Assembly: GCA_964234715.1 (NCBI GenBank)
Contig: OZ174276.1
From: Podarcis melisellensis
Taxonomy: Eukaryota
DNA length: 64,000 bases
Strand: one strand, 5' to 3'
In this document: positions 1-64,000 of the stretch, one piece after another
Position numbering within the stretch: position 1 is the stretch's first letter
How the letters are laid out: each line of letters starts with the position of its first letter
Notes under the pieces: generated by a model
Told to the model about the DNA's origin: nothing
The model's database searches: none
The model's input: only the letters and a program-made list of their open reading frames with translations
Translations under genes and position numbers: made by a program

Positions 1-3000
1 ACTATAGTGCTACTTCTGAAAGCACTTTCCTGACATTGTTTTGCACAACCTGTCTTGGACTGTCCCACCCATTCTGTTCCTGATTTGCCACTTTGGCCTA
101 GCAGCGATTAGCACAGTTGTCATGTGCTTCCATTGGAGCTGCCACTCCTTGACCGCCAGCGCCCTGGGGGTCCAGTGTGCAGCTCTGTCCTTCAGGATGC
201 TTGCTTCCACAGCATCCATTCACCCGTCGGTTGTTGGATGAATGAATCTAGAACCTCTGACATAGGTTTGGGCTGCCAAAGCAATTGCCATAGAAGTGAA
301 AACAAGAGATCTCTATAAACGCTTGAGGCAGCTTGCGTCGAAGTGAATGGCAGCATTGGGGGATTGGGGAATGGTTCTGTGCATGTGCAGGTTAGAATGG
401 CTGCCAAGAAAATCTCCTGGGAATATGTGCATCAATATTCGGATGCTTCGCAAGGCAGTGTTCCAGTCAAGCCAGTAACGAAGCAAACTGATCTCATCTG
501 CAGCTTCTGGGGGCTTTTCACATACATGGGGAACAAGGGGTGACCTCACTAATGTGGAATGTGCTTTGCTTAGTGTAAGAGGGGGGCCTGTTCTCCTGGG
601 GGTTATTGTCAGCATAACAAGTTTGCCAATGATGTCATTTATTCAAAGCGTGCTGCAGCAGGCTTTAAGGACACAGGAAGGGCTTTTCGAAAGCCGAAGT
701 TTCTGTTTTAGTAATAAATGGAACCAAAGTTCTCCAGGTTGGCTGTAGAAAAATTTTATTGGAAAAGGAAGCATTACCAGGTGCTGACTCCTGTTATACC
801 ACTAGTGCCAGATCTTAATAGCCAAAAGGCTCTTAACTCAGAACTGTGGTGGTAAATGTTAAGTGACAACAAGAACTGGTGGAAAACAAACCTGAGCTTG
901 GACTTAAATAGTGATCACTTAGCAAATGTGCCACAGATGTTTTCTAAGCAGCATAATAAAGCACCCCAGTATTCATTCCCATACTTCATGGCATCCCACT
1001 TGTTGGCATCTGTCTCAAGAGGTCAAATTAGCAACACCAAAGTGACCTCCCTGAGGCACAAGCCTGGGCAGTGTGTGTGGAGCTCCTGGGCTGCCCAGGG
1101 TACAAGACTGTCCCCCCAGACTCACTGCTGTGGTTCAAAGGAAAGCAGAGCAATGCTTTTGGCACCAGAGTGGCTGCAGGAGTTGCCAGAAGGAGGGGTA
1201 CAAGGCACCATCCAGCCGTCTTAAGGACTATACTCTGGATATGTGTAGGGTTTATTCTTGAGCCATTTCTTCTCCTGAAGTTATCTCATAAGGCAGTGGA
1301 GTTTTAAGATCAGAGTATTCCTTCTAGATGGGCTACCTTCCCAGGTTGACGAGCTGCCTTCTAGGCTGTTGGAGTCACTATTGGTCTTGTTTGCTTAATC
1401 CACCAGAGCCTGCGTTTGCATGCAGGGGGAAGTCGCTAACTTACCAAGGGTTTGAGACCCATTGGTTATCCTCACCTGATTTAGCTGGCCAATGGAAGCC
1501 ATTCCCGGGTGTGGCTACTGTCACATGCTGACAGCTTCTAGGAGCCACAGGTGAGAGCTGAGTGCAGGATGGGGACTAAAGGTGGACAAACTACCCCAGG
1601 AGGGGTACAGTGTGTCTCCTACCAGAGTTACCATCCCTCCCCTAACACCCCATACCTTTTTATTTAAAATGCCTACCGCATTCTTTAAAAGCACAATCCT
1701 CTTGGGAGAAGAACTTTGTTAATGTGGCTCTGGTTGCATGAGGTTCAGTTCACACTGCTTTCAGGGTAACATGAAAACCTCCCACTTAATACTAACACTT
1801 AAGCCGCACCCATTTTGATATGTGGCCCCCGGAGGGCTGACAATGGGTCCTTGTGGCCCTTTACCCAAAGAACCACAGGTCTGTCTGCAACAGACTCTTG
1901 ATTTGAAACATGACGTGCAACAGCTTTATCTTCCCTAGTTTACAAGACACCTAAGGATGCATTTGCAGCCATTGTAAGGCAACTGATGATGGCGGGATTG
2001 GGATCTTGTGGCCCTCCACTTGGTGGACCAACTCACATCAGCTGCAACCAGGGATGGTGGGAGATGTAGTCAGCAGCATATGGATAGTCACATATCCCCC
2101 CTCCCCCACGCCTTTTCTAGTATGTTCTGTATTTTCCTTGTAGTATCATACTCTGGCTCTTTCCTGGTGTCTGAAAAGATCAGTGTCCAGAATGGTAGCT
2201 GTGTTAGTTGTCTTGTAGCAGGAACATCAAATTCATGTGGCACTATCAAGTCCAACACAGTTATTATGATGCAAGCTTTCATGGACTCTGACCAAATGGT
2301 GGAGTTCTGCCTTCAAGGAAATCTGCAAATATCATTTCTATTCACAACTCTTGCACTGCTCCTTCCTGCAACATGTTTATTCTCTGTACTAGAGTTCAGA
2401 GATCATGTCCTCTTGCTATGGTTTGGACCCACAGGCTTGAGTCTTAAGGTCAGGAGGAATGACCTGTTTCAGACATTACGACAATTCATGTCCTGCCATA
2501 ATGGGAACAATTTGTAGTGAGACATGTGTACATATGCTTCCATTGTTTGATGGCTTGCAACATGCCATTTCCTGCAAACTCAACAAGCTGTGTCTGATGT
2601 TGCCTAAAAGACCTATCTTAAGGTAAGCATATGAAGCCAAACTCTCTGCTACAACTAGAAAGCTATTTGGCACCCTCTGTTTGCTTTGTCATGGGGGTGA
2701 TCTGCTTCCAAGGAATGCATCTTGCAGATTTAGGCATACGGGGCTGCTGCGACTTTCCTCAGAGCTATTTCTGGCCCTAAACATCATTTATGCTTTTAAT
2801 GGTCATGTTTTAGACTCTTCTCTTGTCAGTTGTTGGTGGTTAACATGCTGGTGAACAATGTGCCTCTCCCAAGTGAAAGTGTGTGTGGATGTGAGCATAT
2901 GCACACCGCATTGCAGCATGGCAGCAGAACCTTTGCTGCTGCCCCTTTAAGGCATATAGTAATCTTTGCTCAGTTCTAGTGGTTTTTCTTTTTTTAAAAA

Positions 3001-4374
3001 AACTATAAGCTAACAGTACCAAAAATAACATGCTTCGGGTTTATAATAATCTCAGTGGTCACATTTGTCATTTTAAATTGCAGATGTGTCACTAAGCTCT
3101 GCCCTCTGTTCCAGCGGAAGGCCCCCCAAAAAAGAGAAGTTACCAAATTATGTACTACTAGCTGCTGTTATCTGCATGATCTGCATCAAACCTACAAAAC
3201 TGGCTTACACTTTTTCATGGAAAAATAGCTGTGCTATACCAGTGGATTTTAGCCCTTATAGGTTAGAGGAAACACACTTTTTTTTTTTTAGTACCATGGC
3301 CCTTTCTCCCTGCCCCCGACATCCACCTACAAAGTAAAAACAGGTAATGATTGTAAAATGTTGACAGACCCAAGCATCCTGTGGAACCCTGGTTGGAAAA
3401 GGTGCAGTCTAGAAGGCAGCAAGCACGTTAGGTGGGTGTCTGCCTATAAGGCACACCGATTTTCAATGCCTGGAACCCAATGTAAGGGGTCACCCAAGGT
3501 GAAGGGGTGCATTTGGCTACAGAAGAAATCCTGCCATTGAAGTTAGAGCGGCTCGTACCCTTTGAGATACTGTAAAATCCCTTAAAAGAAATGTCATGGC
3601 TGGGGATACTGTATTTTAGTTGTATTGCCTTGTAGAATAATAGCAATCGCTCTGAACTATTACCTTAAGTTTTAAGTACAAAATTCTGAAGGCTGGACAC
3701 TAGGTTTATAAATGATACACCTGTCTCCCTTCCCTAGGAGCCTTGGGTGTAATCTCAAATCAAGGCTAGGCCAGGAGAAGACAATCTCAGTGACATTATT
3801 CTTGCTGAAATCATTGCAAAAAGTGGATACCCTTTCAAGAAATAGTGTGGCTAACAAATACAAATGAACTGGAGGGAATAAATTTGAATTTGCACACCAT
3901 AACCAAGCTAATGGCAAGTATGATGACCAACAGTGGAACAGATAAGAGTGTGTGCTGCCCAGAGCCTGCTGGTAACCATTAAAAAAAATCCAACATAAAA
4001 TCTTTTCTAGAAGTCTTACTTTCCTGCCCTCAACTTACTTTGCTCCCGGCATTTGAAAGCAAGCCCAAATAAAACCTATTTTGGGATTGGGTTAGGAAAA
4101 TCTAGGGGATTGGGCTGCCATTGCAATGGAGCAGCCTTTTTCTCCATGCTCTTGCTGTTCTAAACTAGGTGCACAGGTGGCACAGTCAAGATGCCCAGTT
4201 GCAAAGTGGTGTCAAAGTTTGGAGTTCGTGCTGTTTGCTGAACTTCTTACTTCCACAATCCAAATGGTTGCTATGCCAGTGATTATGTTAAGAACTGGCC
4301 GCCTTTCATTCTTGGCCAGTAGTACTACATAGGAGCTTGTTCACCATAGGTATGTCCCAGTTTGGTCACTTCCA

Positions 4375-4532
4375 GAATCATAATATCATAAAACTGTAGA
4401 GTTGGAAGGGACAAGGGTCACCTAGTCCAACCCCCTGCAATGCAGGAATCTTTTCCCAATGGTGGGGGGACGGGACTTGAACCCATGATCTTTGAGACGT
4501 AAGAGTCTCATGCTCTACCGACTGAGCTATCC
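4375..4532 (-). mobile_element. tRNA-Lys-derived SINE with a CR1-like tail (Squam2-like)
   Basis: Minus strand reads GGATAGCTCAGTCGGTAGAGCATGAGACTCTTA...GGTTCAAGTCCC (A and B boxes), then ...GGTTGGACTAGGTGACC...CCTTCCAACTCT and a degenerate ATGATT-type tail. Confidence 0.75.
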
Positions 4533-5334
4533 TGTTTCAAGTGACAGTTAACCTGGTTTTCTCAAGCTGCCAAATCTAGCTTATAACAATACTGTCCTTC
4601 CTTTGCCCATGTTCTAATCTCTTGCTCGTGCCAGTAAAAAGCATAGTTCTTCTGTGTATTCCAGTTGCCAAGGAAACTGACCACAGTAGCTTATCGTGTT
4701 TCCGCTAATTGTCTTAAGAGCAAATTCCTTGTACTACAGCAGGACAGTTTTTAAAAATTAACAAATTCACTTGGCTCTTATGCAACGAGGTTTTAGTTGG
4801 TGTTTCCCAGTCCAGGCACTCGTGAATAAACTGATCCGTAAACTTTCTTTTGAACGGTGGTCCTGCAGAATAGTGGGTTGCTGGCAAAATGAGAACTGTT
4901 TCTAAGCAAGGCAAAAGGTCCTTTTGGGTGTCCCTCTGGACTGTATTGAAAAGAATTCTTTGGATTGCAGTGCAGAACTTAACCCAGCTAGTAAATGCCA
5001 GTAATAAGCCTGAATAACTATTCTTCTTTTTAGTAAATATTTAACGCTGGTCTCCAGGATCTGACTAATTCCCAGGGCTGCAAGTACATACTTGCGAGAT
5101 TGCTCAGTTTCAGTATTGATCAGTTATGTGAGGTTCACAATGGGCTGTAAGTAGGAGAAGGGGCAGAATGTTACTACTGTTTTGAACGTGTCCCAGGTTT
5201 TAAAATGCATGGGTAACAACCAAAGATATATTTGGAACAAATTAAAGCAATTTCTGAAGAACTAGCATCTGAAAGTGAGAAGGCCACCAGCTAAATACTT
5301 AAAACAATTCACTGTTGGAAAAACAGAAAAGAAT

Positions 5335-5544
5335 CAGTGGTACCTCGGATTACAGACGCTTCAGGTTACAGACTGCTAACCCAGAAATAGTACCTCAGGT
5401 TAAGAACTTTGCTTCAGGATGAGAACAGAAATCGTGCGGCAGCGGGAGATCCCATTAGCTAAAGTGGTACCTCAGGTTAAGAACAGTTTCAGGTTTAGAA
5501 CGGACCTCCAGAACGAATTAAGTTCTTAACCCGAGGTACCACTG
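5335..5544. mobile_element. Non-autonomous Tc1/mariner (Tigger-like) MITE
   Basis: TIRs CAGTGGTACCTCGG / CCGAGGTACCACTG followed by TA; related copies at 25607, 33364 and 34894. Confidence 0.85.
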
Positions 5545-5645
5545 TATGCTAAATTTGTCTTCTCTGGCATAGACTGTCGGCTGATCGGCAGAGATGCCTT
5601 GGCGCCATTTTATTTTGGATTGTTTTATTTGCTGTTTTAATGTGC

Positions 5646-6317
5646 TGTAATAAGAATTTTAAGATCTTAGATATATAATAAATGTTCATAAATATACCAA
5701 GCAAACACATACATAAATATATAAACCACATATCTGAAGCAGCACAGGAGGGCAGTCCTGAAACCATTTTAACTCCCAAACTGACCAAATGTTTCTCTGC
5801 AAGGAGGGAGAAAATGAAAAACAAAACAAAAAAAACCTTCCCATTGTCCCAGGAATTAAGTAATTACCATCTCAAAAGGAATGGCCAGACTACCAGAAAA
5901 GGCAATAGATAAGGCATTATCAGATAACCTGGCAGTCAGGAAAAACAACAACCATCAAATTTCTGTTGTAGACTGCCTTTTCTGTGATGTAGGTATTATG
6001 TTTGTGAGGGGTGGTCTTGGGCTACACCCCTTCTGTGATGTATGTATGGAGGGGTGGTCTGGAGCTCCAGGGCAGGAAATTTCAAAATGGATATATAAGG
6101 CCTTGCTCACCATTGTTCGAGGTCCTCCTGCATGTGCGGGAGCACCCTGTTGCAACAGTCAATAAAGATCAAGCTTACTAGCTGCTTTGCTTCTCAATAT
6201 TCTCTGGTTGGTCTCTGTTATTTTTTCCTACCGATAGACAACCTACAAAAGGATTCTATATGGGCTCTTGGGGACCCCATAAGGGAAAAGGAGCAGTTTT
6301 TTTAAAACTTATATCAC
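5646..6317 (+). mobile_element. Probable solo LTR of an endogenous retrovirus or LTR retrotransposon
   Basis: TG...CA ends with imperfect inverted repeats (TGTAATAAG / CTTATATCA); TATATAA near 6090 and AATAAA near 6160; boundaries uncertain. Confidence 0.45.
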
Positions 6318-8802
6318 TGCATAAAATGATATAGAAATGAAATGAATAATAATGATTAAATCCCCACTCCCAAAAGGCAACTAGACAGTCTTGGAATGAC
6401 TGTAACCTAGGTTGAAGGTGCGATTTGGCGATGAGCTTATATATGAGCTTCTAACATCTCTGGATGTTGTTGGACCATAACTCCAATCATCTATGACCAT
6501 TGGCATTGCTCACTGGGGCTGATGGTAGTTCAGTAACATCTGCAGGGCCACAAGTTATCTGCCCATGCTCTAGTACTCACCACACAAGATCATATGAAGG
6601 CCTCCCCATTGTGTTTCTATAGACAAAGTTTCAGCCTTAAATTTGGAGCACTTTTGACCTGCGGTGCCTGTATCACTATGGAAGCCTGCTTCTGCCTGAA
6701 CCGTTTTTCTTCAGCGATGCTTGTAAATCTTTCCCTGTGGCTAATGGCTCTAAGCAACTCAATTCATTACATTATAGCTCTATCCCTCAGCAGCTAATGT
6801 AGGGCCTGCCCTCATATGACTGCATATTATCTAAAATACAATGATTCAGTTAGGAAATGCGCAGGTAAAAATTTGGTGCCTGCTACCCAAACACATTACT
6901 AGTTTTTGAGTAGAAATGTTTTCCACATAAGGAGGAAATGTCCAATTGATGCAAAATGAGTTCCTACACTTTGTGCGACTTTTGGTTCACTGGTGGAATT
7001 ACTTTAGGCTACTGTTTTCTTGCAAGCCCTTGCAGCTGTGAGAAGAGGCGATTGCACACCCCTTTAAATATTGTGTGCATATTGTAGCTGTATAGTGAAT
7101 TGAGCAATGACCCTCTGGAATCCGACAAATCTCAGACTTCATATGTTAAAAGACCAGTATTCAGCCACAAAGCTAACTTATCTTCAACAGTTGATCTGCC
7201 CTGCAAACCTGGCTTGTGTGAGTCTACATCTTAAATGTTGCAATTTTGCTAAACACTGTTCCTCAGGCCATGTACCTTAATAACCTCCAGACTGAAGCTG
7301 TATTGCTTAAGCAGTTTTAAGATGCAATTAACAAATGACAGTGGCTAGATAGAAATTCCACTGTTAATTGCTCATGAAATATATTTGTGCTTGGGGCCAG
7401 AAACATTACAATAGAGCTTTGCAATGGAGAGAGTTGTGTAGGTGAGCAGTTCCTCATCATGAGACAGTGCCTTGCCATAGTCTGTGAGTCCTCGTCTAGT
7501 TCAAACAGACCTGGCAAATAGGGCTTGATGTGAGTCCTGAAAATATTTGGATAAGAGTTCCCAGGAAGGACTTGTTTTCATAACTATGAATCTTTAAATT
7601 TCCCTGGTGTGATTTTGGTTTTACTACTGGCCAGAGTGGTGGTACACTGCAAACCGCTTCATAAGTTTTCTAGCCGCAGTATCACTTATGCAAGGACTCA
7701 TTTTAAGTTTATTTCTAGATCTCTTTGGTACCCAGTCACAAATAGCTGTTGTAAGAGTCAATATAGAAATGAACTTTTGCTTATTATACATCTGAGCTAG
7801 GTAGTAGGGAAGCTTGCTTTCAAAGTCCATTTTGGTCGGCATGATGCCATTTTAGAAGCACATTCATCTGTTTGGCTTTCTAGTTTCATCAACATACTGA
7901 TGTGTCCTGGGCAAATGTTGACTAGGGTACTAAGGAATTTCTAGCTTGGTAGAAAGTCTGCTACTAATAGTTGAGTGATAAGGAGGGGAAATACTTGGAC
8001 TAAAAATAACATTTTCATACTGATGTGAATAAGCTATAGCCAAATTCGCAATAGCATGGAAATCTAGCTGTGTAAATGCTCCTTTTGTTCTCTAAATTCT
8101 AAATGACTGATGCAGATTGGTTCCATCTTGTCTTTGTATATCTTATTCACCATGTAATGTACCTTTCTACAAGAAAGGTTTGTGTTGTAGAAATAGCTCA
8201 TGGTTTCCACCCCCATTTTTAAACCCAAGGTCTGTTGCTGCCAATCTGCTTAATTTTGCAATTATGCAGATTCTGTAAGAAGCTGAGTAAAACATTAATC
8301 TTAAATCACGGTTGATTCACTCTTGAAGAGAAACCAGAGCAAAGGATTTCTACCCTTTTGGGATATCTACCAGTTAGTATGATTGGCTTACTGCCACTTA
8401 CTATGGAGGTACATAATGACAGTATATAAACTGTTTTACGCTCTCCTGTAGGGCAAGGTCTTGGATTGAGGACAATAGGCTGGTTGTCCTAGTTCCTAAG
8501 ATCACATTATTATGATCTGTCTGTTGACAGTAGACAGCTGAACTGATGGCTTGAGAAGAAACTTGGAGGAAGCTACTCCAACCATGAATCAAGCATATAG
8601 TAAAGTATGTGTAAAAAGATCTCAGTAGATACCTGGGTAGATAGAAAGAACCATTGTGTCTGCCAGTCATATTATCCACCTGACTCCTGTGTGGTTAGAT
8701 TGGTGGCTCAAAGCAAACGCCTTTAAGTGGATTTGTTACCTTTCAGCTTGACTTGATGCCTAATGGTGGTTTTAGTAGTAATTCTGTTCTTCTTCTTTTC
8801 AG

Positions 8803-9051
8803 ATAGTAAAGCTATTGTTGATGGGAACTTGAAGCTAATCCTAGGGTTAGTATGGACCCTTATCCTCCATTACTCAATCTCTATGCCAGTGTGGGAAGAT
8901 GAAGGAGATGACGATGCCAAGAAACAGACTCCCAAACAGAGACTCTTGGGATGGATTCAGAACAAAATCCCTTATTTGCCAATAACGAACTTCAACCAAA
9001 ACTGGCAAGATGGCAAAGCATTAGGTGCCCTCGTTGATAGCTGTGCTCCAG
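8803..9051 (+). CDS. FLNB: FLNB exon 2 (end of CH1, start of CH2)
   Basis: ttttcag| ... CCAG|gtaagc; [10 protein letters not shown]...VDSCAP; 249 nt. Confidence 0.96.
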
Positions 9052-12000
9052 GTAAGCCTCCTGTGACCTTTCCATTTTCTCGCCCTATGTCAGTAGCAGT
9101 TGATTTATCTTTACCTTAATGTAAATAAGATTCCCTTGCTTTGAGAAGTCCTGTACTTGACTAGAAGTCACACCTATGAAAACAAGCTCTAAATGTCTGT
9201 ATAAAAGTCAGGAACCCTTAATGAAGGTTTCACAACTTTTAGGCATTGCTTTAAGTTTGCAATGCGTCATAAAAAAACTTGGTACATATTTTATGGATTC
9301 CAAAATGTCCAATCATAGTTGTTGAGCAGCACGTTTTTAGCTTCATGAAGTATTGCACGGATTCCTAAAAGCTTTTCTACAGTTGTTTTTTAAACAAAAT
9401 ATCCTGGATGTAAATGCAGCAGTAGAGCTGTTTTGTCGTGTTTATGAGCTGTTACCTTTGCTGCACCCAACTCTCAAGTGAATGAGAAGACTATTGGCTA
9501 AGTTAACCTTCTTGTGATCCAGGAGTAGCCAGTAGCCTTATAGATGTTGGCACCTGTTTCTGAGCTAAGAAAAAAAGGATGTTGGTGGACTAACCCTGGC
9601 TGTCACCCCTGGCCGGGGTTGGTGAGAGTGTGGCAGAAGACCATTTTGGCTACTCCTTCTGTTGTCAATAGGATTCTTTAGCATCGTATTTGTTCCTACT
9701 TCTGGCGAAACAATTTTCTGAAAATTCAGCACTGCAGAACAACTTGATAAATGTTGCATCCAGAAATTTAGGGTAATCTTTAGTTGTTGCATATTGTAAA
9801 TGAGAGAGCAGTTTGTTAGAATCATAGAATTTGACCAGACTGGCAGCATGGAGTACTGGAAAAGCCAATCAGTGGTTCAGCAGTCAGTGTAGCTCAGTGG
9901 ATAGTAGGCAGTTCTAATCTGTTAGATCTCTGATTGGCATTGAATCTCTTTCCTCACAAATGGGAGTGGAGGCCAAACAATACGGACAGGATTTATCTCA
10001 CATATCCTGACTTTGCAGTCTGAAAACCTTGGCTACCAGGCTATAATCTCCACTTCCTACTCTTGTGTAATGCAAGTGCACTTCTGTGGGTAGACCTTGA
10101 CAGTTGCTAGCTAAAATTAAAATGGATTTATGCTAAGTGTAAATGCTTCCCGATGTTCATAGTATTTTAAACTTTATAATTCTTGCTTTGCTAGGTCTCT
10201 GCCCAGACTGGGAAACCTGGGACCCTAAGAAGCCTGTTGATAATGCCCGTGAAGCCATGCAGCAAGCAGATGACTGGCTGGGTGTCCCTCAGGTATGGAG
10301 AAGAGAAATGATATTTGAGCTTCAGCTTATCCAGGTGGCAGGATATGAACAGAAATAATTTTACTTGTAGCATCTGATGGTCCCGGTCCCACAAATTCAG
10401 CTGTGCTTAAAAATACCTGCTGTGGTATGAAATGTCATCGTCTCAAATGATTAAAAACAGTGGGTCCTCCACACAGAATACGTTTGATGAGACTGCTTCC
10501 TTGAAAGCTGCCCCTTTAGTGTACAGTAAGCCCGTAACTTATACATGGGTTACATTCTGGGAATCGTGCCTAAATCCAAAGTTCTCTTGGGTTCAATGGT
10601 AGGTGGAATTGTCAGTTGCTACCTGGATCCCCACGCACCCCTCTTATTTTTATTTGCCAAGCCCATAAAGCTGAATGCACACAAATGTGCATAAATCGCA
10701 AACGTACAGTATTGAAAAACTTGAGTTTCCCCTCTCATTTTTACAAGGATATAAGCCCCCCTTCCTTTAAAGGTTGGGCTGGATCCTATCCCTGCTAGAA
10801 ACACTTAATAGTCCTCTGCCTTTATTGAAATAACTCAAATTATGCCCATTATTTGCTCCAGTAAAAGAAAGCACTTACGACTTACTGTGCCAGTGCCAGT
10901 TCAATAAATCTGCCTCGGCGTTTCTCTAAGATTAAGAGCCTTGACTGCTGTTATGTACTTTTGCATTGGTGCTACTGAAGTATTTATTTGACAGGTCTAA
11001 AAAAGTTTGTACATAGAACCTAGGCACTGTTTAGGGGGACCAGTAAAACACTCAGTGCAACTTCAAGTGATTGGCTGTTGGGAGGAAGGTGGCATCATAA
11101 CTTTTTGACTGGCAGTAGTAACTCAACTGCAAATGACCCAGCTACAAAGCTATGTGTGCAAATAAAGTGCACTTAATTCTATGTGTTGCAATTACACGGT
11201 GTAATCTTTCAAAAGGCTTCTTGCTCTTAGGAATGCTACTGGTTAACTATATTTCCAAACTTAGGGATTTATTGGACGGGCAGTGATTTGGATGTGTAGG
11301 AATGTATGAGGGGAACTCGGATTCACATGTTGTAATCCTAATGAAAATATGTCCTTATTTACCAGGTCATCGCTCCTGAAGAAATCATACACCCTGATGT
11401 GGATGAACACTCTGTAATGACCTACTTGTCACAGTTTCCCAAAGCAAAGCTGAAACCTGGTGCGCCTTTGAAGCCCAAGCTTAATCCAAAGAAGGCAAGG
11501 GCGTATGGCAGAGGTGAGGTCTAAAATGCTTTTCTTATAACTTGCGTGTATTGTTTCTTTTATCCTGTTACATACATTCAAAACTATTGTGCTTTAAAAG
11601 ACCAGTTGGTTCTTGCTCTATTTAAATCATGTTTGTAGACAAACTTCCAAGTTGCATTGTATTCGTTTAGTGCAGTGCTGAGATTCAGAAAAATGTGGAA
11701 ATAGTCCAAAAGCCACTCCTACTTTCACATGAAAATTCCCACTTTGAGAACCAGTTTAGCAAGGCTATTGTCTTGTTCTAAGCTGTAAACCTAAACTTCA
11801 TCACTGTCAGTGGGAGGGGACCAGTTGCTTCATGTAAGGCAGTGGTTCCCAAACATTTTTCCATCATGGACCACCTAGAAAGTTGCAGAGGGTCCAGTCC
11901 ACTTAATGGTATTTCTGCCTGTTGTAGCAATTGTAATCCACTGTGCTGTATGGTCTTTAATTGTATTTTGAATGCTGCTTTTATTTTGCACAAATTGCAT

Positions 12001-15000
12001 CAATTTGTATTCAAATAATACAGCAAAATACAATATATCTTGGTGTATATTAAGATGGTAAGAATGTTGTTACACTGCAGTTTTCATGACTGCTGATAGG
12101 CAGACTGCCCAGGCAGAGGGTTAGCAGGAAGGCATCCTAGGCAGGTGGGTGAATGGTTGGCCCAGGTGAGTGTTGTCAGTGGTGGGTGGTCTGGGCAAGT
12201 TATAGAGGAACACGCAGGGTTCCCCAGCAAGCATCCTGCTGTTCTCGTTGTGAACCTCAGCAGCTGAGGTGACCTCAGTATGAGGCGTGTCTGCGGAGGA
12301 GCTTCCGTAACCTATTCCTCCATAGCTGACTTGGGCTGCCATTTGGCTAAGCTGTAAGAGGGGCATGGCTTGGGTGGTTGAGTGACAAGGGAACTGGAGG
12401 TGGATGGAGGCAGGCTGGTGAGTGGGATTGGAATGAGAGGGGATGGGATGAGAACCTGGAGAGGAACAGAAGTTCTACCAAAGGAAAACAAGCAGGGATC
12501 CTGTGAAGACCATGAAAAACTAATGCACGTGTATATTCAGAAAGCTACCAAAATCTAGGGTATCGATGTTGTCTACGCTAGATTTTTTCTTTTTTAAGCA
12601 ACACTAAGAATTTTAAAGCAAACTTCTAATTTACACATCACAGATGAATACACAGTTTTTTCGGATTCTGCACACCTCCAAATTTTGAAATACAATTCGC
12701 TACTCAAAACCTGTGTGTTAGGATAAGATTCATTTGGAAATGTGTACATTGAGAAGTATGTATTTACATTTATTTTAAAAATGCAGTTTAATGTGACGGT
12801 AGCTAAGACCAGCCCCATCACCGTGGATTTGTCTGTCAGTAGCAATTAACCACGTTAGCCACAAATTGAACCTCCCATATTTTGTGGCAGTGCTTCTTTT
12901 CTTCACCATTATGTCCTGATGCTACATTAAGAGCAAAGATAGCTACAGATTGGTGCTGATAATTCTAGGAAATAATGTACTTGCATCACAGTTTAGCAAG
13001 TAAAAGCTTTCTGCATGTCATCTTTACAGCCAGCTAAGCACAGCCTTTTATTCCTGCAGGAATTGAACCACATGGAAATATGGTGAAACAGCCTGCCAAA
13101 TTCAGTGTTGACACCATCAGTGCTGGCCAAGGCGAGGTATTGGTTTTTGTAGAAGATCCAGAAGGAAACAGAGAAGAGGTATGCATATTGAGAGGTCTTG
13201 GGCCAGGGAAGGGAAATGGGTTGACAACTTACTACTATCTTACACTATGGAAAAGGAATCCTCTTCAAGTGTGTTGGCATTTGAGTGAGTTTCATGAATC
13301 ATGAGGATGGACCATAGTTAAGGGGTACAGGCCATATAGAAGGTCCTAATTTTAATTCCTGGCATTTTATTTATTTGTACTCTTAGCCCACCTTTTACAA
13401 AATGCTCTCCAGCGCAGGCTATAAAAATGTCACTATAAAAATAGGCACAATGTGTAGAATTAAAATCATAAAATGACCACAGCAGCCAATACGATACCCA
13501 GTGAAAAAGATCAAGGAACTTAAGCATGACTGAGTTGCCTAATGCCTTCCTCTTTCTTAGGCCATGGTGACTCCTGACAACGATAAGAACAAGACTTACG
13601 CTGTTCAGTACCTCCCAAAGGTTACAGGACCTCACAAGGTAAGAATATCTGAAGATTCGGGAGGGAGACGCGAGTTTTAGCTGCCAAGTACATTTTGCTC
13701 AGGACAATGTTGTTGTAATACTATCTCAAAACAAGTTGGTCTAGTTTTGTAGCTGTAGTTGAGAGCGACAACGCTCCCCCCCCCCCCTGTTTAAAGTACT
13801 GATTGGCTGGTTTAACCATTGTTCAGGTAAAAGAGGAGGTGGAGGCAACACTGGTAGTCGGTTTTATTTTAGAGTGGCTAAGCTGCCTTTTTTATCCTGC
13901 CTTCTCTTTTGTTGAGAAAGTGAACTATATGGTTGATTGACGTTCAATGCCCTATTAAAATATGTTTTGCCTGTAAAAATGTGCATAATTCATCTGGATA
14001 TGGTAGCTGGCAATACCACATTCAATGTTGGGCCTGCAGACACTTCTCCAGAAGTTTGTTGTTTTTTTTAAATTGGCTTTTAAATGTCAGCTTGTGAATT
14101 CAGAACTCCTCTGGATCTGCTATTGAGTGAGTGCAAGCTGGCTACCTGCTTGCAGTGGTGCATATCTAACTTGAATACTGTTACTACACTTCTAGGTTAC
14201 AGTTCTGTTTGCTGGCCAGCACATTGCAAAGAGCCCGTTTGAAGTAAATGTTGATAAAGCCCAGGGGGATGCCAGCAAAGTGACCGCAAAAGGACCAGGC
14301 TTGGAAGTAACAGGAAATATAGCCAATAAACCTACTTACTTTGAAATTTACACAGCAGGTAAGATGGGCTGAATAGATTCCTTCCTTTGTGACATGGAGC
14401 TGTGAGCAGGCTTGCCTTCTCTTCGTATGGGCCATGATGTTACTTCTCCCTATAGTGTCCACACAGGATAGGGGCCCTGGGGCTCTGCAGATGTTTTTGG
14501 TTACTGAATCATACCTTTCCAGACATCAGGAGTGATGGGAATTGGTTTCATAGCCAGAGACTCCTCCCCTGACACAGAACATATGTGAGGGTGGAAGGAA
14601 TGCACAGTGCTCCATGGGTTGGGCATTTACTGTTATTAAAATTTTATTATTTGTGGTGTTTTTAAAGGGTTGTCTTTATTTCTGTTTTTAATTAATATCA
14701 TGCCACTTTATATAAACACTGACATATTTTTTTTATGAAGTGGTATATGAATCTTGCTAGATAGAATAAATGCAAATAAATGGGTTAAGGATGCTGAAGA
14801 TGCATTTGAAGCTTCAATTCTTGGCCACAGTACTTAATTAACAACACCTAGTTTGGACATGAAGGGGTGTATATCTGCTTTACATCTCTTTGGTGTCCAG
14901 TACAGAAGCTGCCTCATACCAACACTTACTAGTCTTCCAACGGGTTTTTGTTTTTGAGCAGGCATTGATATGAATTCACATCATTTTTTCTGATTTACCA

Positions 15001-18000
15001 ATCAGGGATGGCAACGGCCTTGGGTTGCTTTGGCAAGAAAGGTTGCCAATGTGTCTGCGTTCAGGAAGTGCAGAGTATAAGCTTTTTGTGCAAGGTGCAT
15101 GATGTTCATGCATTTGAACTAAGCATCCTTCATTGTTCTTGGGAATGCATAGCATGTCTGTGGCATAGTAGCTTCGCTATTGTTTCTTCAGAAGTCACTT
15201 AAGACAAACTTACTGAGTACTAGACTTAGGAGTTTATAGCGCTTGAATTTTGCAGTAGTAACTTAAACAAAAAGGTGACTGCGAATTGAGTATAATGAGG
15301 ATTTTCCCAACTGGGGGTGCGAGTCTTGTTGGGCTATATTGCAAAACTAAAGCTGTTTTTAAATCCTTCCAAATAGGAAAACTGGTAGACATAAGTCTAA
15401 ATAAATCTAGCAGCGTTTTCTGCAAAACAAGCAGGCAGGACCTTGATATAAAGATAAGGAGAATTCGGGCTGCAAATGTCAAGGATGTATTATCAGGCAT
15501 TTCGCAACTCATTTCCTCAGGCTGCAAACCTTGAGGTCCTCCTGCCTTTTGTTATGGATCATTATCATACTCAATAGCTTATGGGTTCTTTTTGGAAAAG
15601 CTAAACTGGAAATTCGTGACAAAACAATGTGTTCTTGAGGGGAGATGGTCTCCGTGTCCCATTTCCCAACACCCCAATTTGGCTATATAGAGTGTGTATT
15701 TCCTTGGCCCTCTTTCCACTGGGATGGCTACTGGCCAATATAAAAAACTGGGAGACTTCCCTAATTGTGGAAATAATTTTTGAGCTCCTATTTTGTATCT
15801 TGTAGGGGCTGGTGTTGGTGATATAGGTGTAGAAGTTGAAGATCCTCAAGGGAAGAACCCCGTGGAAGTTGCAATAGAAGACAAAGGAAATCAAGTCTAT
15901 CGTTGCGTGTACAAACCTCTTCAAGCTGGTCCCCATACCATTAAAGTGGCGTTTGCTGGAGAGCAAATTCCCAAAAGCCCTTGGGGTATTCATGTTGGTG
16001 AAGGTATGTGTTTAGGGCAGACGTATAACTATTTAACCATATTACTGGATACATGTGCACATTAAGTGCAGTATCTATGAGACTCTCTAAACATGGGAAT
16101 TTAGTCTTTTGGCTTGGATAATGCAGTTCAATTCTTGCATGAAAGTCATTTCCCCCAAAAAGGACTTTTAAGTGTTAGTATCTTATCACATTTAACTAAC
16201 TGGGTTTTATCAGTCTTGTCATCCTAAATGACCGCATTGCTCCTTCTTACACTTTTAGAATTGAGCTTTCTTGCTGTGTCTCTTTAAAACCAACTATATT
16301 CACTTTATTTTGTATCACAACTCTCTTCCCTTCTTGAACTGACACTTGGCTTTCTATTCCATCTTTGCCTGCTCCTGTGCTTTCAGACCTCTGCTCACCT
16401 CTCCTGAGCTACTTTCAATTTGTGAGATGTTGGACTTCACTGCTATTGGCTTCATAGTTGGGCAAGCTCTGTCGGTAAGAGGGTGTGCAGGGTGAACTTG
16501 TGTTGCTGCGTTTTTTTCTGAACACCTAGTCAGCAGGCAGGTTTGCAGCCCTGAGCAGAAGTGGCTGGGTTGTATGAAAATGTTGCAAGCGGCAGGTCAG
16601 GCTTCAGGCAGTCTCGCAAGAAGTCAAACGGCTTAACCACAAACTGCCAAACTTTGTTGCAAGGAGCTTGAAACTGAACTTCGGCTTGCTGCTACATTCC
16701 TGGTTTGCTTCATCTACAAGATGGATGTAGAACTAGTCAATGCAGATTGGCTGGGGGGTGAGAATTCCCTGCATGCTTGCAGCAGGACAGCTTTTCGTGG
16801 GATGAATTGGTTTTCCCTCCAAGGAAATGGTTGCCAACTCCAGAAGGAAATGCATGGAGTTGAGCTGTTGGGAGCCCAAGCCTGCATGCCTCACAGTCCA
16901 GTTTCACGGCTAGGCCAAATACTGACAACTGTGAGCCTGCTTATCTCCCATAAATCATTCTGTATGTGGTCTTTTTCACACTGTGTATCCAGTGGTTTCT
17001 GCATACAGACCTGCTTTCCCTAATAGTGACGGTGTTCAGGAAAGCATGTTTAAACTCTTGCGTGTGAATTATATTTCCCCACCTCCATGGTATTGTTCAT
17101 TTCAGGCACACCTGCATGGGGCTTCCTCTGGGGGGATTAAATTTGCTAATTTAGGGGCAATAGCAGGATCAGCATAGCAACACTGTCTCAACAATGCAAG
17201 GTGCAACATCTCTATGAGATGCTCCCTGTCTCATGCTATGTTTCACTTCTTGCCCTCTTCTTCAATCCCCACCCCTTGAAACCTGAGACTTCACTGGGGG
17301 AAAAAAAAGTCTGGTTCAAACTGGAAGGTTTCATCTGCATGCATGCCCTAAGGCAATATGCCCTCCTAAGTTTGAAACTGTGAAAATGAGGATACTTTGC
17401 TCCTTTTACTATTGTAAGACCAACAACACTTTCCTTTTTTTAAAAAACAAGTTTTTGCAGTTTTCCCCATCTCTCATGCTGTTGTAAATTTGTTAGGAGT
17501 TTAGTTCATTTAAACAAGACTTGGGTTTGTACATAGTGAAGCACGTGAAGCAAAAAAACTGCAACCCCCAGTTTTATGTTAATATAATGTGCATTGACAG
17601 CCTCAGTCTTGCCTCCTTAAGACTGCAAAATGGTGTTCAGGTTTTACATTTCATAAACTTAAAATCTCATCCATCTTAAAGCAAGCTGAGAGAAACTGTT
17701 CCAGACTAGCTTGGCTAAGTTAAATATCTCTAGGAATCAAAGGCTGTATTGATGTCTGTCTGCAATTCGCTTGCAGCGTGCAATCCAAATGCCTGCCGTG
17801 CCAGTGGTAGAGGCCTCCAACCTAAAGGAGTTCGGATCAGAGAAACCGCAGACTTCAAGGTTGATACTAAAGCCGCAGGGAGTGGAGATATCCATGTGGC
17901 AATAAAAGGACCAAGTAAGTGCTCGGCTTCTTAGCATTGCTGGGGCTTTGGGGTGGGGCCAGGGAAGTTTGCAAAGGGCTTAAAAGTGTAATCCATCAGC

Positions 18001-21000
18001 TTGTGATTCTGGTATCTGTATGTTGACTTTATCCCCTGGGGAAACTCCAGAAGTGAAATGGAGCCGCTCTTTTCTCTCTCTCATATCTAATTGCACAAGA
18101 GGAGACTAGGTAAACATGGCTGGAAATTTGAAATGACTGGTTCTTTGGGTGTGATAACTGCCTTGTTTACCTGTTTATACAGAAGTAATCTGAGCTGTGC
18201 AACTGCTTTAGTGGGTTTGGAAAGGCTTGAACTTCTACTTCAATATCTATGGTGCAAAGCTCTTGGACAAAAGGGTGTGCGTGTAGCAAAAAATGTTCAG
18301 TAATAATGTTTCATGACAACATTGCTCAAGAAATGTGAAGCAAACATGCAAAAGGGGAAGAAAGGTTAGGCCAAACTAGACAGGATGGTACCAGGTGCCT
18401 GCATTTCTTTGCTTATCTGCCTGAATGGAATATAAATAAGAGGCTGTCTGTGTCAAACTGATAACCAAATGAGCTGTGTGGCTGAGGAGTTCCCCTCTGT
18501 TTCAGAAGTAGTTTACCTGGGGAAGTGTAAATACTGGAAACTAATGGAACTTGTGTTAATTGTTTGAAATACTCCTCAGCTGCTTGAGGTAACTTGGACA
18601 TGATCCGTGAATTTTTATGCAACTTGACTGTTTCAGGATTTCAGACCGTCATTCTTTTCCTTGTCTCAGACTTGGTAAAAAGATAAGTGAAACTTAGCAG
18701 TTCAGGATACTACATTTTACACATTTTTGGGAGTTCTGACCTTAAAGATGGGTACTCAAAACTGAACCCCAGGGTCATTTTCCCTCTGCTTTGCTTTGGC
18801 AAGTTAATGCTCCATTCAGGAGTCATAATGGACAGAAACTCCCCGCTGGCTTGCTGATCATACGGCAGACACCTTTTTCTACTCTTGGATCACAGTATTG
18901 CTTGATATAGATGCAGGGCTTTGTTACCTTCTGGCCCCCGATCAAAATGAATGGCAATCCTTTTCAGCCCTGTACAAATTGGTGGGGATTCTGGTGGGCC
19001 TCTTGCGAGCTGTAATGTGCTTAAAGCGTTGGCTACGGCAGGGTTGCCAACTGTGCACTGTTAAAGACAATAGTCTTGTATCAACAAACTTAGGCATATT
19101 TAGACTGTTGCAGGAAAATTAAATCAAGTAAGCATTCCCCAAATACTTGTGGTCATGAGGTCTGATGAAGCTTAAGCTTCCCTTGTTTTAACATGACACG
19201 CATAATTCTTTAGACTAAGGAATAACATAAGGGAATGAGTTAAGCGAGGTAACGTAACACTTTCACTCATCGATCTCTTCTGGAAATATTTATGCCATCT
19301 TTCTTGCATGACAACTTGGAGGCCATTTCTCCTCCTTGCAAACTATTTCTAGTTGGGGGGGGGGTGACTTCTTTCTTAGCAATTTTTCTTAAAATACTGG
19401 AAAGGGGCAAAATTGCCTGTAACCAGAGGATTGAGGCTGTAACTACGGAAGGCTAATGCTAGATGGATGATATTTCTGCAGAAGGTCTGGAGGAACTTGT
19501 GAAACAAAAGGAGTATGTGGATGGCGTGTATGCTTTTGAATACTATCCAGTAACCCCAGGAAAATACATTGTGACCATCTCATGGGGAGGCCACAACATC
19601 CCTAAAAGGTGAGTTAGAACATCCATTTCAGGTTTGTTTGTTTTTAGCACTGGATGTGTATTCCCTACCAAACACGTTGGAACTGCTTAAGTTTCCACAT
19701 CTGCCCAGAGCAAATTAACGGATGGTAGTACTGTTGTTTGGTCCCAGCTCCTGCCCACCTAGCATTTCAAAAGCATGTCAAGTGCAAGTAGATAAATAGG
19801 TACCACTTCTGGTTCGCCAGAAATAGCTTAGTCTTGCTGGCCGCATGACCCAGAAGCTGTCTGTGGACAAACGCCGGCTCCCTTCGCCTATAGAGTGAGG
19901 TGAGCGCGCAGCCCCAGAGTCATCCACGACTGGACCTAACGGTCAGGGGTACCTTTACCTTTTAGTGTCTAGTACAAGGGTATCCTGTTTGGACAAATTG
20001 TATATTTCAATTTCTGAAGAGGTGGACTTATGTCTGCTGCATTAAAACCAAATCCTGTGGCACCTTAAAGGCCAACAAACTCTTGTGGCACAAGCTTTCA
20101 TCTGTATTTCTAGGTATGGGATTACTATTCGGTAGCACAAAGATTATTCAGATTTTATCTAAAGAGTGGAATTTTAATGTAGGCAACCTTTGGAATATCT
20201 GCCGTATTTTAATTTTCATTGGTCCCCGTCTGTTTTCCAAGTGATGCACCACATAGAGGTTAGGCTCCCGCTTCATCTATCTGTAGCTCCTGGTCTTTTA
20301 GCTGGACAGAGGTGATTGCACAGTAAGCTCTGCCTTGTTCTGGATCCAGGCTGTAACTGGAATCGTTGACAGTGTAGGGAAGGATAGTGGTGACCATTGT
20401 TGCTTTCAGTCCCAAGCTTTTCCTAGAGTCCCAGGTGCATCATATCCTTCCTCTCCCTATCCAGTCTACCTGATCTGATACCAGCGGCAGAAATGGAAAA
20501 GAAAGGAAGAGATTTCTTGAAGTCTGGATCCAACCCAGGAGGCGCTTACAAAAATGCATGAGGGCAATGTTTCTAGTTAGCTACATCCCTGTAGCTCTAC
20601 TTGAGCCCATCTTTTAATATCTGATATTACTTGCTCCTAATCCTGCTTTCTGGTGTTTCTGTCATAGCCCATTTGAAGTTCAAGTAGGCCCTGAACCTGG
20701 TCCTCAGAAAGTAAGAGCCTGGGGGCCCGGCCTTCATGAAGGCGTTGTTGGTAAATCTGCCGACTTTGTGGTAGAATCCATTGGCCCAGAAGTTGGATCC
20801 TTAGGTAAGAACTTGCCTGGCTTGCCCTGCTTTGCTAAATGGTTATCACATTTATGTGATGCCTAGCTAACTTCACATGGAGAAAGTCTCTCAAGATCAC
20901 ATTGCAGTGGGTGTGGAATCACATCCAATTGGATTTAAAAGAAATTGGTTTGTATAACACTTCTGACAAGAACAATGATGACACTGTCCTCCACCCAGTT

Positions 21001-24000
21001 TTAGCATGACAGGCAGTAAATGTTGGCTGATGCCTTTGATTCTCATGATTTTGTGACGGTTACGATGTCTCTGGTAACTTCATTATTGACCCTGCCTTTT
21101 AGCAGGCCCCAGTGCTATAACACCAAGGGGAAGTACTTTTAAAATTAATTAGTACATTTATAAGCCATTTTTTCCTCCTACAAGCTCAAGTTGGCACACA
21201 TTAGTTTTCTTTGTTCCACTTTCACCCCACTCTAACTTCACAACAACCCTGTGAGGCTGAGAGACTGTGACTAGCCCCAAGGCCACCCAGTCCAGCCCTC
21301 GAACCACAACACTAAACTGGCTTCTGACATAAGTAATGAGAAATTCAGCACGCGGCCCCTGAAGCACAGTAACTGCAGTGAGTTTTCTGGTTTGCTTTGC
21401 AATAGATGGTTTCAGTTCACATAAGGGTTACCTCAAACAAACCTGCTTAACAGGCTTTAATGCTGTGGATTTTAAAAATGGTTTTGAACAGGCAACCCAA
21501 GGTCTTTGAGTCCTCCTAGCTAAAGCATGGCACCTCTTAACAGCACTGCTAACATGTTTGCTTCTTTTAGGTTTTGCCATTGAAGGCCCCTCTCAAGCCA
21601 AAATTGAATGTGATGATCAGAACGATGGCTCGTGCGATGTGAAATACTGGCCCAAAGAGCCTGGCGAATATGCTGTTCACATCATGTGCGATGATGAAGA
21701 TATCAAAGACAGCCCCTACATGGCGTTCATCCAGCCTGCTTCTCCAGGCTTCAACTCTGACAAGGCAAGTATCTGAGGAGCTGCCTCTCTCTCTCAAAAA
21801 TGCTGTTAATCTGTCAGCCTTCTGTATAAACTGTGCTAGATGGTATTCACGGTCAGGATTTAGCCCCAATTTAAAGGAAACTCACGGCAACACCAGATAT
21901 GAGTCTGTCCCAGGTTAGAAGTTCATTACAGGAGAAACTCCTTCCATTGAGGACTGTTGTAAATTTAGGCACTAGTGCATGTATGCTTTGCATTGTGAGA
22001 TGTTCCCAAGAACATCAAGTGGAAAACTATTTATTTTAGCAGTGACATGCAAGGTATATCCAGGTATCTCACTCAAGCAAACTTCGGGCATTGTAGTCTG
22101 AGCTATTAACAACCTGTAAAGGTATGTTGACATATTCTCTTATGTTTCTGCTGATCTTTCTTAGGTAAAAGCTTACGGTCCAGGGCTGGAGCGGACTGGC
22201 TGCATTGTGAACAACCCTGCAGAGTTTACAGTTGACACAAAGGAAGCTGGGAGTGCCCCTCTGAGGATCTATGCACAGGTAAGGTCCAGAGTTCCAGGTT
22301 GCATTTGCTTCTCACTAAGTCATCTGGAACTGTAGCCTTGGAATTGTGTTCAGAAGTTGGGAGTTTTCTTCTTAAGGGTATTAGTCTGACGGGCAGAAAT
22401 ACTTAAGATGCCATATGGCCACAGACAGGCATCACAGGACTTGATGGGCCATTAGCTTAGTCCTGGCACTTGCCATATTGGCGAGTGTGAATATGCCCTG
22501 AGCCCAAGTCCTTATAAGATACAGGATCAGGTTAATTCCTTGATAGGAAAGAATTGCACTATTGGTCTTGTCAGCTTGTCCATGTTACCCAGGTGGTTGC
22601 TGGTATGTGGTTCTAGCAACACTTGTTAGTGTGAATTTGGTCCTAAGTGGGAGTGGCTGATATTACAATCTGGCTGCTCTGTGAAATCTAGCTATAGCCT
22701 GTAGGATTAAAGTGGAGCACGTTTTATGGCTCTTTACATGGTGGCAGAGAAGAGAAAGCAGGAAGGGCTTCCATCACTTACCAGTACTGTAGATGAGAAG
22801 GTAAACAAAACACTTCTTCGTCCTCTCTACCTCTGTTGTGTTCTTGCCTACAAAAGGTTTATACATTCTATGTACCATTAGAACATACGGTGCCACAAGG
22901 TATTGGAAGATGTTCTGCATGGAAGTCTTAAATGCTGACCAGTAAGCTTGCACTAAAGATTCTTGACTCGCCATCATTTGTGGTAAACCAGCAATGATAG
23001 GATTCCGAAACCACGTCGGTCTGTATGTCGCCCCTCTTAAGAGGATCTACATTCTTCCTTTTTTTTTTTTTTAACAGGATGCAGAAGGGAATCCTATTGA
23101 CATCCAAATGAAAAGCAAGCCGGATGGTATCTATGCCTGCTCTTACAATCCAACAAAACCAATCAAGCACACACTTGCTCTTACTTGGGGAGGAGCTAAT
23201 GTGCCCAATAGTCCTTACAGGGTAAGTTTTAAAAGCAGCTCAATAGCTGCAGCTCTTTATCCTCCAGTTGTAGCATGTCTTACCGTGTCTTATGCGCAAA
23301 CCCTTGCTTATGTTAACTGGCATTTAGTTGGTAGTATTACGCTAAGCCCAGAGGTGGAAAACTGGATCCATCTGGCAGGCTGGATCTTTATCTCCCTCAC
23401 TTGCTTGCAGGCCAAGTTTGACAAGTGGGTAGTGCCACCCGCCTGTCAGTCAACTGATACCAGGTGACCAGTTTCTTTAAAAGAAAAACGTGCTTGCAAG
23501 ACCCAACAGAGTTTTGCTTCTGAGCAGTGCCTGAAAATTCTGTTTTAGCCCTATTCCCCAAGCACCCTCGACATCATACAAGGCTGTAGGGCAGGTCTGT
23601 GTGGTTTAGGCCAAAATGGCCTTGTGGAGAAGCCTGGTGGGTCTGATTTGGATGTTCTCCACCACTGCTGTAACCAAAAGTTCAGTCGCTTTGTGCCATT
23701 GTTGCACATCTTTATGTGCCAGGCAAAAATATTCCTCTTTACCAAGGCCTTTGGCCATTAAACAATCTATGGCCTGTTAAAGCTTGGGTGGGGAAAACTG
23801 TTATGATTATTTTATTATTATGCTGTTTGTCATTATGGTTTTCATTAAGTTTTTATAATTATGCTCTGTAAAATGTGTTCTTAATGTTGTGCACCATCCT
23901 AGGATCTTTTGATAAAGGGTGGTATATAAATTGAAATAATAATAATAATTAATAATGCACCATTAAAGATGTAAATGAGATTAGGAAAAGTTATGACCAT

Positions 24001-27000
24001 AAAATAAAGCAGATTCAGAAATACTCATGTTTTCTGGTCCTCTCAGTTCTTAAATCCATTTTTAACTTTGGGGTTGCCTCAGGTTTTGTTATCTTGTATT
24101 TAGGTCCCTGTTCATGATTTTATTTTGTCTCTGCATTGTCGAATACTTACTGTAAGCCTTCCCATTTATGGAGTGGCATACAAATGTTATAATAAATACA
24201 GGGCTTGTGTAATCAAAGTGGCTCCTCCTTTAATTTGATGAAATGTTCCCCCCTAGGTCCAGATTGGGCAAGGCAGTCATCCCCAGAAGGTGAAAGTTAT
24301 TGGACCCGGGGTGGAGAGAACTGGTCTGAAAGCCAATGAACCTACTCACTTCACAGTAGACTGCACAGAGGCAGGAGAAGGTAAAACCAGAATCACTAAC
24401 ACCGTTAGCCTAAGCTCTATTTGCTGCTGTTCCAGTGGAACTGTTCTAGAAAGAAATGTGCAAATAGAAGTGGCTGACAAAGCTGTTGTGTCTGTGTAAA
24501 TGTGTTAAGCAGGAGTAGAGAGCCTTGGGCTCTCAAGATGTTGCTAAAGTGCAACTCCTATCAGCTTTAGCAAACATGACCAATGGCCGGGGGTAGTTTG
24601 TGGTTGGTAGTTCAACAACATCTGGAGGGCCTAGGGTTCTCCATACTGGGCGTCAAGCCACAACTACTGATACGAGGGAGCAATTGTGAAGTCATTTTAC
24701 TAACAAATTGATACTTTCGTTTTCTTCCTAGGTGATGTCAGTGTGGGCATTAAATGTGATGCTCATGTATTGAGTGAAGAAGAGCAGGACATAGACTTTG
24801 GCATCATACATAATGCTAATGATACATTCACAGTTAAATACACACCCCCTGCAGCTGGGCGTTACACTGTCAAAGTGCTGTTTGCTGGAGAGGTATGTAG
24901 TTATGATGGTGGAGGGGGGAGTTGAGATGCCATTTATATTGCTCTCTGGTTAGCTGAAGCTTCTGTATGTATGACATTATTGTATGACTGATTTATTTTT
25001 AAGCTCTGTTTCACGTCTCACAAGGGTTCACACCTGAAGGTCCTCAGGGTGGTTTATGACAAAGAACAGCAATTATAAAAACGTATCTGATAATATATAG
25101 AGATGGTTGTAGCAGATAAAAAAACCACTTAATGGGCTCTTGATTTCATGTTCTGCAGTTGTTTCTGACTCTCTTGCAGTTGTCACTAATATTTGAAGAG
25201 CAAAATGAAATTCAGTGCTTGCTCTTTAGAAATGAAACTTGTTTAATACACAGATAATACAAAAACGGATAATAAATTAGATGTTCTCTTGCTCTGTGGC
25301 CAAGGGCTGATTGTAGTGGGAACTGATTTAGCATCAGTTAAATAAAAATTTAGGGCACTTCTATAAGGCACACACCAAGAAATAGGAATGCTTGTTAAAC
25401 AGATGGCAGAAAAGGTACCATGCAAAGCATCATTTCTGCTCTGTATAGAACTGTGGCATTTGCTTGAATGACAACTTGAAATGTTGCATGATATGTGCAT
25501 TTAGGCCAATGGTGGTCTAAGCAGGATCAGCATTTGCCTTTTGATCTTCTGGAGCAGAAGATTAGATTACTATTGGGGTTTCTGAGTACACACAAAGAGT
25601 TGATTACAGGGGTACCTCTGGTTAAATACTTAATTCGTTCTGGAGGTTCATACTTAACTTGAAACTGTCCTTAACCTGAAGCACCACTTTAGCTAATGGG
25701 GCCTCCTGCTGCCGGAGCACGATTTCTGTTCTTATCCTGAAGCAAAGTTCTTAACCTGAGGTACTATTTCTGGGTTAGCAGTCTGTAACCTGAAGCGTAT
25801 GTACTTAAGGCGGTCTCTGCCCAAAAAGTTGATTTTATTTTGGTATTCTTTGTAAATAGAAGGCAGTCAATAACTTCATAGTCTGGTGTATGTTTGAATA
25901 TATATGTTTTGGAAAGATGCCCCGGGTGTATCATGAGCTAGTTCTTTTGTATTTTCTTACTTGAAAAGAAAACTTACATTGAAACAAAGCTTTTTTTTTT
26001 TTGTCTTGAAGGAAATCCCTACAAGCCCTTTCAGAGTGAAAGTGGAACCATCACATGATGCAAGCAAGGTGAAGGCTGAAGGGCCTGGACTAAGTAAAAC
26101 AGGTGAGGGTTCATCTTAACTTGGTGAGTGTGGAAGTTTGTCATGATAGCTGTTTGCTTGTTTCTTTTGTCTTCATATTAAAACAGAGCAATACCCAGTT
26201 TGCGCATACTCCTTGTGCAATGGACTCCCACTTAAGCAGAAGGGACTTCCTTTTCCTCTCCTCCCTCGCAGCTCCTTGCATGTGTCCAAATCCAAAATGT
26301 GTTCTTTAGCCTTAGGGGCCTGCAGTGGGAAGGAGAAGAAAGGGGAAATCCGCTAGGACACTGTTGGATCTCACCTATACAATTCTGTATTTAGGAGAGA
26401 CCAGTCCATTGATACAAAAAAACTTAAACACAAAGAGTTCAGTTTGGTATTAGCCTGGCGTCTTCATTCTGTTAAAAGAAAAAGAAAGCATGGCACACCT
26501 GCTTTCTGAATATGCCTTAAGGGGTGATGATGTTCTACTTTTTCTCCTACTTAGGTGTGGAAAATGGGAAGCCAACACATTTCACCGTGTTCACAAAAGG
26601 TGCTGGAAAAGCCCCTCTGGATGTTCAGTTCAGTGGACCGATGGCAGGAGATGCTGTCAAAGATTTGGACATAATTGACAACTATGATTATTCACACACC
26701 GTAAGATACACTCCAGTACAGCAGGTAGGATTTCCTATAAGAGGTATTAATGTGATCTCTTCTGTCTCATGGCTTAGCCCCAGGCAGCATGATAGCAGCA
26801 GGACCAGAGGAGGAGACCGTGATCTCCTCTCCCAGGGATGGTTTGGCTGAACTGTCACTTTATGTTCAAAATGATGTTACGAGCTGCAACTTTCATTTTT
26901 GCCCCTTGTAGTTTAAGTATAGTGACTGCTGTGTAATCCTGCTCTTCTTGTGATCCCTTCCTGGTTTCTGCACTGCCGGGCATCTGTATTGGTCCATTGA

Positions 27001-30000
27001 TACAGGTGGTCTTTCATCTAAGCCATGTTCCTTTTTATACTGAGATGATCCTTTGGGTATTTTGTGCAACTTTTAGGTGTCCATAATTTGGAGTAGCTGG
27101 GTTCTATAGGCTTTTGTTTTAGTTGGATCTCGGTAGCAGAAACTTCAATGCCAGCTTTCTCTTTGGCATGCCGCTCATGACACTGGCTGGTGTAAATAGA
27201 ACTGGAGTTTATGACTTCGGAAAACAGTGGTGCTGTGTACTATCCTCCAGCAACTTGCAGCAAGCTTGCAAGTGGTGGGGTGCATTTGAGGGACTGTCTT
27301 CAAAATATGGCTGACGCTTGTTGAATGTGTTCTTTGGAGGCCAGTTAACTGTTCCTGGCTTGCTTACACCTCAGAAAGTACTAATTTTTTCCTATGCTTA
27401 CCAAATCCAAGATACACACGGATGACAGCTAAGCCATTTTACGCTTGATTCCTTACAGAATTGTAGAATTGTGGTTTCTACCCATTTGCATAGAGCCTTG
27501 TTTGTAAATGCTTCCTCGCATAAAAAGTTCACCGCATGTCCCAAGAACATCCCTGCTGGTTCAGGCCAAAGGCCCGTTTCGTCCAACATCCTGTTCTCAC
27601 AGTGGCTGCAGATGGGACTTGAGTACAACAGCACTTTCCACAATTCAGATTTCTAGCAACTGGTATTCAGAAGCATGATGACTTTGACAGTGTAGGCAGT
27701 ACCTAGCCATTGTGGCTAGCGGCCAAGAATAGCCTCATCGTCCTTTAAAGTTATCCATGTTGTGTGTCATAAACTAGCACATTTAGGAGAAGACTACACT
27801 GGACCTTAACTCACAGGTGATGCTGAATTATTTTGTGCAGGGAACCTCTTCTGCATGGAGAGCATTCAAAAATGCGACCTGCTTTCTGGGTACAGTGTAG
27901 AATATTTGGCCCATGGGCTCCCAGCTTAGATAAAGGAAGCGGAGATAAACTCAGGAAACTGAACGCTGGCATTCTGCCAGCATTCTGTCAGGGGTTGAAA
28001 ATTATAGTAGGTGGTGGCACTGTTGAGAAATACTGCCATATTTGAACACTGCACCATATGTACATTGCATTTTTGAAGCAAACGCTGATAGAGGTTCTGG
28101 AGGGGGAAGGGGAGAGCGAGCTGGTTAAAGTGAATAAGGGGTGGAGTAAGCAAACATTGCAGTCTGCTCTTTTGCTCTGTCAGTCTGTAAACATAGCAGT
28201 GACAAATACTACTTATCAAACATTAAACTGCTCCGGGCCCTGTGAAAATGTAACTTCCATTCCTAAATGCCTTATCCAAGGGATTAATTTCCAGAACTGC
28301 CGCATTATATGCACCTTAGTCACAGGGAGTTAACATGCTATGCTTTGCTGGCCCGTGCCCAACTAGCTTAACTGAAAAATCTGAATTTCAAAGTCTCTTC
28401 TCTATAGCCAGCCTCTGTTCCTTCAAATTTATTAGTGTTCTACAGCAAATGAACAAAGGGAGGCTGAAGATTCTGGATGCATTAATCTTGTGCCCATATG
28501 GGAACATTGCAGACGAATGAATGGCAGTTTCTAGGCAGCAAATGCTTCGTTTCTTGGCACCTAATTTAGCTGTTTTACAGAATCAAAAGTGAAGTAGACC
28601 GTCTGTCTTGTGGTGTTAATAGGTGCAGCTCAGACTGTAACGGACAAATGGGAAATGGGGAAAGCAGGTTGCAGCCAACGTATGGGTGGCCTGTTTTGAT
28701 GTTGGAAATACCTTAGATACAGAATGTTGGATTTTGAATGGGCTTGGTCTGTTAGGTTTAAACTATTGGAGTTGATATATAAAACCACCCTTTGCCATAC
28801 ACAAAGGTTTTATCAACTGAAGATTTCGTACATTTTCATTACTGGAGGTTTTTTTTTTTTTTGCCCTTCCTGTATCTCTTATTTGTAGATTATAAATTTG
28901 ATAGTTACGGACTTGGGAGTGTACATATCCACATTATACACAGTGTAGACATCCATGTAGAGGTCAGGAGGTTGGCAACACAAGAATGGGCCTTCTCTGT
29001 AGTGGCTTCCTGTCTGTGGAATGCTCTCCCCAGGGAAGTTCGCCAGGCACCTTCACTATACATCTTTAGGCACCAGACAAAACCATTCCTCTTCAACCAG
29101 GCCTTTGCCTGACCTGACATCATATACCCTTTTTAAAATGCTGGCTCTTTTCCGGGGGGTGGGGATATCTGGTTTTTGTTTTGATTTTATGTAAGTGATT
29201 TTTAATGTGAACCGCCCTGAGACCTTCAGGTATAGGGCAGTATAAAAAGGCAAAGGACCCCTGACAGTTAAGTCCAGTCGTGAATGACTCTGGGGTTGTG
29301 GTGCTCATCTCGTTTTATTGGCCGAGAGAGCCGACGTACAGCTTCCAGGTCATGTAGCCAGCATGACTAAGCCGCTTCTGGTGAACCAGAGCAGCGCATG
29401 GAAATGCTGTTTACCTTCCCGCTGGAGCGGTACCTATTTATCCACTTGCACTTTGACATGCTTTTGAACTGCTAGGTTGGCAGGAGCTGGGACCAAGCAA
29501 TGGGAGCTCACCCCGTCACAGGGATTCAAACCGCCGATCTTCTGATCGGCAAGCCCTAGACTCAGTGGTTTAGACCACAGCGCCACCTGCGTCCCTGTAG
29601 GGCGGTATAGAAACAAAATAAAACTGTAGAGGACCCCAACAGTATTTTTACACATCTATAAGAAGGGTAAAACAGCAAACCTTAACCTGCAGAGTAGTCG
29701 TCGTGTTATTTCTGATGTTTTGCCTAGTATTAAGCCCTTGCAGATTAACTGTAGTAAACTGATTTACAGTATCCTTGGTTCAAAAACTTGTATTTTGCTG
29801 CAATTTGTAGAAAATAGATTAGTTTGAAACACAGTAGGCTTAAGAGTGAAGCTAGCAAAATACGGGTCCTTATAGGGCATGACTGGGCACAATTTCATCT
29901 GTAACAGGGCAGAGCATCTTGGTATCCTAGTAAAAACATACTAGTATTTTAGCCTTTAAATGCAGAACTTCTAAAAGCTTCATGCCAAGGCTGCATCTGC

Positions 30001-33000
30001 ACAAAACCTGCCAATTGGGATTTCTCCTACCAGTTATTTACTTGCCTCTACAACCTTGCTTGTATATACTGCCGAACAATTTTAAGTAGAACTCTGGAGG
30101 TTTGGGATAAGCTTTTGCTTCCTGGTGTCTGAAGATATGCATGATGCAGTATTAGGGGGCAGTTGTATGTCAGACTCTGCTGCTGTAGTTTCTGGCTTGT
30201 AGCAAATATCAAAATAAGAAACAACGTTTTCCGATCTGTCCAATCTCTCTAGGGTAGCATGAATGTTCAAGTGAGCTATGGTGGTGATCCCATCCCCAGG
30301 AGTCCTTTCACTGTAGGTGTTGCTGCTCCACTTGACCTAAGCAAAATTAAAGTTAATGGCCTGGAAAACAGTAAGTAACTTAAGTAACGTGAGCTTTTCT
30401 TTTTTCTTTTTTAAACTTGTGTACATAATAAACTTACCTGGAATGGAGGTCAAGATGCCAGTAGACACCTGAATTGACAGATACCACTGTTTTGTGTGTT
30501 GTGTAGAACTTCTGAGTTTGTTCAAACCTGAGAATTTTGAGTAGAGAAGGGTGTATGTATACGTTCTCGCTGTTAAATTGAAATTGGCCGTTCTCTGCTT
30601 TGGAAAGAGCAGTCCATTTAAGGCAAGTACTTGAAGCAAGAGTTCTGCCTGTATTGGCAATAAAAGAAGTTGCAAGCTTAAAGGTCAGCATTGACCTAGG
30701 ACTTTCCTTGGACAAGTCCCGTTCAATACTCAAAATGTGGGGTAAGGGAAAAAAAGCAAGGCGTTGAAGATTTCCTGAGTTCCGCCCATTAACCATGGGG
30801 AAGCAGGAATCCATCTGGTTCTAAACCCTTCACCAAACCTTCCTGTATGATGTTTGCTCTTGCTAAAATGTTGGTTGGATACACTGAGATAATAGTTTGG
30901 AAGGTAGTTCCCGTTTCCATCTACTTCCCATCTGCAGTCCCCTATGCTGCATCCTGCAGTATTTCCTTGGAATTGGGGTTCCAGGAGTAAAGTGGAGAGG
31001 CAGGACAACAGGAAACAGCATTCCATGAACAGAGGGCTGCTCATGGGTTGGATCCAAAGCATGCTTTATTTTTTTTAAATGGATACACTGAGGGTTATGC
31101 AGATTTTTAGGTTGGTGATCATGTAGCATTCCAGATCCCATTTGATGACTTCCTGGAACATAGATGTGGAGAGGATACGTTTTGCTCTACTACAGGCATA
31201 GGCAAACTCGGCCCTCCAGATGTTTTGGGACTACAACTCCCATCATCCCTGACCACTGGTCCTTTTAGCTAGGGATGATGGGAGTTGTAGTTCCAAAACA
31301 TCTGGAGGGCCAAGTTTGCCTATGCCTTCTCTACCACTTTTCCAAGCCATTCCTTGAGTTGATTGGCTTTTAAATAAGGTGCGTTTGAATTTTAAGAACT
31401 TGAAAGATCCTCAGGCTCCTGAAAGGAGTGTTCTACTATGAAATACATTGAGCTACAATAAAGAGTTTTGCATCAGTGAGCACTGGACCTTAGGTTAACC
31501 AAACATTAAACTACCTTCTCCATTCTAGACTTCACATGGCACAATAATATTATGGTGAGGCAATGTGAAAATGGTCTATATAAAAAAAGTACCTTAAAAA
31601 AAGTTCTCACCCTGTATGTTGTGTTATGTGACTGTTTTAAACACCTATTGCTCTCTGTTGATTCCCCCCCCCCAAAAAAACCCCCACACCTTTCATGGCA
31701 ATATTAGCACAGAGCAAAATCCTGAATGTGTTTCAAAATGAGTGTGTTCCAGTGAGCTGCAGGGCAATGGCAATATTAGCACAGAGCAAAATCCTGAATG
31801 TGTTTCAAAATGAGTGTGTTCCAGTGAGCTGCAGGGGCAAGTCTCCGTTCTACTGAGTTAACTCTGGGGTTGGCTTGCAAAATGAAATAGTAACTGTACA
31901 TATTTTGGAATGTACAGTCTCCCTATGTCGTTGTATTGATAGCCGGTATGAATTTTGTTCTGAATATGACTTATGGTCAGTGTAGAGAAAGACAACCTGC
32001 CATAACTGAGTCTCCTTTCCTTTCTGAAGGAGTCGAAGTAGGGAAGGATCAGGAATTTCTAATTGATTCGAAAGGCGCTGGTGGACAGGGCAAACTCGAT
32101 GTGAACATCTTCAGCCCCAGCAAGCAAGCCGTGCCATGCCTTGTGGAGCCTGTAGTAGGCAAAGAGTGCAGCACTGCAAAGTATATCCCACGGGAGGAGG
32201 GCCTTTATCTAGTTGATGTAAATTATGATGGGAATCCAGTCCCAGGAAGCCCTTACGCTGTGGAAGCCACTCTGCCACCAGATCCTTCCAAGGTAAGCTG
32301 TTGCTAACCCTTGCTACACGGTTGGGTGAGATTTGGATGCTTCCATTTCTTGGCAAGTTGTGATGTATGTGCATTACCCCATTGAAAAGTGTGACAAATG
32401 TTATCTTTTAGCAGAAGCCCTTAGACGCAAATTTGAGGCATGGGCCCACAGACATAGATGTGCATTTGCTAACCTTACATGTGTTTGAATTCAAATTTCA
32501 CAGAAACTTAAGCTTATTAACCACCCAAATTATTTAATTTGCACCCTCTCAGATCACCCCAGAGCACTTCCTTTTCAGTTAATTTGACCCAGTTTCCTAG
32601 CAGAGCCTCCTTCAAATCAAATTGCCCTTATGCTATCCCCATTCATTACTCCTTAAAATAGTCTATTGATATTTATCCCCCACCATTCAATTTCCCTCAA
32701 ATTCATTATGGACTCAGAAATGTTCCAAAAGAGGCACAGTAATAGCCATGGACCTTAATTGTTTTCTCTCTTGGCGTTCTCATATTATTACAAATTGGTA
32801 AATTTGTTAGATTGTACAATGAGTTGATATAAGACATTACAATTTACTCAGAATTATTTTGGATCATCTGTGATTACGCATTAATGTCAGGCATTTTGGT
32901 AACGATCTAAGCTTCTACGTTATTTTAATGCATGTTGAGCCTTGTAATAGCTGGCAGGATTAAAAGGCCTATTTCTTTCGTAGTTCCTGTTGAAGAAATG

Positions 33001-36000
33001 TTGGCAGTTTCTGAAGAAGTTAATGATAAATCACATGGGACTGTTTTAGCTCTTGTTTTCCTTTGTGCTGATTGGGTCAACTCTCTTGCTTTCAAAACAG
33101 ATTAGATTAATGAGAATCAAGTTGGCGGCAATATGCTAATTAGGCCAACTGTTGTGCAATGACGCTACATTTTCAAAATCGAAGAAAAAAATGTTGAGCT
33201 TGAAATCTTGCTGACTTGTGATAACGATAACTTGTGATAGTGATGATAACAGTAACTTTGAACAGTAGAAGTACTGTTTGGTTCTTATACATCTATTTAG
33301 TGACTGCAGACCACTAACATAAGAGAACTCTAGAACTGGCTCTGATCCCTTCCTGGTTAAATACAGTGGTACCTTGGGTTACAGACGCTTCAGGTTACAG
33401 ACTCCGGTAACCCAGAAATAGTACCTCGGGTTAAGATCTTTGCTTCAGGATGAGAACAGAAATCGTGCTTTGGCGGCGTGGCGGCAGCAGGAGGCCCCAT
33501 TAGCTAAAGTGGTGCTTCAGGTTAAGAACAGTTTCAGGTTAAGAACGGCCCTCCAGAATGAATTAGGTACTTAACCTGAGGTACTACAATACTTAATTCA
33601 GCACTTTCCTGTCCTTCCCAGGTGAGAGCCTATGGTGCAGGTCTTCAAGGAGGCCTTGTTGGAAAGCCTGCTGAATTCACAATAGACACCAAAGGAGCTG
33701 GAACTGGTGGTCTGGGGTTGACAGTCGAAGGCCCGTGTGAAGCCAAGATAGAATGTTCCGATAATGGGGACGGCACTTGCTCAGTCTCCTACCTGCCTAC
33801 GAAACCTGGCGAATACCTTGTCAACATCCTCTTTGAAGACGTCCATATTCCTGGCTCACCTTTCAGAGCAGACGTTGAAATGCCATTTGACGCTTCTAAA
33901 GTAGTCGCCACAGGCCCTGGGCTTGAACGTGGCAAAGTGGGGGAAGCAGGCCTGTTACATGTAGACTGCTCAGAAGCTGGGCCTGGGACTCTGGATATGG
34001 AAGCTGTGTCTGATTCTGGCTCCAAGGCAGATGTCGAGGTTCAGGATAACAAGGATGGAACCTACGCAGTTACATACGTCCCCCTTTCTGCCGGGATGTA
34101 CACACTCAAGATGAAATACGGCGGAGAACCAGTGCCAAACTTCCCTGCACGGGTCAAAGTTGATCCGGCTGTGGACACAAGTCAAGTCAAAGTGTTTGGG
34201 CCAGGAATTGAAGGAAAAGGTATGCCTCCCTCAGTTTATCTTTAGGTTTGTAGCACTTGTAGAATCTAGTTGGAAGGTACCCAAGGGTCATCTAGTCCAA
34301 CAACCTGCAATGCAGGACTCTCAGCTAGAGCATCCATGACAGATGACCATCCAACCTCTGTTTAAAAACCTCCAAGGAAAGAGAGTCCACCACCTCTAAT
34401 GGGAGACTGTTCCACTGCCGAACAGCTCTTACTGTAAGAAAGTTTTCTCAATGTTTAGTCGGAATCTCCTTACTTGCAACTTGAAGCCATTGGTTCGAGT
34501 CCTACCCTCCATAGCAGGAGAAAACAAGCATGCTCCCTCCTCCATGTGACAGCCCTTAAGATATTTGAAGATGGCTATCATATCTCCTCTGTCTCCTCTT
34601 TTCCAGGTTAAACATACTCAGCTCCTTCAAGCGCTCCTCATAAGTCTTAGTTTCCATACCCTTGATCATCTTAGTTGCCCTCCTCTGCACATGTTCCAGC
34701 TTGTCAACATCCTTAAATTGTGGTGCCCAGAATTGCACACAAAATTCCAAGTGTGATCTGTCTAAGGCAGACTAGAGTGGTACTACTACTTCACTTGATC
34801 TGTATAAAAAAATTAAAAAATTGTCCAGTAGCACCTTAGAGACCAACGAAGGTTGTTCTTGGTATAAGCTTTTGTGTGCATGCACACACTATACAGTGGT
34901 ACCTTGGGTTATAAACACATCGGGTTACAAACTCTGCTAACCCAGAAGTAGTACCTCGGGTTAAGAACTGTGCCCCAGGATGAGAACAGAAATCGCGTGC
35001 TGGCGGCACGGTGGCAGCAGGAGTCCCCATTAGCTAAAGTGGTACCTCAGGTTAAGAACTGACCTCTGGAACGAATTAAGTTTGTAACGAGAGGTACCAC
35101 TGTACTTTTGTTGTCACTCGCATGACTCTTAACCTGCATATCCCAGTACATGCTTAGATGTGCCCCTGGCAGTTCACAGTGCTTTCCAGGAAAGCACCCT
35201 TCCCGCTACCAAATCACATGGCTCATTTCTGTGGGTTGATAGTGACTCATGAGACTGTAGGAAAGCACCCTGGCAAAATATGGCTTAGGTGAGCAGGTTT
35301 GCGGGAAACTACTTGGTTGGGATCATTCTTGCATGATACCCATTTGGGTCTCTTGAGTACTATTGTTGTCTGAGTGGCTGAACCTATTTCCATGCAGAAG
35401 CATGGAATTCTTGGAAAATGGTTCTGCCCAAAACAAAGCTGTTTCCCAACTTTATTTCATAGATGTTTTCCGTGAAGCGACCACCGATTTCACCGTAGAT
35501 GCTAGACCCTTGACCAAGACTGGCGGAGACCATATCAAAGCTCAGATTGCAAATCCCTCTGGAGCTTCCACAGACTGCCTCATCAAAGACAATGCCGATG
35601 GGACATATGCAGTAGAGTTCACACCCTATGAAAGAGGTAAAGTCTGCTAGTTGCTACTGACTTTGGGAGAATAAGGGAGGAAATAGATCGTACTAAGCGG
35701 CACCATTCTATATTTTAACACACGTCGAAGGGCAGGCTTGCTCCAGGACAAGGGTAGCCAACTTGATGGCCTCCAGATGCTGCTAGACTAAAACTCCCAT
35801 CTTCCCTGACCATAGGTAATGCTGGCTGGCAGAGCCATAGCTAGGTGATCTTGCGCCCCTGGCAGAACCGCCCAGATTGTGCCCCCCTAGCTCTTCTTTC
35901 CACCTCTCCTCCAACCCCCCACCTTCCACCCATTCAATTCACCATAAATTTGAAACCATTTCTTATGAGGCAATAATCAATATTTATATTTATGGACATA

Positions 36001-39000
36001 TTTTTTGCCAATTTTTCACACACACCCCAGTCGCCTGCGCCCCTGGTGGGGGCCCATCTCACCAACCCCTTAGCTACGGTCCTGCTGGCTGGTGTTCATG
36101 GGAGTTGTAGTTGAACAACATGGGGAAGGCACTACATGTTCTAGAGCAGGCACCCCCAAACTCGGCCCTCCAGCTGTTTTGGGACTACAGTGGTGCCTCG
36201 CAAGACGAAAGTAATTCATTCCGCAAGTTTTTTCTTCTTGCGAGTTTTTTGTCTTGCGAAGCACGGTTTCCCATAGGAGTGCATTGAAAATCAATTAATG
36301 CGTTCCTATGGAGACCGCTTGCCAGGCTGGCGGTGCGGAGAAGGGCTTTTCTCCCCACCGCAAGCCTTCAGCACAGGTACGGGAACAGAGGGGAAGGCGC
36401 GCAGCACTTCTCCTCTGTTCCCGGGGCTTGCGGTGGGAGGAGGGTTTTTCCTCCCCACCGCCAACATTCAGAACAGCATTCTGAATGTTGGCGGTGGGAA
36501 GGAAAACCCTCCTCCCACCGCAAGTCTTCAGGACAGCCATCCGAAGGCTGGCGCGGGGAGGAGGTCTCTCCGCCCCACCACCAGCCTTCGGAGGAGGTCC
36601 GAGGACAGTGGGGAAGACGCGCTGCGCTTCCCCGCTGTCCCGGAGATTTCCCTATGGGCTTTCGTCTTGCGAAGGAAGCCCATAGGGAAATTCGTTTTGC
36701 GAAGCGCCTCCAAAATGGAAAACCCTTTCGTCTAGCGGGTTTTCCGTCTTGCGAGGCGTTCGTCTTGCGGGGCACCACTGTACAACTCCCATCATCCCTA
36801 GGTAATACAACCAGTGGTAGGGATGATGGGAGCTGTAGTCCCAAACATCTGGAGGACCGAGTTTGGGGATGCTTGTTCTAGAGTAAACTCTCCTGTATTC
36901 TGAAAATAGTTAATTCAAATAAGGTGGAGACTAATGTAACTTTTGCAATGTTTCCGAGACTTCTCCAGTAAACGTTCATCTTCTGCTTGCAGGTCCTCAC
37001 ACTGTTGAAGTAACCTACGATGATGTTCCTGTACTAAACAGCCCTTTCAGGGTTGATGTTACAGAAGGATGCCATCCTTCTCGGGTGGTGGCCGAAGGAG
37101 CTGGGCTACAAGAAGCCTTCACAAATAAACCAAACCCATTCACTGTTGTCACTCGGTAAGTATGATGGACTGTATTCTGATACGTTAATGTGGGCAGAGT
37201 AAGCTGCGTATTTGTAAAATAAAGTTGGAAGATCTGACTGTAGATGCATGAAGCAGAATTTCAGGTGTCCTTGCCTCTCCTTCCAAAGTAGCTGATTGAC
37301 AGGGACATGCCATGGGCTAGGTACAAATAGCAAGAAGCAACTTAGAGATCTTGACGTTACCACAGGCTTAAACATTGTCATCTTCCTTACAAACCCGCCC
37401 ACACACCTTCAACTCACTGCTTTGATTCTTGATGACTTTCCCCAGACTGTCTTTGTGTGATTCACACGCCTGCCAAGTAATGTCCTCACTAATGACTTCA
37501 GAATTCCCCAGGCTAAATTGGACTTTAAACTGAAGAAACCATTAATCAATCAACATGTAGACCTACCTGCATTACAGGTTCTTATTCTTCTCAACTGTCT
37601 AGTAGGCTACTGTCATTCTGAGAGAATGCAGCAGAGAACAATTAGTTGCAGTCATGCAAAGCAAAGTGGGCTCTTGAGTTTAAAATGCTGTAATAGAAAC
37701 ATGTTAACTGTTTTCCCCCCCTTTTCTTAAATGCTTGCAGAGGGGCTGGAATTGGCGGCCTTGGAATAACTGTTGAAGGACCCTCAGAATCCAAAATAAG
37801 TTGTAAAGATAACAAGGATGGCAGCTGCAGTGCAGAATATATTCCTTACGTTCCAGGAGACTATGATGTCAACATAACTTATGGGGGCGAACACATCCCT
37901 GGTAAGATGGCTTGCATCCTGAGGTTGGATTCAAAGTAAAAGCCTGTGAACTGACTTTCATGTTGGAGAACACTTTTTTTTTAAAGGATGTTGTAATGTA
38001 TAATAAATAATGTGCGTTGCATTTGAAAAAGTCAACATATCATGCTTTTGCAAGAACATTCCCAGTGGGAATCAGGGTCTCATAGCAGAGCCTTTAGATT
38101 TTTGGGAATACAAAGCAAATAGCCTTATTGACCTATAACACAATAGTAGTATATTTTGCTGCTCTTTGACCGCTACATAAGAATTTCTTACACAGAGTCC
38201 ACCTAGCTCAGTGTTGTCTACACTAACTGGCAGCAGCTCCCCAGGTTTTGAGTTTGGGGTTATCTCCCAGCCCTACCTGGATTGTCCGGAGATTGAGAAT
38301 CTGGGATTTCTTTCATGCGAAGCTGATGCTCTGCCACTGAGCCACAGCTCTACCCCAAATGTATCTAAAGATTTTGTGGTGGGTGCTAGAACCAACTTTC
38401 AGTGCCCCAAAACTTATTTTTCTCACCTCATTAGAGCATCAAGTTCACATTGCATACAGTCCCATTTCAATTAAAATTTAATCCTTGTCCATCTCAATAG
38501 CCAGTATAAATCTGATTTAAGTTGCCCAATTTTATCAGGATAGTCATCAGTGGGGGACCAAGGGAGCAGTGTGAGAGGAGCTGGGCTGCTTAGGGGTGGC
38601 TGTTGACGCACCTTTACACAAGTTGCTACATTCCCCTTTGTACTAAGCTAGCACTTCCTTCATTGGCAGGCAGTCCATTTAAGGTTCCTGTAAAAGATGT
38701 CGTTGACCCCTACAAGGTGAAAGTCTCTGGACCAGGCCTGGGAACAGCAGTCCGTGCCGGAATTCCCCAGTCGTTTACTGTAGATACCAGTAAAGCTGGG
38801 GTAGCACCACTCGAGGTTACAGTAACAGCGCCCAGAGGTAATGTGTTCCACTGCAATCGCTTGATATTTCTTTTAAATGAGTTGTATGATTAGCAGAAGT
38901 CATCACTTGGAAGCACCTGAGTGATAACTGGTAAGAGTTGTTGAATTGGAAGCACTAAGAAAAAGTAGCGTCGTGTGCAGTTCTGAAGTTCAAAGTTTTG

Positions 39001-42000
39001 GGAACTGTTGATATATTTATTACTCTGTAGTGCTTCAGAAAGTTGGGAGCTTCAGTAATCAAGGTCTCCTTTATAACTCAGTTGGGAGTCTTCAAGGCAA
39101 GTCTAGTGTTTAAACAGACATGGGAGGACAGCAGTTTGAGTACAGTTGTACCTTGGAAGCTGAATGGAATACATTCCAGAAGTCCGTCCGATTTCCAAAA
39201 CGTTTGGAAACCAAATTGCAGCTTCTGATTGGCTGCAGCATTCAGAAGCCACGGAAGCCCCATCAGATGTTCAGGTTCCAAAAGAACGTTCGCAAACCGG
39301 AACTATCACTTCTGGGTTTGCGTTGTTCAGGAGCCAAAACGTACGAGTTCCAGGGCTGAATGGGGGATCTGCATTTTGAAACACTTCTTGGCTACCTTGA
39401 AGGGCCGCTTACAACCTGTTAAAGATACACCACCTCTTACTCTGTATTTGTGAATAGAAAATGTTAAGGTAGTTATTTCTTTGGCAACGAGTTCATTGAG
39501 CTGCCCTTGGTCCTATCCACTCCTGTGAGACGCAAGTGTCTGGCTGCCTTCTCTGTGAAGTGCCCTGATCCTTGATAAGAGCATGTAGAAAGATTGAGGG
39601 AGGAAAGGGGACAGAGGTGAAGGCCTGAGGAAAACGCTGTGAGAGGGTGGCTAGAAAACAAGGGTTGGAAGAAGGAACAGCCTGGTGGAATGAGGGCTAG
39701 TGGAAGAAGCCCAAAGCAATTCTGATGTTACTAGATGCTAAGCACTCTTGTGTGTCAACTATCTAACATACAGAATTGGAATGCATTGAATGTCAGATGA
39801 ATGAAACCCTTCCCCCCCCCCCCAAATTGTACTTGGGTCCCCTCTCTTACCTCATTCTTCCAGTTACTGAAGACCTAACAGGCTTTTATTTAATGTGTTC
39901 TGAGTACTGCAGACTTATGCAAGAATACTTGAGTACGTAAAATACTTATTGGAGCAAGTACGTTTCAGCTGTTGGCAGATCTAATTCAGCTTCATCTTAA
40001 GAAGTCTTTCTTCGCTGAAGTTGTGAAAGCAACTCAGCCCAAGGGCCAGGGGAGGCAATGGCATTTGGAATTAAATTGCATGTACACTGCACACCGTGAA
40101 CCTATGCTGAACGGGATGCACTTGGTCTAACGTAGCCGTTGCATGAATAAACCACCTTTTGTGTAATTGGTTTTAAGGCAAACATGTCTCAAGGGACAAC
40201 TGACAGAGCTCTGATTTTGTATTACTAAGTTAATAGCTTTTTGATTCTAGCTGATGAGCCGGATACCCAGTCATGGCGCAGTCCGCTGAAAGCAATTTCA
40301 GAGTTCTTTAAAGGTGACCCACAGGGTGAATCTAATGAGACAGGTTTGAACTTTTACTAACTAATTACCTGTGCCTCCAGCAAATCCTCTAAACTGTATA
40401 AAGTGCTGCTGTGAATGAGCTTAATTGAACTTCTCTGCTTAACTGCCGCTGTACTATTAATTCTCCACTGAGTTATCCTTTTTACTAAACCGTTCCTTGT
40501 TTGATTTATATGCACACTTACTATGGTCCTTGATCTAAATTGTAACTGCAGGCAGTTCTAATCATGTTTGCAACTAATCTTGTGAAATAGCTGCATGTGC
40601 AAATCCACATATCTTGATTTTCTGGGAATAGGTCCTTGGAGCTCTTCTTACCTTGAACTAGCCGATCATAACACTTGTTTGACAGCACCAAATTTTGTTG
40701 ACTGCGCTCAACCTCTCAATGTCATACTGAGGGGTAGAGCCTAAAGAAGGCAGGGTATTTTTTTTTTCATTCTGCACCAGTTTTCATATATTTATTCATA
40801 TGTCAGTTTGATCCCATTTCTACATTAATCTGCATTTTTAATATAAAAAAGCACGAACATTTGTATTCAAATACATATTGTCATAATAAATACTTTAAAA
40901 TGCATATTTTATCAGTTTCTCAACCTTTTAAATGCTAAAATATGCAGTTTAATTTTTTTACACATTTTGCTGTTTTTGAGAAGTGTATCGCAAAATTTGG
41001 AGAGCTGTTCTGATCTTTGTATTAATCTGGGAGGTGCAAATTGATTTGGTTTGCTCATCGATGCAGACCAAATAAATCTCTCCTCCATGCCTGGGTTATA
41101 ACGAAAGTTACTAACTATTCCTGACTAACACGCAGTACTGAATTGGATGTTGAGCCTAATCAGTAGTAGTGTTCAAATAAAAAAAGTCTTCCTTTTTCTG
41201 GAAGCTTATATTTAAATGTGCCCGATAACTGACCTAACCAGCTGTATAATTTTGGAACAATAAATCACTCCAACCCCTATTTGATGGGGGTTTCTTAGCT
41301 TACAGCCATTGGAGTTGAGCCAGCCAAGGAACTGCTAGTGATTTCACCTCTCTCTAATTGATGAGGTCACAGACTGGGAATGATAGGAATAAATTGGCTT
41401 ATCTGAACAGACCACAAAGCAGATGTCTCTGCAGATTTCCTGCAAAGCTTTAAATCAGCATTGTGTGTGTGTGTGTGTTGGTGCTCAAAGCGGCAAAAAT
41501 TGCTCGTGTGTCATTGAGGCCTTTGATGAGAGGGTGGCCAAAGGAATTGAAATGTGGTCTTTTTACTATTTAGGCTTGGCAGAACCTGTAAATATAGTTG
41601 ACAATGGTGATGGCACCCATACAGTAGCCTACACACCTACGAAAGAAGGTCCCTACACAGTTGCAGTAAAGTATGCAGATGAAGAGATTCCTCGCAGGTA
41701 AGAGTGGGGTGTAGGAAACAAAGCTTATTGTGCAAACTGCAGTGCTGTTGGCTGGCCTCCAAGTTTGAGGTGGGTTGCATTGTTGTTCATGAGCTTAGTC
41801 TTTGCACTTAGTTTTGGTAAAGAGGCTTTAAAGAAATGCTTCTACAGCAAGGACTTGGTTCCTCCTGGTGGTTGTCAGAGAGGGGGAAGAGGCTACAAAG
41901 TGCTGTGCATTTCCTTGAACTGTAGAATCTAGCAAACATTCTGTAACTATCCCAGTGTTTGCTTCTGCCAAGGACCATGTGCTGCTATTATTGCTTGAAT

Positions 42001-45000
42001 GCCAAAATAGGCTTCCGAGAAGATTTACAAAGCACCAAAACGAGTTACACAAGCATTAAAATGCAAGTGCCCGTCGCTGAAAGGCACAATGAAACAACAC
42101 AGCAATTAAAAACAGGGGTCAAAAGATCTCTAGGGAATGCCTGTGTAAACAATGGTGTCTGTCCCACTCTGTTCCCCAAATGTCTACTAGGTTTGTACAT
42201 ATAGTAATGAGTGGTTCCCTAACTCCTACATCAAAAAGGTTCAGTGACTAATCCAGTGTCTGGCCTTCGACAGTAATCTCGTACCTTTGTTTAACCTTCA
42301 TGCCGGTGAGGCATCTACTTACATAAACATTCATGATCTTCAGTGCTGAAATATGTCGCTCTGTTCTTTCAACAGCCCGTTCAAAGTTAAGGTGCTTCCA
42401 ACGTACGATGCCAGTAAAGTGACGGCGAGTGGGCCAGGGCTAAGCTCCCATGGGGTTCCTGCCAGCATGCCCACCGAGTTTGCTGTTGATGCTAGAGATG
42501 CAGGCCAGGGACTTCTCTCAGTGCATGTGACCGTAAGATACCATTTCTTCCTACTGCTGACCATTTAACACAGGAGCTGAATCTTCACACGCTGAACTCA
42601 AAGACCTCTGGTATTTTGAGTAGGAGAACTAGAATGTTTCCTTGTGGTGCACTGCTGAGCATCACTGGGGGTTCAACAGGGCAGATCTCCATTCAGCAGT
42701 GCCCTTAAAGCTTTCCTTTAAAAGTATCAGTTGGCAAACTTCGCTCGCTTTATATATCACCCAAATTTAGCAAGGCTACTGTGTGCCGACTATTTCTAGG
42801 CAAAGCTTGTGGCTCCTAATAGATAGAGGATGCCCTGGACATAGTACAGTGCTTTTTGATGTGAACTATTCCTAGCCTTTTCAGATCCCCATAAACTAGG
42901 CCAGTCTGCAGTTTTCACCATGAATGAACATAGACAAGGTTTTGTGGAAGAGCCAGTACATACTTCAGAGGTAATCATAGCTGTCCTGGGCTCTGTTTCA
43001 AGGCAGCTTTGTCATGAGCATTTGCAAAGACAAACCTTGGTTTCGAGGGATACTAGTTAACCCCCACAGCGCATTAAAGCTGTTAAAGCAAACAATTATG
43101 TATTGGCCAGAATAATGCATGGTGCCCCATTCCCCTGTCTAATAAGTAGTGCTATGAAAACTTGTTATAAAAAAATAATGGAAGAGTAGAGCTTGCATTT
43201 TACCCAGAGGACCTTTGACTTGCAGCTATTAGTCAAAAACTGCACAGATACAACACCTAAAAGCTGTCTGGTGGCATTATGATATGCAATAGTCTTGCAT
43301 TAGACTCCTGTTTCAGTATAAACCTAAGGTAAAGGTAAAGGACCCCTTCCCGTACTGGCCAGTCGTGTCCGACTCTAGGGTTGTGCGCCCATCTCACTTA
43401 AGAGGCCGGGGGCCAGCGCTGTCCGCAGACACTTCCGGGTCACGTGGCCAGCGTGACGAAGCTGCATCTGGCGAGCCAGCGCAGCACACGGAAACGCCGT
43501 TTACCTTCCCGCTAGTAAGCGGTCCCTATTTATCTACTTGCACCCAGGGGTGCTTTCGAACTGCTAGGTTGGCAGGCGCTGGGACCGAGCAACGGGAGCG
43601 CACCCCACCGCGGGGATTCGAACCGCCAACCTGACGATTGGCAAGTCCTTGGCGCTGAGGTTTTACCCACAGCGCCACCCGCGTCCCTGATAGTATAAAC
43701 CTAGACCATTCTTAATTGAGAAGAAACAGGTTAACAAAAATGACTGCTTCCAGTGTAACATGGAAAGTGTTTGCATTACCCACAGAAGCAAGCCAATTGC
43801 ACATTGCTCATCCAAAGCCTGTGATATTTCTTGCAGGATCCAGGCAATGTGGATATTTACTGCCAAGTCGTGTCCTAAGGATTTTTTCTTGTCACATGAT
43901 TGGCTTTTACAGACAGCAACAAATCACATTTGTTTGAACTTCCATGTCACCCTCAAACTGCCCTTTGATTGCTTAAATACCAGGTCCCCTTGAAAATAAA
44001 AAACAGCATGTTATAGAAACTGTCAAGTTCAGGGTAGATGTAAACCTGAACGTCTGCTGTTTTTAGAGCTTACGCTCTGCGTCTTTGTGATTGAGGCTTT
44101 CTTCCTGATTGTGGCTTCGCTTCTGGCATTCAGGACCAAGAAGGCAAACCAAAGAGGGTTGACGTCCAAGACAACCAAGATGGCACTTATGCAGTGACTT
44201 ACCTCCCTGACAAGACTGGTCGCTACTCAGTTGGCATTAAATACGGTGGGGATGATATCCCCCTTTCTCCATACCGAATTCGTGTGTCGCCAGCAGGAGA
44301 TGCTAGCAAGTGTCAGGCAACAGGTAAATTCGTTCTGTTTTCTCACTGTAAGCAAGTGTTTTATAAGAGTACCGGAGTCAGGCAAGCTATGCAAACTGCT
44401 CTCCTAAAAGCCTTTGTACAGATATATTGACGTGAAATGGGCTACCTGCCCTATATGATCAGCACACATACTTAAACAGTAACTTTTAAAATCTGCATTT
44501 TCCAAGATAGCATTTTGATGTACAGCCTTTAAACAAACAAAATGCTTTGCACTAGGTCTGACTTTTGGTTCATCTAGCTTAGTTTTGCCTTACACTGGCT
44601 GGCAGTGATTTCATGTAAAGGGCCTTCTCAGCCCTACCTGGAGATGCCAGGGATTGAACCTGAGCCCTTCTGCATGCAAAGCAGATGCTCTACCACTGAG
44701 CTGCACCCCTTCACCATGCACAGTGAATTCCCCTTGGTGATTGCAGCTTGATGCAAGAATAAGTTGAGCCCAAAAGTCTGCTGCAGAACTAGTTCAAAGT
44801 GGAGCCTGTGGCCAGATGCCAACCGTGGGCCCCCAATAGGCATCTTTCAAGCACAAAGAATGTGGAAGTGATGGTAATCATGCCAGTCTCTTAGGAAAGC
44901 ATCCATTACAGCCTGAAGCAAAGCTCTAATGCTAGAGCCTAGGGTTGACTGCAGGGAAAGACCATGTTTGCACCAAAGGAGTGACTGCACTGTTGCCTTG

Positions 45001-48000
45001 ATCCACAGCGGTCCGTTTCTGGTAGGGTGTATGTCGTGACATTTTCTGGTTGTTTAAAGGCATTAAGGGGGCACAGTGGGCTTCAAGGGAAAGAGCAGCT
45101 GTCTCTACTGCAATAACCACCTACTTCTTTTCACACTCCCCAACTTACAACCAGCAACCTGTCGTTTGAAAGCTGACACAAGGATCATGCTTTCTGCATG
45201 AATATAGCTTTGTGTTGCTCATGCCGATGGCAAGTCATGCAGGGCTCCTTTAAAGTTAAGCCAAACTACTTTAGTGTTCACAAACTTACAGACCTCTCCT
45301 TATCAAAGTATGCTGTGGTACCCTGATAAAAATTCTCATCTGTAAAACATTGCTGTCTTGTGTGAAAAATGCTTTTGATGTGTTACAAGTGCCAGATAAA
45401 GGAGAAATGGATCTGGAGGTGCAAATGAATCTCTTCCCCACTAATCCACCTCCACATGCACCCAGGGGACCTTGTGCTACAGCTGGGGTGGTTTGCAAAG
45501 GTTTCATGACAAAAGCCTGGTTTAGGCTTGCTTGTCTGCAAAAGTTTGGATTAACTTGCTGGGTGTTTCATAATGCAGGTGTCTAAAAGGAAACTGCACA
45601 GAACTTTCTTGGCAGAAGATATGAGAATCTGCTCTGATGCTCACCATACCATTTATCTCCTAGGTCCTGGCATTGCAGACACAGTGAAGTCAGGAGAGGA
45701 AGTTGGCTTTGTGGTTGATGCTAAATCTGCAGGCAAGGGCAAAGTGACGTGCACTGTCCTGACACCAGAGGGTACAGAAGTCGAAGCAGAAGTAATTGAA
45801 AACGAGGATGGAACATACGACATCTATTACACAGCTGCTAAACCAGGAACCTATGTAATTCATGTCCGCTTCGGTGGCGTGGACATTCCAAACAGCCCCT
45901 TCACCGTCATGGTAAGATACCTGGCTTTTGGTTTCGAAACCCTTTGCGTGAACTTAAGAGTAGAGTGAGCATGTTAGCTTTAATAAGTCACATGAAGTTT
46001 GACACAGTCGTTTGCAGCCTGTTAGTCCAATCCTTATCAAGAGTAATGAGAAGAAAGTTCTGTTGAGTTCCGTAGGACAAACCCACAGGTAAGTGGCGCT
46101 AGGATTGCAGCCTAAATTAGCATTTGGAGTGAGCTGAGTGTTTTGCCTATGTGGTTCTTGTGGACAAAGCACTGTTTTTTCGGCTATGAGAAATACTACT
46201 GCACAAAACCCTAGTGTCGGATGCCATTCTTCAGATCTGCTGTTGTACCACTTTCCCCTTGTTCAGGGCTCTTCAGCATTGTGGTCCCAGCTAGTTGGGA
46301 ACTGTGAGCAAGAAGTCAGCCCAACGCATAGTGCGTGCGCAAGAATGGAGTTCCGTCACAAAGGGCTTTGGGGCACATTCTCGTTTCATGTGGAAGAGAG
46401 GGAAGGTGGCTAGCTTGGAAGTGCCATGCAACCCTTGAGTTCTGCTTCTGGTGTAGCTGCTTTCACCTCTCCCACACTGTGCGTGCCACAGAACCCTATG
46501 CATATGTACCTCTAAGTTGCGATGTTTTTAATAAGCTCTATGAATGAAGAGGGTTTTTAAAACTATACCTTGCCTTTTGCCACTAACTAGGCTACAGATG
46601 CAGATGAAGTTGCAGTGTTGTCTCAGGAGCCACTAAATGCAGCATGTCCCCCTGGATTCCATCCCTGGGTACCTAGTTTTGTTTTTTTACACTGTCTTCT
46701 GTGTTCCATGCAAGAGTTGACATCCTGCCTCTTGGGTCTGTTTAAGCTTGCTTTCTTGTCATATCTTACTGGTGATCAAAAAGCTACTTTGGGGCAACTT
46801 GGGTTTGATTCAGAACCTTCCTTCATATATATTTATATATATATATATTTAACAACTCTTAACATCACAATCATTTTAAACAGTGCATCTGTGGTACTTT
46901 GTCCTTAGGGAGCTATTTTCTTCTTGACTTCAGATGGTGAACGGCTTCTTCCTAGAGTATTGTCACTGACCATTTTGCTCTGGCTTTATGTTTTGGTTTC
47001 TCTTCTGCTTTTTTAAAAAACACAACTTTCTTCCAGACCATAGCCAGCTTCAGTGTTCCTTTGGACGGAGCTATCCTTGCATCTTTTACTCTTCCATTTT
47101 GTATGTTTTTAAAACTCTCTTCTGAATGTTTTTCATGTAAAACAATGAATGGGAGCAAAGCTTTGTGTGGTGGTCAAAAGTCTGCAGTTGAGTGGTGTCT
47201 TCATTCTGGATGCAACTGTCTGGACTGACCAAAAATAGCTAAGCAAACTGTTTTGTGCTAGAACTCCTAAAATGACAATAACTTTTTCTCCACAATAGGT
47301 CACGGAAGAAGCTTATGTTCCTGATGGTGACATGAATGGTCTTGGGTTTAAGCCCTTTGATATGGTCATTCCTTTCGCAGTAAGAAAAGGAGAAATAACT
47401 GGTAAACAAGCTTTCAGCACACAGTTGATCACTCTCTTTAAAGCAGTGGTGAGGACCCTGTGGCCCGCCAGATGTTGGGCTCTTAACTCCCACAGTCCCT
47501 GACAGCTGGTTGGGGCTGATGTAGGTTAGAGGCAGCATCTGGAGAGCCACAGAGTCTCCATCCCTTAGTTAATGTCAAGGAAAATGCCTTGCCCCCACCT
47601 GTCTTATGAGTGCCCCTTGCATGGCTCAGTAGTTTAGCTTTGTAATACATTGTAGTAGAAGCATAGATTTCACCCTGCAAGATAATCTTTCAAAAAGATT
47701 GTGCTATTGTTTGGCCTTAGCAGAGCTGGGAGGAGATAAAAATGAAGCCCTCCTAGAGTAGCCATGATTGTCCTGTCCTTGTTACCCACTGCACAAGTCT
47801 ATTTAATCTGCTCTTAAGCATCATCCAGAGCAACAGCTCTTCATTGGGGCCTTCAATTATTATTTCTTCTTCTTATTTATTGAATTTCTATATTGCCCTT
47901 CATCCGAGGATCATGGAGCGGTTCACAATATAAAAACACAAAAATACATACCATAACAATTATCATTATTGTTATTTATTGAATCTGTATACCACCCTTC

Positions 48001-51000
48001 ACCCGTAGATCTCAGGGCTGTTCACAACAAAAACAAGAAAAAGCCTTGCACAAAATGCTAAAACCAAAGCGCCTGAAAATAATATCCCACCCCTACACTG
48101 TTAAAAAGGCCATAGATTGTTTAATTAGCCAAAGGTCTGGTGGAAGAGGAACATTTTTGCCTGGTGCCTAAAGGTGTTACAATGAAGGTGCCAGGCGAAC
48201 CTCCCTGGGGAGAGCATTCCACAAGTGGGAAGCCACTGCAGAAAAGACCTTTCTCATGTTGCTGCCCTCCAGATCTCTTATGGAGGAGCCTCACAGAGGA
48301 GGTCCTTTGATCATGATTGCAAGGTCCGAGTAGGTTCATATGGGGAAAGGCTGTCCTTGAGGTATTGCGGTCCTGAGCTTGAAAACAGTCAGCTTTGGCA
48401 GGCCATGGCAAACTCTATAGAGAGTTGTAGATGCCACCAGACCTTGATGGCTTGATGGATTTTGTCTGTCTAAGCCCAACCTTCAAGGACACGACTTGCG
48501 TTAAAAAATATTAGCGTGTTATACTCTGGTTGTTATCAGAAGAATAAATGGATCTCCAAGCCTTAATGCAGGAGAATTTTTGTAAGTGCTTTCAAAGAAA
48601 TGCAGGGAAACCTTTGCAACTTTGTATAACCTCCCCCTCCCCTGTTTATATGAGTGAAAGGAAGGGCCCCAATACCATGCGGATTTGAGTGTGAAAACAC
48701 TAAAACACATGGCTTTGCTTTTTGAAGTATTGTGCAGTTTGAGTTCAGTTTGAGCCTTGCGTTTTCAGGGGAAGTTCACATGCCCTCGGGGAAGACTGCA
48801 CCAGCAGATATTGTTGATAACAAGGATGGCACTGTAACCGTCAGCTATGCCCCTGTTGAGGTTGGATTGCATGAAATGCATATCAAATACATGGGCAGTC
48901 ATATTCCAGGTGAGTGCCAGCTGATCTCAAATCAGCACTACGTTATGTTACAAGAACTCAGCTGTTGTTGATTTGCTCCATTTGCCGTTGTTGAGGGCTT
49001 CATTTATTCACACTTTTTCTTCAATTGTGGACACTTCAGTCCTATGAGTTGCCTTGGTCTAGGGTTGTATTGCATGCCTCGTATGATGATGGCAGCTGAG
49101 TGAAGGCAGGAGGAGTTTTTAGTGGGTTTACAGCCTGTGCCAGACTTAAAACAGATTTGGCTTTTGTGGACAGAGTTTTGTGGCCATACTTTTGCAGTTA
49201 GCTTGGAACTTATAATTAACTTATTTTAGTGAAGAGGTACTACAACTAGAATTGAGAAAAAGTTTTGAAATGCATGTGTAAAATATTAGGCCTCCTTTGC
49301 TTAAACTATAATCTGTGGAAAGGATCAAGCTATAAAGAGCTCAGCCCAATTTCCTAGTGAAGTACTTACGCTGCCAGTTTTGACTGCCTGCGCCACTTTT
49401 GCTGGCTGACTCACATGCATCGTCTTCATTGAGAAGTTGTAAAAATGAAAGCTGAATACAATCCATCTGGCCTTCCCCCCTCCCCAGCCTCCTCTCTTAA
49501 GCCAACACTATTAGCTAGCTTAAGGTTTACTACTTGGCAAGAATTTTCAATTAATTTTATCTGGGAAAATGGACAAATCCCTGGTAGTTCAGCTTTTGCA
49601 TACATATTCTCCTGGCTTACTGGGATTGATACAACCAAGAATTCTGCATGGATATTTTTCCTCTTTGGCATGCTGGTGCTTCGGGGGTCACACTCAGTGC
49701 CTTTCCGCACCTGTAGTGCCGCTGCTCAAATAATTTTTATTACATCACTTAGAGTTTTGTGACTAAGCAGCTTTCTAAATAAATAAAACAGAAAGCGATG
49801 GGTGTCCAGTTCCATACTACCTGTGTGTACAGCTCCCTATCTACTCTTGGAAGCGGCATTGCAGGTTTCTGCCCATGTCAAAAGGGGCTTTTTGTCCCTT
49901 GAACTGGGGCACATCCAGACAAACAGGAGCCGGCTCATAGCTTTTGGGGACAGGGACACATTCAGCTATTTCAGCTTTGAAGCCTGTGGCAGAGCTAGAA
50001 ATAGAAGCGCCAGTTAAGTCCCAGCCACAAGAACAGTCTCTGCATAAATCTGGACGTTTTTTATTATAAAAAAAATAGTATTGGCTTTTTTATGTGCTCC
50101 GTGATGATTGGTTTAGTGAATCTCTGGCAAACTCAAACTTCACTGGCAACAACCAGTTGATAAATTTGTAAGGAATAGGATCCTTTACATGGGCATGACT
50201 GAGGACATGCTCTTTTCTTGCTGGTAGAAAGCAACTGCATGGGATGGTTGGAGTTCCTGCTGTGTGGGTGTATAAACTGGGAGGTGTAAGGCAAAGTCCT
50301 GTGGGAGGCTTTGATGGTTGGGTGCTGCATATGTTCATTATTTGCAGTAGCAGGCTTTCTAGAGTGCTCTAGTACACTTTGGGGCGGTGAATAAATGTGA
50401 AACCTAAATGGAAACCAGTGAAACACTGAAATCAGAGGAGGATAAAGTTACTGGAACTGAGCAGGATGCTTGAAAACTTTCGTAAATGCTCATGATTGAC
50501 AGTGGATCTAGCATTTAATTTCTTGCAAGGCTCTCCAGCATCAGAGGCATCATGCCTCCATATATGAATGGCTGGACAACTGCAGCACAAGAGAGCGATT
50601 GCCCCATGTCCTCCTGCTTGTGGGTTTCCTAGATAAGCATCTGGTTAGCCACTGTGGCAAAAGGATGCTGGAGTAGATAGTTCTTGGTCTTATATAACAG
50701 AGGTCTTAATGCGTAGCATTCTCTGTCATACGGAAGGGAATATAGGGAAGAACTGAAAATAAATTCTGTGCGTGCAAGCTTAAGGCGTATTAAATTGCTG
50801 AGTAAACACACAAACCTATATTCGTTCTCTTTGGAGAGATGTACAGAAAGATGTTAAAATAATTTAAATATCCTATCTGAAGTGTGTTTATGCATAGTTA
50901 TTCAACCTTTGCAGAGAGCCCTCTACAGTTCTATGTGAACTATCCCAACAGTGGAAACGTAACTGCCTATGGACCTGGCCTTGTCTATGGTGTAGCAAAC

Positions 51001-54000
51001 AAGCCAGCAACCTTTACCATAGTCACAGAAGATGCTGGTGAGGGTAAGTGGTCTATTCCGTAGTCTCTGAAGAATTTACTTGACATGAATCCTGTTTGAT
51101 TTTTTGGTGCAATATTTAACTTCCATGTAAGCACACCCCAAAATTTAAATTCTGAGGCGGATGCTATAATCAGACTTCGTAGAGGGTGAATAGAAATAAT
51201 TCATCATTTTCTTCATTTCCCCCAGTAAATTTAGGGATCCATAAATATACCAGTGCGTGGTTCAACATAGCATCACTAACAGATTGTACTTCTGAAGCAT
51301 TTTGCAGATTACATGATGTGTTACAACTGCCCCATCTAACATTATGGTGACCCTAATGATGGGTTAGGCTGAGAGCTACCCAAAGCCGCGAAGTGAGCTT
51401 TGTGGCTGAGCTTGGATGTGTACCTGCAAGTCCAAATACGATTCTGGACACTGAACCCTCCTTTAGAAGAAAGGTAGATTTTTCTGTATAGAGCCATAGA
51501 TTTGGGACCCAGCATCTTACTGCCCTTGTAGTCCAACCCCTTGTTTGCAGCAGGAAATTCAGAGCTGATTACAGTCAGTTTGACACAGACTTAATTCCCT
51601 TAATTCAAAGTTGTTTGCTTTCACTTCCAATAAAACATTTTTGAAGACAACTTGTATATGACAAATGAAATCTTCAGAGGGCTAGCCATGATGCTCAATC
51701 CAAGCAGACCCCCCCCCAACTGGAACTGAAACTTCGTTCTTAATTGAAGTTCACTGATTTTTATTTCAGACCATGTCTTGAAAAATGTAAGTTTGAGAAT
51801 TCTTGTGGCACTTTTTTCTCCAACGTGACAGGTGGCTTGGACCTAGCAATTGAAGGTCCCTCCAAGGCAGAGATCAGTTGCATTGATAACAAGGATGGCA
51901 CTTGCACCGTGACTTACTTGCCAACTCTTCCAGGAAACTACAGTATATTAGTCAAATACAATGACAAACACATCCCAGGAAGCCCATTCACTGCCAAAAT
52001 CACAGGTACGAGGAGCACTTGAAACAGCCACAATGGGCCTAAAAGCTTTGTGTTTGCAATCCGTTGCATTTAGTATAAATTTACATAAAGAAAAGACTTG
52101 CCTTTAACACTCATACTCTGTGTAGACTGCAAACGGAGAACTGGCAACTTGTTTTTAACCATGTGATGAAGTCATGTTGTGTTTAGCTGGCTTTTGCCCA
52201 GTAATTTGGTATGAACTGCAGAAACAAAAGGTTCCCTGCAATAACTTCTGAGCTGTCAAGTGTTGTCCAGTTATTGTCCACTAGAGTCCTGGTTTCGTGG
52301 AGCATAAATTTCCATTTGTAAACAGCACACATGTCTTCTGATTCTCATCGATGCTTTCTTTCTAAATTTAAGTGGAAAGGCATTTGGATGGTTTGCCCAG
52401 AATGTTAAGATCCAGTAATGTTAATATCTAGTAGTGTTTTAATCCAAAATCCTAATGGGAAATTTTCCTTTTTAAAGATGACAATAGGAAGCAATCTCAA
52501 GTTAAACTGGGCTCTGCTGCTGACTTCCTGTTGGACATTAATGAGACTGATCTTAGCCTCTTGACAGCCAGTATTAAAGCCCCATCTGGCCGAGATGAAC
52601 CTTGTCTTCTGAAAAGGCTACCCAATAACCACATTGGTAAGTCTTAATCATCTTCTAGGGAGGCTGCTGTATTGGTTGTGTGGTTCTGGCAGGGTGGTCT
52701 TGGGGAAGCTTGTGAACCTGGGCCGCAAGTGGAATCAAATAATACTTTTAATTTGTGGCTAGAGTGGGATTTTGATGCCACAAATAATATTTAATGCCAG
52801 CTATCTTCCAGGGACGCGGGTGGCACTGTGGGTTAAACCACAGAGCCTAGGACTTGCCGATCTGAAGGTCGCGGTTCGAATCCCCGCAGTGGGGTGAGCT
52901 CCCGTTTCTCGGTCCCTGCTCCTGCCAACCTGGCATTTCAAAAGCACGTCAAAGTGCAAGTAGATAAATAGGTACCGCTCCAGCGGGAAGGTAAACTGCT
53001 CTGGTTTGCCAGAAGCAGCTTAGTCATGCTGGCCACATGACCTGGAAGCTGCATGCCGGCTCCCCCAGCCAATAAAGTGAGATGAGTGCTGCAACTCCAG
53101 AATGGGTCACGACTGGACTTAATGGTCAGGGGTCCCTTTACCTTTGCTTTTACCTTTACCTATCTTCCAGTTCTGTATTGTGATTTGACTGTGTGTGTGG
53201 AGGGAGGGGGGCCAAAAGATAAAGTGTGAAGTTACAAATTTGTCTTGCTGCTAACCTCTGTCTGGCAGGTATCTCATTCATTCCACGGGAGGTGGGAGAG
53301 CACCTGGTCAGTATTATGAAGAATGGGAGCCATGTCCCCAACAGTCCGGTGTCCATTATGGTGGTCCAGTCTGAGATTGGTGATGCGAGCAGAGCAAGGG
53401 TTTCTGGACGTGGCTTGGTCGAAGGACGCACGTTTGAAATGTGTGACTTCATTGTAGATACAAGAGATGCAGGTCAGTACTGGAATTCCTGGGCTGCCAG
53501 AGAGTATCTAAGGGATGCCTGTGGGCTGCGGGTTGCCCACCTGTGATGTGGTTGATCTGCTGTTGCCGTTCTCTGATCATCACAGCAACTGGGCAGAACA
53601 AAATTGCCTCTGACTTGTAAATTGTGGTTGCCATGATGTAGAACAGGTTTGGATGCTCTGTCAATCTGCCAATTTATATAGGTTAAAACTCACAGCTTTA
53701 TACCACAAGCAGCATATCAAGCAAAATCCCATATGTGACCATGAGCTGAAACGGCTGGCTCACTTGGAATGGTTAATATACAATGACTGCAGTCCGTAAA
53801 GCCGTCCATCAAGATTTAGGCGGTGCTCATTGGAGCTCTTTACAACTGCTTGCACTCATCCCAGCTGCTTTCTTTTCTAGGTTATGGTGGGATATCGCTG
53901 GCAGTTGAAGGACCTAGCAAAGTAGATATCCAGACAGAAGATCTAGAGGATGGAACTTGCAGAGTTTCGTACTTTCCAACTGTACCTGGTGTATACATAG

Positions 54001-57000
54001 TATCTACTAAGTTTGCTGATGAGCACATCCCAGGTAAGAGAAAAGGAGCCTACGTAAGCGAGCCATTGCTGGTCCACTTCCCCATCAGCGCTGACCTCTT
54101 GTAATAAGTGCAGAGTCTAGAGGACACCATCTAGGCTACCCACCAGGGCCTTCATGTTCTGAAAATGCCTGAAGAAGCTTGACTGCTAAATTTTGGAAGG
54201 CAGGATAATAAACTTCTTGCGCACCTTGAAGATGCTTTTGTTTGAGGGGTTGTCTCCTGCTGCAGTGTAACACTTATCTCTTTGCTACTCAAACTAGAAT
54301 ATTGGTTTGGTACAGGTGACTCTCAACATACGTGGGGGTTGCGTTCTAGGCTGTAGCTTGCAAAGCCAAACTCACGTATAGTCAAAATACATTGGGGTCA
54401 TAGGTGGGTGGGATTGCCAAAGCCTTTTCTTTCCAGGACACCTGCCCCACCTTTAATTTATTTAAAATTCGTGAAGCATGTAAAGCTGAATGTGTGTAAA
54501 TAGCAAGTTAATCTGTGTAGGAAGATGGGGCTTCCTTGATAGTCATCAGTGATAAGTCTCATGCTTAATGCGCTTGGTTAACAATGCAGTGGTCCAGCCT
54601 TCCTCAGTGGGAAAGAATTCTAAGATGGTAGTGGAAATAACTATTAGTAGACGATATGTTACTTTATTGCCTGTGAAAGTCTTTATGCTTCCTGTACTGA
54701 TAGATGGAACTCAGTGTTGTTTTGTCTCTACTAACTACAGGGAGCCCATTTACTGTGAAAATAAGTGGCGAAGGAAGGGTGAAGGAAAGCATTACACGTA
54801 CTCGGCGGGCTCCTTCTGTGGCCACGGTTGGAAGCTTGTGTGATCTTAACTTAAAAATTCCAGGTAAGTTAGTTCTACTAATACATTTACTGTTTTGGAA
54901 ACCATAAACCAATAAGTCATTGAATCTTCTGGGCATTCTTTGCAATCAGATTTAAAAATGGAATGTTATCCAAATACTTCTAGAGATCAGGGAAGGCATT
55001 CTTATTTAGATCAGGGCTTTGCATGGTAGGACTCACACCAATTTCTTCCTAGGCCCCATGAAGCAGCAGTGGCATTTAAATTTTGCTTTCTAGCACATCA
55101 CCCACTGACTCAGTTCTAATAACAAGTGACCTGGTTCACATGTAATGCTAAGCCAAACCTGGACTTAAGGTGAATGCATAGGCTATTCAAAATGATATCA
55201 TTATTTTTGCCTCTTAGACCTTCCTCCTGTTGCCTGTCTACCTGAGTCTAAGCCACAATTTGACTTAGCACATGGCTGAACCCAGATTTGTTTTATTAAC
55301 CAAGGTTTATTCCTGGTTTCACAGTTTATGGTTTGTCTAGAGGAAACAAACCATGAGCTTGAGTTTGGGCTACATGTTAAGCCAAACCATGGCTTAACTC
55401 ACTGTAGCACAGCAGTACTGGATGAAGAACAATATGCCCAAAATTTCTGTTCTGGGAATTCATTCATTCATGCTATGTGTGAAGTACGGTTGTTAGGATG
55501 ATCTCAGAAGGTTGTACTTGAGTACTGTAATGCTTGACTTCAGCCATATTTTTAGAAGGGTAGGAGCGCAGTTGCTGCTATAGAGATCTGTATCATGTGG
55601 ATCTAACTGGGGGAGACACATAAAATAACTGGATGGTTAAAGAATAAATGCTATCTTGCTAATAGAATGCACTAATACACAGAATATATTCAGCATGCCG
55701 CTTCAGTTTAATACATATTCTGACGTCTGTTTCTGTCTCTTTCTCTGCTGCTCTAATCAATCTTGGTCTTCCTGTCTTCTGTTCCTTTCTTTCCCCCTAT
55801 TGCCTTCTCATAGTTACATGGTTCCAAATGGCTATATGTCTGGAGAGATTGTCCCGTGTTTCACACCAGTTCATTCCCACTTTCCTGTGTGCTGAGCAGA
55901 AGGAAAACTTCCAGACTCAATTGAGAGAACCTTGGTGTCCTAGTTTCACAAAAAAACCAGCCAACACCAGACAACAGTGTTTCCAATCATTCCTTCTATG
56001 GGGTCTACAGATGTATTACATACCTGGCTCCTTAGGGGTAGTGGGTACGTTGTAGTACTGAGGTTGTTCTATAATTGCAATACATACTTCAATAAAATCT
56101 GCTTTAAGGCACAATGCATGGCAAGTAAGCAGCAAAAGTATTTGTTACAAAGACCTGTAACAAACCCTCAGTCAGTAATGGAGCCTGTGGCCCTCCAGAT
56201 ATTGTTGAATTCCAATTCCTATCAGTTCTCAGAATGGGTGATGTTCACTGCACTAAATCCAACTCTGTTCCCAAATAAAATTAGTTTCTTCCTTTCCTTT
56301 CCTTTCCTTTCCTTTCCTTTCCTAAGAGAACTTCAAAGAATCTTAAGCACAACCCCTCCTGGACATATTTGTCTGTAACTTGGTAGATTTGATCTGCTCT
56401 GTTGTGGGGGGAGTCTATTATGCCTGCAAATTCCATCCTCTTCTGTCAACAGGAAAAGGTCGGGTTTTTTTTTTACTTCCCAGTAGTTATTGGTGTGGGG
56501 GATGAAGTGGACTTAAGTTGGGTGATTCAATTCTTGATTCATTTGTCAAGTGCTTCAGAAAGAGGCAGACTGCTTTCTGAATTGTGCACCTGCTGTGTAC
56601 ATTGATCAAGTAAACATTCAGAAAAAAAGGGGGGAGTGGGCTCAAATTTAACTCATCCCCCACACTTGAATGCCTGTGACTCTGTATGAGTGCAGTTGAG
56701 GCTCTATCCCAATTCCATATTTTGCAAGAAAAGGGAGCTGCTTAATATGCTTAAATCTTTTGAAGTATTCTCTTTTAATTTCGTTTGATAGATTCTATAG
56801 CTTCAAAAATGGATGGTTGGGGCTCAAAGAGCAATGTATTGATTTCTCATTACCTGCTGCAAGCTCTCTTAACTCTGCTTTCTGCAGTCAATGGAGACAC
56901 CGTGACTTGCTTGTCAAGGGTGGTTGGGTGACAAAATAATTGGATTTGTGAAGATTCTTGGTTTTTGAGATGAGCTGATAAGTATGTGCTTGTCCCTAAT

Positions 57001-59952
57001 ATATATATATCTGACACTCTGCATGCACAGATGAATGCTTGGTATGCACTCACTTAATCGTCAGTTATGTTTTGCTGGTTGCAGTTCTGGGAAGTTGAGT
57101 TCCATCAGGTTCCCAGCAAATGTCTGCCAGGTAAAAGTGTTTTGGTGTATGATCTATAGACGAATGTGCATTCAAGGGCCACTTTGCATGTAATGTTTGA
57201 GGGCATTTCAAACATCTGAAAGCAGCTGACTTTGGAACTTCCAATAGATCCCAAGAACCTCAGTTGTAGAGTCAACTAAACTTGGTGACTGGGTTTCCTA
57301 TGGGGAAGGTTTCAAAACAACTGAAATACTGGGGAGCTCTGCCCTCGTGCACTGGGCAATGTTTAGATGTTTAGAAACCAAATCTACCTGCTCCCCATTA
57401 ATGGTCAGTTCCTTTTTTTTTAGAAATCGACATTGGTGACATGTCAGCTCGGGTCACTAGCCCATCTGGGAGAATGACAGATGCAGAAATAGTAGAGCAT
57501 GATAAAAACACGTACTGTGTCCGCTTTGTACCACAAGAAATGGGGGTCCATAATGTGGATGTGAAATACAGAGGACAGCATGTGCCAGGCAGTCCATTCC
57601 AGTTCACCGTTGGGCCGCTTGGTGAAGGAGGGGCCAATAAGGTCAGAGCTGGCGGTCCAGGACTTGAAAGAGCAGAGGCAGGCATCCCAGGTAAGACCTT
57701 CACTAAATTTCATCTGAATACATGGGCATGGGTCTAAGGGCCTTGCAGTGAGAAGGGACGATAGCTGTAATCTTGGAAAAGGGTGCTTACATCTTGTAAC
57801 ACTAGAACACATTTTTGGAAGCCTAGTGACACTACCTTGTGTTGCAGAGCCCCATATCACAAAGGGATTGGAGGGCCACTTGCCTGCTTCTAATTCCTGG
57901 GTTGTTGTTGTTGTCGTTAACAGCTGAGTTCAGCATCTGGACAAGGGAAGCTGGAGCTGGAGGTCTTTCCATTGCAGTAGAAGGACCAAGTAAGGCAGAA
58001 ATTGCTTTTGAAGACCATAAAGATGGATCGTGTGGTGTATCATACACTGCTCAAGAGCCTGGTATGGATATCTTAAGCATTAGCAAGTTGAAATGAAGCT
58101 AAACACCACAAAAACAATTCCTCCTTACTTAGCAAAGTTCTTATTTCTTCCAGGTAACTACGAGGTGTCCATCAAATTCAACGATGAGCATATTCCAGAA
58201 AGCCCGTACCTGGTTCCTGTGATTGCTCCTTCCGATGATGCTCGTAGGCTCACTGTTATGAGCCTTCAGGTGAGACATAAGGAAGCATCTCCCATAGCCT
58301 ACCACAAGCTGATACCATCCTTGTGCTCAAGCTCCTTAAAATTATTACTTGCTCACTAGCTACACTTCTTCAGAGGAGATCCCTTGGCAAGCATGTAGGC
58401 CTTCCAAGTTAGGAAACAGCATCTGAAAAGGGGCGACTCTTTCCTAGTGCTATTCAGCTAAGGAACAACTGTGGCCTCCATTCTCCCTGCACAGTGGCAC
58501 TAAGCAGTTCTATAAACCTTGCTGTTAATTTTCTCACAAGCTTTGTCTATGTATGACAGTGTTCAGCAATGAAGCAATACTAAGTGGGGTAAGTTGGCTT
58601 GCATGATTGCATGCTGACAAGGCAGTTAGGCTAACATGCAACATTTCTGCTTGGCGTATGCTCCCAGAATGCACATGGTTGAACAAATGAGGCTCTGGGG
58701 TGAGCACAGAGCAGTAATTCACACATGTGCAGATGTTGCAAAACCACAAGCTTGTACTTTAAATGATTCTTAAACAGCAGCCAAAGTCTGAGTGGATTCC
58801 AGACTTCTAGCGGCTTGAGTTTGTACATAGTCCTGACTTTTTCGTGGTGTGCATCTAGCAACATTTTTAAGTGACTGTCTTTAATCTAAAATAAGAAGCC
58901 TGGAAGTTTCAGATTGAGCGCCATCCAGCCCATGATGTGTAGATTTGCTGCAGCTTGAGGCAGCAGTATTGGTTAAATTGCACTGCTTTTCAGAACTATG
59001 GTTTTATAGACTGACATTTGGTGTAACTTTCTAGCCAGAGCTGAACTTAAAACAAGGAGTTACAAGGACGATAATTAGCTGCTGTGGTACTGATGTTTTT
59101 CTTGTGTTTCATTTAAAGACTCTTGACAGAATGTGTGGTGTCAGCTGACTTAAACCCTGAAGAGGGAAATAAAACTGATATTTTTTTTGGGGGGGGGAGG
59201 AGTAATCTTTTTACAAAAGATGTCTTTTGGCACTCCATAAAAAACTTCCTTGGTGTATTTTAGCTGCCTGTTTCAGTTTATTTCTCTCTTGAGGATAAAA
59301 CTGTTAAGTTGAAATTAAGGTAAGCTCTGCACTGAAAGCAAAAGCGCAGCATTCCAGCGACCCTCCCCCCCGATGGAACTTCAATTTTCCAGTGGCTGGG
59401 GGCGGGAATCACACATGCATAACACCAGGAGACTGTGTTTTTTTGTATGTGTGGTGACCGCTACTGGGGAGCAGGTGTGCATTGATATATACTTTTGGTT
59501 CCACCTTTGCTGGCATGTTAACAGAAATCTCCAAAACGTTGTATTTGTTGGCATGGGGTGAAACATGCTTTGCTTAATCAGAAAGCTCCAGGCTTAATTG
59601 TCGGTGCAATATGGAAATTTGTTTTTGGCAGCATATTAATGAGTTAGCTACACAATTAGGAAAAGGGATTTCAAGTGATTTTGGGAGTATGGCAAAGCAA
59701 ATTCAGCCCAGACAACCATAAAGATTTGGGCAGCGCAAGCTTAAAGCTAATGCATTTGATGATTATGGGGCTGGCATCCTACATTTGTAGCAAAATGATG
59801 ACCAAAATGATGACTTATAGTCAGACCAGAAAAAAGTGTGTGGGTAGACAAACTTAACCAAGCCCACACTTTGGGAATGTATTGTACTGCTGTTGAGGAA
59901 GATAATTAGTTGTTAATAATAAATAATAATAAATAAATTGATGATGATGATG

Positions 59953-59997
<45 letters not shown>

Positions 59998-62900
59998 TAA
60001 TTTTATTTATACCCTGCCCTCCCTGGCCAGAACCGGGATCAGGGCGGCTAACACCAATCAAAATTACAATAAAACATAATGGGGGGGACAGTTAATTAAA
60101 ATACGGGTTAAAATACCATTTAAAATGCTGCCTCATTTTAGTAGTAGCCCATAAATCAAAACTATAAGGGGAGGGACACATAAGGGTCAGACTGAGTCCA
60201 AACCAAAGGCCAGGCAGAACAGCTCTGTCTTGCAGGCCCTGCGGAAAGATGTCAAGTCCCGCAGGGCACTAGTCTCTTGTGACAGAGCGTTCCACCAAGT
60301 CGGGGCCAGTACTGAAAAGGCCCTGGCCCTAGTTGAGACAAATCTAACCACCTTGCGGCTCAGGACCTCTAAAGTGTTGTTATTTGTGGACCTTAAGGTC
60401 CTCTGCGGGGCATACCAGGAGAAAAGATCACATCACTTGGTGGTATCTGGAACCCTCAGAACTAGGAAGTTAAAAATAAAAAAATATTCCTAGTTTTAAG
60501 ACATGAGAATACTCAGTTGAGAAGAGCATAACATATAGCAGGGTTAGGGGAGCTTGTGTCCTTGTCAAGACACATTTTTGTAAATAGTGAGACTGATAAC
60601 GTTTTTCCACGGCCATAACTTCTGTGATGCAATAACTTTACATTTGCAAATGTGGTACAGGGCTACCACGTGTCAAAGATTGGTTCTGTGTTAGACAAAA
60701 TATGCAAAGCTGCAGCTATATTTCGGAGACAGTAAAGGACCGAACTGTTATATATTCCTTGCAAGCCAAATGTCAATATGTATGTGAGGATCTTACTATT
60801 GCGTTGTTAGGAGTCTGGGTTGAAGGTTAACCAGCCAGCATCCTTCGCTATAAGGCTTAACGGGGCAAAGGGCAAGATTGACGCTAAAGTGCATAGCCCA
60901 ATTGGAGCTGTAGAAGAATGCCATGTTTCTGAACTGGAGCAAGGTAAGGATGTGTCGTAAACTTGGTACTCAGAACTGCTTTAAATATGTAAACAGTCAA
61001 AATGGTTGTTAAGAATTAAACAGGAGGTGGCCATTTCAGTTCGTGCCAGTATAGAAACATGTTCAACAGTGATTGGATGCTTATTGTACAAAGGAGTTTA
61101 GTACTACTTCCTTGGTGGTAAAAGGAAAAAAGGAAGTACTGAACAAAATACTTCCGCATAACCCATTTTAAGGCTAATTGGCATGTGCACTTTACCACAA
61201 CCCCAGTTGTTGTTTGTTTGTGCAGAGAGGAAGTCCTCCTGTGAACAGAGGTGTGCATGAGGTTGCATGTGCTAATAGCTCAGTTGAATGGCTGCATATG
61301 CATCTTTCTGCACATTAGAGAGATTGCTTCACAACTTTTAGCTAAATTGTGGACCAAGGAAAAGTTATAATCCTACATAGGGCAGGTACCTTCCTCAACC
61401 TCAACCCTCCAGATGTTTTGAGACTACAATTCCCATCAACCCTGACCACTGGTCCTGTTAGCTAGGGATCATGGGAGTTGTAGGCCAAAAACATCTGGAG
61501 GGCCGAGGTTGAGGAAGCCTGCTGTAGATATTTCAACTCTAGCTACCTGAAATGGCTCCTGTCTTTCCATCCTGCCCTATACATTTTCGTTAACTCTTTC
61601 TCCCCTCATCCTTCACTTTTGAAAATACATGGTATACCTATAGGCTGATTCCAACAGGGTCTCATCTGATGCTGGTGCCAATTTGTTTAAATTGGCCTTA
61701 CATTTTTGATACCCATTTCTAGCTACTTTTAACCATGCAGATTTGCCATTCTAGTATTCTATGTTTCCTAGACAGTTTTCAGACTAGTCACTGATTAAAA
61801 GGAACAAGCTATACTCAATTGTGCTATAATTATAATATTTGCTGTATAATAAAGAAATCCAGTTTTCTACCAGTGCAAGTGGATAACCATTTTGCAGCAC
61901 GCTGGTGGTTAAAGCAATAAGAACGGCTTTTAAAGTGACAGCTCCAGCTCTTATGCATGTTCTCCACATGAGGATTGCATTTCAGAGGCTTTGCTTTGCT
62001 CAGGCATGTTCCATGTGCCACCTTCCCATGGCCCAGACATGGCAGTCATAGAAATAGTTTTAGATGTTGTGTGCTCTGCTTTTTAACATCAAGTTCTCAA
62101 CCTAAATTTATGATGATTTGCCTGTATATGTATTGCAGATAAATACGCTGTTCGGTTCATCCCGCGTGAAAACGGCATTCATTCTATTGATGTGAAGTTC
62201 AACGGTAGCCATGTGGTAGGCAGTCCTTTTAAAGTTAGAGTCGGGGAACCAGGTCAAGCAGATAGCCCAGCTCTTGTCACCGCCTATGGGCCAGGCCTTG
62301 AGAGTGGCGTAACAGGTGAGTGCTTTCCTCTTTCTGCGTTAGAATTCTGAAAAATAGGATGGTCTTGACCCAGAGATTGCCTTTGGCTCACTAGCTAACA
62401 CTCTTCTGTCTGGTGTGTACAATTAGGCTATACCTTTAATAGGCTCAGCCAATATGTTTTGAAATGGGTGGAGATCTCGGTTCATTACAGTTAAAACAGG
62501 GAAAAGCTAATATGCAAGAAAATGCAGAAATGGATGCTGAACTGATTTGAACAATTCAGTTTAGCAGTTTATCACACAGTCGCATCATTCCTGTCCATTG
62601 GTCATGTTGGCTGGGGTTGTTGGGAGTTCCACAACATCAGTTTGGGGGGGGGGCACAGGCTCTCCATCTCTGGCCTGTGTAGTTTTCAGTGGGTCACATG
62701 GGAATAGTGCTTGTTTATATCTCCCGAGGCCCTTGGAGGGAGAAATTAACTGAAATTCAACAGATGAGTTGTCAGTATTACCGGCAACATACCCATTCGC
62801 CAGCACTGATGCTTAACATTTTGGGATGGGTCCTTGCTATTGATCAAGCTGTAATGGATTCCACACAGCCAAACATTACTTACTGCACTTAGTAACATTC

Positions 62901-63823
62901 TGGCTGCACTTAGGACTCAGCTATACAGCTGCAAATAAAACATTGTACAATGTGACACTAGATGGCAATGGTGAGCCTTATGGAAAATTCAATGTCTTTT
63001 TAAAAACGCTTTAAAGGAAAGCCTTTTCAGAACGTTTTATATGTGCGTAGATTCCACCTTAGAAGAAGCATTCATCAATCGTTCTAGGTTTTGTTTTGCT
63101 TTTTGCTTGTCTTCACACACTTGCCCAGACGTCCCCAACCTTTGGCCCTCCAGATGTTTTGGACTACAGTTCCCATCATCCCTGACCACTGGTCCTGTTA
63201 GCTAGGGATCATGGGAGTTGTAGGCCAAAACATCTGGAGGGCCGCAGGTTGGGGGTACCTGCACTTGCCTGTGCAGTAGCAGCATGGGAAAGTGTGAAAT
63301 TTGTGATCGCAAGCCATCAAAGAAAGGTCTGCTTTTATTAGAAGGTGGGACAAGTTTTTTCTAAATCTTTTGGAGTATTTGCTTTTTTGATGGATTAGTG
63401 GACGTGACTCACTTTGGGTATTTCTTGAGAAAGTGACCTGGGTTTTTTTATTTAAAAAATTAGAATTTGCAATGGCAGATTGTGGCGGGGTGGGAGGATG
63501 TATCCATGACATATACTCGGCAAACAAGATTGCTGCATGAAAGTGTGACGTGACAAATGGTTAGTCTTGGAACCCATGCTTCCTGTTTCTCCTTTGCTTT
63601 CCAGGGTTACAATCGGCATTTACTATAGACACCACCAAAGCAGGCCCTGGAACCCTTGCTGTTACAATTGAGGGGCCGTCAAAGGTGAAAATGGATTGTC
63701 AAGAAGCTCTGGAAGGCTACCATGTAATGTACACACCTATGGCCCCAGGGAACTACTTAATTGGAATTAAATATGGAGGGCCCAATCACATAGCGGGCAG
63801 CCCTTTCAAAGCAAAAGTGACAG
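8803..63823 (+). CDS. FLNB: Filamin B, partial multi-exon CDS (exons 2-44; exon 1 and last two exons outside the window)
   Basis: 43 exons with AG/GT boundaries (one GC donor) and compatible phases form a continuous ORF. FLNB-type peptides include [66 protein letters not shown] and the hinge motif CPPGF.PW. Confidence 0.97.
10195..10292 (+). CDS. FLNB: FLNB exon 3
   Basis: ctag| ... CAG|gtatgg; [12 protein letters not shown]...LGVPQ; 98 nt. Confidence 0.96.
11366..11513 (+). CDS. FLNB: FLNB exon 4
   Basis: ccag| ... GAG|gtgagg; [24 protein letters not shown]...ARAYGR; 148 nt. Confidence 0.96.
13060..13178 (+). CDS. FLNB: FLNB exon 5
   Basis: gcag| ... GAG|gtatgc; [12 protein letters not shown]...GNREE; 119 nt. 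Confidence 0.95.
13561..13638 (+). CDS. FLNB: FLNB exon 6
   Basis: ttag| ... AAG|gtaaga; [26 protein letters not shown]; 78 nt. Confidence 0.95.
14196..14358 (+). CDS. FLNB: FLNB exon 7
   Basis: ctag| ... CAG|gtaaga; [15 protein letters not shown]...FEIYTA; 163 nt. Confidence 0.95.
15806..16003 (+). CDS. FLNB: FLNB exon 8
   Basis: gtag| ... AAG|gtatgt; [16 protein letters not shown]...IHVGE; 198 nt. Confidence 0.95.
16387..16474 (+). other. FLNB: Candidate poison (NMD-triggering) cassette exon in FLNB intron 8
   Basis: About 120 nt of AG-free, CU-rich tract ending tttcag|; donor TCG|gtaaga; 88 nt; in-frame TAG at 16455-16457; six TGCATG motifs downstream. Confidence 0.7.
17777..17914 (+). 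CDS. FLNB: FLNB exon 9
   Basis: gcag| ... CAA|gtaagt; [18 protein letters not shown]...IKGP; 138 nt. Confidence 0.95.
19482..19608 (+). CDS. FLNB: FLNB exon 10
   Basis: gcag| ... AAG|gtgagt; [10 protein letters not shown]...GGHNIPKS; 127 nt. Confidence 0.94.
19731..19963 (+). mobile_element. Sauria SINE (Squam1/POM-like), 5'-truncated
   Basis: Matches the 3' part of the copy at 52811 (AAGTGCAAGTAGATAAATAGGTACC ... GGTCAGGGG and an (ACCTTT)n tail). Confidence 0.85.
20668..20804 (+). CDS. FLNB: FLNB exon 11
   Basis: atag| ... TAG|gtaaga; [22 protein letters not shown]...EVGSL; 137 nt. Confidence 0.95.
21571..21764 (+). CDS. FLNB: FLNB exon 12 (followed by a GC donor)
   Basis: ttag| ... AAG|gcaagt; [14 protein letters not shown]...FNSDK; 194 nt; joins exon 13 in phase 0. 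Confidence 0.92.
22165..22278 (+). CDS. FLNB: FLNB exon 13
   Basis: ttag| ... CAG|gtaagg; [12 protein letters not shown]...LRIYAQ; 114 nt. Confidence 0.95.
23078..23221 (+). CDS. FLNB: FLNB exon 14
   Basis: acag| ... AGG|gtaagt; [12 protein letters not shown]...PNSPYR; 144 nt. Confidence 0.95.
24257..24380 (+). CDS. FLNB: FLNB exon 15
   Basis: ctag| ... AAG|gtaaaa; [14 protein letters not shown]...TEAGE; 124 nt. Confidence 0.95.
24732..24892 (+). CDS. FLNB: FLNB exon 16
   Basis: ctag| ... GAG|gtatgt; [11 protein letters not shown]...VLFAGE; 161 nt. Confidence 0.95.
25607..25804. mobile_element. Tigger-like MITE, opposite orientation to the 5335 copy
   Basis: Reverse complement of the 5335-5544 body (CCACTTTAGCTAATGGG, TTCTGTTCTTATCCTGAAGCAAAGTTCTTAACCTGAGGTAC). 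Confidence 0.8.
26012..26102 (+). CDS. FLNB: FLNB exon 17
   Basis: gaag| ... CAG|gtgagg; [30 protein letters not shown]; 91 nt. Confidence 0.94.
26555..26724 (+). CDS. FLNB: FLNB exon 18
   Basis: ttag| ... CAG|gtagga; [12 protein letters not shown]...YTPVQQ; 170 nt. Confidence 0.95.
27545..27760 (-). mobile_element. Degenerate CR1-type LINE 3' end
   Basis: CCCTGCTGGTTCAGGCCAAAGGCCC...GTCCAACATCCTGTTCTCACAGTGGC motif; a related opposite-strand stretch lies near 50600-50710. Confidence 0.5.
28955..29244 (+). mobile_element. L2-type LINE 3' fragment
   Basis: Translates as the L2 ORF2 C-terminus [37 protein letters not shown], followed by the 3' UTR motif TGTGAACCGCCCTGAG...GGGCAGTATA. Confidence 0.75.
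29245..29597 (-). mobile_element. Sauria SINE, full length, inserted into the L2 tail
   Basis: Reverse complement of the 52811 copy; flanked by the duplicated sequence TAGGGCAGTATA / TAGGGCGGTATA. Confidence 0.9.
30253..30370 (+). CDS. FLNB: FLNB exon 19
   Basis: ctag| ... ACA|gtaagt; [19 protein letters not shown]...VNGLEN; 118 nt. Confidence 0.95.
31193..31328. mobile_element. Palindromic hAT-type MITE
   Basis: Long inverted arms CAGGCATAGGCAAACT...AGTTTGCCTATGCCT; 8-bp TSD CTCTACTA / CTCTACCA. Confidence 0.85.
31695..31839. repeat. Direct tandem duplication, 2 x 72 bp
   Basis: ATGGCAATATTAGCACAGAGC...GAGCTGCAGGGCA at 31695-31766 and 31767-31839; the second copy has one extra G. Confidence 0.95.
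32030..32292 (+). CDS. FLNB: FLNB exon 20
   Basis: gaag| ... AAG|gtaagc; [10 protein letters not shown]...PPDPSK; 263 nt. Confidence 0.94.
33364..33589. mobile_element. Tigger-like MITE just upstream of the exon 21 acceptor
   Basis: TA|CAGTGGTACCTTGGG ... CTGAGGTACTAC; same body as the 5335 copy. Confidence 0.85.
33622..34219 (+). CDS. FLNB: FLNB exon 21
   Basis: ccag| ... AAG|gtatgc; [16 protein letters not shown]...GPGIEGK; 598 nt. Confidence 0.96.
34261..34802 (-). mobile_element. CR1 LINE 3' fragment
   Basis: Minus-strand [33 protein letters not shown]...YEERLKEL is typical of the CR1 ORF2 C-terminus; the CR1 3' UTR motif (CCTTCCAAC) is at the left end. Confidence 0.9.
34822..34890. 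mobile_element. Penelope-like element terminal fragment
   Basis: GTCCAGTAGCACCTTAGAGACCAAC...ATAAGCTTT motif; similar fragment near 20050-20100. Confidence 0.55.
34894..35102. mobile_element. Tigger-like MITE
   Basis: TA|CAGTGGTACCTT ... GAGGTACCACTG|TA. Confidence 0.85.
35463..35636 (+). CDS. FLNB: FLNB exon 22
   Basis: atag| ... GAG|gtaaag; [13 protein letters not shown]...TPYER; 174 nt. Confidence 0.95.
35830..36084. mobile_element. hAT-like non-autonomous element nested in an older palindromic MITE (about 35749-36138)
   Basis: TIRs CAGAGCCATAGCTA / TAGCTACGGTCCTG (11/14 match); perfect 8-bp TSD CTGGCTGG. Confidence 0.75.
36147..36875. mobile_element. Palindromic hAT MITE interrupted by a Tc1/mariner element
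   Basis: CAGGCACCCCCAAACTCGG ... CCGAGTTTGGGGATGCTTG with perfect 8-bp TSD TTCTAGAG. Confidence 0.85.
36188..36780. mobile_element. GC- and CpG-rich non-autonomous Tc1/mariner (Tigger-like) element
   Basis: TA|CAGTGGTGCCTCGCAAGACGAA ... TTCGTCTTGCGGGGCACCACTG|TA; splits the host MITE motif GGGACTA/CAACTCCC. Confidence 0.9.
36993..37155 (+). CDS. FLNB: FLNB exon 23
   Basis: gcag| ... TCG|gtaagt; [14 protein letters not shown]...FTVVTR; 163 nt. Confidence 0.95.
37741..37901 (+). CDS. FLNB: FLNB exon 24
   Basis: gcag| ... CTG|gtaaga; [18 protein letters not shown]...GGEHIP; 161 nt. Confidence 0.95.
38190..38350 (-). mobile_element. tRNA-derived SINE (Squam3-like), degenerate
   Basis: CCCAGCCCTACCTGG...GATTGA...TGCTCTGCCACTGAGC; similar to the 44560 copy. 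Confidence 0.7.
38670..38837 (+). CDS. FLNB: FLNB exon 25
   Basis: gcag| ... GAG|gtaatg; [14 protein letters not shown]...VTAPR; 168 nt. Confidence 0.95.
39143..39357. mobile_element. Tigger-like MITE of a second family
   Basis: TA|CAGTTGTACCTTGGAAG terminus, internal semi-palindromic CpG-rich body, degenerate right TIR (GTTCCAGGG). Confidence 0.6.
40251..40343 (+). CDS. FLNB: FLNB alternative 93-nt cassette exon (31-aa insert) between exons 25 and 26
   Basis: ttctag| ... CAG|gtttga; phase 1-1; [31 protein letters not shown], close to the recalled insert of the longest human FLNB isoform ([26 protein letters not shown]...). Confidence 0.88.
41574..41697 (+). CDS. FLNB: FLNB exon 26
   Basis: ttag| ... 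CAG|gtaaga; [14 protein letters not shown]...EEIPRS; 124 nt. Confidence 0.95.
42376..42532 (+). CDS. FLNB: FLNB exon 27
   Basis: acag| ... ACC|gtaaga; [15 protein letters not shown]...SVHVT; 157 nt. Confidence 0.95.
43327..43689 (-). mobile_element. Sauria SINE, full length, CpG-rich (young)
   Basis: (AAAGGT)n tail on the left and head GCGCCACCCGCGTCCC on the right; TSD AGTATAAACCTA at 43315-43326 and 43692-43703. Confidence 0.92.
44134..44323 (+). CDS. FLNB: FLNB exon 28
   Basis: tcag| ... CAG|gtaaat; [14 protein letters not shown]...KCQAT; 190 nt. Confidence 0.95.
44560..44711 (-). mobile_element. tRNA-derived SINE (Squam3-like)
   Basis: Minus strand reads AGCTCAGTGGTAGAGCATCTGCTTTGCATGCAGAAGGGCTCAGGTTCAATCCCTGGCATCTCCAGGTAGGGCTG (A and B boxes). 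Confidence 0.8.
45664..45911 (+). CDS. FLNB: FLNB exon 29
   Basis: ctag| ... ATG|gtaaga; [15 protein letters not shown]...SPFTVM; 248 nt. Confidence 0.95.
46591..46668 (+). CDS. FLNB: FLNB exon 30, hinge 1 (H1), alternatively spliced
   Basis: cactaactag| ... TGG|gtacct; phase 0-0; 78 nt; [26 protein letters not shown], similar to recalled human H1 ATDGEVTAVEEAPVNACPPGFRPW. Confidence 0.9.
47299..47401 (+). CDS. FLNB: FLNB exon 31
   Basis: atag| ... CTG|gtaaac; [21 protein letters not shown]...KGEIT; 103 nt. Confidence 0.95.
47865..48375 (-). mobile_element. L2-type LINE 3' fragment with a duplicated tail
   Basis: Reverse complement of the 28955 element (GGGGAGAGCATTCCACA, GAAGGTGCCAGGCGAACCTCC); tail motif present twice. 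Confidence 0.7.
48769..48909 (+). CDS. FLNB: FLNB exon 32
   Basis: tcag| ... CAG|gtgagt; [11 protein letters not shown]...GSHIP; 141 nt. Confidence 0.95.
50915..51043 (+). CDS. FLNB: FLNB exon 33
   Basis: gcag| ... AGG|gtaagt; [14 protein letters not shown]...EDAGE; 129 nt. Confidence 0.95.
51832..52005 (+). CDS. FLNB: FLNB exon 34
   Basis: acag| ... CAG|gtacga; [15 protein letters not shown]...TAKIT; 174 nt. Confidence 0.95.
52478..52636 (+). CDS. FLNB: FLNB exon 35
   Basis: aaag| ... TTG|gtaagt; [17 protein letters not shown]...PNNHI; 159 nt. Confidence 0.95.
52811..53159 (+). mobile_element. Sauria SINE, full length
   Basis: GGGACGCGGGTGGCACTGTGGGTTAAACC head, B box GGTTCGAATCC, (ACCTTT)n tail; TSD CTATCTTCCA at 52801-52810 and 53160-53169. 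Confidence 0.92.
53269..53472 (+). CDS. FLNB: FLNB exon 36
   Basis: gcag| ... CAG|gtcagt; [14 protein letters not shown]...DTRDA; 204 nt. Confidence 0.95.
53881..54033 (+). CDS. FLNB: FLNB exon 37
   Basis: ctag| ... CAG|gtaaga; [14 protein letters not shown]...DEHIP; 153 nt. Confidence 0.95.
54741..54863 (+). CDS. FLNB: FLNB exon 38 (41-aa segment at the Ig19/Ig20 junction, skipped in the var-1 isoform)
   Basis: tactaactacag| ... CAG|gtaagt; [41 protein letters not shown]; 123 nt; phase 1-1. Confidence 0.95.
55814..56044 (+). other. FLNB: Candidate cryptic or alternative exon resembling the filamin C Ig20 insertion (cassette to 56044, or terminal exon with stop at 56053-56055)
   Basis: About 105 nt of AG-free pyrimidine tract ending catag|; phase-1 in-frame translation [24 protein letters not shown]...; frame-preserving donor TGG|gtacgt at 56044/56045; AATAAA at 56091-56096. 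Confidence 0.6.
56291..56323. repeat. (CTTTC)n microsatellite
   Basis: Six or more tandem CTTTC units. Confidence 0.9.
57424..57690 (+). CDS. FLNB: FLNB exon 39
   Basis: ttag| ... CAG|gtaaga; [16 protein letters not shown]...EAGIP; 267 nt. Confidence 0.95.
57924..58061 (+). CDS. FLNB: FLNB exon 40
   Basis: acag| ... CTG|gtatgg; [16 protein letters not shown]...AQEP; 138 nt. Confidence 0.95.
58154..58269 (+). CDS. FLNB: FLNB exon 41 (ends in the conserved Q/R editing codon)
   Basis: ccag| ... CAG|gtgaga; [15 protein letters not shown]...RLTVMSLQ; 116 nt. Confidence 0.95.
59914..60000. repeat. (AAT)n/(GAT)n microsatellite at an L2 tail
   Basis: Long AAT run preceded by GAT units. Confidence 0.9.
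60001..60420 (-). mobile_element. L2-type LINE 3' fragment
   Basis: TATACCCTGCCCT...AGGGCGGCTAAC tail motif; minus strand encodes [14 protein letters not shown]...[14 protein letters not shown]. Confidence 0.75.
60811..60943 (+). CDS. FLNB: FLNB exon 42
   Basis: ttag| ... AAG|gtaagg; [18 protein letters not shown]...SELEQ; 133 nt. Confidence 0.95.
61383..61521. mobile_element. Palindromic hAT-type MITE
   Basis: Inverted arms CTTCCTCAACCTC...CCCTCCAGATGTTTT / AAAACATCTGGAGGG...GAGGTTGAGGAAG; same family as 31193. Confidence 0.85.
62139..62315 (+). CDS. FLNB: FLNB exon 43
   Basis: gcag| ... CAG|gtgagt; [13 protein letters not shown]...LESGVT; 177 nt. Confidence 0.95.
63126..63261. mobile_element. 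Palindromic hAT-type MITE
   Basis: Same family as 31193 and 61383; perfect 8-bp TSD CACTTGCC. Confidence 0.88.
63605..63823 (+). CDS. FLNB: FLNB exon 44
   Basis: ccag| ... CAG|gtaaga; [16 protein letters not shown]...FKAKVT; 219 nt. Confidence 0.95.
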
Positions 63824-64000
63824 GTAAGACTCTGAGCCAGTATTACCTACCTGGTTGTGTTCTCAGTGGGAGGGTGGGTGCAGAGAGATGGACTTTCCCA
63901 AGGTGGCGCAGTGTCTGACTTGACTGGCATCTAGTTGACGGTAGCTATTGAGCTCTTGAACTTAGCAGCAGGGGTACTGCCACACTGTTTAAACTGTGCT

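Follow-up and report, generated by a model that had tools for sequence, protein, structure and literature searches.

A candidate frameshifting poison exon in intron 8 of the filamin B gene of Podarcis melisellensis, at the position of the mammalian FLNB poison exon

Results

The window analysed here, a stretch of 64,000 nt from Podarcis melisellensis, carries the filamin B gene (FLNB), identified by exon 2, in which 84 of 84 aligned residues are identical to human filamin B. Three filamin genes are found in the 1.57 Gb genome, of which the copy on contig C17 is FLNA-like. Coding exon 8 lies at 15806-16003 on the plus strand (198 nt, ending in phase 1) and has spliced joints in all four of the RNA runs described below; the number is one that we take over from human FLNB numbering. 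Coding exon 9 lies at 17777-17914 (plus strand, 138 nt), its limits being taken from RNA contigs. The two exons that border this intron thus have the sizes (198 and 138 nt) of the upstream and downstream flanks of the human FLNB poison exon. Searched against its own genome by a method that skips very common words, the sequence gave one match each for 16200-16560 and 16700-17400, so that both are single-copy DNA, and a repeat origin of the exon and of the TGCATG region discussed below was rejected.

The candidate poison cassette exon occupies 16387-16474 (plus strand). It is 88 nt long (3n+1) and frameshifting. Its acceptor region (16366-16386, plus strand) ends with an AG at 16385-16386 and scores 4.6, compared to a median of 4.8, on a crude weight matrix for the called FLNB exons; these comparison exons are 29 automatic calls, some of them mis-called. 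The acceptor is preceded by three TGC motifs (at 16366, 16370 and 16378), as against none to two at all 29 of the other FLNB acceptors, an arrangement that would fit an SRRM4-type enhancer. A branch-point-like CTGAC at 16339-16343 (plus strand) is the sole match to the branch pattern in 16201-16386. The donor, at 16472-16480 (plus strand, cut between TCG and GTAAGA), was called strong in an earlier, sequence-only reading of this DNA. It is better described as moderate: it is the best of 13 GT sites in 16400-16560, but scores 3.4 on the crude matrix, where the median is 5.8, and only seven of the 29 called exons score lower, some of the seven being mis-called. All the positions given in that reading (for the CTGAC, the exon, the donor, the TAG and the seven TGCATG) proved to be correct. 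On the crude matrix the short exon has a usable acceptor and a usable donor, with a branch-like site in addition; 34 acceptor-donor pairs in the 64-kb window match its crude score, several of them outside mapped exons.

Read in the frame of exon 8, the exon contains a TAG at 16455-16457 (plus strand), 17 nt before its end. This stop stands 155 nt upstream of the exon 9/10 junction, and many junctions lie downstream of it. If the TAG were absent, the shifted frame would run into a fallback stop at 17808-17810, which is 32 nt into exon 9 and still more than 50 nt before the next junction. By either route, predicted inclusion places a stop more than 50 nt ahead of a later junction.

Some other arrangements were considered. 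With a possible alternative acceptor AG at 16257-16258 (plus strand, score 4.9) and an unchanged donor, the exon would be 216 nt long and, by eye, would contain a stop within the CU tract. A 98-nt version of the exon was rejected, the GT after the 98-nt position scoring only -6.4. An ordinary coding exon was also rejected, in that the frame following on from exon 8 is closed and the sole open frame is not that of exon 8. As to intronic polyadenylation, AATAAA is absent and a single ATTAAA is present at 17136. Directly after the donor (16475-16520) the sequence is rich in runs of G and in repeats of TG/TGC, with a T run behind them; these are possible sites for other splicing regulators.

Upstream of the exon there is an AG-free tract (16266-16384, plus strand) that is 72% pyrimidine and contains seven PTBP-type motifs (YUCUYY/YYUCUY), starting at 16267-16330. 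The distance from the AG at 16264 to the AG at 16385 gives 121 nt free of AG, in agreement with the AG-free, CU-rich tract of about 120 nt that was first noticed. This ties with the longest in the 64-kb window, compared to AG-free zones of 5-44 nt for all 29 called FLNB exons. Seven PTBP-type motifs in 121 nt are equalled by 0.7% of sampled windows, and the pyrimidine content by 0.16%; there are four other places in FLNB that reach nine such motifs in 120 nt. The motifs are found upstream (seven) and within the exon (two), with none in the 121 nt downstream.

RBFOX-type TGCATG motifs are found in intron 8 at 16136, 16770, 16851, 16883, 17113, 17336 and 17340, that is, a single upstream site (16136-16141, plus strand) and a distal cluster of six in single-copy DNA (16770-17345, plus strand), at +296 to +866 from the donor. 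The original count of seven, six of them downstream, holds, but the sites at 17336 and 17340 overlap within one 10-nt element. Over the 1773-nt span that was searched, the shuffle mean is 1.07 and none of 2000 shuffles reaches seven; for the six downstream sites the mean is 0.86, again with none of 2000. The density of 3.95 per kb is the top value among 32 inter-exon stretches. The excess is real but moderate once the whole window is allowed for: six TGCATG in 571 nt occur in 23 of 5000 random placements, and seven in 1773 nt in 415 of 5000, with intermediate spans giving 81 of 5000 (1204 nt) and 98 of 5000 (1302 nt). Two of the sites are intact in a related organism, which is uninformative at 3% divergence. 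An RNA structure bridging the exon to the cluster was considered and rejected, the folding of 16440-16920 being nothing unusual (z -0.06).

A rule by which (T)GCATG in the downstream intron goes with activation by RBFOX is given in bioRxiv 10.1101/2024.09.09.612108, the available text of which does not mention Flna or Flnb; nor did the literature consulted yield RBFOX data on the 98-nt exon of mammalian FLNB. The sequence-only reading had taken the downstream position as favouring RBFOX action. All six sites are indeed downstream, but they are 296-866 nt away, with none near the donor. It is worth adding that over the FLNB window as a whole (1-64000) TGCATG is strand-biased (51 sense vs 21 antisense, p 0.0005), that 45 are observed from 8.8 kb on where 28.7 are expected from the 4-mer content, and that smaller groups are present at 48910-50914 and 54864-57423.

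Two further optional exons of FLNB were sought in the window. The hinge-1 exon is apparently 78 nt here (46591-46668), compared to 72 nt in human and mouse tables; an ACTAAC at 46582, which we take to be a QKI-type motif, adjoins its acceptor, and there is a peak of PTBP motifs downstream at 46911-47030. For the human optional exon of 93 nt, between the 168-nt and 124-nt exons, no convincing match was found in 38838-41573, where the two candidates of 93 nt both have poor splice scores.

RNA evidence comes from the assembled contigs of four runs (X1-X4) of a related organism, from two studies; they are four of 18 runs guessed to be RNA among 24 listed. Exon 8 is joined directly to exon 9 in all four assemblies (depth 88-203), and skipping is thus the main form seen. 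The joint expected from exon inclusion was found in none of the four, which is a weak negative given that the tissues are not labelled and that contigs lose rare forms; targets of nonsense-mediated decay (NMD) are moreover scarce. Unspliced intron 8 contigs are present in all four runs at depth 2-5, extending across the acceptor in three and across the donor in run X4. A greater contig cover of intron 8 than of intron 7 was set aside as a bias from the selection of runs, which were picked by intron-8 words.

The same contigs permit a comparison of sequence. The tract and exon together (16204-16481) have two differences in 278 nt (0.7%), compared to 68 in 2039 nt (3.3%) for nine other intronic pieces and 1.0% for coding exons. 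The lower divergence (Poisson p 0.005, Fisher p 0.014) is as expected from purifying selection, in a test that is post hoc, is based on one close species pair, ignores indels and includes some overlapping comparison pieces; the listing of differences lacks 23 rows, but includes both of those in tract and exon. The difference in the tract is one T>C, which leaves a pyrimidine. The acceptor, the branch-like site and the donor are unchanged, the donor region being identical in X1 record 3 and X4 record 16. The sequence-only reading laid emphasis on the in-exon TAG, which is present and in frame here, but which reads TAT in both of the covering runs (X1 and X4, from the same study, at depth under 5). 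Because the in-exon stop is lost in the relative, it is likely that the frameshift is the retained property; selection would appear to retain a length that shifts the frame, together with the signals for splicing, and not the stop within the exon.

The similar exon of Flnb that the sequence-only reading mentions is found in the mouse and human tables, as an exon of 98 nt. In human, Table S4a of PMC13078869 has an FLNB exon of the NMD_in type at chr3:58099637-58099735 (hg38), of 98 nt and with flanks of 198 and 138 nt; it is flagged there as conserved in mouse, and has a delta-PSI of +0.137 on cycloheximide in induced neurons (FDR 3e-4). The mouse exon, also 98 nt, is at chr14:7886025-7886123 (mm10) in rows of PMC13078869 and PMC11188260. 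The PMC11188260 row gives a PSI that goes from 0.16 to 0.84 with cycloheximide at day 6, with PTBP1 inhibition predicted. The PMC13078869 rows give a delta-PSI of 0.16 on Ptbp1/2 double knockdown and of 0.81 in the siPtbp1 data set, a CTCTCC 30-35 nt upstream, one upstream PTBP CLIP peak (with none within 100 nt and none on the exon), and a delta-PSI of -0.03, with no increase, when Upf1 is knocked down. The review PMC12652946 states that Flna and Flnb both have poison exons under repression by PTBP1, and gives Zhang et al. (2016, Cell) as the first report of the Flnb exon.

Other sources proved to concern different events. In file 1 of PMC4755740, each of the six rows for Flnb refers to the hinge exon and not to the poison exon; of four Flnb events tabulated in PMC5989265, none is of 98 nt; and the FLNB poison exon in PMC10123112 is a different one, far downstream. 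The available parts of PMC13751310 and PMC12179342 contain nothing relevant to the FLNB poison exon. A search of the literature made without reptile or bird terms met no FLNB poison exon outside mammals, and we do not claim that such an exon is unreported.

The exon described here resembles the mammalian FLNB exon in its gene, in its intron (the one with 198/138-nt flanks), in being a frameshifting cassette, in having a CU motif just upstream, and in its predicted NMD. It differs in length (88 nt, 3n+1, as against 98 nt, 3n+2), and so shifts into a different frame while still being frameshifting, and in its distance from exon 8, which is 383 nt here, 729 nt in human and 1278 nt in mouse. The mismatch in length counts against identity of the two exons at the level of detail, but not against a like function. 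The proposal that an NMD switch is conserved here is well supported by position and not by length, and it is from position that orthology is proposed.

The sequence-only reading took mammalian FLNA as its reference. The human FLNA exon (chrX:154365744-154365801, 57 nt, flanks of 201 and 138 nt; PMC13078869) does lie in an intron homologous to FLNB intron 8, but the closest known exon is the 98-nt one of FLNB itself. The FLNA exon is similar to the present one in its paralogous position, and is PTBP1-repressed, included in neurons and NMD-triggering; it differs in belonging to another gene and in being a multiple of three, so that it requires a stop of its own. The exon that probably corresponds to it in this genome lies on contig C17, and not in FLNB intron 8. 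The FLNA exon has been linked to periventricular nodular heterotopia (PMC13542418, PMC5816070), and FLNA and disease are also covered by bioRxiv 2025.06.26.661736. There is also a resemblance to the mouse class of PTBP1-repressed, NMD-stimulating cassette exons that silence non-neuronal genes in neurons (Bak1, Iqgap1, Fmnl3 and others; PMC11188260), in the upstream YUCUYY/YYUCUY motifs, in the actin-cytoskeleton gene and in the premature stop upon inclusion, which is predicted here; that class was described in mouse cells, whereas the present candidate is known from sequence.

In the FLNA-like gene, the homologous intron is 489 nt long and has a candidate exon of 89 nt, which is frameshifting, when the best acceptor is used (G000:C17:3431567-3431479, minus strand). 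Of the alternative options, those of 47 and 122 nt shift the frame, and one of 87 nt stays open. The CU tract of this intron has 12 PTBP-type motifs in 120 nt; the donor (CAG/GTGTGG) is at nt 287 of the intron, and a single TGCATG stands 27 nt beyond it. It is likely that the candidate corresponds to the 57-nt exon of mammalian FLNA. The third filamin gene, taken as FLNC-like by elimination, has a homologous intron of 8552 nt (G000:C10:71860811-71869362) with no CU tract and at most five PTBP-type motifs in 120 nt; its six TGCATG are near background density.

In a search of sequence collections for orthologous DNA, none of 136 candidates from genomes, none of 107 from viral sequences and four of 206 from metagenomes were confirmed. 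None of these four is FLNB-like by inspection, and only one, a single sequence on contig L012, spans the whole intron (L012:386-709). It is a vertebrate-type filamin, probably from a fish, and is most similar to the FLNA-like gene, with which it shares 83 of 112 residues (vs 79 and 74 for the other two filamins). In its homologous intron, 120 nt contain 17 PTBP-type motifs; a donor (TGG/GTGAGC) is present at 617, followed by a TGCATG at 704. All three acceptor options to donor 617 lead to an early stop, and the frame is left open in two options that use a weaker donor at 580. The modules of C17 and L012 align marginally with each other (5 of 300 and 22 of 300 shuffles reach the score). The FLNB module has no alignable sequence with either (its scores are equalled by 154 of 300 and 124 of 300 shuffles, and blastn gave no match), so that only position and layout point to a common ancestry for the exons of FLNA and FLNB.

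Discussion

The 88-nt segment is, with good probability, orthologous to the poison exon of mammalian FLNB and would work in a similar way, to judge from its place in the gene and the signals around it. A mechanism can be proposed by analogy with mouse and human. In progenitors and non-neural cells, which are rich in PTBP1, this protein would bind the CU tract in which the branch point lies, blocking the acceptor, and exon 8 would be joined to exon 9; skipping is seen here, and the role of PTBP1 is proposed from the mouse and human data. As PTBP1 falls in differentiating neurons, the 88-nt exon would be included, shifting the frame and bringing in a stop 155 nt before the exon 9/10 junction. 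The premature stop would lead to NMD, and filamin B mRNA would drop. We consider it probable that PTBP1 acts in this way, with inclusion and a decrease in filamin B mRNA following its fall. RBFOX proteins binding at the distal TGCATG cluster may possibly assist inclusion, and a similar contribution from SRRM4 at the TGC motifs is doubtful.

Other explanations need to be weighed against orthology. One is that a PTBP-controlled poison exon appeared independently in the same intron, by convergence or exon turnover, and does not derive from the mammalian 98-nt exon. Length and frame differ, as does the spacing from exon 8, and the modules compared here have no alignable sequence. However, the spacing varies widely even between human and mouse, and CU-rich elements become unalignable quickly; of the more than 40 introns, moreover, it is the same one that has the exon, in a matching layout. 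An independent origin seems improbable.

We also regard it as quite unlikely that the segment is a pseudo-exon or decayed remnant with no useful splicing, its tract and motif cluster being due to chance or left as relics. This would be consistent with the presence of only skipped and unspliced forms in the four runs, with the altered stop in the close relative, and with the fall of the TGCATG excess to 415 of 5000 at full intron length. Against it, the tract and exon have diverged by 0.7%, compared to 3.3% elsewhere, the acceptor, branch-like site and donor are unchanged in the relative, and several rare features coincide in the one intron that has the mammalian exon. It is very improbable that the segment is mainly a decoy that slows or blocks the removal of intron 8 (regulated intron retention), inclusion being minor: all four runs contain unspliced intron 8, and the retained intron would also meet a stop, 24 codons in, but the runs were selected by intron-8 words and their cover is biased, the unspliced depth is 2-5 compared to 88-203 for spliced, and the mouse and human event is tabulated as a cassette exon.

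Taking the exon as the orthologue of the mammalian one, the off-switch of FLNB is likely to be older than mammals. More tentatively, one might picture a switch that was present in a filamin gene before the duplication that separated FLNA from FLNB, and that for more than 400 million years has kept, in one homologous intron, its layout of a CU tract, a short stop-generating exon and downstream TGCATG, while exon length (57, 98, 88, about 89 and 49-117 nt), sequence and the mode of stopping turned over. FLNC would then have lost it, and the FLNB copy would have added the distal RBFOX cluster, so that silencing would need both the loss of PTBP1 and the gain of RBFOX.

Conclusions

The candidate FLNB exon described here extends a known mechanism and is not a new one. 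In mammals, developing neurons silence filamins A and B by means of poison exons that are repressed by PTBP1, and a malformation of the human brain results when the FLNA exon is wrongly included. If FLNB has the counterpart outside mammals as well, the switch would go back at least to the ancestor of the amniotes. Comparison of the versions separates what selection holds, namely the splice signals and the frameshift, from what varies, namely the length and the stop codon, a distinction that helps in judging deep-intronic variants of FLNB. The finding of the same layout in the FLNA-like gene on C17, and in what is probably a fish filamin, makes the idea of one ancestral exon before the duplication a testable one.

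Follow-up and report, generated by a model that had tools for sequence, protein, structure and literature searches.

A 231-nt cassette exon (55814-56044) lies within an intron of the lizard filamin B gene (FLNB) in the window analysed here, a 64-kb stretch of DNA, and RNA contigs of two related species show that it is real and expressed. We read it as an ancient, alternatively spliced and frame-preserving FLNB exon that is a paralogue of the filamin C (FLNC) exon for the Ig20 insertion, and assign this reading a probability of roughly 0.8. Reviews and newer studies, among them a 2020 review and a 2023 preprint, hold that FLNC alone has the Ig20 insertion and that FLNA and FLNB lack it, and they use it to explain Z-disc targeting and muscle disease (PMC7216277; bioRxiv 10.1101/2023.08.05.552086). 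The initial annotation of this DNA, made from the letters alone, likewise described the insertion as considered absent from FLNA and FLNB. A homologous, spliced-in exon is present in FLNB nonetheless, and the Ig20 insertion is not unique to FLNC, contrary to the reviews. A search of the literature outside subscription journals returned no paper in which an FLNB exon is connected with the FLNC insert.

Gene context and splicing signals

The window contains most of a filamin gene, whose exons run along the + strand between ~8.8 kb and 63.8 kb. Compared one exon at a time, its C-terminal part shares 83-95% identity with mammalian FLNB, 64-78% with Phrynosoma (lizard) FLNC and 67-78% with FLNA-like proteins; given the higher exon-wise identity to FLNB, we conclude that the gene is FLNB. 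An intron of 2560 nt separates the two constitutive exons that flank the cassette (Table 1). The first of these is joined to upstream exons in spliced contigs, and its human FLNB counterpart is exon 40, likewise 123 bp, which is skipped in var-1 (PMC2199218).

The cassette is preceded by a long pyrimidine-rich tract. An AG-free stretch of about 105 nt ending at 55813 had been proposed from the sequence, and its extent is confirmed: after an AG at 55705-55706, the next occurs only at the acceptor, which leaves exactly 105 nt without one. Read in phase 1, the exon has zero stops within its 77 codons. Open runs of at least 70 codons are nevertheless frequent in this intron, and because they occur there several times the open frame by itself is weak evidence. 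More specific is the beginning of the encoded peptide, whose N-terminal core follows the pattern xWFQ[ML]..A.ERL[ST]R. At the other end of the exon, the GTACGT donor is, as aligned, orthologous to the GTGCGT and GTGTGT donors of fish FLNB and snake FLNC. Candidate RBFOX-type motifs flank the exon on both sides, and GCATG lies 20-60 nt past the donor in three fish loci.

Table 1. Features of the FLNB intron and its flanking exons, with positions in the 64-kb window
Feature	Position	Strand	Remarks
Constitutive FLNB exon, 123 nt	54741-54863	+	Codes the Ig19 end and Ig20 strand A; ends ...CDLNLKIP plus G of a split codon
GCATG	55693-55697	+	~116 nt 5' of the acceptor; motif scan; candidate RBFOX-type site
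AG-free zone	55707-55811	+	78% pyrimidine; several TCTT motifs
Acceptor AG	55812-55813	+	Joint 54863/55814 with GT..AG ends in run X12
Alternative cassette exon	55814-56044	+	231 nt, phase 1-1, 77 codons, open
Conserved N-terminal motif	55814-55857	+	Common to fish FLNB exons and the start of the FLNC insert
Cassette exon, fast-changing 3' two thirds	55892-56044	+	No similarity to FLNC or fish exons
Donor GTACGT	56045-56050	+	Context TGG/GTACGT, GT at 56045-56046; joint 56044/57424 in X7 and X12
In-frame TAG and AATAAA	56053-56055 and 56091-56096	+	Sequence present
CTGAGGTTG	56058-56066	+	In sturgeon and catfish too, in the intron downstream (GAGGTTGGCAG)
TGCATG	56115-56120	+	70 nt 3' of the donor; candidate RBFOX-type enhancer (motif only)
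Next constitutive exon	57424-57690	+	Remaining Ig20 and start of Ig21

RNA contigs from two relatives

Use of the exon was followed in contigs, not reads, of two small runs, X7 from organism B and X12 from organism C, both related to the species of the window. No run listed is recorded as RNA, but we take these two to be RNA from their content, as they contain contigs spliced across three GT..AG introns nearby. In X12, a 290-nt contig spans 55812-56043 together with 28-30 nt of each flanking exon, and so carries both the 54863/55814 and the 56044/57424 joints. From X7 comes a 357-nt contig that extends from intron position 55717 through the exon and is joined 56044/57424; with a spliced donor and a start inside the intron, it may represent a splicing intermediate. 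The initial annotation had put forward a frame-preserving cassette of 231 nt and 77 aa with its donor at 56044, and these sites are the ones used in spliced contigs of the two relatives. Of the two junctions it named, the first was recovered in X12 and the second in both runs. The usual skipping joint, 54863/57424, is also present in both, and the differences listed for relatives B and C include zero gaps and zero new stops in the exon.

Word depth in X12 was 18.4 for the inclusion contig, 13.2 for the skipping junction and 10.7 for a constitutive contig. Contig depth is unfit for ranking these forms, and we therefore conclude from the values only that inclusion in this run is above trace level.

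The same contigs bear on a different outcome, in which the donor is skipped, translation stops at the TAG just downstream and the transcript is cleaved by way of the AATAAA at 56091, so that the main product is a truncated filamin B paralleling human var-2 and var-3. Both signals are present in the sequence, and human FLNB has truncated heart isoforms that arise from an exon in the same intron (PMC2199218). The depth across 55958-56154 in X7 and X12 is, however, wholly explained by contigs that end at 56043/56044 and are spliced to 57424, and neither run has a contig that continues past 56044 toward the TAG and AATAAA, although contigs can miss rare forms. The donor is moreover conserved to fish, and the exon itself contains no stop. 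A truncated filamin B made by read-through, as the initial annotation had envisaged beside the cassette, finds no counterpart in these RNA contigs, and a terminal or poison exon as the main use of this sequence is very improbable.

Homology to the FLNC Ig20 insertion

The human FLNC insert is coded by one extra 243-bp exon between the halves of domain 20 (PMC2192634). For comparison we used non-human FLNC inserts from tiger snake (P0162), Phrynosoma (P0171), ruff (P0227) and darter (P0216). From fish to snakes, these hardly vary along their entire 80 residues, with 87% mean column identity. The FLNC insert sequence given in the initial annotation proved correct, with snake, lizard and bird FLNC fragments in agreement.

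Against tiger snake FLNC, the lizard cassette peptide gave 12/34 identities (BLASTP, E 2e-4), both sequences aligning from the start of the insert; in the N-terminal motif, 8 of 15 residues are identical. A profile of FLNB exons aligned to a profile of FLNC inserts column for column over positions 1-15 (hhalign, E 1.6e-5). The reciprocal approach led to the same place: when all six frames of the 64-kb window were searched with the FLNC insert, the top match was 55819-55920 (E 0.033 for the whole window), and a search with the sturgeon exon described below had its top match at 55816-55854 (E 0.014). Past residue 35 of the lizard peptide, neither BLASTP nor hhalign produced an alignment to the FLNC insert. 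The proposed homology is accordingly detectable over the first ~15-34 residues only.

The architecture of the two exons agrees more broadly than their peptides. Like the FLNB cassette, the FLNC insertion has an exon of its own, which lies within the intron that divides Ig20, directly after ...NLKIP, and which has phase 1 at both ends and a length that keeps the frame (243 nt in FLNC, 231 nt in FLNB). Both have a CT-rich tract, a GG/GT(G/A)CGT donor and a peptide that starts xWFQM....ERL(T/S)R. In the snake (L008 2326-2568, 243 nt), for example, a long CT-rich tract and AG are followed by the phase-1 start ..AATTGGTTCCAGATGG.. and the donor GGAGG/GTGCGT. We regard homology of the FLNB and FLNC exons as supported because position and phase, the CT-rich tract, the GG/GTGCGT-type donor and the N-terminal motif all match.

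A sceptic might hold that the exon is real and its resemblance to the FLNC insert a coincidence. The similarity is indeed short, at 12/34 identities, and the remaining peptide shows no relation. Yet the match is the top one of the whole window, falls in the right frame at the start of the exon, and coincides with the same intron position and phase and with a similar tract and donor; the sturgeon exon bridges the two sequences, with 9/12 identities to FLNC and 8/13 to the lizard, and the profile alignment has an E of 1.6e-5. Coincidence is thereby largely refuted.

Whereas the FLNC insert is conserved throughout its ~80 residues, conservation of the FLNB cassette covers only ~15, and the cassette does not have the basic/acidic stretch or the RxRxxSxxS phosphosite region of the FLNC insert. 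It is also an optional exon of its gene, unlike the FLNC insertion exon. As judged by these alignments, the FLNB cassette lacks the conserved 65-residue remainder, which is among the features that define the FLNC insert, so it is not a strict member of that class.

Other searches were less informative. A 76-aa peptide query had zero matches among PDB sequences at E up to 10. Among proteins of 42-133 aa, the peptide search gave zero candidates, a size window that makes the blank weakly informative. With the next exon as query against protein representatives, 150 filamins were retrieved, zero of them with an insert, in a set whose clustering at 50% merges the paralogues.

The same exon in fish

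An orthologue of the lizard exon is found in three fish. In the catfish Tachysurus ichikawai, the model "filamin-B isoform X1" (P0240) contains VTWFLLALARELLSR... directly before the VTSPSG exon, and the corresponding exon spans 192 nt (L001 2891-3082). The sturgeon exon, 153 nt (L007 5473-5625), begins VTWFQLAVAQERLT..., and a third fish, a teleost, has an exon of 261 nt (L009 2742-3002) that begins VSWFLLVLSRQLLSH.... All three are open, with phase 1-1 and lengths that are multiples of 3, and all have a CT-rich tract, a GGAGG/GTG(C/T)GT donor and GCATG shortly downstream. The catfish exon, and with it the sturgeon and teleost exons, which are unannotated, shares the VTWF start with the lizard exon; in the fish, GCATG and GAGGTTGGCAG follow downstream. 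Two short sequences, GTACGTTGTAG and CTGAGGTTG, are common to the lizard and fish exon loci. The exons differ from the lizard's in length and in the middle and end of the peptide, which are unrelated among lizard, sturgeon and the two teleosts.

Annotation pipelines thus include the exon in at least one fish (the catfish isoform X1), and no discussion of that annotation was found in the literature searched.

The sturgeon peptide is the closest of these to FLNC, with 9/12 identities (E 4e-5, BLASTP against snake FLNC), and has 8/13 to the lizard; on these identities it bridges the lizard FLNB cassette and the FLNC insert. Assignment of the sturgeon locus to FLNB is itself weak, and three conserved exons gave no clear FLN paralogue. 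The exon before the intron was not found in the sturgeon and catfish contigs. In L009, the exon is flanked by the LSLKIP exon, which ends at 2303, and by the VTSPSG exon at ~3620, so the within-intron position is proven in fish by this locus only.

Because fish FLNB loci carry the same exon, we conclude that it predates the split of FLNB and FLNC, as the initial annotation had suggested of the insertion. A homologous FLNB exon that is present from ray-finned fish to a sauropsid dates the module before that split.

The exon is not retained everywhere. In two bird-like FLNB contigs the intron is only ~580 nt, and nhmmer searches with profiles of the 5' and 3' ends of the exon found no trace of it. 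The same profiles gave nothing significant in the seal FLNB intron, where two weak colinear matches had E values of 3.4 and 4.9. A first blastn/tblastx match in the seal proved to be the tail of a carnivore SINE and was rejected. In a catshark FLNA-like locus, the corresponding intron is ~330 nt.

Selection along the exon

Over the first 14 codons, pN (0.18-0.44) is lower than pS (0.46-0.84) in all ten pairs, and the Thr, Leu and Arg of the motif are retained with differing codons. On these two grounds, pN below pS in every pair and changed codons for the same residues, we regard the motif as kept at the protein level. Among close relatives, divergence is lowest in the pyrimidine tract and the exon's first 78 nt: organism F has 1 difference in 151 nt over 55754-55904, and organism A has 4 in 229 nt over 55647-55875. 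The remaining exon and the nearby intron diverge by 4-5%. Ten substitutions are listed among the relatives, all within 55892-56003, and a codon count makes nine of them nonsynonymous and one synonymous. Over its last two thirds, the exon evolves as fast as the intron. Taken from these comparisons, selection is limited to the splice sites, the reading phase and approximately the first 15 residues, and the rest is a fast-changing spacer.

A pattern of this kind raises the question of whether the exon is a decaying relic: an ancestral insert exon that the spliceosome still recognises, with no function in the protein, tolerated as it keeps the frame. The intron-like rate of the 3' two thirds, with its 9:1 ratio of nonsynonymous to synonymous changes, fits such a history, as do a composition unlike that of the hydrophilic FLNC insert, the disappearance of the exon from the short intron of the bird-like loci and its undetectability in the seal. 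Open frames of similar length are common in the intron, and the human exon in the same intron is truncating (PMC2199218). A relic accounts less well for a motif, phase, donor and acceptor context retained across sturgeon, teleosts and a sauropsid, and for exons of 153, 192, 261 and 231 nt in four lineages that are all open and all multiples of 3. It also sits poorly with pN below pS in the motif and with an X12 inclusion contig whose depth is comparable to that of the constitutive contig. We consider a functionless relic unlikely, and favour the ancient cassette exon with a short selected core.

The peptide tail of the lizard cassette is rich in Cys, Trp and Phe and has a hydrophobic end.

Proposed effect on the Ig20-21 mechanosensor

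The structure of FLNA Ig19-21 shows Ig21 with its ligand groove blocked by the first strand of Ig20, which rests on it (PMC1948075). In FLNB, this groove-blocking strand is encoded by the exon that precedes the intron, and skipping of that exon in var-1 strengthens integrin binding (PMC2199218). Inclusion of the cassette places 77 residues directly behind ...NLKIP, between Ig20 strand A and the remaining Ig20, and this insertion point is the exact site of the FLNC insert. The cassette would lengthen the link between the blocking strand and the body of Ig20, and would set the WFQ...ERL core next to Ig20. The target of the conserved motif there may be the Ig20 fold or its immediate surroundings, or else a partner, and in this way the motif would tune the Ig20-21 mechanosensor or targeting, as has been suggested for the FLNC insert.

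Var-1 of FLNA and FLNB offers a known parallel, as it too is alternative splicing at the Ig19-20-21 mechanosensor that alters the relation of Ig20 strand A to Ig21. The means differ: var-1 drops the 41-residue exon, and with it strand A, whereas the cassette keeps strand A and adds 77 residues behind it.

Inclusion is probably tissue-regulated, which we infer from the long pyrimidine tract with TCTT, the (T)GCATG downstream in both lizard and fish, and the heart-specific exon that human FLNB has in this intron.

The human FLNC insertion region comprises aa 2162-2243 (81-82 aa), and p.Trp2164Cys at its start is linked to cardiomyopathy and raises the melting temperature of Ig20 by 7 degrees (bioRxiv 10.1101/2023.08.05.552086). 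Judged from the numbering, human FLNC Trp2164 would be the counterpart of the invariant Trp in the motif. The comparison of FLNB with FLNC singles out a 15-residue core as the selected part, which on this numbering includes the Trp mutated in the FLNC cardiomyopathy variant. AlphaFold2 was applied to a snake FLNC fragment comprising part of Ig19, the insert and Ig20-21 (19-row alignment), and gave no confident structure for the insert, at pLDDT 24-39.

Relation to human FLNB splice variants

Human FLNB has a heart-specific alternative exon, 40B/C, in the same intron, and the variants that contain it, var-2 and var-3, truncate the protein (PMC2199218). Exon 40B/C has a length of 147 bp and an internal donor at 70 bp, and it adds 24 (or 28) new residues before the protein ends (PMC2199218). 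In a full-text search, the names of the exon 40B/C variants did not recur in any later paper. Like the lizard cassette, human 40B/C is alternative and follows the same 123-nt exon, in an intron of ~2.5 kb in both species. The human exon is truncating, whereas the lizard exon is 231 nt long, open and spliced onward.

These parallels permit a wider, and distinctly tentative, proposal: that the supposedly muscle-specific Ig20 module was ancestral to vertebrate filamins, alternatively spliced and not an invention of FLNC, that FLNB of fish and squamates could switch to an FLNC-like state in Ig20-21 mechanosensing or in targeting by WFQ...ERL, and that human exon 40B/C is a decayed orthologue of the module. 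The lizard exon would then offer a possible origin for the otherwise unexplained heart-specific truncating exon of human FLNB. Independently of that proposal, the FLNB exons are natural variants of 51-87 residues with unrelated tails, and provide material for examining how an insert affects the Ig20-21 force sensor.

In the FLNB intron of the Weddell seal (L002), the 5′ and 3′ profiles of the cassette exon gave two weak, colinear matches on the same strand, which lie ~240 nt apart and have E values of 3.4 and 4.9, neither significant. The pair could represent a mammalian relic. It could also be related to human exon 40B/C, the heart-specific truncating FLNB exon located in the same intron. The cassette exon was not seen in two bird-like FLNB contigs, where the intron at this position spans just ~580 nt, or in a catshark FLNA-like locus, with an intron of ~330 nt.

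Coordinates of the features described in this section
Feature	Sequence record	Position	Sequence
Match pair to exon profiles	L002 (Weddell seal)	2391–2413, 2633–2657	CTTGGTGCCAGCT..CTCTGG/GTGAGA; GGCA/GTACGTGG then GCATGCGG
Exon not seen	L003 (bird-like)	361–940	
Exon not seen	L004 (bird-like)	2312–2890	
Exon not seen	L012 (catshark)	5190–5520	
995-aa open reading frame	L007 (sturgeon)	1849–4836, minus strand	
X7 contig 25 (organism B)	Window	55717–56043	
In-frame ATG	Window	55828	
Three copies of 24-nt unit	Window	55145–55397	ATGCTAAGCCAAACCTGGACTTAA
Dispersed repeat, then microsatellite	Window	56180–56225 and 56280–56331	(TTCCT)n (microsatellite)
87-nt skip (organism C)	Window	57079–57167	TG..TG (ends)
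Additional residues	P0008 (filamin, 2264 aa)	~1760–1800	VAFFARFAHYQEEIQTTSG

The organism B contig bearing the 56044/57424 joint starts 97 nt inside the upstream intron rather than in the previous exon. Either it derives from a splicing intermediate, or the transcript itself begins in the intron. An ATG lies in frame as the Met of the WFQM motif. The catfish filamin-B model P0240 likewise starts upstream, in the intron. A contig from organism C omits 87 nt within the intron; rather than splicing, this most probably reflects a deletion that distinguishes the species.

In the sturgeon contig, a long open reading frame lies closely upstream of the alternative exon; it has no Pfam hit on record and may belong to a mobile element in the intron. 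Within the window, the intron 5′ of the exon holds a 24-nt unit in three copies that are 71–83% alike, spaced by 100 and 129 nt and probably part of a repeated element. A short dispersed repeat, followed by the microsatellite, was represented in all four runs by hundreds of contigs with both ends loose (bin depth 87–2061).

Finally, a filamin of probably invertebrate origin, P0008, carries ~20 additional residues directly behind ...LSLKIP, at the spot of the vertebrate insert.
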